Of a DNA stretch of 64,000 bases, positions 1 to 64,000 are shown in pieces. Every line of letters starts with the position of its first letter. Positions within the stretch are counted from its first letter, which is position 1. Origin of the DNA: Styela clava (taxonomy: Eukaryota); the NCBI RefSeq assembly GCF_964204865.1, contig NC_135252.1:5332001-5396000 (forward strand). The letters run 5' to 3'. The position numbers were made by a program, and so were the translations under genes. The notes under the pieces were generated by a model. It was not told the origin of the DNA, made no database searches, and saw only the letters and a list, made by a program, of their open reading frames with translations.

Positions 1-29
1 ATTTTTTACAATCACTTTTGCATTCATAG

Positions 30-945
30 CTTTATACAAGGCCAAAGAAGATTTAATTCGGACCGCTGACGGAGACGAAAAAGGTAAATATATTAATACA
101 ATCAAAGACACCTGAAATGAATATATATATTTTTAAGTCGTCAATTAATTTACACACCAAGCGACGAAAAGGCCAACTGATTCAAACTTTTACTTTTTTA
201 GACGTGATACTACAGCAACAAGCCAAAGTCATTGTGGACGAAGGTGATTATATTGTATGTCAGATATAATAGTTCAGAATTCCAAGTCCCAGGGTTGGGC
301 AAAGTTTTTCTTTGCAAAGGCTGTATTCGGAAAATATTCCTTGCAAAGGGTCGAATTTAATAATGGATGACACTGTTGAACTGCAGAGGAAAAAAACCTT
401 AATATTATTGTAACAATTCATAGATATTTTGAGTAAAGTTTAAAAATAAATCGAAATTGTGTAGTTGCGAGAAAAAACGTTCTCCAAAAGCATGAGCCAC
501 ACAGAATATTTTAGTGTTCAAATGCGACCCGTCGGCATATTTTAACCATCCCCGACCTAAGTAGTAAGGTTAGCAGCTTTGGTACTTCTACACGACTCAA
601 TTGATTTACCAACAGATCTATGTCACTAAAAGTTCAAAAACAATAAAATTGATATAATAGAAGTAAATTTATTTTAGTAACGGGAATGATTTTTGTCTTA
701 GCAAGGCCTTACACTCACTGACATTTTTTTTTCTGCTCACAGCAATTTACGTGGCCATGAACATTCTCATGAAAGACCCTGTTGTGAAGCAGTTAGGTAT
801 GTTCACTTAAGATTTACATTAATTCAATGAATTTGATTTAAAAGATTTGACTGAAGTCGCCATATCCCTAAAAGTCATTATCCTCATTATATTAAAAGAT
901 ATTCAATCCCTTTATATTTTTTCAGATATTGGAGATGGCAAATGA
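30..945 (+). CDS. 3' part (last 4 exons) of an upstream tandem copy of the small AKAP-like gene; 5' part lies outside the window
   Basis: AG/GT-bounded exons 30-83, 202-243, 743-796, 926-945 splice in frame: (A)LYKAKEDLIRTADGDEK-DVILQQQAKVIVDE-AIYVAMNILMKDPVVKQL-DIGDGK*. AATAAA at 980-985. Near-identical to exons 8-11 of the copy at 2066-5999. Confidence 0.8.
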
Positions 946-1958
946 ATGGGCGTATTTTATTGTTTATTTATTTTCTATTAATAAAATTTACAAAATAAAT
1001 TTACTCTGGTATTATCAACGAATTGTACGTTACGTGAGAAAGAATCCAACATTGAATTGTATTATTACTTAAACTTAGATATATCAAAGATTTTTGACGG
1101 ATGTAGTTCTGAGTTTATGATCGATTGTAGTACTCAATATCGATATTTCACGCAAAAAGTTGGCGAACCACTGATCTAATACATGACTCCAAAATGTCAA
1201 ATAAAACGTGAATTGTGCGGCTGTCATCTAATGCCTGAAAAAGAACAGGTATGCTGATATTCCAAGAAAGGGTTCGCGCGGACCCACATATTGGTTGCAT
1301 GGCTACGATGATTAAAATATTAGTGCTTGTAAATGTAACACAGGTGAGAAAAGAAATAGAATCCAAATCTATATGGGTGCAAATATTTGCGTAGCTTAAA
1401 ATGTTCGCGGGTGCAAAGGTAGCGTGGGTGAAAATGAACGTAGATGCGAATTTCTGTGATTGTTAACGTTCGTGGGCACAAATCATCAGAGGTTCACGCG
1501 AAAACTTCCAAGTGTACCATACGGTACTTGTATGGCGGTTAAGATGTCGCGTATTTCTATTTTCAATATCCTATACAAGGGGAAAGGCGTGCTGACTGAA
1601 AAGTACATGCTGATCATGTGTTGCCTGTAGCTGTAACCTGTGATAATGCTCCCAACGCATCGCTTATTCTCCTCAGAACTTTCTTGAGCGGGCAATCATT
1701 TTTTAGGTGTTACACAGTAAAATTAAACATTGATCGCACTAATGTTTAGTATGAAATGTTTGAAATAAATACTTTTGTTGATATTCTTGGCAATATCATT
1801 TCCAATTGCTAATTCATCGACTTTATATTATTGATTAATTTGGTGCCAGCTTGCCGAGAATTCCAGCTGATTGTTTCATGACTCAGAATTGGGCTACTTA
1901 ACGGGGAGAAAGTTAAGTTTACCTGATCTAAAAGATTCCAAATGGAGGGTTTTACTTA

Positions 1959-2021
1959 TGACGTCATAATATACATTTGAATTGTATAAATATCATAATT
2001 AAATTGAAGTTCAAATTCAGT
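1959..2021 (+). promoter_or_regulatory. Putative core promoter: CRE palindrome, TATA box and Inr-like motif
   Basis: TGACGTCA 1959-1966, TATAAA 1985-1990, TCAGT 2017-2021, ATG at 2066. Order and spacing resemble a Pol II TATA promoter. Confidence 0.5.
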
Positions 2022-2065
2022 ATTTTGTTGAGGAAGTCGTTTCAAACGTCAAACCTTTATCAAAA

Positions 2066-5000
2066 ATGGATAACAATTCTGAAACAAGAGGAGAGAATAA
2101 ACGAGGCGGCAAGGTAGGTTGTTACTCGAATAGGATAGGTGACAAATAGGCGTTACACCTGATCAAGTTCACTACTTTGGAACAATAGTTTCCAAACTTT
2201 CTTCAAGTGACCCAAATTTTGTAAAAAAAATGGAGTTCGTAAAATCTCGCGATCCAACGTTATGTTCAAATACTAAACGACATGCAGTGCTTTTATGATG
2301 GCAGAATTTATTTACTACTTAAAAAAATAATCTTTCTTATTTAACAGTTTTCCTTATTATTTATTTCAATATTAATTATTGTTTGTCATGAGCGATTTGT
2401 TGAAACCGTGGCGTGGCTTTACTTGAGAAAAATAGATATTTCACAGGTTTTAGGCTGCAAAACTTCAATACCAAGTACAAATTAAATATACTAGAAATGA
2501 AAACCAATAACTTTTGGGTTTTTGTTCAAAGAATTTTCCGGCAACCAAGATTTGAATCGCGACCCATAGGTTGGGAATCACTGCTTTAAAAGATCAAAAT
2601 TGATGATTCATATTTTAATTTTGTATTGAAACAATATAAATAATAATTTTAGACTTTTTAATTATATTACGCAATTAGAAATACTCATCAAGCTGGTGTA
2701 ATTACCGAATATACAATATATATATTTATACGTGATTTTATTGAATAGCCTAATTAACTTTATTTATGTGAAATACATAAATTTAAACTACGTCCAACGC
2801 AGCTAGTACGCAAATAAATTATATTTATCCACATTACAGAAATGGAGGAATTTCAAAGGCTTTGTGAAGATCTTCTTTTGTTTGGCATGCATTTTTCCGA
2901 AAGTAAGTTTGTTTTTACGAGGTATGAATAGGTACCTATTGAGCTTTATTGATTTATAAACAAAGAAAACTACATTAAACATATAGCAATGTTAATTGCC
3001 TTCAAGTAAGACTGATGTTCTCTAATTGAATATATATACATTCACTTAGAAATCTAAAACAAGAAGACGCGGAGATGAATCAGTTGGTAAGAAAATTACT
3101 GCTAGTATTTAGAAGTTATATTATCGTCAATCAATATTACAAAACTTGGAAAATGGACGTAGTATTTTATTAGAAAATGAATAACCCAAGCATTCATTTG
3201 TTTTGGAAATGTGTTTGTTAATTCCCAAGTATTATATATATATATATTTTTGGCAGGGGTAAACAATATTATTATAAATAAATATATGTACAATCACTCA
3301 AATATCAATTTATGAAACAATCAGAGTTAATAATTACAAATATTTGTGTTGTTTTTCAATATATATAAATATAAAAGTTAATATTTTTTATTCGTTTGTA
3401 TGTGTGATATGAAAGTATATGGCGATTTTAACAATTTAGGTTTTTGTGCCATGCAATTTTTTCGGCATTACTTTTTTAATTTTATTTAACTACAGATTGT
3501 GCAACCTTGACTGAGGAACATTTCCGTGAAAACGTCGAAAAAGAGATCGCAAAATGTGAGTGTGAAGTATAATTAAATGGTTTCTAAAAAGCGTCGTGTT
3601 GACAACCCAAAATATCAAAATAGAATATTTCGAACAAGTGCCGTAAAGATGTAATGATAACCTAATTGTTTGAAAAAAGGGGACATTCCTATTTCTACCG
3701 TGATCTCACGTATGATTGTCGGTTAGTATGTGGAGTGAATCGCGTAGAAATTATATTTTTTTTCTTTAAAAACCTCAATGTTTACGCCCAAGCTTTAGGT
3801 GTAGGCTCAGAGATGACATAAATGAATGAAGTCATTTCGCACAAAAATCTATTCTACTTCTCTTCAATTAAAAGCAAAGAATATACGTCGTAACAATGTT
3901 TATGTATCCTGTGGTAATTGTTTAAAATGAAAAAAAAAATGTTTATTATATAACCAGGTACGTTGAAGACTGTTGTGGTGGATCCAAAGATTGAGGATGA
4001 GAAATCAGTTCACAGCATTGGTAATGATAATACATTATACGAAATATATGTTCTTATGTTTAATTCAGGCACTTTTACATGTAGTAACCATAAATGAATA
4101 TGATACTTACGAAAAATGACATTAAAAAAAATATTGCCCATGTTTCGAATTTTGTTATATTAATTACAGTTATGCTCATTTAACTAAATTTATTATTTAA
4201 AATACCGTAATATAACAATTATTTTTAACTCGATTGCTCAAGAAAGAATGTTTTTAACCTTTGTCATGACGGTCACTCGGTCAGTAACAAACAAAATACG
4301 AAAGACTTTCTAATAGAAAATATTGAAATTAATGAAAGCAAGTGTCTATAAATATTGAAACTGTGTTTTCTGTATATTAGAATCAGTTGCGAAGCCACCA
4401 GCAGGTCCAGTATCAAAAATGCTCCAGGGAGGAGGTTTGATAATAACATTTTTAACGAAATAGAAAATAATTGTAAAACGGAAAACTTGAGCAGTTCATC
4501 TTAGATTCTCATCATTACATAAAAATCCACCAATGTTAGTAATGTCGATTTTGTTGATTGGTTTTTGGGTCTAATACGCTTTATTTCGACAAGATTGTTA
4601 CAAATTTTTCTGATACATTCTAAAATTAATTTCAGGTGATTTTCTTGTGGACCTTGAAGCCCAGAATTTAGTACAAGCTGGTAAGTTTTCAAATCAATAT
4701 GCACATTCTGTTTTTCATTATATTATATATTGCAATGTTGAATGTTAGTTTCTCACTTAGCGGCTCAAGAATTTGCAACGAGCAAGATGTTGGAAACGTA
4801 TAATCTGCAGTATTTATCTAACAAGAAAGTAATGCTAAGAAATTAAATAAAGGTAACGGGCTGTACCAAATGCAACATTAAGACATGTTTGTGAATTATA
4901 AAACCAGCACAAGTTGAAGTGAAATATCAAGAAAAGGCTTGGAATAGCGACTTTTCATTACCCCTATATCAATTTTGCAAAACGATTCTTAGGTCCATTT

Positions 5001-5999
5001 CTGTTTAATGATTTAGTGCCAAAAATTGGGACAACTATTTTTTACAATCACTTTTGCATTCATAGCTTTATACAAGGCAAAAGAAGATTTAACTCGGACC
5101 GCTGACGGCGACGGAAAAGGTAAATATATTAATACAATCAAAGACATCTGAAATGAATATATATTTTTTAAGACGTTAATTAATTTAAAACTGTCTTACA
5201 CACCAAGTGACGAAAAGGCCAACTACTTCGAACTATTACTTTTTTTAGACGTGATACTACAGCAACAAGCCAAAGTCATTGTGGACGAAGGTGATTATAT
5301 TGCATGTTAGATATAGTAGTTCAGAATTCCAAGTCACAAGGTTGGGCAAAGTTTTTCTTAGCAAGGGCCGCATTCGGAAAATATTTCTTGCAAAGGGTCG
5401 AATTTAATAATGGATGACATTGTTGAACTGGAGAGGAAAAAAACCGAATATTATTGTAACAATTCATAGTTTAGATAATTTGAATAGTGTTTGAAAATAA
5501 ATCGAAATTGTGTAGTTGTGAGAAAGAACGTTCTCCAAAAGCATGAGCCACACAGAATACTTTAGCGTGCCACATGCGACCCGTCGGCAGTATTTTCCCC
5601 ATCCCCAACCTGAGTAGTGAGGTTAGCAGCCTTGGTACTTCTTCACGAAACAATTGATTTGCCAACAGATCTATGTCACTAAAAGTTCAAACACAATAAA
5701 ATTGATAAAATAGAAGTAAATATATTTTTGTAACGAGAATAATTCTTGCCTTAGTAAGTCCTACACTCACTGACATTTCTTTTTCTGCTCACAGCAATTT
5801 ACGTGGCCATGAACATTCTCATGAAAGACCCTGTTGTGAAGCAGTCAGGTATGTTCACCTAAGATTTACATTAATTCAATGGATCGGATTTCAAAAATTT
5901 GATTGAAGTCACCAATTTTCCAAAAGTCCTTATCCTTATTATATAATATATTAAATGATAATCCCTTTATATTTTTCAGATATTGGAGATGACAGATGA
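2066..5999 (+). CDS. 11-exon micro-exon gene, 179 aa, small AKAP-like protein with two predicted PKA-R-binding helices
   Basis: Exons 2066-2113, 2840-2902, 3050-3086, 3496-3555, 3958-4020, 4381-4434, 4636-4680, 5066-5119, 5249-5290, 5795-5848, 5980-5999 all have GT-AG boundaries and total 540 nt with no internal stop: MDNNSETRGENKRGGKKWRNFKGFVKIFFCLACIFPKKSKTRRRGDESVDCATLTEEHFRENVEKEIAKCTLKTVVVDPKIEDEKSVHSIESVAKPPAGPVSKMLQGGGDFLVDLEAQNLVQAALYKAKEDLTRTADGDGKDVILQQQAKVIVDEAIYVAMNILMKDPVVKQSDIGDDR*. AATAAA 6034-6039. The gene model is strong; the AKAP function is inferred from motifs. Confidence 0.75.
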
Positions 6000-6961
6000 A
6001 TGGGCGTACTTTATTGTTTATTTATTTTGTATTAATAAAATTTACAAATAAAATCAACTCTGATATTATCAACGAATTGTACGTTACGTGAGGAGGAATC
6101 AAACATTGAATTGCATTAATACTTAAACTTAGGTATATTGAAGATTTTTTGATGGATGCAGTTCTGATTTATGACCGATCGTAGCACTTAATATCGATAG
6201 TCTTTCGCAAAATTTCCAGCTTCTATTTCAAGTCATGGGAACATTTTTATATTCTATGGGAACACTTTACGTGTTTTTAGGTAACGAGTTGCAATAATTT
6301 CACAGTTTGTCATATTTTGCTACGCTGCTATTTTATGATGAAAATAAAAATAAATATTTCTGTGTTTGTGTTTGTTATAGGGTTGGCCCAAAATGCGTTA
6401 ATAGCTAAACGTGGCTATGGAGAAAATGCCGCTCAACTCGAGGTTGACAATAATTTCCTAATAGCCTTTCGACTACTATATATATGCTTGTTTTTCGGTT
6501 AAAGGAAAAATGAATCACTCTTTAGGTTGAAAAATAAATTCTCTACCATTTTAATCAGGCAAAATAGCTTTTTCATAGATTTTTGGGAAAACGAAATTTA
6601 TCCCCTGGTTTTGCCCTACCCCCAATAACATTTCTCTATGTGTCAAATTAAGGTTCAATCCATACTCAACGGTTAGCCAAGCGTTAACTATTTCCCAAAA
6701 TTACTGCACAAATTGACAGAAATAAAATAAATGTAACACAGTTTCAACATGCATATTACAAAATGTACATTTTGGACTTTGTGTTTTATTTATTCTATAT
6801 AGCAGGTCATTAGTGGGCACTGCCCGCAAAGCAAATTTGACATGGAATGAACGAAGTCTGAATCCAATGGGGCAATAAAAAAACTTTTTTATACAATGTC
6901 AACCAATTATCTAAGTTCCTGCACAATGCTTTTGACAATTTTTCTATTTTCTCAGTTGGCG

Positions 6962-7400
6962 ACACGAGGTGCGGCTAAAATGAAACGTGACTGACGTCAC
7001 AGATTGCGCAACACGATTAACCATCGGTAATCAATGCAGTGTGGCGTAATATGTGTTCTTTGTTTAACAGCTGTTTTGACACAATATCGCAATTATTTTT
7101 GCTTTTCAGGATCCATAAGTGAATGTGATAAATTTCTTGTTGAAAAAAAAATGCTGTGCGAGGTCTGATTGAGTTTTTTGGCGATAGGGGGTTCAATTGC
7201 AGAATGACGATTGAGCAAAGAATTAACATTAAATTTTGTGTCAAACTTGGAAAAATGCATGTCAACTCGGCATGCATTCAATCGTTGAGCTTTCTGCTCC
7301 TCAGTCAACTCAATAGCCTTTGGCATCATTTTGGCACACACCTTTCGCATTCCCAAAGTGTCAAGCAAAATGGTGCGGACCGTTTCTTTGTATATATATA
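6962..7400. mobile_element. Mariner transposon remnant with an internally inverted segment
   Basis: Plus strand from 7204: MTIEQRINIKFCVKLGK (mariner N-terminal HTH). Minus strand ~7400-7260: KETVRTILLDTLGMRKVCAKMMPK..LTEEQKAQRLNACR (degenerate WVP linker region). TIR-like CACGAGGTGCGGCTAAAA near 6963. Confidence 0.7.
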
Positions 7401-10400
7401 TCGAGGGGTTTTATCAATGCTTTTAATATCTTCGATCTGACTAAAATGTGAAATACTTGTAAGGTTTTTAATCACAAGATTTTTAATATACCAACGACTA
7501 ACATACCGGTCAAAACGCACAATATTCGGCAAGTTGATTTTTAAACGTTGGCAGCAGCGAAACTTTCATTTATTACGTAATAATATACCGTACTCTATAT
7601 TGCACACCCAGACTCGAATACCGTATGTGTACATCGTATTTTGCACATGTTGGCCACAATGATTTATTCTTCCTGCTTTAAAACACACACGCAGTGCCTG
7701 CAATCCTGCATGAAACTGGTTCAAAGCAATTTTTAGGTTATTTTATAAAATTCACTTAACATGAAACGCGATCGACTACTCAAGAAGTTACGATCAACCT
7801 GTTGGCCACCCCTAGTATATAGTCTCGTCTAGAGCCTACCACTAGAACGGCGACTTTCAAAAAGTCGTAACGTAATCTTTTTGCTATATATATATACGAT
7901 AATTTTTGCAAATCATTTGTTACAAGGTCCACGAACTGTCCTAATCCCTCCCCTGCTTAGATCAGCAGTATTAATGAATTCAAATAGTTGTGATTTATGT
8001 AAATAAAGATCCCCGCAATTTTATTCGACAGGATTCAGATGGAAGACGATCACCTGACTACATGCTGGCTCTTTTTATGTACAAATATATGAATGATACA
8101 TTCATTCATTGCATGAATTACTTAAGTGTTGCATGATTTAATTTCAATTTAAGTAAAATAATTCTACAACATAATGAGTTAGGATACTCCATGCTTGTTA
8201 AGCAAGGGAAAGTTGACAACATACCCACAGTGGCGTAACTACCCATTGGATCTTGTGGACAAATCCATCCAAAACGTTTTAAATGAACCAAGGCAGTCAC
8301 ATTAAACGACCTAATTTACCACTGAAGCCAAAAAATTACACAAGATATACGTCTAAACCAGGTGTTTTATGGCTCGTGGCCCCCTTCCAGCGCCTTTTTG
8401 CACTCGCGGTCTTCGTGTTCGCCATTCCAAAAAACGAAACGTGTTGGATTGTATTATGTGTTTACGACCTATTATGGAATGCAAAAGCAAACCACAGACA
8501 AGAAAATAAACGCTCTCCAGTATACGATCAAAGGTAAGCTTGCGCTTAGGACTGTCTGACGAGGTTTCTCGTATTAGGCGCAGTCTTTTTTTATAGCTAG
8601 ACGAATGTCAACATCAAGACGGTTTATAAATTTTGTTTTTGTGGTATAAAAATCGGCTTTTGCTCGGACAGAAACCCGAACTTAGTCAATGTGCGTTCCT
8701 GTCGAATCTAACTCGCTTGACAGCAAAGAAACCGATGCCAACGTGTTTCCCGGGGGTGATTTTTGTCGCGGTATGTTGGTCGTTGGTTGGACGTAATTAT
8801 TTATTGCTCATTACATACCGACAGTGCCAGCATTAATCACATCATTGATACCATGATCACATTCTCTCGCATCTCAATTTACTTTGGTAAAGTCAACGGA
8901 ACTGTTGTTGTTGTTGGTACATCTGTCTGTGCTTGGAGGCCCAGGAACGCAGCTATCCATGTGTTCGTTCAAAACGGAACTGTAGTTCAATATTCGTAAT
9001 TGCGTCTATAATACGCTAGCGAAGGTTATCTCGCAGTCGAGTGGAATTGTCATTCTGTAGGTTAGACCGGACGGCCTACCGGCGAACTATTTTCGTTGGT
9101 AGATTTCAAATTCCATTATGATCAAACAATTCACGCACAAGAAAGTGAATACACCCTGTGATCGCAAATAATCCTATTCAGGTAATGAAACTAACGAAGT
9201 CGCTATATAATAAATTATTAGCCCTGTGTCGTGGTCCCCCTCGTACTGCTTCGTTGTCCCTGTAGGGAGCCCCCGGATGAGAACCACTGCACTAGTACAA
9301 TCAAGTGATTTTACATTTAAAAATGACGCTACAGCGCTGGACGTCCTGCAGTGGTTAAGCAAACATCGTTTATGTGAATCAACATCATATTTATTCATGA
9401 ATCTCAAGCTTTCCTCACTGTTGCCGTTTCTTTCACAAGCTGCGAATAACGAAGTCAACACCCGAGTTGATAAAGTTTTACTTGAGATCGACCATGGGAG
9501 AAAGCAGGTTGTCTGTGCCAGCAATACTGCTCATTGAAAGTGATTTAGTCGAGACATTATTTTTTGACGATATAATTTTTGAATTTGCTTCAATGAAACT
9601 TAGACCTTGAATTTGGAACCGATAGAATTTACTATTCACTGCTTTATTCTGTTGTGTAGAATTTTATTCAGCTTTTACGACGGTGTTGAGGGGGCGTCAT
9701 TTCGCATCATACATTTATAATAGCCAAACAGCTACGAAACTTTTCATCGAATACAAATTGCTAGCGTAAGTGAAAATATAATTATTTTATCATTTACAAC
9801 TGTTAAAATGCTCCCTTCGAATGCTGAGATTTCCAGCGCTGGTGGCTGGCCTTCGAAACGAAACGTCTGCAGAAAACGAGAATAATCTTTTTTAGACATT
9901 GAGAGCGATCTTTGCACACTTACAAAGTTACAACAAACCAATTCATGGTTACATTAATTCACGTTATTTTAATAAACCCTCGGTCTGTTTTTCAAGCTGT
10001 GCACTGTATATATCGCTCACTGCTAAGTGAGAAGGTGATAAGAACTTATGGTTTTGATAACATATTATCAGCGTATCAGCATTGGCGAAAAGAGTGGTAT
10101 CGGCAGTTGGCACACCTCTAGTGCAAATACCATGCGTGGCTTCAAATAAAGCTTAGCTGGTTGCGCAACTCTGAAGAGGAGAGAGGCGATATATTACAGT
10201 CACACTGCTAATTATCCGATTTCTGCTGGTGGCCTAAAGTCTGAACTAAAGCATAATGCAGTGATATGTGTGGATTTAGGCTGATATGTCGAGCTGATAG
10301 AGAGTAATTGTCGAAATAACTGTCTCTAAAATCTGTGCCGAAATGAAATACCCAAAGACCGTGTACACACTGACATGCAAATACTTTTATTCACTTTTAC

Positions 10401-10737
10401 TGTAAAATATGGAAACGTGTATGGGAGAGAAATCAATTTAATCCGATCGATGTGTATGCATCTCGGCGACAATAACCAAACGATATTTGAAGACAGGCCA
10501 TTGGAAGATAGAGAGTATCTGCGAAAAAAGAAGGAACTTATCAAAAATATTCAGCTTTCGCGGAATAATTATTTAAAATTTTTGCTTTAGCGCAGGTGAT
10601 CAATGCACAACAAAAAAACGTCAGAAATGAATAAACATTGATCAAACGTCATTAAAAATGTCGTTAATGCTAAAGTACTGAAATATGAATAAGTAAGCCC
10701 CTCAGAATATGTAATAAATTGAAAAGTAGTATTACCA

Positions 10738-13700
10738 TCAAGCATTTCCTTTCAATGTTGCCATTCCAGCTCTCATCATTTCATCTACCAAGAGTAGATT
10801 AGACGCAATAACTTGACTATAAAAAGAAAAGAGTTCATAAAATATATGAGAAAGACCCAAGAGTGCTATACAGCCAACTACTGTGCCAACTTTTATATTT
10901 AGGCTCACACAAGATTAACACAGTAGATGTTCGGACAGGCATAAAAATCAATTTTGGGCACTCCAAAAGTATGTGTGCCATCGTGTCAACATGGAGGTAA
11001 CTACTTTTTTCGCCTATTTTACATCAAGTTGTGTGAAAGGACTGAAACCTATGGGTAGGGGATATATTCACTTGGCTAACACAGACAGTCTCCGAACTTG
11101 TAGTAGAACTAAAAGGAGGAAAATCAGAATAAAATTATGGCCTAACCGTTACCTGGTACACATACTAAGGGAGTACCTAATTTTGAAGCAAAACAAAACA
11201 GTAGTCAACAAGAAAGAATAATATGCTAGCTATTGCATTCATAGAGCCTGCTTGTTTGTAATATATTACATATATTGGCATAAAGAGTGCGATACTCTAA
11301 GAGAATAATATTTTGCAAGTTGAAATACACAATATAACATGTACTTTTACAAGTACTTGTGGGACTTCATAAATTGTAGACTATTGGCTTAAGATATCAA
11401 GAGAGTTATGAAATGAAACAGGCAAACAGCACTTACCAGGAATTGAGTAATTGCTTCATGACGTTGTAGTTGTCAACGATTCCAGCATCAATAGGCGCTA
11501 AAACCTCTCCTGAATAAGGATTACAATTGAGCATGGTAGAAAAACCTTTCTTCATTATATAGTCAAATACACAAAATTTTACCGGTTTGAAGATCTATTC
11601 CCACAGCTACAGTCCCACCATTCGAGTTCAATTCATGTTGCAATTTTACAATGGTTTCTTGAGGATCCAATCCTGAGTTCTGAGCCAAAACTTTCGGGAT
11701 AACGAGGAGAGCATCAGCAAAAGCCTGATAAAAAACGAGCATATCATATTGCATAAAATTGGATAAAAAAAGATTAATGATTCTAGCCCGAATTATTACC
11801 AAGTACACTAATTCAATTTCTATTCCACTCTCTACCGTCTGGTACAGAAACAAAATTTAAATTAGGTAGGATAGATGTCATGATGGTTTGCCAATGTTAT
11901 GAAGGTTTTGACAGCTGATGTCTTATGTTGGTAAGCTATATTTTAAATGCTCTCCTTTTTTCACAAGTGATTCTTTAACGGCAGACAACTAAGTTCGGAT
12001 TTTATATTTTTGGTAAAAATCAAATTTGTTGTTTCTGTCTATTAGCGAGAGCCATGGGTAACGTTTCACCGGATTCAAGCGCGAGTTCCCATTGTAGCAA
12101 AGAGCTGATTGATATTCAAGCGGCACCAGATACCAGAACAGTTAAATTCGTTCGCTGCACATTACACATTATTAGAATTTTTGCATAGAACAGAGGAGAA
12201 AGAGCCATAGTTTACTATATATGATTAACAATAACAAGATCAACTTTACTCCATATTCTTAGGTTCTGCCATACTTACTTGAACTCCAAGTTGGGCTCTT
12301 CCTTTCACAGTAGGTTTGAACTTCATAAGTGCTGCATGGGCCGCTATCTCAAACGCACCTGCACCCGCAACGAAACAGCCTGTAACAAACAAATGCATCA
12401 TTTTACTCCAAAAATATTCCACTTGAAAAAATGATGAATAAATAAGTTTGGTCAAGATTCTATTCAGAATATTTGAAGTCGACGACTCGAAACTCGAATA
12501 ATTCGGTAGTCGACCAGAACATTGTAGTCAAAAATACTGCATAACTCAAATGAAAATTCGGAGCTCGAACACCCGATACGAGCGTGCGCTGAGTGCGAGG
12601 ATGCCATCCAAACCGTGCACATCGGCTCCCTCTCGACCATTCAACAAGTATCATTTCAAGTCAGATTGTTATTGGGATATCACATGTTAAAATCACATGT
12701 ATGTGATTCAGTGAGAGCAACTATTGAGTTAAGAAAAAATAACGTGAATTACTTTACAAGAATGGTGTTCGAGTGTCTGATCTCGTCTAACCAAGTGGCA
12801 TGGCAAAGCCTATCGATTTTAAAAAATAGGAAAATGATAAAGAAAACTAATGATGCGCAGGGAATGGCAGCAATTATTGTTGTTTAGGTACACGTTTTAT
12901 TACAATTTTGGGTATTTTGAAATGCATAAGATCGTATTTTTGGAACTCGAGCACCAATCTCAAACGAGTTATGCTCGACTACCGAGGTATCACTGTAGCT
13001 TTATTTATTTTATTCCAACAATCTCTAGATCCAAATAACCGGAAGAAAATGCATGAAGTGAAACTCCCAAGTCCCCATCTGTATATTGAAATTACTTGGA
13101 CAATATCATAAGTATAATCACCATCATCTATAGCATTCTTCACAGCTCTTAAACCATCTCTCACAGCATCTTTGATTTGTGTTATTGTGTGACTGTTAGG
13201 TCCTCGAACGAGTATAGTAACACTTTGCGGATTGGCGCATTTTTCAACAAATGTATATTTGCTTTCACCCTGGAATAATGAAAGAATCAAAAACAATGCC
13301 TGAAAAAATATGTTAATCAAATATTTTTTACTGCAAAGTTTGATGTCAATGCCGAATGTGAGTGTGTATATAGCGTATGCATCATCAATTTAATAAAATT
13401 AGTTTTCTGGTAGAAAGATATTTTTCATGTACTGGTTCATGCCGATTGCGAGTACATCTCGAGTGATGAGTATAAAATTAAAATCCAACACCCCTAATTA
13501 AAGAAAAAAAAGCCAGATTGACTGCATAGTAGTGGCTGTTATGGAATAAATAAATCAAAAATTCTAGATAGAGACATATTGTCCAAAAACTGTGCTTACC
13601 AGAACATGCTCATACACAAGACCAGCTTTACCGAGGCATTCTGGTGTTAAATCATCTACAGAATTCATCGCAATTCCCCCACAAGCTAAGACAAGTCGTT

Positions 13701-16700
13701 CCATATTTCTAAAAATAAAAATGAAATCATGATATTTACTTGGCACCCAACATCAGCTTATCATGATATTCACTCCCAACAGTAGCTTTTCTAAAAAAAT
13801 ATGGGCAACAAAACTAAAATATTTTTAATATGAAAGTCACAATACCTTAATTAAATCATGCACTTAATAAAAACTCGATAGAATTGAGAATCGAGAATAA
13901 CACAACACCATTAATATCCAAGGAATAATATCATACATACCTTCTCTTAGCTCTTCTCAATGCAACAATTCCATTCTTCGCCAGCATATCAAGAGACATT
14001 GGATCAATACCCTGGGTTAAATACAGATTATTGTTCCAAATGCTGGTAATCTTTACATAAATTACAGAACCGGACTCGTATGTATGTATGCATGCATGCA
14101 AACCTTTAAAATATTTGTGAATACGTCAATAGGTTTTTCACTGATGTTTGCAAACAGCTGCATCACTCATTTATTTAATAACATCAATTCAGAAAAAAAT
14201 GGACCCAGTCTAGACATTTTTATCTAATCCCAGCCATTCATTGAAGTATAATAGAATTCTCAGTGTTTTGATTCAGTGAAAAAAGAGAGATACTTTTATA
14301 AAAACAGCAACAGGAATAAATGCAGATTAAAGAATAACAGATTTGGAATTTATACTGAAATCTTCATCTTCTAGAAATTTATATATACAGTATCATTTTA
14401 CCTTCTGGTTCACAACAACAAATCCAATTTCACCATCACCACTGCTTTTCGCCACCTAAAATTGCGTCAGATAATAAATTATGTTGAAAATGAGTATGAA
14501 AAATGTTTAAATGAAAAATATGGGTCATTGTAGTTGTGCTTTTCAAACAAAACAATCTGGCAGTTTATCATTAGATTTTGAACTGACCTGTTTTTTTAAT
14601 TCAACAATTTTTGCTACTTTATCGTCTGTAAATTTTCGTTCTGCAGCTACGAGTTTCTCCCTTTCTTCTGCTGATTTGTAGAAAAATCCTGAATTAACTT
14701 CACTGAAAAAAAGGTCATACTGATAAGTTATTTGGTCGCCAACCAACGCAACGCAGGTAAATCTATTTGCGGTAATAGCAGAACAGAATACAGTAATTCA
14801 AGTACTCTAGAACAGGTACTTTACCTTTTTTCATATTCCATGGAAACATTACATGTGAGGATATAAGCATTTTCTACACGTTTCTTCATATCTGGATGCC
14901 GAGCACCATGATCCATCACCAAACCTTGCACAAGTTTTGTATCAGAATCTACTCTGTGTTGCATTTCCATAATCTCAACCATATGAAGATTGATTGCTTC
15001 GTTTTCTTTTTTTACTGCTAAAACTGCATCAACGACAACCTTGAACAAAAATTTTCAATCGTAGTTGAAAGGAGTTTCTAGCAATGTTTATTTAAATGCA
15101 AATAATCTTTAAAATCAGCGCTCCAGAAGTGTGTGTACCAACATGGAATTAACAAATTTTGTTCACCCACTTCACATCAAGTTGTGTGAAGGGAATGAAA
15201 CCTATGGACAGGGGGGTATATTCACTTGGCTAATGCAGACAGTCCCCGAATTCATAATAGAACTAAAATGAGGAAAATCGGAATAAAATTATGGCCTAAC
15301 CCTAACCTGGTACACACACTACGGGAGTACCTTAGATTCAACTATAAAATGGGGAAGTTCTCATTTCCAAAATTTGCAAGATGATTTTACGTCTAACCCT
15401 AAAACAATCATTTAAAAGGGCAAGGCAGCAAAAGCATTCAACACATACAACCATTGTCACACATACCTCTGTAAGTTTTTCAGCAAGTTTCTGGTGAACT
15501 TTTGTAGCAAGTGAAGTTCTGGCAACATTTAATAGTTCGTCTCTATTCATTTCCTTAAATACTCTCATTGAATCTAAAACTTCTTCAGCCTTAACTTTTG
15601 CAAGCTCAAAGCCCTCCGTAATTATTCTTGGATGGACACCCTGCAATTAATAAAAAAAAGTCGGCTGAACAATCCAGTAATTTATCGGATACCATTTGAA
15701 GTCATCATACTAATAAGTTATGATCAGGACAAATAACTGAAATTTCTTTTTAACAATTTCTACATTTGTCTCTTAACAAAAAGTTATATCTTATTAATCT
15801 TACATTTCATAATTGGCATGACATGAATTTGCATGATTTAAAATCTTGATCGAAGTGGGGTACTAATGCAATTACTCAATAAAAATAGAAGATCCTCCAT
15901 TATCTTCTAAAACATTCTGAATCTGCGTGAAATAAAATCCAAAAACACTACTAGAATCTGTTTAATTAAAATACAGTTTTCAAAACTCGGATTTAAAAAC
16001 AAATTTACCTCCTGTACATATAAGTCCGCCTGTTTAAGTAATTCACCGATTATGAGAACATTGGAAGTTGTACCATCACCAGTAATATCATCCTGTGCCG
16101 TAGCAACCTATGAATAAATTTTGTAGTTCGCATTAATTATAGAGATAGCATTGATTAAGTGCCAAAAAGAGTCAATGTAATTGTTTGATCAGCTTATCCT
16201 AGTTTCTCTGCCTCCAGATATGAGTGAATATCTTATTACCGTACATTTATTTGACTCTGTCTATAAAGGGCAGTAGGAATGGTTAATGATCAGAAATACA
16301 CAAACTAGATAAATCAATCTATCGCCCAAGTATTAATGGGGCTTTTCCTGACCTTTTTTCAAATGGAAAAGTAAAAGCTTGAAAATCGGATAATTAAATT
16401 TATAGGCCTACTTTAGCTATTAAACTGGCTGTAGGATGTTGAATCTGCATTTCATTCAATAAAACATTTCCATCTTTTGTTAGTTTTATGTCTCCAGACC
16501 CAGATACAAGCCTAAAAAATAAAATGTGATAAAATAAGAAGGTTACCAAAATTGGATAGACAACATCGCTTGAATTTACAGAAATATACTTTCATAAAAA
16601 GTTTACAACTTAATACAAGACAGTCAATTTTGATAGGCCTATACCAGTAATGAAGAATCCAACAACAAGTCTGCATCTACAGTTGTTTTATTCAAGTATC

Positions 16701-17203
16701 ATTCGGAACAGTGGTTCTCATTAGGCCGCGCCCCTTTTTTCGAATTTGTCATGTCTCGCACCCCACCTCAAAAATAACTACCGTGGTTAACAATAAGCTA
16801 CAAATACCAGATAAGGCAAAAGTATGTTTTGTTTCCAAAAAAATGTTGAAAATGCGAGGATGGAACGCAAATATCATAAATAAAGGAATGTAAATATCCA
16901 AACATTTGAGAACCACTGATTTAGAAGTATATTATCTACTTTTAATCTACATGACAAATGGTATCCAGATGAAAAAGTTGGATGTATTCAAATAATTTAA
17001 TCAAGCATCTTTGATAATCCTTCATTTTCAAACCTATGAAATCATTAAAAACCGCTAATTTCTTACATTTTCATCGTGCCTTTAGGCCCCAAGTTTGTCC
17101 TCAGAACATCTTGTAGACCTTTCGCAGCACTAATATTGATTGCAAGAGCCTGTGTTGAACGAGCTACTTCTGCTTTCGGATTTAGAGATTTTATTGCCGA
17201 CAT
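10738..17203 (-). CDS. CCT6: T-complex protein 1 subunit zeta (chaperonin CCT6), 14 exons, 538 aa
   Basis: Exons (minus) 17203-17067, 16511-16412, 16107-16009, 15640-15467, 15039-14825, 14702-14588, 14455-14402, 14011-13941, 13708-13600, 13269-13122, 12379-12279, 11724-11583, 11509-11437, 10816-10738 total 1617 nt in frame. Motifs: [67 protein letters not shown]. Confidence 0.97.
10957..11177. mobile_element. ~220-bp MITE (family A) in CCT6 intron 13
   Basis: TIRs GGCACTCCAAAAGTATGTGTGCC / GGTACACATACTAAGGGAGTACC; flanks CAATTTTG/TAATTTTG (7/8 TSD). Other copies at 15117-15331, ~19030-19108, ~47864-48033, ~57838-57938. Confidence 0.8.
15117..15331. mobile_element. MITE family A copy in CCT6 intron 4
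   Basis: Collinear with 10957-11177; flanks TTAAAATC/TTAGATTC; contains CCTAACCCTAACC near the right end. Confidence 0.8.
16709..16918. mobile_element. hAT-type MITE in CCT6 intron 1
   Basis: TIRs CAGTGGTTCTCA / TGAGAACCACTG; degenerate 8-bp flanks ATTCGGAA/ATTTAGAA. Related copy at 59115-59369 in an XRN1 intron. Confidence 0.75.
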
Positions 17204-19109
17204 TGAATATGTTAATTCCAATAAATATTATAACTTTAGAAAATTAGGCTTCAAAATAAGTGGAACAGATCATTCAGTATTCATCAACAAAGATCGAATG
17301 TCCCTAACACAAAATTCATTAAAATGTGACCCTGCAGTTGTAAAGGCTTTAGTTATTCTACTGAAAGAAGATAAAAAATGGCTTCAAAAGAGACCAAGAC
17401 CTCAAATTTTCAGTAGATAAACCAAACAATTAGTTGGGGTATGCAAGACTAACTCCAGAACTCCCAAGTCCTCTTAGGGACTACGGCAGTACTATACAGA
17501 TCAAGAGACATTGTCTCGTTTCAGAGAAACCCATTTTACCGATGATCAGACACCCCTTCTTTGGGAGACGTCTGGACATTGTTGTCGCTCAATATCAGTA
17601 ATAATACAGTATAATGAAGTTGCGCAAAATACTACAAAAAAGCGCAATCTAATAACATGTATATTGCAAGAATGCTGTGCCAGAAATACAGATGATTATA
17701 CTCCAGTAGTCTACTATGTAATGCAGTACGGTACCGGTCTGCCGGTATAGAATAGTTCTCCGATTCCAAGATGTTCAGACATTCCGTCCAATAAAACGAA
17801 CATCCAATTTGTCGCGAAAACGAGGGCATCTAGCGCGACTGCAGATGCGTTTGATCGTGTCATGCTTGTCTCGATAATAATTTAAATCAATCATACAATA
17901 CAGCAAAACACCAGTACCTAATATCCTAGTTTGGGAATGATTCAAATTCATTTTCGCTGCATTAATTTAATTCTCATATGGCACGGCAGCTTTACATCAC
18001 TTTTGCACATACAGACATCACTGCAATATACAATTAGCCTATACTGAAAACAGCGACACGCCCGATACCGCCTAACAACTATATAAGCAGCAGCACGTGC
18101 GATATGAAAACGATGAAACATTTTGTTAAAACCGTTATTGCTATGTTCACGCGCCACTGCATACTGGTTCTAGAAGATTCGAACACTGTGATTGATTGGG
18201 GCGAACAAAGTCATCATCATAGTTAATTTTGATGCCTTCAGAAAACGCAAAATCAATTTATTAAAGCAATATAGACACCAAGCAATGTCTAAATCAAACT
18301 GTCGAGTAGAAACCCCACTGAAAATCTCGCGCTCACTCACCAATATACAAAAATGGCTCAAATAGAAACGGAAAAGATTCGAGCTATTCAATTTGAATCA
18401 ACTTTATCCTATGTACGCAAGCTATATATTTTTAATTTGAATATATGTTGTTAATATTTAGCCACTGAAACAGACAAATTGAAATTTTTAGTACGTGAAT
18501 ACGTGTAAACATGACATCAGTTTGATTTGAGGCAAGGTGACAACTACTGTCATATAGATTATAGCAAGAATACGGTGGCTGACTCGACGTAGCCGGGGAA
18601 TATTTCAAACGTCATTGTCATTCCCAACTGAATTAGAGGCACTGGCAGTATGACATACAACTTGTAGACAACGTCTTTTTCGTCCTTGATTCGCCAAATT
18701 TTAGCTGCTTTTCCAACACCCATACAATGCTAGAGTTGTCAGGTATTATAAGAACACATGTTTCTACGCATAAATTGACGCATATTTTGTTATTTGTGTC
18801 GTGATTTAAGTGTTTTCGGCCAGAATTGTTTGGTCTTTAGTTTCAGTGATCCTTATTCTACCAAACGATCCAATCGAGATAGTTGAGTTCAAGAACCTGA
18901 ATAACAGCGGAGTAAATCTGTCGAGAACTTCTTTGGGATCGAAAATCGAACACGAATTTAGCAGGAGCTTTTGTTAGTGCTCGAGATTAACCAAGTGTTG
19001 CCCATCGTGGCGTGGCCAGCACCAAGCTCCCGAACTCGTAATAGAACTAAATAAGGAAAATCGGAATAAAATATTGGCCAAACCTGGTACACATACTATG
19101 GGAGTACCA

Positions 19110-19290
19110 TGTAAACAAACAAATTCTTCAGCTTAATTTAATGCCTCGTTAACCTCAAAAAATCTTCCCGGTTGAGAAAAAAACTCAATGAATTTTGACT
19201 CCTCAATCATAAGTTTGAGGGCTTCACTTTTCCTTTTCCCAGCCAGTGAATACATGCGCTCCTACCATAGCCTTTGCTTGAATTTTTACT
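19110..19290 (-). mobile_element. Fragment of an Academ-like transposon (XPG-like domain region)
   Basis: Minus-strand frames give AMVGAHVFTG.. and LAGKRKSEALKLM..FFSQPG..AEEFVCL, resembling the HAFTGCD..GKGK..LEEFVC block of XPG-domain Academ proteins. Frameshifted. Confidence 0.5.
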
Positions 19291-19484
19291 CGGGTAACAA
19301 TGTATGGCACTAACATGAATAACCCTCCTACCTTTACATGGCACTAACATGAATAACCCGCCTATCTTTAACGCCGCCGGTTTATTCAGCTCTGCTAGAA
19401 ATCTCGAATGCTAGTTTATTGTAAATGCCACTAACCATTATGATTATGACTGTAATTTACAAGCCATTTATTGTTATGCATGCT

Positions 19485-19800
19485 ATTTAGTGGGACTTCT
19501 GTCATTTCTTAGATTGAACAATTCTGTTCAAATTTGGCTTGTATGTCGTTGTAGCCAATCGAAGCAGTCCTTTCACAGTCAGTCAAAACTAATCAATGCT
19601 TTGATTTCGCATGCATTAGGGCAGAAAAGACAGATTCGCTGACGTATGTTTAACCAAAAATTGACATCCTAAGCGCAGCTCGTATTTTTTCATTGGCATG
19701 CTTTTCCATAACTTAATGGTCCCTTCCCTTAAAGCGCATTTCGGTTGGTCTTCGCCTTGAAAATAATCTTCAACTCAGTTGCAGCCTCATCTGAGACTAG
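19485..19800 (-). mobile_element. hAT (Buster/GTF2IRD2-like) transposase C-terminal remnant
   Basis: Minus strand: AALRMSIFG*TYVSESVFSALMHAKSKH*LVLTD..LRLATTTYKPNLNRIV, matching the FGSTY.CE..FS...KSK.RS.LTD dimerisation region, with stops. Confidence 0.7.
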
Positions 19801-20929
19801 AGGGAATTTCAAACGATCCGTCTCAGAATTAAATGAGTCGTCGACACTTGTGACGTTTTATATGCACTTCAATCAAATGGTAAATTGTGCGTTTGTCGCC
19901 CAACTTCGTTTTCGATACGATTATGACAGCATTTGCTTCGTAGTGCAATAGAGGCGTCTCACTAGTGACTACAATTTTATTGTGACGCAATTATGAACGA
20001 TGGCGTGGTGAATTGAATGAAGGCATTTATGTATCATTGACGTAAACGAACAGTGCACGATAAAATGCAATATGTATAAATCGAAAAAGCAAGATGAATC
20101 GTAGATTTTTCACCGAAGTGGTATCCTCGTCTCTCTGAATAAATTTTATTTTCTCTCGTTTGGTACAAGGCTTCACGCTTAGCCCTTTTGTCTTAGTCTG
20201 CATTCTACTACTAACTGAGGGGTATGTATCTATTACAAGATGCACAACTTTCCTGAGAAATTTCCCCAAACTTTTTGGGGGGTAGTGCGGCGAGATCTTC
20301 AAATGTTTTGGGGATATTTCTGTGATTGATGTTTTGTAGAACGGCCATTGCATCCAAACCCATTTACTTGGTAATAATTTATCAATAGAGGATGGTACCT
20401 TTAGCTTGAGTATTGTATGAATTTTGCTTTGGACGTCCTCATTAGGCCTCCGTCTGTGTAAGCTAACGACAAGGGCAAAGGTCCGAGAGAGTATTTGAGC
20501 AAATTTTTAATTTTGATACCATTCTCCCTTCCCTAATTGCATGACGCGCCAGCAGATTTCTTTCAAACTTAAATCTGTCTCATTTTGACTGTATTATGTC
20601 TTAATTATTTTTCGAACACTTGAGAACGATTTCAACTTCAAATCACTTATGGTATTATGAAAACCTCCTTATTTGATAAAAGCTGATTCTTGCAGAACTG
20701 AGTGAAGCAGAAATATTCTCTCACTTCAGCAGTCATAATATCACTGGCGATTACTTTGAAAACCTCGACTCCAGAAACAACATGTATAAGAAAAGATGAA
20801 GGCTGAAATGAGCGTTTTCTCTCACGTGGAAGTCTTGCTGTAGGTTTTAAATCAGCGTCACATGCCGATTTGGTACACGATGGAATACAGATAGAGCCCA
20901 ATCAGATCTTATAATGTAGCCAGAGCAGT

Positions 20930-22760
20930 GTCGTGCTTTAAAACAATTGGACACATAATGCCCCAGACCATTGAAGAGGGTAATCAACGAGGTTGATCCA
21001 GTCAAATGACGGACTGCCATAGCAAGTGATACCACATGTGCTGGGACATGTTCATTTTTCCGCCGTTAGAGAGGTAAACGATATCCTGACAGATGGGGTA
21101 GATTTTTTCAGACGTTTTTTCTTCTATATATACACAAAAAATACCAGAACTGAACCTAGTTATCCAACTAAGAAATTTACCCAGCAAGTTTGTACACATA
21201 TTTTCACCGCATTATCATCGAAGTGCCCTGAAGTCGAGGAGGCCAGTAAAAATAAGAGTCATGATTATTTATAACCTTTCTGTAGATACATTGCGTAAAA
21301 AAATATTTTCCGTATATTAGCGCAGTTGAAGGAGATGCAGGTGGTTTCGAACACGTTAGTAGCTCATTCTCAGAATCGTCTTCAGTTTCCGTATCCGAAA
21401 CAGTGAGCCTTATGATCGGCATCGGTTACTGTTTCTTCAATGACATCGCCATCTAAAATAGTATCCACGATCACCAGATGATGGCACGTCGGCTTTTTGG
21501 ACCGTATAAATGCAAGTTGAGAAAGTCTTTTTTCAAACGCCCCTTTATGTTGGAGGTACGGTAACCAGACGAGTCAACAAGCTCAAACTGATTGATGTAC
21601 CTCTTGAAAAGGGTGTTTAAGAATGTTAAACGAAATATCTTCTTGTTTTCGCAATTACCCTTGGTACAATGAATTCTTCGCACAATATTTTGAATGCTGT
21701 AGCATATTGCATATTGACTGCTCTTTCTTTCCTATCATGAATCGAGTATAACCTCGATAGCAACTTGAACGGTACCGGACTTGCACTCAGATGCACTAGC
21801 ATCAACATCCCGTTGCTGGAGTAGCAAAACATGAAACTGATATAATCCACGTGAGCAAACGAGGGATATAAAAGTTTATCAACGAAACATTACACATAAC
21901 AATTATAACAGACGAGTTTGAAGGTTATATTTCAAACTCACCTCTTCCTTTCGCTTAAATCTTGCAATTTCGCATATTGCACATTTCACGGAAAATAAGC
22001 GGCTGTTCAATTGTTCTGAAACCCTTTGTGGGTATGGAAGAGCGTAGCAATATTTTAGGTGGTGTAAGTCGGTCGAAATCAGGCTTTATTTTCAAATTAC
22101 CAAATTTTCGGCCATTCACTGCCTGTCATCACATTTTTCATCGCACCTTACCGGTACTGTACATAATTTATGAATACACTAGTCTATCTAAAGTTATAAA
22201 CTGTTTGCAATTGTTACGATTTAGATTCTCTTATATATACCTTTACTCTTTTCTTCGCAACTTCTTCTTCAACCCATTTTATTTTTACAAGTATAGCGCT
22301 GATAGCAGCAGCGATGGTAGCTTGCGTTCAATTTGATAGACGGAACATCGCCCCTTTTCGTTTGCAGTTCAGTATCTAAAATGATGAATAAAATCATATT
22401 TGGAACAACATGCGTGTTTTTCAGGGAATAAAAATACCACTAAATACCGGCTAATACTACACATACATAAGGCATTCAACTGGTGCATTCCAGTCCATAT
22501 TTTCCATATTTTAAAACATCAACCGTCGGCCTACAACTTGATAGGCTACATGAATTTTCAATCTATTCCAATACTACATTTTTTCAACTCCTGCATAACT
22601 TATCAGTGCTGGGCTGTCCAGGTACTTGTACCAGGTAACTCTATGAATATAGACCAACTGACATCAGTAAAATTGGTTACTTTCCCCTCTTTTTCACAAC
22701 GTGCATTACACAAACGACCATTATTTTCCGAATAAAATATGCTGTAGTCTATATAGTAGT
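20930..22760 (-). mobile_element. Decayed Academ-like DNA transposon coding region
   Basis: Collinear minus-strand fragments: LCNARCEKEGKVTNFTDVSW, GYRTSNIKGRLKK, ICQDIVYLSNGGK, H-VSLAMAVRHLTGSTSLITLFNGLGHYVS, which are typical blocks of this large transposase family. Many stops and frameshifts. Confidence 0.55.
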
Positions 22761-24120
22761 ATAATTCGGATGAATACTCACGAATCATTATTAAATAAAC
22801 TTTTCATACAAGCATGAAAATATCCCTCGTTACTCAACGCAAAAGCGAGCACTAATAACTGAAATTTATCCGACTAATAAAATCCGCTAATAAAATAAAA
22901 CAGCTGATTGTTACGTCATGCAGAAGTCAGCGTTCATTTGCCACTGTTGCCGAAAAAGCGGAGAATATAGAACAGATGATAACAAAAATTCCTTGAATTA
23001 AAATCGTCTTTTCGTATTACGTGCTACCTTTTGAAATGAAAACAAAGTATTATTTGTTACTAAATTTCTAAGGAGCATTTTAAATTTATTTTCAGGCAGT
23101 CTTATACGAAAAATTATTCCGTATTAGCAACTGTGGGAAATTTAAAGTTAAAAATTTTTCAACGGTTTTTGAAGTACAACCAGCGCCTAAATGAACATGA
23201 TGAACCTGTCTTCCACTAATTGGATACGTCAGTGTACATAACGATCGTTTTAATATTATGGTGCTGTTGTTGTTATTCTTCTCCTTCGTCATGATGAGGT
23301 CGCTATTACTTTTACTTAGAATGATACTTTTACTTATTTCAAAAATTTCTGTGGACTTCAAGAGATTGTTTTATATGTGGCAGAATAAAAATTAGCGATA
23401 CCTTGTGACGTGTCCATATATTTGAGCATAGCTCTCTTGTTTATCATTATGTTGGCACGCCAGGTAATCCGAAAAGTGTTCTCGAAGCGTCTTGGCTTCT
23501 ACACCAATAACAATTCCCTATAATTTTCTCACCAAATTCTATTTGGGACACCAGTATGAGGGAATTAAAGACACATAAAGTGTAAATCGGAACTGGGTAA
23601 TGAGAAATGAAGATTTGGAAATCACTGTTCTAAGCGAATAATATACGGGACAAAAGTACTAAGCATATAGAAAAATTGAACAAATATCAGTTTTATTAAA
23701 TTTTAAATCGGTTTTTATTCTGGAACAAGCTTTAATAATTTAAAAGCGTTTTAAAAATGAATAATAGTTCAATGTTTAATTTCGAGGCCTCTAAGGCTTG
23801 ATGCCCCCAGGCATCAGCCTACTTTGCCCAATGGTAAATCCTACCCAGTGTATGGCCCTGGTGGAGCATGATTCCGCTTTTTTGTAGAGCGTACTTCACT
23901 GTGATTAACCTCTTGCACTCCATTTCCCGAGGCAGAATTGTTTTGATTTTATCATGCAAGTTGATTCTTGCCGCATTTTGTATTGCCAACAATGTCAAAA
24001 ACGCATTTTGCAATTTTGTAATAACCATTCATTTAGGAAATGAAACATCTTGTTCTGAAATCTTCACACTCTCATGGTTTGTTGTAAGTGGATTACGAGC
24101 AGACTCACGGTTTAGATTTT

Positions 24121-38219: not shown

Positions 38220-39100
38220 TACTTTCAAGCGTTTAGCTTTTTTTGGCAGAAAAGTCGTCAATCAACTTTTCCGTTGCCACTTTCACCTCCCGATGAATTT
38301 GATGCAATGCTACCCCATTCAATCGATCCTCTTTATTGTATTCCTAAGATACGTCTTCAGCGTTCTTAGTTGAGAAAAGGATCTCTTAGTGGAGGCTGTA
38401 GAAACGAGCAGTATGGCGAGAATTTGCAACAGTTTTTTATATTGGGATAAAAATCCCCATCAGCTGCGTTGAATGCATCGAGCGCATTTTGTGGTAATCG
38501 TGTATTTATCGGATTTGTAATTCCCACTTTCGCTCCCACAAAACAAGCCCCGCCTTTGAAATAGGCCAAGAATCGAGAATGTCCCGATATTGTTTGAACA
38601 ATTCCGAGTCTTCTGTTAAAACAATTGCATCTTTGGGCATGTGAGCAGGGATTACGGTAAAACATTTTTCGAGTTTTTGAAAAGTATGGCTGTATCTTTC
38701 TGATAATTCATCTATCATTCTCCTCAAAAGAGTTTTGAAACTGTTTTCCCGTGTACTCGGTCAAAACGTTGGTGCGCTTCGGGCTTCCGCTGAAGAGTAT
38801 CATGACATCTTGCATATTTCTTAGGGCCCTTTTCAAAACAGCATCACTGCATGCGTGTGAGATGGCTGAATTTAAGCAACGCGAACTACAATGTGTGTAG
38901 CAAGCATTTGGATGAGCTTCCTGCACAATAGCCTGAAATTCTCTGAAGCTTCCGGACATATTCGCGGCGCCCCGTCCCACAAAATTTATAATCGTCGAAC
39001 GTCTTGTCATGTAATCAAATTTGGTCTGATCGTCGACACGAGTATCGGTATCTGGAAACGCGCCTATATCAAAAGGCAAAGTTATTGGAACGGCTCTCGT
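38220..39100 (-). mobile_element. hAT transposase pseudogene (ZMYM1/THAP12-like clade)
   Basis: GAANMSG..QAIVQEAHPNACYTHCSSRCLN..SPKR; C-terminal FYPNIKKLLQILAVLLVSTASTKRSFSQLRTLKTYLRNTIKEDRLNG (hAT dimerisation domain) across frameshifts. TIR-like CAGTGGCGCAGCCAGG at 37621. Confidence 0.85.
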
Positions 39101-42100
39101 GCAAGCTGACGTTTCTGCTGAAGTACAAGCATCTTCCTCCTGGCAAATTCTCTTAGAAGCCTATGCTTGACCGAAATTGATAATTGTTTTTCTTTCAATC
39201 GTTTGCTCATTGTATGAATATCTATAAGGCGAATGATTCCGCTACCAAAGTATCCAGCCCCGCGCATGCAGACAAATGTTAGTTGCGCGATAATTAAGAA
39301 CGTACGTAATTTATCAAAACGCCCGCGCCGTTTACGTTCACTGCCATCCTACGTTCAGTGACCTCGTTTAAATTTGGAACACGCTAATAGAACACATTGA
39401 ATTTTGCATCATGCCATATTGAAATGGTTATACCATAAGTTATTTACATTTAAAATTCGGGATTCACAGAAAATTTGCGAGTCCGTCGGCACTCATTCTT
39501 AGGGATTTGTTCAAAAAGAATTCTTTTAAATCGAGTTTTTTGCCTGTATTGTGCAAAATGGCTGTACTATTTGATTTTTTTTGTATTAAATAGGTTGAAG
39601 GAAAATGGATGTAAAAACTTGCCAAGCGCTTCTTATTTGCAATAAATCCTTCGAAACGATATCGATAAAGGTCCATCCATACACTCCTTCTCAAGCTGTA
39701 GTTTAGTGCGACCGCAACCGCGGTTGGCGCAGTAAGACGTAACCCATAAGCCATTACGTGAACGACCCTGCGACGAAACCACCTGCGAAAATTGAAATGT
39801 GATCTAATAAATTAGTTTGTATACCTTTGAAAAACTCTACCACTACAACCTTAAGAACAAAGTATGCTAAGCGTAAATTAACCGAACAGTATTAACAGTA
39901 ATAATGCCTTTATTTTCTGAGAAAAATGTCAATACATAAGCTCGAAATCCTTATTTTGGCGCCATACCAGATTAGTTGTAGCGTCTTTGCATCAGAGGAC
40001 ACTTACAATTAGCATAGTCTAGCTAGGCCAAGGGCCGGCAACCAACTTACCAAATGTTAAAAAAGTTCATGGACGCCATCTTGTGCCATATTTGGGAAAC
40101 GAGAAACAATGGAGTCTTATGGGAAATTTTCGTCGTGTTGATGTACCGAATCGAATTAGTCAGCTGTTATAAGGGCTAGAATGAAGCCGAAGAGTGGGTT
40201 TTGAACTTTGAGCTATACGCTACCTAAATATATAACGATATTAAGCATAAAAATTACCTAATGCGTTAAATTTGACCACAAACACAACGTATTATACAAC
40301 GCTTTGGTCTAGGCTGGCGCGTCTCATCGTTTAAATCAGTAGATTGCCGCCGATGTAGGTTTATTCTTCATTATCGTAACGCACTCGTTTTGCCGAAGGC
40401 TGCCCTTGATCCAATTAATTTTGTAGTTGGGCTCGTGAGCTGAGTTTCAAAATTTGTCTTACTCAAAACGTCTCTCTGGTATCTAGGATAAACATTCCGG
40501 TTACAATCTTATGACTTTGGTCCAGATACCACCGTGGCGATAAATGTACGCAATAGAAATGAAAGTCAAAATAATATTTTTACTTACATTTTTTAATTTA
40601 TAATTCCGGCTGCGTGTGCAGCTGTCAGAATGCAACGTTTTTTTAAATAATTTCGCGGCGATGCAAGGGGTATTTCAATAAAAACTACAAAAAAAAATTT
40701 GATTTAAAACAAGCCCTTGCACGCACGCAATGATTTTTATTCTTTCAAGTTTCCAAGCGAGCCTTAGTAAATGTACCGACGGGGCGGCACATATTTTTCC
40801 GGATCATCATTATATGTATTCGAAATTATCGATTTAAAGCATGTTTAACGAATTTATAATCCTATCTGAAAAAAAAATCACGATAGCTATAAAATTTACC
40901 AAGTAAAATCTTGAGATTTTTTTAGCAAGGGTAGGTAGCAAAGCGATAGAATCGGATAAATGACACAAAACAGCATAATATACCAGAAACATTCACGGTA
41001 ACCCTAACCACCGAATGAAAATCAGACATGATCGAACAATTTGTCATACATGTTTGCGCTAGCGAATTTCAGAATAGTAGGGCTAACATGGCGCGCGCTT
41101 ATAAATTAGGAAACTCATCGATTTACACGTACCGGCGTTGAAGTATAATGCAATTACAATGGCACGGCATTATGCAGTCATAAATTATACTTTCTATCAT
41201 CATATGAAACACGTTTTTATTAATTTACATTAAACCATTTGTGACGCGGAGTGCTCGATCAGCATAAAATATTGAAATATGTTTGGTATGTTGTGTGTTT
41301 ATGTGGTATTGTTTAGATGTCTGTTGTTTCCATGGATTTTTATACGCTATTTACTAGTTCTTGTTCGGTATGTTTTTTATTATCTGATATCTATATGGAC
41401 GTTTCAAATGTCTTGTCAAATGAAAAAATATATAATATATTTTCCGCAACCGATAAATCAATATGAGCTAAAAGTCCCACTTAACGAGTGCGGCGATTGT
41501 TAAAAAAGGGGTTGCTATCATGCCGCCAAAATTTATTTTTGTATATCACCCATATTGAAAGTTCTGACATCATAATAGAATGCCCAAAAGAAAATACGTT
41601 TCAACAATGTGCGATTATATTTTGTGTCGTTTTGCCAAACAGTTGAAATATTTTGGGAATCATGTACTTGATCTCATAGCGCTTTCCGCATTGCGAATCA
41701 TTTCGCGTATTTCTATAACAGCCATTTAGAGGGAGATTGTTTTCGGAAAACAAGACGTGGCGGTCTGTGGGCTATATTTGGGACACACTCTAAACTTGAT
41801 CGTTTACGACGCCATCAAATCAATAATAGATGTGACATGGATGTATTTTTCAATCTCTGTTCAGATGGTCGATGGATGGAATAAATTTTACCACTGCGCA
41901 TTGAAAGGCATCAAGTCTATATATGCGGGGAACATGTCATTAATTACTGTCAAACATGGCCCAAAAACAATTTAGCACTGAATAAATATTTTAATTCTAC
42001 CTAAAAATTCTGTACCTTCTAATGACCGACCAAGCTCCATGTAACATATCCTAAAAGAGCATCGTGAAGTTATTTCGAACCAAGTTTCATAAAATTTGAA

Positions 42101-43139
42101 TTTCGGGAACATTTCATATATTTCTGTCAAACATGGCCCAAACAAAAATTTTACAAAATTCATAAATATCGGTATTTCATACAAAAATTCTGTACTCTCC
42201 CTTAGCCCCCCCCCCCCCCTTTAGGTAAGATATACCAAAAGAATATATTATGAAGTCATTTTGAAGAATGAATTTTTTTTCATGTCGGGAACAGGTCATT
42301 TTTCAATTCAACATACTCGGGCATTGTTTTATGCTTGTTATAGGTAATAATAACTTAACGATTTTTGGTTAGCGTTCAGGTATGTCATTGCGTAATTGGC
42401 GGTCGACGTTCTTCTCGAAGAAGCCACTTCGAGCAACTTCTGCCTTTAGTATCTTTCAGATATGTAATTGTCATTAACATTTGTAATGGACAAGTGAAGG
42501 TAACATGAGAGGATCGCACATCACCCGCCGTGTAGCCAGGAAGATCTGCAAGAGGTAAGCAAAACGCATACGACCGCACCGTCTCCATATTTTCTTACCA
42601 TCGGATAGCAATACCCAAAACAGTACATTTGCGAAGGTGGTCTTAATTTATTTGATTCTAGTCATGATATGTACAGGGGAGCAGAAAGGGCAAAAAGTTT
42701 TAATCGAAAAATGTTTCAATAAAATAATTTCAATATAGAAATAGCTGAAACTCGTATATTTACTCAAATAATAACGCAAAGTATCTCAATCCATTATATA
42801 ACGTTATAATTCCACCTAAACGAAACTGTTCAATTAATACGGTACTGGAATAACTGTAATAACCTTATTTTTCAACGTGCTATATTTGAGAAAAAGGAAG
42901 TGGGACTGTAGAAGAAAAAGTCGAAAGCGGGCAGTAAAGGATGCTAAAAAATTGAATAAGTTCTTTGTGCTTTTTTTTAAGAGATGTTCCTCGGTTACAC
43001 CGCTGTTACACGATTTGAAAAGTGCAAAGTGATCAATTCTATTAAGAACCTAAAGAAGTTGACCAATCTAAGCAAGAGAATGAGGAAATTGGCCAATCCG
43101 AAAAATAAATTGAAAAAGTTCTGATCACCAACAAAGAAC

Positions 43140-43450
43140 TTGAATCTGATGTACCGGAGCATTGATGTATTGTGGCTTGAAGATATTTTTAAATTAATAG
43201 TTGAATATGGGGATGAAAGTGTCTTTCTCAATCTCAGGATGGCTGTGCAAATGCTGCTGACAGTGACAGTATCTATAGCAAGTTGCGAGCATTTTGATGA
43301 ACTAAAACTAATTTTGTCGCAACTTCGAACGTAAACGAGTCAAGAAAGGTTGTGTGATCCAGCTTTATCAAATATATAGAAAACCATGAAACAAAGAAAA
43401 CAAGTTTTGATGGAACCATTACTTCAAGAAAAGCACGGAAAGCGCGTTGT
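43140..43450 (+). mobile_element. hAT transposase C-terminal remnant
   Basis: SVFLNLRMAVQMLLTVTVSIASCE..LKLILSQLRT*TSQERL matches the hAT dimerisation consensus. Confidence 0.75.
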
Positions 43451-44150
43451 AAAATGCTGTTATTGATCGAACGCCTAAAGTTTTTGTTGTATGTATATTG
43501 TTTAGTGTCGTTATTAAATTGCATTGCTTGTTATATAATTATTTTGTGTGGTTATGGGTATATAGTTTGTTGCAGCGGTTTATGACAGACTAATGTCGTA
43601 CCCTGCATTGCAAACTGTGCGATCTTTACCATACGCTGTCTCTCCGTCTCCCTTTCGTTATAAGAAGTAGAATTAGATGAAATAAACAAGGCGAAAAATA
43701 TACTTCTTATTTTTCTAGATTCAGAGTAACGATCAAATTAAACTTTTCAAAAAATTGGAGACAGATGATATACAATCCTTACAAATATTAGTAATATACA
43801 AGCGCAACAAAACATTTTATAAAAAGTTATACACCAAAAAAAAAATGAGTGAGTAAATGCAAAATACTTTATTCATTTATATTAAAACCATATTGGAACA
43901 TAAAAAAAAATAATTTAGAATCTTGTGAAAGTGAACAAGAATTAGAAAATTCAAATTCAAAAGTTTAAAACTAAATAGACTAAAGTGCCTAACCTAAAAA
44001 TTTTATCTATTATGTTAGAGTGAGGTGCCATTTTACTTGTTGTATATAGCAGATGTATAGCTTATTACCGTATTGTATAGAAAAAGTAAAAATTAACCAA
44101 TCGGAGACCAATTACACTACATAATTTGTATCATACAATATTTTACCAGG

Positions 44151-44495
44151 ACTTCCTAAACTAATTCATCCTGAACAAGCTGGGTTTGTGTATGGCAGAA
44201 ATCACGAAAATCCAATAATAATTCGAGATGATATTTCCCATGCAAACTATTCTAAAACCGATCTCCGATTGTTCTCAATATACGAGTAATGAGAAAAGGG
44301 TTATGATAGCGTGGATAGGAAAGTTTTTTCAAAGTTTCAAAGAAGTTTAATATTGTGCCATATATCTGGATATCTATCATAGGACTAATTTATACGAATA
44401 CAAAGTCAAGGAACAGAATCAGTGGTTATATTGGTAAGGAATTTATAGATGAAGAAGTTTAAGGCAAGGATGTATACCATCTCCGATACTGTACT
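44151..44495 (+). mobile_element. Non-LTR retrotransposon (L1/Tx1-like) RT remnant
   Basis: LPKLIHPEQAGFVYGR, EKGYDSVD, and a degenerate RQGC.PSP motif; stops and frameshifts. Confidence 0.7.
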
Positions 44496-44735
44496 TTATA
44501 TATATACCGGTATATATATTTACTGATGAAGTATTTTCATGTAATATTATAGTATACAATATACATACTCCAAAGATTAGATGTTTCATAGATATAGAAA
44601 TGAGGAGTAGATATATAAGGGATGGTGCATTGTTAACTCTTAGAAATTATTATACGCTATGTGTAAATAGGAATATCATTGCACATTTGAAAACGCAACA
44701 GGTAGCCTACCTACCTATAATTAATAGATATAGTA

Positions 44736-46625
44736 CGGTAGGGGAGAACGGACATGCTGGGTAATACGGACACCTTTTTTCGATTTTGTTACGTAACCAA
44801 GGGAAATTTCGCTCGAGCGAATGAATACACCGCCATTGTCGCAAATCTTGTCAGACTGTGGGTGATTTTTTGAAGGGATCGATTTCGGAGCGACAACAAA
44901 GTTGGTATTTACTGTTATACTGACTTCCAATCACAATTGTGCGACCCAAACAAATAAAAGGTAATAGACAATCTCTAGTTTTTGAGATGTTAAAGGCGTT
45001 TTAATAATATGAACTTGGTGACGATAAAGAGGTGATTTTTTTAATTTTCATTGTATGCTCTTTGGTTAAGCAATTTTAAAACAAAAATTAGTCGGATTTG
45101 TACGCTACGTGAGAGGTGTTTATTTGGCATATATGTTGTTTCATTTCAGTCTTCCAGTTAAAAACAATATGCTTTCTTGTTTTTGTGTCCATTTCACCCC
45201 AAAAGCGACACTGTCCCAGTTTTCGAATAATTGCTCTGTTGTTTCTATGTTATTCAATATTGTATGTTATAAACCCAATTCTTTTTCTATATCTGCTGCT
45301 GTAATTCAGAATATAGGTGTCGCGATAGTCTTACGCGACTTCTCGTCAATTGCGAAACATTGTGTGTATGTGATTGGTTTTTTAATTTATTAATATTACT
45401 ATTTGTTGACAATGTTTCATGCATAACGAATAATATATCTAAATATACCATGAAAATGGAAGAGAACTAGTAATAGATGTGATTGGGAAGAAGAAAACAT
45501 ATAAAGGGACATTGAGATTGTACATAGTGGAGGAAAACTCCTGACTGCAGCACATACATATTCTGTTCCAAGGGCGACTCTTCGTCGGCATGTTTCTCGA
45601 AATCTAAAGAAGACCCCGGGATCACGGAGTCTTGGTTGTTCTCCTACCTTGGGCCAGAACGAAACGGATCTTTTGCATCATATACTCGAATTTGAAAAAC
45701 CGTTAAAAGCATTCGAGAGGTTGGCTTATGAATTTGCATTCGGAAACAAAATTCCCGATAAATTTTCAGAATATACAAAAAAGACTGACGAATTGGCTTT
45801 CGTGAACAATACGGAAACTTGATTACTATACGAAAGCCCCAGCCTCTGTCAATCCAAAGAGCAATTCATTTAAACAACCCCACAGTCAATAAATACTTTG
45901 ATCTACTGGAAGCAGTGATGGAAGAAAATTCACTGTTCAATTCGCCAGCACAGTTCTACAATGTAGATGAAACTGGATTAAGCCTTGTACCAGATGTAAA
46001 GAATATTGTTGGTTCGAATTCTAGCCAAGTGGCGAACGAGGACAAATATAGACTGTTATATTTGCTATTAATGCAAGAAATTATGTTCAACCAATGATAA
46101 TTTATAAGGGTAAACGAGCAAATCCTGCCTTGAAAAAAGGACTTCCACAATCTTCCAAGGTATGCTACAGTGAATCTGGCTACATGAACAAAGAGTTGTT
46201 GTTTAAATGAATAATGCATTCTTGCAGACACGTCCGTTCCAGCTCTGTAAAAGTACTTCTTATACTGGATGGGCATAGATCACACAAACGCAGTGACAAA
46301 GTTCTTCAATACGCTTGTGCTAATTATGTGGAAATTGTCAGCCCGCCCCCGCACACCAGCCCGCCTCCGCGCACCAGCCACTTGACAAAGTTCACTACGG
46401 CCCACTAAAGGATCATTACAGGGACTGGAAGCTGTCAGAATGCACTTGCGTAACAATCCTGAAACTGGAGTATATATCAAGAATAGATTTACCTCATTTA
46501 TTCACAAAGGCATATATGAAGATTTGTACACTACAAAATGATGTGATTTCTTTTAGATCCGCTGGAATTTTATCATTAGATAGAGAAGCTATTCCAGGCC
46601 ATGCATTCGTTCCAGCAAAGACTAT
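44736..46625 (+). mobile_element. pogo/Tigger-like (CENP-B HTH plus DDE_1) DNA transposon, decayed
   Basis: TA-CGGTAGGGGAG terminus at 44734; psq-type HTH AAHTYSVPRATLRRH; IRKPQPLSIQRA; FYNVDETG; VLLILDGHRSH; PPHTS. Confidence 0.85.
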
Positions 46626-46664
46626 ATTTATACTTTGAATTATGCTTTCACTGTAAGCACTCTA

Positions 46665-47590
46665 CTATATATCCATTTTTAATCTAGTAATTGGTAAGCG
46701 TCGTTCCTTAGTAAAAACTGTGTTCGATTTTGGAATCGTGAAACCCCACTGTTTGAACCACGTACTAATCACGTATAAAGATGCTTGGATTGAAGCTTCT
46801 ACTTCTTTGTTTGCAGGCCCGATTCTCAGACTGGTCCGTCGTCTGCAAACAACATACATGCTATAGACTTTCTGTCAGTTGGCAAGACGTTAATCATTAA
46901 TGAAAATAAAATGGGACTAATTACATTGTCTTGCACTATTCCGATTTCCTAATTAAATATTCCTGATGAAGTGAATCCGATACGAACCTGAAAAGTTCTT
47001 TGTCGGAGGAATGATTTCATCCGCATGAGTATACGTACTAGAATTCCGCGTGTGTGCAATTTTGGGTCCAGCACGACATACCATATCGTGAGCGCGTTGG
47101 ATATCTGAAAAGCGGTTATGACGTGTCTTCTATGAACTTCATCGTGCAAATATTAGTTGTCAATTGTAGATCTTCCACGACGAAAACCGACCTGAGCATC
47201 ACCTAATGTATATATTAGTTTTTTGGTAAAAACCATTTCAGTCTTTTTGCTATCATAGTTTTTTATAATTTTACGAAGATGACGGTTTGAAGTTATAGAT
47301 ATATTATATATCTATAATATAGATATATATAAGACTTTGACGGGGTAGTCGGTTTATTTAATTTAATTATTTGTATTATAGTAAAATGCAGACATTCGCT
47401 TGAAACCAAGTTGCACAAGATTTATTGAAAATGGTCAGAAGTGTTTTCATCGAAATATCCGGGAGATATTTGATCATATCATAACATATTCCATTTTCAC
47501 CAGAAGACGTATTCTTCTCCGAGGACAACGCTTTTAACTTTTCCATAGATAAATTTGTAGTAAATTCGCTGGAAAAGATACTTCCCATTG
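46665..47590 (-). mobile_element. Non-LTR retrotransposon RT remnant (I/Nimb/Jockey-like)
   Basis: SSGENGICYDMIKYLP, QVGFRRGRSTID, SFLRQRTFQVRIG, ISPILFSLMIN, LFADD, WFKQWGF in order on the minus strand. Confidence 0.8.
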
Positions 47591-48484
47591 GAATAGAAAT
47601 AGACGTGTTCCTGAAATAAATACTTGGTGGTAGTTTTCATTACTACTAACATTGTTTACCGACCCTAGCGATGTCTGATTTTGGCTATTTTATCAATTTG
47701 CATAAGTCGTGAGATGATAATATGGCCAACGTATCAGTCAAAAGCGAACAACAACGACCACATATTATATCGCCTTAAAGTATTTTGCGTGGCGATCTCA
47801 ATATCATCGCGTGGCCTGGCTCCATAGTACCCGAGCTATAACCTACACGTGAATAAAACTAAAGGGAGTAACTAATTTTGTTTGCCTACTTTTCATCAAG
47901 TTGTGTGAAAGGACTGTAACCTGTGAGCAGGGACTCTGACTAATACAAACAGTACCCGAACTCGTAATTGAACTAAAATAAGGCAAATCGGAATAAAATT
48001 ATGGCCTAACCCCAACCTGGTAAGCACACTACGATAGTAGTGTTAGTGTAAGACTCAGGTGAATGTTTCCCGTGGAGGTTATTGCGTGTTAATGATATCA
48101 GGCAAAAACAATTGCTTCCACTTATATATATTGTGTAATCGCATAAACAACCAAACTTTCTTAAGAACGAGATCCACATCAGGCTCTAAATTCCCAACTT
48201 GAATATAATCGTATTTGAATATCCAGAAAGTATCACGTATATATCCATATGCGGAGCACTGAGTACTACAATAGACGGAAAACAGCCCAAAACCAGATGC
48301 AACACGAAGAAAATTTGGAAGCATAAAAGCCAAAAAGGCGGTGATCAAATGGTCCCGCGCTGAGACAACGCAAAACGAGAGAGAAGATCGTTGCATATAT
48401 TTCCAGTTCAGTGATTTAAAATCGTTTTTCACTTGGTAATTTCACACGCACTTTAATCTAATGGACGTTTCCCCGACCTTTAAC

Positions 48485-48646
48485 CAGTGGTGGGATTCAG
48501 CCGGTTCTATAGAACCGTCTCACGGAATTTTATGAGATTAGCAAACCGGTTAGCATTACGGCAAAAAAAAAAATGGAACAGAACCGCCCGAAAAATATGA
48601 CTTTTGTGATGGAAACGGATGACAAAAAATTCAAATCCCACCAATG
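48485..48646. mobile_element. hAT-type MITE
   Basis: TIRs CAGTGGTGGGATT / AATCCCACCAATG; TSD CCTTTAAC/CCTTTATC. Confidence 0.75.
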
Positions 48647-49717
48647 CCTTTATCCCCCGGAAAATTCTTCCTATGCTTTACCATTGCAAAATTTTTGGTG
48701 CTCATTTTATGAGTGGTTTCGCGAGTTGGCACATATGCACTGAGGAATATGTTTTAAACCATCGTTTTGATTGAAACCACTCAATAATCTGTTTTTTAAA
48801 TGTAGCGGTAGAGAATTTTAGCCTAGTCCATCACAGCTATTTCTACACTAAATTTCGATTACTGCAATTAAACTAAAACTCCTGAGACTGTAATAATACA
48901 AAATGATTATTGTATTGAAAGATTTGATTCATACTTCTGTACCTAAATTTTCCAAACACAACTAAAAACTAACAAATAGAATTAAAAGATGCGAAAAACG
49001 GGGCAACGTTTACAACCACGCCTTGATGCGAAAAGGCCTATTGTTACGTCACTTTTTGCATGTTGCTGGTTGGCCAATGTTCCGAAGTAAATAAGGACAG
49101 TAAGGGAGTAGATACTCGGGGAAACATCCATTAGCCAATTTTTCTGAGACGATCGTAAAATAGAAAATATATTTTTGACATAAATAGTCCCAATGACCAG
49201 CTTACATGCAGTGTAAAAAAAACTTAATTGAATACCACAGTCTGACAGTACCGGTACCATGCTACCGGTACCGGTATGTGGTTCTTGAGAGCATAAAGTT
49301 GTTTGCTTTTTGCATGTACCACATGCACTTCTAGTTGGCCTGGCAGTGGCGCAATAAAGACCTCCAAAGTCGTCCAAAACGCGTAGACGATCACCCATAA
49401 TCTAGCAAGCTATTTCTCTTGTTTTCTCGTCGCGACCAAAGTGATCCCGATATGAGAGAGACCACTGGCGTTAGTGAGTTCGTTATCGACGGCGCAGATG
49501 CTGTTTTGGGCGATCTTAGTTATAATTTGACAAGCTTTATAACGTGATTGTGACGTCGTAATGACGTAATTTTTGGATGACATAGTCAGGTGATGGTTAG
49601 GAATACGGTAACATATGCAAAATTCGTTACGCTACGACCACCGGAAGTACTTGTGGTACTAAACTATACTAGACTCCGTATGCCGGCTTGCAGGTCTGTT
49701 GTAGTGCTGAATGTATC

Positions 49718-50141
49718 TAGGGTTGCCAACCGTCCTTTATTTCAAAGGACAATCCTTTAATTACTGAATTAAGCTTTTCGGTCCTTGTCCTTTTTAGCAT
49801 TTAGAAAAGATGCTGATTGTCCTTTATTCTTTCCAACGTCGTTTTGCCCGGAGGAGTAAAAATCGCCTCCGTTTATGTATTTGCAAGCTTTGAATTATTC
49901 TTTTTAATTTCGCTTTAGTCCGGCTCAAATAGCCAAATAAATAACAATTTTATTAACATTGTTTGGGCCAATGTTAAATACACATTAAATGAAAAACACA
50001 TGAAGATTGCTTCAATATATCTTTTTAGCTTGTATATAATTCTTATTTCATTGTTTATATTGTACTTTCCTGCAAGTTACAAAATAAATGATGACGATAA
50101 TTTATGTCCTTTATTGAAACTTTTCATAGTTGGCAACCCTA
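49718..50141. mobile_element. hAT-type MITE
   Basis: Perfect TIRs TAGGGTTGCCAAC / GTTGGCAACCCTA; perfect 8-bp TSD AATGTATC; internal GTCCTTT repeats. Confidence 0.92.
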
Positions 50142-51802
50142 AATGTATCCCTTTTTTATGAGATCAGGAGATTGACTCAACCCAGCGAACTTTTTTGAAG
50201 TTACCACCTTCAGACATTGTGACACTGTTAGTGTTTTTCCCATTGTACTGTATTATTTAGGAGGCGCATGTTCACAAGCACTTACGTGGTAATTCGTAAA
50301 GGTTAGCACTTCATCAGTTACTTTTTTTCTGTTACTTTGCATATGTCTTAATTAACTGTTATGAAACTTTGAGGAAATTCAGAAATTATCTGTTAGCTCT
50401 CAATGAACCCTTATTTTTGCAAACAACTCCACTGTCAGACTATACTCCTATAAGCTTTGTCAGCTTTTATAACAGTGAAATCAATCAATCATTTTGGTTC
50501 TCTGACATAAACAATACAAAAAGTAAACAGACAAACAAAATGCAGAGATACTTTGGAGACGGGCATAACTTGAAAAAAGTTAAAAAGTGTACAATGTACA
50601 TGCCCGCCCAGCAAAAAAGAATAGAACAACCACAGAAAAACGTGATTTACAATCGGGCAGTACTTTAAAAGCAAGTTAACAAAAACAGCAAATTGAAGTG
50701 AATAATTGAATGTAATAAACTTCTACCTTTTAAATTGAAATGTGCGACGTGTATGGGCTATGGGTGCCATGCCAAGTGACACTACAGGACAATTCCCAGA
50801 AATTTTGCACGTTGTTAGATGCAATATATTTTTACATTTTCAGCTACATGTTTTTGTTTCATTGTCCAATCAATTGCTTCATTGAATACTGGAATATGGA
50901 AAAAATTGCACAAAAGTTACACACGAGACTTACTAAAAAATACAGTAAAATATAGCGTGACACTAGAGGACGGAAAATCCACCATGGATTAACGTTACAT
51001 TGTGTTGTGCTGTAAATTTTTGTGATGGCACGGCAGGAGCCCATAATATTTTCTGGTGCAGTAGCTGAAGGACCCCCCTATGTGTTGCTCAAGTTACTTA
51101 ATGTAACACTGTAAATCTATGCCAATAATGTTCATCTTGTATGTGACACTGCAGGACGTGACATTACAAGACATTTTTCCACTTTGGAACAGCGGCCTCT
51201 ATCATCTCTTAAAATCCTGGTAATAAATCGTTAAATGGGTGAGAAAAAGCCCTAGAGCACTGCAATCATTTAAACTTTGTTAACTTAAATCCAGTGCGTC
51301 TATTTCATATGAAATAACTGTATCACACAAACACTTTGTGTCAGGAATCATCACGAAATATGTCAATTATACCAGAATTTCTACATTTCAGGCCATTATT
51401 TTTATAAACTATCAAAAACCTGGGTGAAATTTCAACTTTTTCGGTGAAATGGATGCAGTCCATGAATTTCTAATGTTTTTTGATATAAAAAAATTCAAAA
51501 AAATTACTTTCACTAAACTTTAGAAAAATTTGATGAAATTCAACTTTTGCTTGGAATGGCCCGTATGTGTAACACAACAGTGCTTTTCCTACGAAAAACA
51601 TGGAACAAAAAACACTTCCTGATGCAAAATGGTGGTGCTGTAGGCCTAGGTCAATTTCATTGCAAAAACAACACAGTGACAAAAAATTGTTCCTAAAAAA
51701 ACAAGCTTGGTAAATAGATTGAATGTTCCATAGCAGTCTATGCACAAGTCATGGATTGGGGAATCGGGTTCTTTTGTCGTTTTCGATTAGTTCAATTTAA
51801 AA

Positions 51803-52004
51803 TCATTGTATCCGTTCCAATGCATCCAACGTCAATATCAAATTTCCACGAACGACCACTACTCCAAAAGGTGCAGTGGTCCCATCTTTTCTGCGCTCCC
51901 TTCCATCATCAACAACCAGTTTCATAAAAGGATCGAAACCTCGCAATATACCCGTAACAGATCGTCCACCATTTAACTTTAAATCCAATCTTTTATTCAT
52001 AAAT
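51803..52004 (-). pseudogene. SNRPG: SmG (SNRPG)-like copy, N-terminally truncated and degenerate
   Basis: [48 protein letters not shown] is clearly SmG, but no MSKAHPPELKK exon was found. The expected acceptor reads TG rather than AG, and the conserved Sm1 Asn (FMN) is Lys. Confidence 0.65.
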
Positions 52005-52271
52005 CATGGCATTGTTCTGATATTGTTTGCTTGCAGAAATATTTTTCCATTTCTATTTGCTTCACAAAATTATTGTTAAATAATGAAATAAACAGTACAC
52101 TATATTTTAGTATTTTGGCATATTCCAAGTATTCACTCTTACAATAGTCTGATAGTGGTACCGCCTTTATATCCAGATATATTATACAAGTAGATCTGGA
52201 GAATGTATTTAATCATTCCTTACTTGTTTAGTTAGCAAAATATTTTTTTAGTAATTAGAAAATAGATAATC

Positions 52272-52688
52272 ATGGAAGAAGCATTAAACAAGTTCGAAAC
52301 TATGGTTGGATCGGCAGAGAAGAAATTGGACAATATTGAAAAGAAAATTGATGCTGAGTTTTCTAAACATTTAAATTGTGAAGATGATGATGACGATGAT
52401 GCCGAGAATAAATTATCTCTTTTGAAAAAATTAGAAGAAGTCAAAGCAGAATATTCAACCTTGTGTAAAGAAGCGGCAGAAGTGAGCACAGCGCAAAGAC
52501 AGATGGCTGAAGCATTTCAACAAGAACTTTTAGCTCAAGTTAAGCAGTTACAAATGCTCCAAGATCGTGGTTTTACTGGATCTGATAGAAGATTAGATGG
52601 TGACGCAGAAGCTGCTGTAAATACTTTTGTTCAAAAATCTGATGGACAAGATAGTAGTTTAATGCAAAGTGCAAATGAAACACGATGA
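52272..52688 (+). CDS. SKA2: Spindle and kinetochore-associated protein 2-like, intronless CDS, 138 aa
   Basis: MEEALNKFETMVGSAEKKLDNIEKKIDAEF..NKLSLLKKLEEVKAEYSTL parallels SKA2 ([48 protein letters not shown], from memory). Coiled-coil character and size fit. Confidence 0.75.
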   Translation: MEEALNKFETMVGSAEKKLDNIEKKIDAEFSKHLNCEDDDDDDAENKLSLLKKLEEVKAEYSTLCKEAAEVSTAQRQMAEAFQQELLAQVKQLQMLQDRGFTGSDRRLDGDAEAAVNTFVQKSDGQDSSLMQSANETR

Positions 52689-53506
52689 TACAGGTTTTGT
52701 TAACAGCAAACTATAATATAGCTTTGATAATAATGCACTTGGATCATTAAAATGTATCTCATTGTCACAAGACTGTCAAAGTAAAATGGAACGAAGATCT
52801 GGTGATATGCCTTGTACTGTTGTATGATAAGAGTTACATAGTACACTGCCAATAGAATAAAAAGTTCACTGAAGTCCTAAAATCCCTATGTAATTCGTGG
52901 ATAAACTTCTATTTTACATGACATACGGTAAATGGATATTATCCACAAAAATGTACAATACAGTATATTTTATCAGTTATATGATAAAGTTAATATTGCA
53001 TATTATGACAGAGAAACAATAACTACTGAACGTTTTCGAAGTGAATTCAAAATATTGTCAAAAGTAATTGATACGTTCTATGTTGGAACAATTTGTGAGA
53101 TATATTTAGTTTTAAACTTAACTTCTATTATTGAATTATTGATAGTTTTCATGTAGTGGACTATTACGGTAATTGCTTCTCGCATATACTTTGGAGATCC
53201 AAACTCCATCTATACACTGTACAGACATCTGTACCCCAATACAGGAATTCCAAGAATAGTAAGATGGCCTTCTAAGCTACACTTTTGGGTATTATCAAAT
53301 AATTTGAAATATTAATAATAGTCAATATATAGAAGTCTAATTTCATCAAGGTTTCAAGTTTGTGGTTGTTTGGAAATCTTACCTTTCATGATTTTTTCTT
53401 TTTGGCGTAGTAGCTATATACAAAGCTTTTATGAAGTGCTTTAACACTTCACACTTGATGTCAATTATCAACATTTACTGTAGTCTGTGTTATGTTCATG
53501 GACATC

Positions 53507-54132
53507 ATTTTTGTCATAGGCACTATTGTGTTCACAGAGATATGTGAGATATGGGTGAGGCTCAATTCAATTGTTATCTGTGTTTTGTAACTGACAGTCG
53601 ACAAAAATTTGAAGGTCATATTAAATTTCTTGAAACGCTGAACTTTTAGTCATGGTTATTTCAACATTCAATAAATGCCGGTTTTGTGTGTTTTTTTAAC
53701 TACTTTCACTTATTTTTCATGATATTCATGAAGCGTTGGGTTTTACATTTTGTAATCAAACTAGGCTTTGATGACGAGAACATGGGTGTTTCCAAGTTTT
53801 ATCGATGGATCAGTGTTGGATGTTATTTTTGTCATAGGCGCTATTGTGTTCACAGAGATATGTGAGATATGGGTGAGGCTCAATTCAATTGTTATCTGTG
53901 TTTTGTAACTGATAGTCGACAAAAATTTGAAGGTCATATTAAATTTCTTGAAACGCTAAACTTTTAGTCATGGTTATTTCAACATTCAATAAATGCCGGT
54001 TTTGTGTGTTTTTTTACCTACTTTTACTTATTTTCATGATATTCATGAAGCGTTAGGTTTTATATTTTGTAATCATATTAGGCTTTGATAACTAGAACAT
54101 GGGTGTTCCCAAGTTTTATCGATGGATCAGTG
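53507..54132 (+). repeat. ~310-bp tandem duplication spanning the XRN1 upstream region and first 11 codons
   Basis: 53507-53815 is near-identical to 53825-54132; ATGs at 53782 and 54099. Confidence 0.95.
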
Positions 54133-57100
54133 AAAGATATCCGTGCCTCAGTGAAGTGGTGAAAGAATATCAGGTTTATTGCTATTAAGTTACTTATTAT
54201 GATACTATGTTCAAATTTTCAAACTGCTATAGGAATAGCATATTGCCGTTGTCCAATAATATTGTGATGTATTAATATCAAAATCATGGTTTATCTTGTT
54301 GTGAATCAGAGAGTGACACAAAATAATATTGTAATAGCGTTTTGAAAAATAGATTTTTGGATTCACGCTGTGTCCTTGGTTAGAAAAATGCTAGCTAGTT
54401 GTCTATCTAGATCAGGAGTGTGCAACCTTTAATACAGGAGGGCCAGATACAAATAACTTGGTGAAACTGCGGGCTGCACCTGTATTTGACATAGGCTTTC
54501 TAGTAGTTGCAGGCACAAAATTCTTGATTATCTGATCTCATGACATGCGAACTACAAACTAGCTGTTAGTGCACTGTAACGTCATATGCTGGGCGTTGCA
54601 GCGCAAAGGGATTGGAATTACTTGCACTCACCAGATTAAACTAAATTAAAACTCGTTTCTCTGACCGCACATCATTCAAAATTGGAACTTCTCTGCGAGC
54701 CGCACAAGTTTTCCTTGTGGTCCGCAGGTTGCACACCCCTGATCTAAATCAATAGAATCTATTTGTTTGGATTATCCAATATGTATATTGATTCACTATT
54801 TGAATTTATTATTTTAGGTTCCAGAGTTTGACAATCTGTATTTGGATATGAATGGTATCATTCATGTTTGTTCACATCCAAATGATGATGATCCTCATTT
54901 TCGAATTACCGAAGAGCAAATCTTTAAAGATATATTTCACTATATAGAGGTACTTGCTGTGCAAATTCTTTACTTCAAAGTTCATTGTTTATTTCAGTCT
55001 GTATGATTGCGATGTCTACTATATTTGATATATAGCACATAGTATAATCTTAAAAAAGCGTCTAAAATGAGCAATTAACGTAGGATATGTTGACCAAAAA
55101 AGGGTTCTCTCCACTTTTTATAACCGTGTGTTGTTTTAAATAAAAACTCAATATAATTTTCTGTATTTTGACGAAATTTCTTTCTCTAAACTTGACCATA
55201 TTCGGAAATATTCAAAATTTTCATACATAGACTTTATTCAAAACATATTTTATAGTATGGTGTTTACCAGCAAGCCTGCCATATGGACAGTGCCTTAAAC
55301 TTCTTGACATTGGCTAGCTTTAAAAATAGAGATTGACAGAAAATGCTTTTGTATTAAAATTTCAATAAAAATCCTTTCAAAATTTCATGTATGTACAGGT
55401 TTTATTTCGTATTGTTCGTCCAAGAAAAGTGTTTTTCATGGCAGTCGATGGTGTCGCTCCACGTGCAAAAATGAACCAACAAAGAGGCAGAAGATTTAGG
55501 TTGCACAAATTATTCATGTTTACAATGTTTTTTTCTTTATTGCAAGTAATCCATGTAACCGTGTAACATTTGTTCAAGCAGAAGTTGTGTTGTATTACAG
55601 TGCTGCCATGTCCAAAACAAATAGAATATTTTTGATTACATTCAAAGCACACAGAGAAAACAATGACCTTTTATATTTGTGTCGTTTTAGATGTGATCAA
55701 CAATGTAATTTCCGACATAAACTTTCCCCAATTTAGAATGTAGTCGATATTTCATATTCAGAAGTCATTTCTCTGAATGTATTCGAAATAGTAAAATATT
55801 CGGTTTTAGCCATCCCTGGCACTAACTCTTCCTGTCTGGTAGTCAGCATGGTCACAAAGAATCTATCTATATCAGTGGTTCGCAACTTTTTTCGATACAT
55901 TCCTCTTTTTGCCTAGTCTGGCTAGGTTGCACAGTTTGAATAGGCTTTATAGTTTGTTCATAATTATGGATTACAAGGATATTGAATGAATGAACAATAC
56001 TAGTAAAACTACATCGAATACAAAGTAATATTTTTGTATCTCCTTCCCGAAAACAACAAAAATTTCTCCCTGGAGATGAATTCTTTCTCGGCTGGGAAAC
56101 ACTGGGCGGGCTAAATAGTAGCTGATTTTATCTAATCATACTCTTTATTGGTATAGTGCTGACATGGGCAAACTACAGCCCGCAGGCCAAATCCGTTGGG
56201 TAATTTAATCCTGCCTGCCTGATGCTGCCACAACCAAACTAAAACCAAATTTTGATGTTTTAGCTAAAGATGAACTCAAGAAATTTGGTGAAATTTCGAT
56301 TACATTTAGTTTTGGCACAAGCCCTATTGTTTTCCACATTTGCTTTTGTAACACTGTAAATATTGTTCATAAAATGTAACTTTTTACGTCACACTTAAGT
56401 GGCTCGTCAGTGTTGGTGAGCAAATATTTTGCCCCCCGGTCCAAAAACGTTGCCCACCCCTGGTATAGTGTGTTTAGGGAAAATTCAACTTATCAACTCT
56501 ACAAGTTTCTCTATAAACTGAATGCTATACCTCTTTGACAAATCAGATCAGCCAAAGAAGCAGAAGAAAATATTCAAAAGGCATTGAAAAAGGGTGAAGT
56601 CCTACCTGATGCCAAAAGATTTGATTCAAATTGCATTACACCTGGTACTAAATTTATGGTTAAACTTCAAGAGCAACTTGAATATATGGTGAAGAGCAAA
56701 GTGACTACAGACCCAGCATGGCAAGGAATCAGGATTTATCTGTCTGGTCATGAGGTGTGTTGAAAATCAGAATTATCATATTTAAATTATGAATAATCTT
56801 TGTGGGTGCTCTTTATTGTGAAGGGTTGCCATGGCACGATACACATCTCTGGTTCAAATTCCATGACCACCATCTGATCCGGGGAAAGCTTTCGGTCTTT
56901 CCAAAAATAATAGCTCCTCACTAACGTTAGATATCGGTGGATGCTTGCACAGGGCATTTTTCAGAGGGAAACGAGTGAATATCTATGTTTGAAAATGTTA
57001 CTAGATGTCATGTAGATAGACATTTACATATTCGTTTTTAGTTCTTCCATTATTTGACTAGATTTCATAATTTTTTGCGATGAGTGTCCTAATTGAGTGT

Positions 57101-60100
57101 ACGAAATATTTTCGCATTTCATCAGTATTTCAAAGTGTATTTCGGCTCTGTTTTTTAACCCCCAACTTGCACTTTTACTTAAATACTGGTGTAGTAGATG
57201 CGCATTCTCATCCAAACATATCTTTCTATAATTATTTCTAACTTGTATCTTTCATTGCAGACGCCAGGAGAAGGAGAACACAAGATCACTGAATTCATAA
57301 GACATGAACGCATGCAATCTCACTATGATCCAAATACAAGACATTGTTTATATGGACTTGACGCTGATCTGATGATGTTAGGGTTGTGTTCACATGAACC
57401 TCATTTTTCACTACTCAGGTGATGAAAACATTTTTCATACTATTGCTAATATTGTTATCAATAATATTTTGTTTACCAATTGTTATGGGAGTATCGATTG
57501 ATATTGATGCATTGTTTGTGTTGTTATTCATCATGATTTTGGTTTTTTAATCAGCTGATTTATTACTAGTTTGACTGTATTGGACATCGAAGGTTAAAAG
57601 ATATCAGGGTCAAACCTTAGGCCATCAGCCTCACTCAAAATATAATAAATTGGATAGTCGATGCTGAACAAGAAAAATGTTTGAAAAAAATATCAACCTT
57701 TTACATAGCAGGGGATGTTACTATGGCACCTTTTCGAAGAAAATGTGTTATTATATCACCTGAACAAATTAAAATTTCTTTGATATTTCTGCGTTCCCAT
57801 GTTCATTAATTATAAACCTCTCTTTGATTAATATGTGCTAATTTTGTTTACCTACTTTACATCAAGTTGTGTAAATGGACGGAAGCCTGTGGGTGGGGGT
57901 ATATTCACCTGGCTAACACAGACAGTCCCTGAACTTGCAAATTGCATTACGCAACCTTGTTTAACTAAATATTTGATGAGGTTTAAACCAGTTATGTACT
58001 GCATGAATTACTGAAAGAGTCTCGTTATTATCACATCACTGAATAATATGCCTTTACATTACATTACAATTTTCATTGCAGGGAAGAAGTTCGTTTCACA
58101 GGTAAAAAGAATAAAAATGCAAGAACTCCTAAACCAGAAGAAACAACTTTTCATTTATTGCACTTGTCACTGATGAGAGAATATATTGATCATGAGTTTG
58201 AAATTTTAAAGGTAAGTTGCTGCTATTGTAGAAACGTTATAACATTGTATACACTGAAATCTATTTTCTGAATCAATACCTTATTAAATTGATAGGTAAA
58301 TCATCTCCAGTGTACAATTTTGTTCCAACATCATTTTAAATATAGTACAAAGGGTAACAACATTGAAAAAACCGTTATTCTAAATTATCTACTAGAAATA
58401 ATTAACAATGCTTTATGCAGTCGCTTTATGCAGCTTTTTTTGGTTATCTTTTATTGTTATCTACAATGCTTGTTGTTATTTCAAATCCAATACAATTTTT
58501 TTTTTTTGAACCTGTCTCCAAAGAATTCAGATTGAGAGCAGTACACATTAAAATTCGGGATGGATAGAAGAAAATTTTTCAAATACTCAAATTACAAATT
58601 TTTTTTATTTTTAACTAAATATTTCTTTATAAAAATAAATTGCAGAGAAAAAGTTTGACATGTCAATTTTGTAACCGGGCTTTACCTTTGTGGTTTATGT
58701 CTTTCTATGACCGTTTTAGTTTATTCATCACAAATAGGTTAGCTCTGATTCATTCATGATATCTATCATCAACTACATCAAATGGCTCATCATTTTAAAC
58801 ACACTACCATTTTCATCTTCTGCAAAAATGACTCAGTTATTGAATGAAATTTTGTTCTGTTTCATATGAGTTTGATTTTGATAGAAGATCAAATTTTTAG
58901 TGCTTTATAAACTCTTTCTTTTTGGGATTACTAAAGATCGTGAATTTAAGTGGACCTTCAAATGCCATTACTTTATGAAGCTGAAACATACCTTTCACGA
59001 TCTTTGCATTTTTACCATTTGTGTTTTCTGAAAAATCTGATGTGCACCATTATCCATATTAGAGCAATTAGATTAGGCAATGCTACATGGACTATATAAT
59101 ATAAATGTTTAGAACAGTGATTCTCGCCCCTTTTTAGAATTTGCCAAGTCTCACGCCCTGCCTCAATACTATCTAACAATAAGCTACAAATAGCAGATAG
59201 AAAAGTATATTTTACTCAAAAAACACGTTGAAAATACTTGGATGAAATAAATGAAAACTTTTGAAAATTGAATATCCAAAATAAGGCCAATTCTAACAAA
59301 TCTTCTTATTTTTAATTGGCTTCACGCCCCCACAAAAATTGTCTACGGCCCACTGTTTGACAACCACTGGACTAGAACATAAAATATCCACAGCACACTT
59401 CGACAACCTGTAGTATGAAATTTAAGTTTGTCTTTTTGCAATACCTTCCTTCGACTTTTATTATGTTTTTCCTCTGACAAAAACTAGAAAATATTTTCTA
59501 TTGATACGCGGATTATGCTCCTTTTTACTAATGTTTTAAATCAAACTGAATGCAGGTCATCTACATTTTTTATCATGCATTGACCTTTATTAAATATTAT
59601 TTATTTCAGAAATCAATTCCTTTTAAATATGATCTTGAAGCTGTCATAGATGACTGGGTTCTTATGGGATTTCTTGTTGGAAACGATTTTATACCTCATT
59701 TACCTCATCTTCATATTGCACATAATGCCTTACCAATGTTATACAAAACGTACAAGGAAGTTTTGCCTACTCTAGATGGATATTTAAATGAGGGTGGAGT
59801 TGTCAATTTAGCGAGGTTTGGAAAGTATCTGGAGACTTTAGCTAAGGTATGCATTGTTTTATTTATTATCAAGCTATATTTATAGATGTGAATGTATATA
59901 AGTCAATTTGAATTATATAAATGCTATGCATTAAATCACTGGCTCCCAAAGTTTCCGAGCCGTGGGCTAAAATTAGCGGCCGTGACTCATATATAATCCT
60001 AATACTGGTACGTGTAATTAAGATAGGCCTACCGGTATAATTAAATTGTTACGAATATACACATGCTCAAACTTTGATAATGATCTAACGATCAGCAGTA

Positions 60101-63100
60101 TCTAGAACGCGAAAAAGTAGAAACCTAAAGTGTTTAAACTATTTCACTTAAATTCGGCGGGTTATATTAAATTGTTCCGGGGGCTGTGGTTCGGGAACCA
60201 CTGCATTAAGTTTGTGATATCCATTGTAATAGCTAATAGGCAGTGGCGAATATTGGTAGAATTAGGCTTGCGTTGTGTTTAGCTAAAAATTATGATTTCT
60301 TTCAATGAATTACTTGTAAATTCACATTTAACTTTCTGTTTCAGTTTGATCTAGAGAAGTTCGAAGAACACTATGCAGATTTCAAGTGGTTGGAGTCTAA
60401 AACGGGAAAAAAGAAATTGGGAAAGCAAACTCAAAAGTGAGACTGATTATTATTAGACTTACTGTAATGATATGTACAGTCAGTTACATATATTTTAGTG
60501 TATCTTTTTTAAATTAACGAATCACCTTTGTGAATATTTATAACAGTGATGTTCGAACTCCGAAAAAGACGAAAAAATCAGATATGGATTTTAATTCATT
60601 TGATTCTTTTGAAGAAGGAAGCAGCAGTAGTAGTAGAGATATGATGTTGGAACGAAAATCAATTGAAGTTGTCAAAGGTACATTGAATATCTGGCACGAA
60701 TCTAGAGTTTGGGAAAATTTACACCTAAATCTGAGCCATGTGAATATGTCTCCGGCACCTGGCTGAAAAAATTTTCAGCTCTGACTTCACCTACTACAAA
60801 AATCAAATTTTGATGATGAAAACATTGCTATATGCGAGCATTCTTTAATCATCTATTGTTAATGTCCTATCAATTTGATGCTAATTCTGAATTAGGGTGC
60901 AAAAAAGGAATGCAGCAACAGATTGTTTGAAACCACCGGGAAACGAAGGACTAGATTACATGGAAAGACTGCGTAAGATATGAACGAAAAGGAACCTAAG
61001 GAGAGCGTTTTAGGGACGTTGACAATACATTTTTGGCACTAAATTGAAACTCGAAGGCTGCGCATGACCACACATAACAAGCGCATATGGCGAAAGAAAA
61101 AGGAGTTGGAAACGCCATCGAATGAGCGAGAAACCGTTGTTTGCTCATGTCATGGTTAAAGCGTTAAATTGAAATTTTTAAATTTGAACTCAAATTACAC
61201 TTGTCAGGTTTAAATCATATTGTCACACATCCTTACATATCGTTAGAAATGAGTGGCTACTTATATAAGACCTGTCCTGATCCGAAAGGCGTGAACAATT
61301 GCCGATAAAAAAACAGCTAAACCCACATTTTTGCTGCATAGACCTGGCTGCAAAGAAGTCATTGCATTTATAGTTAGTATTATGGACTAAGGGTCATCTT
61401 GTTTTGATTTAGAACTTTCAGTTTCACAAGGACTAATAACCGAAGAGTATGATGTTGAAGCAGTTGGTCAAGAAGAAGATTCTACTTTTGATGTTGAATT
61501 TAAATTATTCAAAAGAAATTACTATCAGGAAAAGTTGCACTTCGAGGTAAGACTAATAATAATAGGTGGAATAATCATGAATGCTAGAAAAAGGGAAGGG
61601 TTGTGCGTAGGTTGTGAGACATTCTATTAAAGAAACGATCAAAATGCTTTTATACATATCTGGCCTTTGATACTATATAATTTTCACATTGTCATTTTTC
61701 ACAGACTAGCAATATAGTATTTCTTGTCTTTGATAGATGTTAAAATATACTTACCGGTACCCATAGAATGTAATTGTACTTGTTGCTAAGATTTGCCTAC
61801 AGAAGGGAACATTTTAAGTACTTATTTGTTTCATTATACCAGTGATTCCCAAACGGCGGCCCGTGGCTTTAATATGGCCCCCCAGACTTATGTTTTTTAT
61901 ATTTTTGCGTACTATACATCCAATTGTTACATCATTATCCCAGGTTGAGCGTGTAGCCTATATATTCGTACATTCAAATTATACCGGTATTTTAATTATA
62001 TGTAACAGTGCCGGCATCGGTCCCTTGCTGGCGCTTCCTGCTCTCGGCCCACAAATATGTATCTGCTTTTAATGTGGCCCCCGATTCAATGAACTTAGGG
62101 AGCCACTGCATTCTACCGATTGAAATAACATATGTTAACAAATATAATTTCCTTCATTGAGATATTGTTTGCTGGTATATAGGGCTTGGTAATCTAGCAA
62201 TGTTTATTAGAAGTTTCTTCACAGTACATTTTTTTACTTTCCAGGGCACAGATGGAGAAGTTGCTAAAATTGCATACGAGTATATTCTTGCTATTCAATG
62301 GATTTGTCATTATTATTACAATGGAGTGCAATCATGGAGTTGGTATTATCCTTATCACTATGCACCATTTCTATCCGATCTTCGAAATCTAAGTCAAATG
62401 AAATTGAAGTATGAAATGGAAAAACCTTTCTTTCCTTATCAACAACTGCTCGCTGTATTACCCGCTGCTAGTAAAGAGTGCCTGCCTGAACCATACTGGG
62501 TATGTCGATATTGTTTAATGTGCTTTTACTAGTGTTGCCAAAACCTTAGAAGCAATATATAATAATAGGTGAATTGTTGTGATTGTGCAGCTTAGCACAT
62601 GTATTTGAGGTGAAGAAATCTATTAGAGGTCGTATAATAATTTTTTTACCTTATATAATTCTGTCATACAGAAATTATTCCTTATAACATCTGACTTTAT
62701 AAGGTAATTTTTATATTTCAAGACCTGTTTTCGTTATTTTTTTTTCATGGGACTCAAAATAAAAAATAAGGAAAAGCTTTCATCATCAATCGTATCACAA
62801 AATTACAAACTTTACATTGGTCTGGTAATTTTTGCATTCCTGAATAAACTTTGCTGTTTATTTTTTCTGTAGCATGTTTTACCTAATTTCAGAAAGTATA
62901 GATGAAGTCTGAGATACTGGGAATGCTGTGGAATGGTCCATGATCAAGCACTACCATTGAACATACTTTTTGACAATTCATCATTTCAGTTATTTTCAAA
63001 TAGGACAAATTTTATCGCCAAATAAATTTTGATGACTTGTCATATAGACTCAATTTTTTTTATATACATTTCTAGGATCTCATGTGCAGTGAACATTCAC

Positions 63101-63195
63101 CAATCATAGATTATTATCCTCTTGATTTTACTTGTGATTTGAATGGAAAACAACAGGAATGGGAAGCTGTTGTACTTATACCATTTATAAATGAG
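54099..63195 (+). CDS. XRN1: 5'-3' exoribonuclease 1, exons 1-12 (gene continues beyond the window)
   Basis: Exons 54099-54173, 54818-54949, 55399-55499, 56547-56754, 57261-57418, 58082-58211, 59610-59846, 60345-60436, 60547-60677, 61413-61546, 62245-62499, 63076-63195 splice in frame. Motifs: [111 protein letters not shown] (XRN1-type). Confidence 0.96.
54413..54741. mobile_element. hAT-type MITE in XRN1 intron 1
   Basis: TIRs CAGGAGTGTGCAACCT / AGGTTGCACACCCCTG; TSD ATCTAGAT/ATCTAAAT. Confidence 0.85.
59937..60203. mobile_element. hAT-type MITE in XRN1 intron 7
   Basis: Ends CACTGGCTCCC / GGGAACCACTG; TSD CATTAAAT/CATTAAGT. Confidence 0.7.
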
Positions 63196-63227
63196 GTAAG
63201 TGGCAACATTTATAGTATGCTGTGAAG

Positions 63228-63532
63228 CAGGGATGTGCAACCTTTATAAAGGAGAGTTAGATGCAAACAACTGGATGAAAATGCGGGATGCACTCTTATT
63301 TACCATAGGCTACCTAGTAGTTGCATCTCTTGACATGCGTTGATCGCTTCGCACATTGTAGCGTTATAGATATTAAATTGAACTCAGGTATAGGCTTTGC
63401 CATATAAAGGGGCTTAAATAAAAACTCGTTTTGTGGGCCGCACGTCATTAATATTTGGCACTTCTCCGTGGGTCGCACAATTTTTCCTTGTGGGGTGCAT
63501 TTGGCCCACAGACTGCAGATTGCACATGACTG
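63228..63532. mobile_element. hAT-type MITE related to 54413-54741, in XRN1 intron 12
   Basis: Ends CAGGGATGTGCAACC / GATTGCACATGACTG; TSD CTGTGAAG/CTGTAAAG; internal similarity to the intron-1 copy. Confidence 0.8.
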
Positions 63533-64000
63533 CTGTAAAGCAAGATAAGTGAAGTAGAATGAATGTAAGTAAGGTGGTAAGGTGTAAGAATTTCATATGA
63601 TCTTCTGGTAATCAATTGTTGTTCGTTTCAACCTCAACCTTCAACATTAGCGCAAGAAAATGTCATGGCAAATTAATTGTCAAAGTTAAAATGGATATAT
63701 GGTCCTTGTCATCGTTGGAATGACCTCCTTTCAGGCTCTTAGAGATGCCATGTAGATGGTGGGTTTATAACAATCTTCACTTCACTTTTAATGACACTTA
63801 TATTCGTTATCTCTAGTCGAAATGCTGTTGATGATCTTCCAATAAATAACTGCAATAAACTACTTTTGTATTTCAATATTCCAAATATATTTTTTGTAAC
63901 AAAATCATACCACAAGTTTTCAATGAAGAAGTAGTAATTAATATAAATTATTCAAATATATGTTTTCGAACAATTATTAACTTGTATCCAAACTATACAT

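Follow-up and report, generated by a model that had tools for sequence, protein, structure and literature searches.

The region at positions 2066-5999 of the window (the whole stretch of DNA that was analysed, 64,000 nucleotides) almost certainly holds a genuine coding gene of a styelid ascidian (sea squirt), the product of which carries two helical segments that match the docking pattern of AKAPs. Eleven exons of 20-63 nt, all on the forward strand, join into one frame of 540 nt, corresponding to 179 amino acids and a stop. This is in line with the initial annotation, which had proposed an 11-exon gene with a single 179-aa frame: the frame joined and the transcripts support it. Micro-exon genes can evade ORF-based annotation. 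An AKAP-like anchor function for the product is well founded in its sequence patterns, and we give it an even chance of being correct.

Translation begins at 2066 (context caaaaATGg) in exon 1 (2066-2113, 48 nt, aa 1-16). RNA-like contigs begin at 2039-2043 and run from 2113 directly into 2840, the first base of exon 2 (2840-2902, 63 nt, aa 17-37), which encodes a W-x-x-F-x-x-F-V pattern, Cys30 and Cys33, and the start of a polybasic run. The remainder of that run, K37-R44 (3050-3070), lies in exon 3 (3050-3086, 37 nt), which takes the frame from phase 0 to phase 1. Exon 4 (3496-3555, 60 nt; an acidic middle region), exon 5 (3958-4020, 63 nt) and exon 6 (4381-4434, 54 nt; a Pro/Gly-rich linker with GGG at its end) are each phase 1-1. 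The first half of helix 1 is encoded by exon 7 (4636-4680, 45 nt), with the motif running from 4659 and the exon ending within the Ala124 codon, and the second half by exon 8 (5066-5119, 54 nt), where the motif ends at 5079 and a Gly/Asp linker follows. Helix 2 is divided in the same manner between exon 9 (5249-5290, 42 nt; motif from 5269, exon end within the Ala156 codon) and exon 10 (5795-5848, 54 nt; motif end 5808), with Pro168 terminating the helix. Exon 11 (5980-5999, 20 nt) contains the TGA stop, and the 3'UTR extends to at least 6092.

All 10 introns of the predicted gene model are bounded by GT..AG. RNA-seq junction support for every intron, named in the initial annotation as a check on its model, was duly found: exact joints for 10 of 10 introns are present in the RNA-like contigs of both X1 and X9, while the DNA run X2 contains none (0/10). 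In the RNA-like contigs of a third run, X11, seven of the 10 introns are joined, introns 4, 5 and 10 being without a joint. Nine of the 10 joints fall at the predicted GT..AG bases. The exception is intron 5, for which the program placed the joint 3 nt leftward, reading TT..AT. This shift is explained by T4019A, a synonymous variant (ATT to ATA, Ile) that leaves the canonical splice site intact; the same A occurs in the paralog on contig C9. A retrocopy as the origin of the joints was rejected, as no intronless copy was present in a genome search. An Rfam search of the window gave no match.

On contig C3 the gene belongs to a tandem array of 31 kb, made up of six intact units of 5 kb each plus a broken, partial one, and it is the array's last unit. 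Within this last unit (1146-6199, forward strand) the gene is preceded by a spacer of 920 bp and followed by 200 bp past the stop; a bacterial promoter/terminator scan of the spacer is uninformative for a eukaryote. The 3' part of the preceding unit (1-1145, forward strand) holds exons 8-11 and the 3'UTR and is 88-95% identical to 5037-6199. C9 carries an intact paralog and C18 a degenerate copy, so that seven intact 179-aa copies are available (six on C3 and one on C9), with every splice site retained. The initial annotation was thus correct as to the gene model but overlooked the six-copy array and the additional copies on C9 and C18. That the C9 copy came from a large segmental duplication was rejected, since the two loci do not share their downstream flank. 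Exon 4 contigs occur with 0 and with 5 differences, which suggests that the C3 and C9 loci are both expressed.

A comparison of the C3 and C9 copies gave dS of ~0.18 and dN of ~0.05 (omega, dN/dS, ~0.27), with an identity of 92.8% for exons and 82.6% for introns. The low omega, together with the higher identity of exons than of introns, shows that purifying selection acts on the frame. In the seven intact copies, 28 of the 179 positions are variable, and none of these lies in aa 100-132 or 149-172. The residues of both helices are invariant, and conservation across the seven copies is strongest on the helices. Even in the degenerate C18 copy, helix 2 still reads A-x-x-I-V-x-x-A-I-x-x-A. The idea that short open pieces of AT-rich DNA were chained into the model by chance, or that the transcript is non-coding, draws on nothing further than the general ease with which micro-exons can be chained in such DNA. 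It is refuted by introns that are exactly spliced in three runs, by seven copies that have kept the frame and each of the 20 splice sites, and by an omega of 0.27 with exons more conserved than introns; its probability is as good as nil, and the gene model cannot be a product of chance.

The two segments that the initial annotation had described as fitting the PKA-R docking consensus were located at aa 116-128 and 148-160. The fit holds for both: the strict pattern A-x-x-[LI]-V-x-x-A-[LI]-x-x-A has two matches in the protein, starting at aa 117 and 149 (aa 117-128 and 149-160), and a broader hydrophobic-position pattern of the AKAP literature matches at these two places only. Helix 2 lies very near the optimised RII-binding consensus quoted in the initial annotation. 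In 200,000 composition-preserving shuffles, one strict match was obtained at a frequency of 1.1e-4 and two matches in 0, values that apply to a pattern set post hoc by the initial annotation and to two matches that are not independent, given their origin by internal duplication. Pro and Gly are absent inside both helices and are found at the helix ends; a 10-residue Gly/Asp loop separates the helices, each of which is net acidic or neutral. Each helix is interrupted by a phase-1 intron at the equivalent alanine codon, which points to duplication of an exon pair. Alignment of the two modules in intron register shows the six strict-motif positions to be identical or conservative while most others differ, as expected under selection for a docking face. 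The arrangement is a clear-cut example in which duplication of a two-exon module has doubled a protein-interaction motif.

AKAPs as a class dock through an amphipathic helix that is 14-18 residues long and lined on one face by small aliphatic side chains, and in an 18-residue AKAP helix the hydrophobic-face positions are 6, 9, 10, 13, 14 and 17 (PMC12083921). The strict-motif positions of both helices map to these same six positions, a match at the level of pattern only. In the case of RI-selective anchors, helix positions 1-2 are Phe/Tyr-Ala (PMC12083921). Neither helix has this start, positions 1-2 being L-V in helix 1 and I-L in helix 2, and RII-type or dual binding would therefore be expected.

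The N-terminus of the protein, which begins MDNN, is basic and cysteine-bearing. The residues W18-R-N-F21-K-G-F24-V25 (2843-2866) form a 1-4-7-8 pattern with the basic K37-R44 downstream, and a hydrophobic run with Cys30 and Cys33 is encoded at 2879-2890. The W, F, F and V residues and both cysteines are invariant in the seven copies, and the basic, hydrophobic, Cys-bearing segment as a whole (aa 12-44) is conserved in them. The calmodulin site of AKAP79 is a Trp-anchored 1-4-7-8 hydrophobic motif followed by basic residues (PMC5698441), and the N-terminal segment resembles the membrane and calmodulin elements of AKAP79 at the pattern level only.

Profile searches did not bring out a known family. 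Pfam hmmscan of exons 2 and 5, the sole exons of at least 20 aa, matched no family, for exon 2 at E up to 10, and a six-frame genome search with Pfam WSK (PF03832) gave one weak match elsewhere and none at the locus; the comparison with AKAP profiles put forward in the initial annotation accordingly came out negative for exons 2 and 5 and for WSK at the locus. PxIxIT-like and LxVP (calcineurin) sites and RRxS/T sites are absent from the 179 aa. The open frame around exon 2 (2825-2917), a very short query, found no orthologue among 1.84 billion protein representatives. Its sole match, P0002, was rejected as an unrelated repeat protein that aligns to the 'CLAC' stretch five times. The earlier statement that no orthologue is recognisable agrees with this one blank search, an agreement that carries little weight for a query of such length. 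A protein atlas search with exon 2 yielded no usable match, and a literature search found no ascidian or Ciona AKAP of a similar kind.

The genome does encode RI- and RII-type docking domains, and thus the cognate partners of such helices. An RII-type D/D exon is found at C8:9804145 and an RI-type D/D exon at C18:14184344, both with cNMP-binding exons downstream. Two further exons, at C4:22054239 and C1:15273503, are RIIa-only: within 1 Mb of them no cNMP-binding exon is listed. The RII-type exon also has weak matches to SP17, ropporin-like and RSP7/11 chains.

From these patterns we infer that the protein is lipidated and targeted to a membrane, is sensitive to calmodulin and binds R subunits. 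The predicted product would have three parts: a membrane-association N-terminus composed of a basic run, the Trp 1-4-7-8 pattern, a two-Cys hydrophobic stretch and the polybasic run; an acidic linker containing Pro and Gly; and two putative amphipathic helices of ~23-26 residues each with the Gly/Asp loop between them. In the likeliest mechanism the N-terminus, in which Cys30 and Cys33 are possible palmitoylation sites, would fix the protein to the inner face of the membrane. Each helix would present a ridge of Ala, Leu/Ile and Val to the four-helix D/D domain of the PKA regulatory dimer, and one molecule could tether up to two holoenzymes, like the vertebrate dual-helix anchors. That the protein holds two PKA holoenzymes, as the initial annotation had it, is something we likewise infer, from the motif.

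The helices could alternatively serve each other, as an intramolecular hairpin or a dimeric four-helix bundle in a small membrane-associated structural or adaptor protein that has no link to PKA. The order of helix, 10-residue Gly/Asp loop and helix, with both hydrophobic faces conserved, is consistent with a hairpin, as is the failure to find an AKAP profile or accessory enzyme-docking sites. However, the conserved face is small, with Ala at three of the six motif positions, which is typical of D/D ridges and makes a poorer self-packing core, and helix 2 is near the optimised RII-binding consensus; we consider self-packing unlikely. It is also conceivable, if decidedly improbable, that the helices dock non-kinase RIIa/DPY-30-type proteins (ropporin, SP17, CABYR or radial-spoke-type), with sperm or cilia as possible sites. 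The two RIIa exons without a listed cNMP-binding exon within 1 Mb and the weak similarity of the RII-type exon to SP17, ropporin-like and RSP7/11 chains argue for such partners, and the high gene dosage would fit a structural protein of some abundant kind of cell. Helices of this sort usually bind RII too, however, and the basic, Cys-bearing N-terminus suggests a membrane rather than an axonemal location.

Antimicrobial peptides are known in styelid ascidians, and a small, lineage-restricted, tandemly amplified gene encoding amphipathic helices might be taken for the precursor of secreted peptides of that type, with the hydrophobic run as signal sequence and RRR as processing site. We regard this as very improbable: the run is only ~12 residues long, includes Lys and has strong positive charge on either side, the helices are net acidic or neutral as opposed to cationic, and they form the most conserved region of the protein, whereas host-defence peptides usually diversify.

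Viewed as an AKAP-like anchor, the protein resembles AKAP79/150 (AKAP5) and gravin (AKAP12) both in its basic, putatively membrane-targeting region with potentially palmitoylatable Cys and in the placement of a predicted RII-type amphipathic helix close to the C-terminus; the Trp pattern followed by basic residues adds the likeness to AKAP79 described above. In contrast to these anchors, sequence homology is not detectable (the WSK profile is unmatched), the calcineurin site is absent, and 179 aa with two helices compare with at least 427 aa and one helix. AKAP79 reportedly first arose in tetrapods (PMC12083921). The short forms AKAP7 alpha/beta (AKAP15/18) are very small, lipid-anchored AKAPs with an N-terminal targeting segment and a docking helix, a layout to which the predicted anchor would correspond. 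However, the MDNN start found here offers no Gly2 for myristoylation, and there are two helices. The RI/RII docking domain of AKAP7 is encoded by a single 3'-terminal exon, first seen in lamprey and absent from Ciona (PMC3508976), whereas both helices in the present gene are split by introns and followed by at least one further exon, in contrast to AKAP7 (PF10470). SKIP (SPHKAP) and AKAP220 (AKAP11) have two R-subunit docking helices per polypeptide, as is predicted here, and are proposed to hold two holoenzymes (PMC12083921), but these are very large proteins of reported vertebrate origin, and the SKIP helices and one AKAP220 helix have the RI-selecting aromatic-Ala start that is missing from both helices here, which for their part derive from a duplicated two-exon module. 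The small membrane-tethered anchor smAKAP (C2orf88; ~100 aa) would be similar in kind, although its RI-selective Tyr/Phe-Ala start and its MGC myristoylation/palmitoylation signal are absent here and smAKAP is confined to vertebrates.

Evolutionary surveys place 14 of 23 AKAPs, including every dual-helix anchor, at the vertebrate base (PMC12083921), a dating that speaks against the anchor reading. If the anchor function is correct, the sister group of vertebrates would have evolved membrane PKA anchoring on its own, and the protein would be a compact natural two-site anchor in which the effect of helix number and spacing on local cAMP signalling could be addressed. The fullest version of this proposal, which we hold tentatively and regard as doubtful, is a miniature AKAP79-type ascidian scaffold, combining two high-affinity RII helices with a palmitoyl/polybasic anchor and a calmodulin-sensitive 1-4-7-8 motif, that would have arisen by independent micro-exon module duplication and be present in seven copies. 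Contrary to what current surveys hold, vertebrates would then not have invented either membrane-proximal or dual-helix PKA anchoring.

Reading of window positions 1800-6300, with exons assembled by script, reproduced exactly the 11-exon gene placed at 2066-5999 (+) by the initial annotation. The exons (48, 63, 37, 60, 63, 54, 45, 54, 42, 54 and 20 nt) splice into a 540-nt frame of 179 codons and a TGA stop, with the start codon at 2066 in the context caaaaATGg. All introns start with GT and end with AG, most with a pyrimidine-rich run ahead of the AG, and exons 4-10 are each of phase 1-1 and of a length divisible by three. We tested transcript support over window 1400-6400 using three RNA-like sequencing runs from three studies (X1, X9 and X11) and a DNA run (X2). 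All 10 introns were seen as joints in contigs of both X1 and X9, and seven in those of X11 (the joints of introns 4, 5 and 10 were not seen); none of the 10 occurs in X2, whose contigs continue through the introns. No intronless copy able to mimic the joints was found in the genome. Nine joints are GT..AG at the predicted bases. The intron-5 joint maps 3 nt leftward as TT..AT (transcript CATAG-AATCAG versus CATTG-AATCAG in the window), a shift that stems from a synonymous variant at third codon position 4019 (ATT to ATA, Ile), the splice itself being canonical; the A is fixed at the equivalent position of a paralog on contig C9. The RNA label of the three runs was a guess, and it is the splicing itself that shows they hold RNA. 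Transcript contigs start at 2039-2043 and extend to at least 6092. With its 10 introns present as exact joints in RNA-like contigs and in none of the DNA run, the gene is real and expressed.

The gene is multi-copy and under selection. Window 1-1145 duplicates 5037-6199 at 88-95% identity, and mapping of the exons onto the 100 kb upstream of the window (which is C3:5332001-5396000) revealed a tandem array at C3:5306946-5338199. This comprises six complete units of approximately 5.0 kb each, the window's gene being the last, and at the far edge a 1.25-kb partial unit with only exons 8-11, which are out of frame when joined and have lost the exon 11 acceptor. In every complete unit the 179-codon frame is intact and none of the 20 splice sites is lost. 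Units 1, 3 and 5 are mutually 98-99% alike, as are units 2 and 4, which indicates that the array expanded in blocks of two units. The window's edge unit is most diverged over its 3' 40% (92-93%), where Gly140 and Ser173 are common to it and the C9 paralog; such a pattern is expected if the inner units undergo homogenisation. One 1235-nt RNA-like contig of run X1 (window 918-2113) covers the preceding unit's exons 10 and 11, spliced together, with its 3'UTR, and continues across the 920-bp spacer into exon 1 of the window's gene; this suggests that the array is transcribed by read-through and is possibly polycistronic, although the contig may be an assembly-graph artefact.

The intact single paralog (C9:14174372-14179281, locus L012) has the same 11 exons and encodes 179 aa. 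The flank downstream of the window's gene is not shared with this locus, which marks the C9 copy as a duplicate of unit size and rules out a large segmental duplication as its origin. A degenerate member lies on the minus strand of contig C18 (locus L013, G000:C18:16570501-16579500), where pieces like exons 3, 4, 5, 8, 9, 10 and 11 are kept and exons 1, 2, 6 and 7 were not found; a 5-nt deletion in exon 4 breaks its frame and the exon 10 donor is shifted 15 nt downstream. Its helix 2 is motif-perfect, A-K-D-I-V-D-K-A-I-Y-V-A. Comparison of the C3 units with C9 gave dS of ~0.17-0.20, dN of ~0.05 and omega of 0.24-0.31, with 92.8% identity in exons versus 82.6% in alignable intron columns, and intron lengths vary widely. 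Variable sites number 28 of 179 across the seven intact copies; 12 fall in residues 1-37, and aa 100-132 and 149-172, which hold the two helices, have none.

In the encoded protein, a hydrophilic segment (aa 1-16) runs into a strongly basic region (aa 12-44) containing W18-R-N-F-K-G-F-V25, a hydrophobic run of 12 residues (Cys30 and Cys33 among them), Pro36 and K-K-S-K-T-R-R-R. The hydrophobic run is too short and charged for a transmembrane helix or classical signal peptide. Gly2 is absent; exon 1 of the C9 paralog (L012 2872-2919) begins Met-Gly, and the C3 copies begin Met-Asp. Residues 45-109 are net acidic, with two Pro-containing stretches and G-G-G at the end. Helix 1 (~aa 110-132) carries the docking pattern A-x-x-[LI]-V-x-x-A-[LI]-x-x-A at 117-128 and is separated by a ten-residue, Gly- and Asp-rich linker from helix 2 (~aa 142-167), which carries it at 149-160 and is closed by Pro168; both helices are free of Pro and Gly. 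The 179 aa contain no PxIxIT, LxVP or RRxS/T site.

This strict pattern appeared in 1.1e-4 of shuffles of the protein and twice in 0 of 200,000, and at generic amino-acid frequencies ~10 chance matches are expected per 10-million-residue proteome. A broader pattern drawn from the AKAP literature, which admits a set of hydrophobic residues at the positions of the strict one, matches only these two sites; 18% of shuffles contain it once or more and 2.7% twice or more. At such chance rates one match alone proves little, and the two matches also share descent. Each helix is encoded by an exon pair (45+54 and 42+54 nt) and is split by a phase-1 intron within the codon for Ala 8 of the 12-residue pattern. 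Aligned locally, the two modules match best without gaps over 25 residues in exactly the register of the intron, with a score of 31 against 18.4 ± 3.8 for shuffles (0.9% attain 31). This points to an origin of the two helices by internal duplication. The six pattern positions carry identical or conservatively exchanged residues in the two modules, and most others differ. The weight of the motif thus lies in its retention after duplication, its invariance in seven copies and the inter-module conservation on the putative docking face.

AKAPs are a class defined by function, whose members are mutually non-homologous. The best-supported mechanism, to which we would give about an even chance, is that the protein works as an anchor associated with a membrane, its two helices docking R subunits. 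AKAP-IS, an optimised RII binder, has 8 of 12 pattern-window residues in common with helix 2. It is rather unlikely that the helices, joined by their short linker, instead pack on each other as a helical hairpin. That they dock non-kinase RIIa-domain proteins appears more doubtful still. Candidate partners of either type are encoded in the genome, where four exons score above the Pfam RIIa cut-off. The one on contig C8 has cNMP-binding exons downstream on the same strand and RIIalpha D/D domains as closest solved relatives, and that on C18, also with a cNMP exon after it, matches RIbeta/RIalpha. Around those on C4 and C1 no cNMP-binding exon is listed out to 1 Mb, and they may belong to ropporin- or SP17-type proteins.

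Known AKAP helices are 18-mers with a hydrophobic face at positions 2, 5, 6, 9, 10, 13, 14 and 17 (PMC12083921); the pattern here fills 6, 9, 10, 13, 14 and 17, and position 2 is Val or Leu. RI-selective anchors begin Phe/Tyr-Ala (PMC12083921), whereas positions 1-2 are Leu-Val in helix 1 and Ile-Leu in helix 2, so that both look RII-type. In AKAP79 the calmodulin site is a 1-4-7-8 hydrophobic pattern that begins at Trp79 and precedes ~10 basic-rich residues (PMC5698441). W18-x-x-F-x-x-F-V fits this at the level of pattern only; in the present protein the main polybasic run lies beyond the intervening hydrophobic, Cys-bearing stretch. The Pfam WSK profile did not match exon 2, and a six-frame search of the genome with it gave no hit at the locus. 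The AKAP7 docking domain is reported to lie in a single 3'-terminal exon and to be absent from Ciona (PMC3508976). With the likeness at pattern level only and no WSK match, we assign the gene to neither AKAP5/12 nor AKAP7. The only protein retrieved by a whole-library search with the open frame spanning exon 2 was an unrelated repeat protein, and exon-wise queries (6-21 aa) are nearly powerless. Fourteen of 23 AKAPs, including the dual-helix SKIP and AKAP220, have been dated to the vertebrate base and AKAP79 to tetrapods (PMC12083921); if binding holds true, membrane and dual-helix PKA anchoring would extend outside vertebrates.

The surroundings are ordinary and gene-dense, with Pfam matches to exons of a CCT/TCP-1 chaperonin subunit (12979-13320, -), SKA2 (52272-52688, +) and an XRN-type exonuclease (59550-59885, +). 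Wnt-family exons lie at 24121-25898 (-), the large exon being 86% identical to Styela clava Wnt-4-like. On this identity the genome was judged to be that of a styelid-type ascidian other than S. clava, which bears out the initial suggestion of a tunicate. Intron 1 contains a dispersed repeat (2188-2465; >40 copies on many contigs, ~70% identity) at whose edges DNA-run contigs break. Just downstream of the array lie a young repeat (6964-7395), with dozens of copies at 96-98%, each with an inverted partner piece nearby, and a second family (8271-9705) 83-90% identical to its copies.
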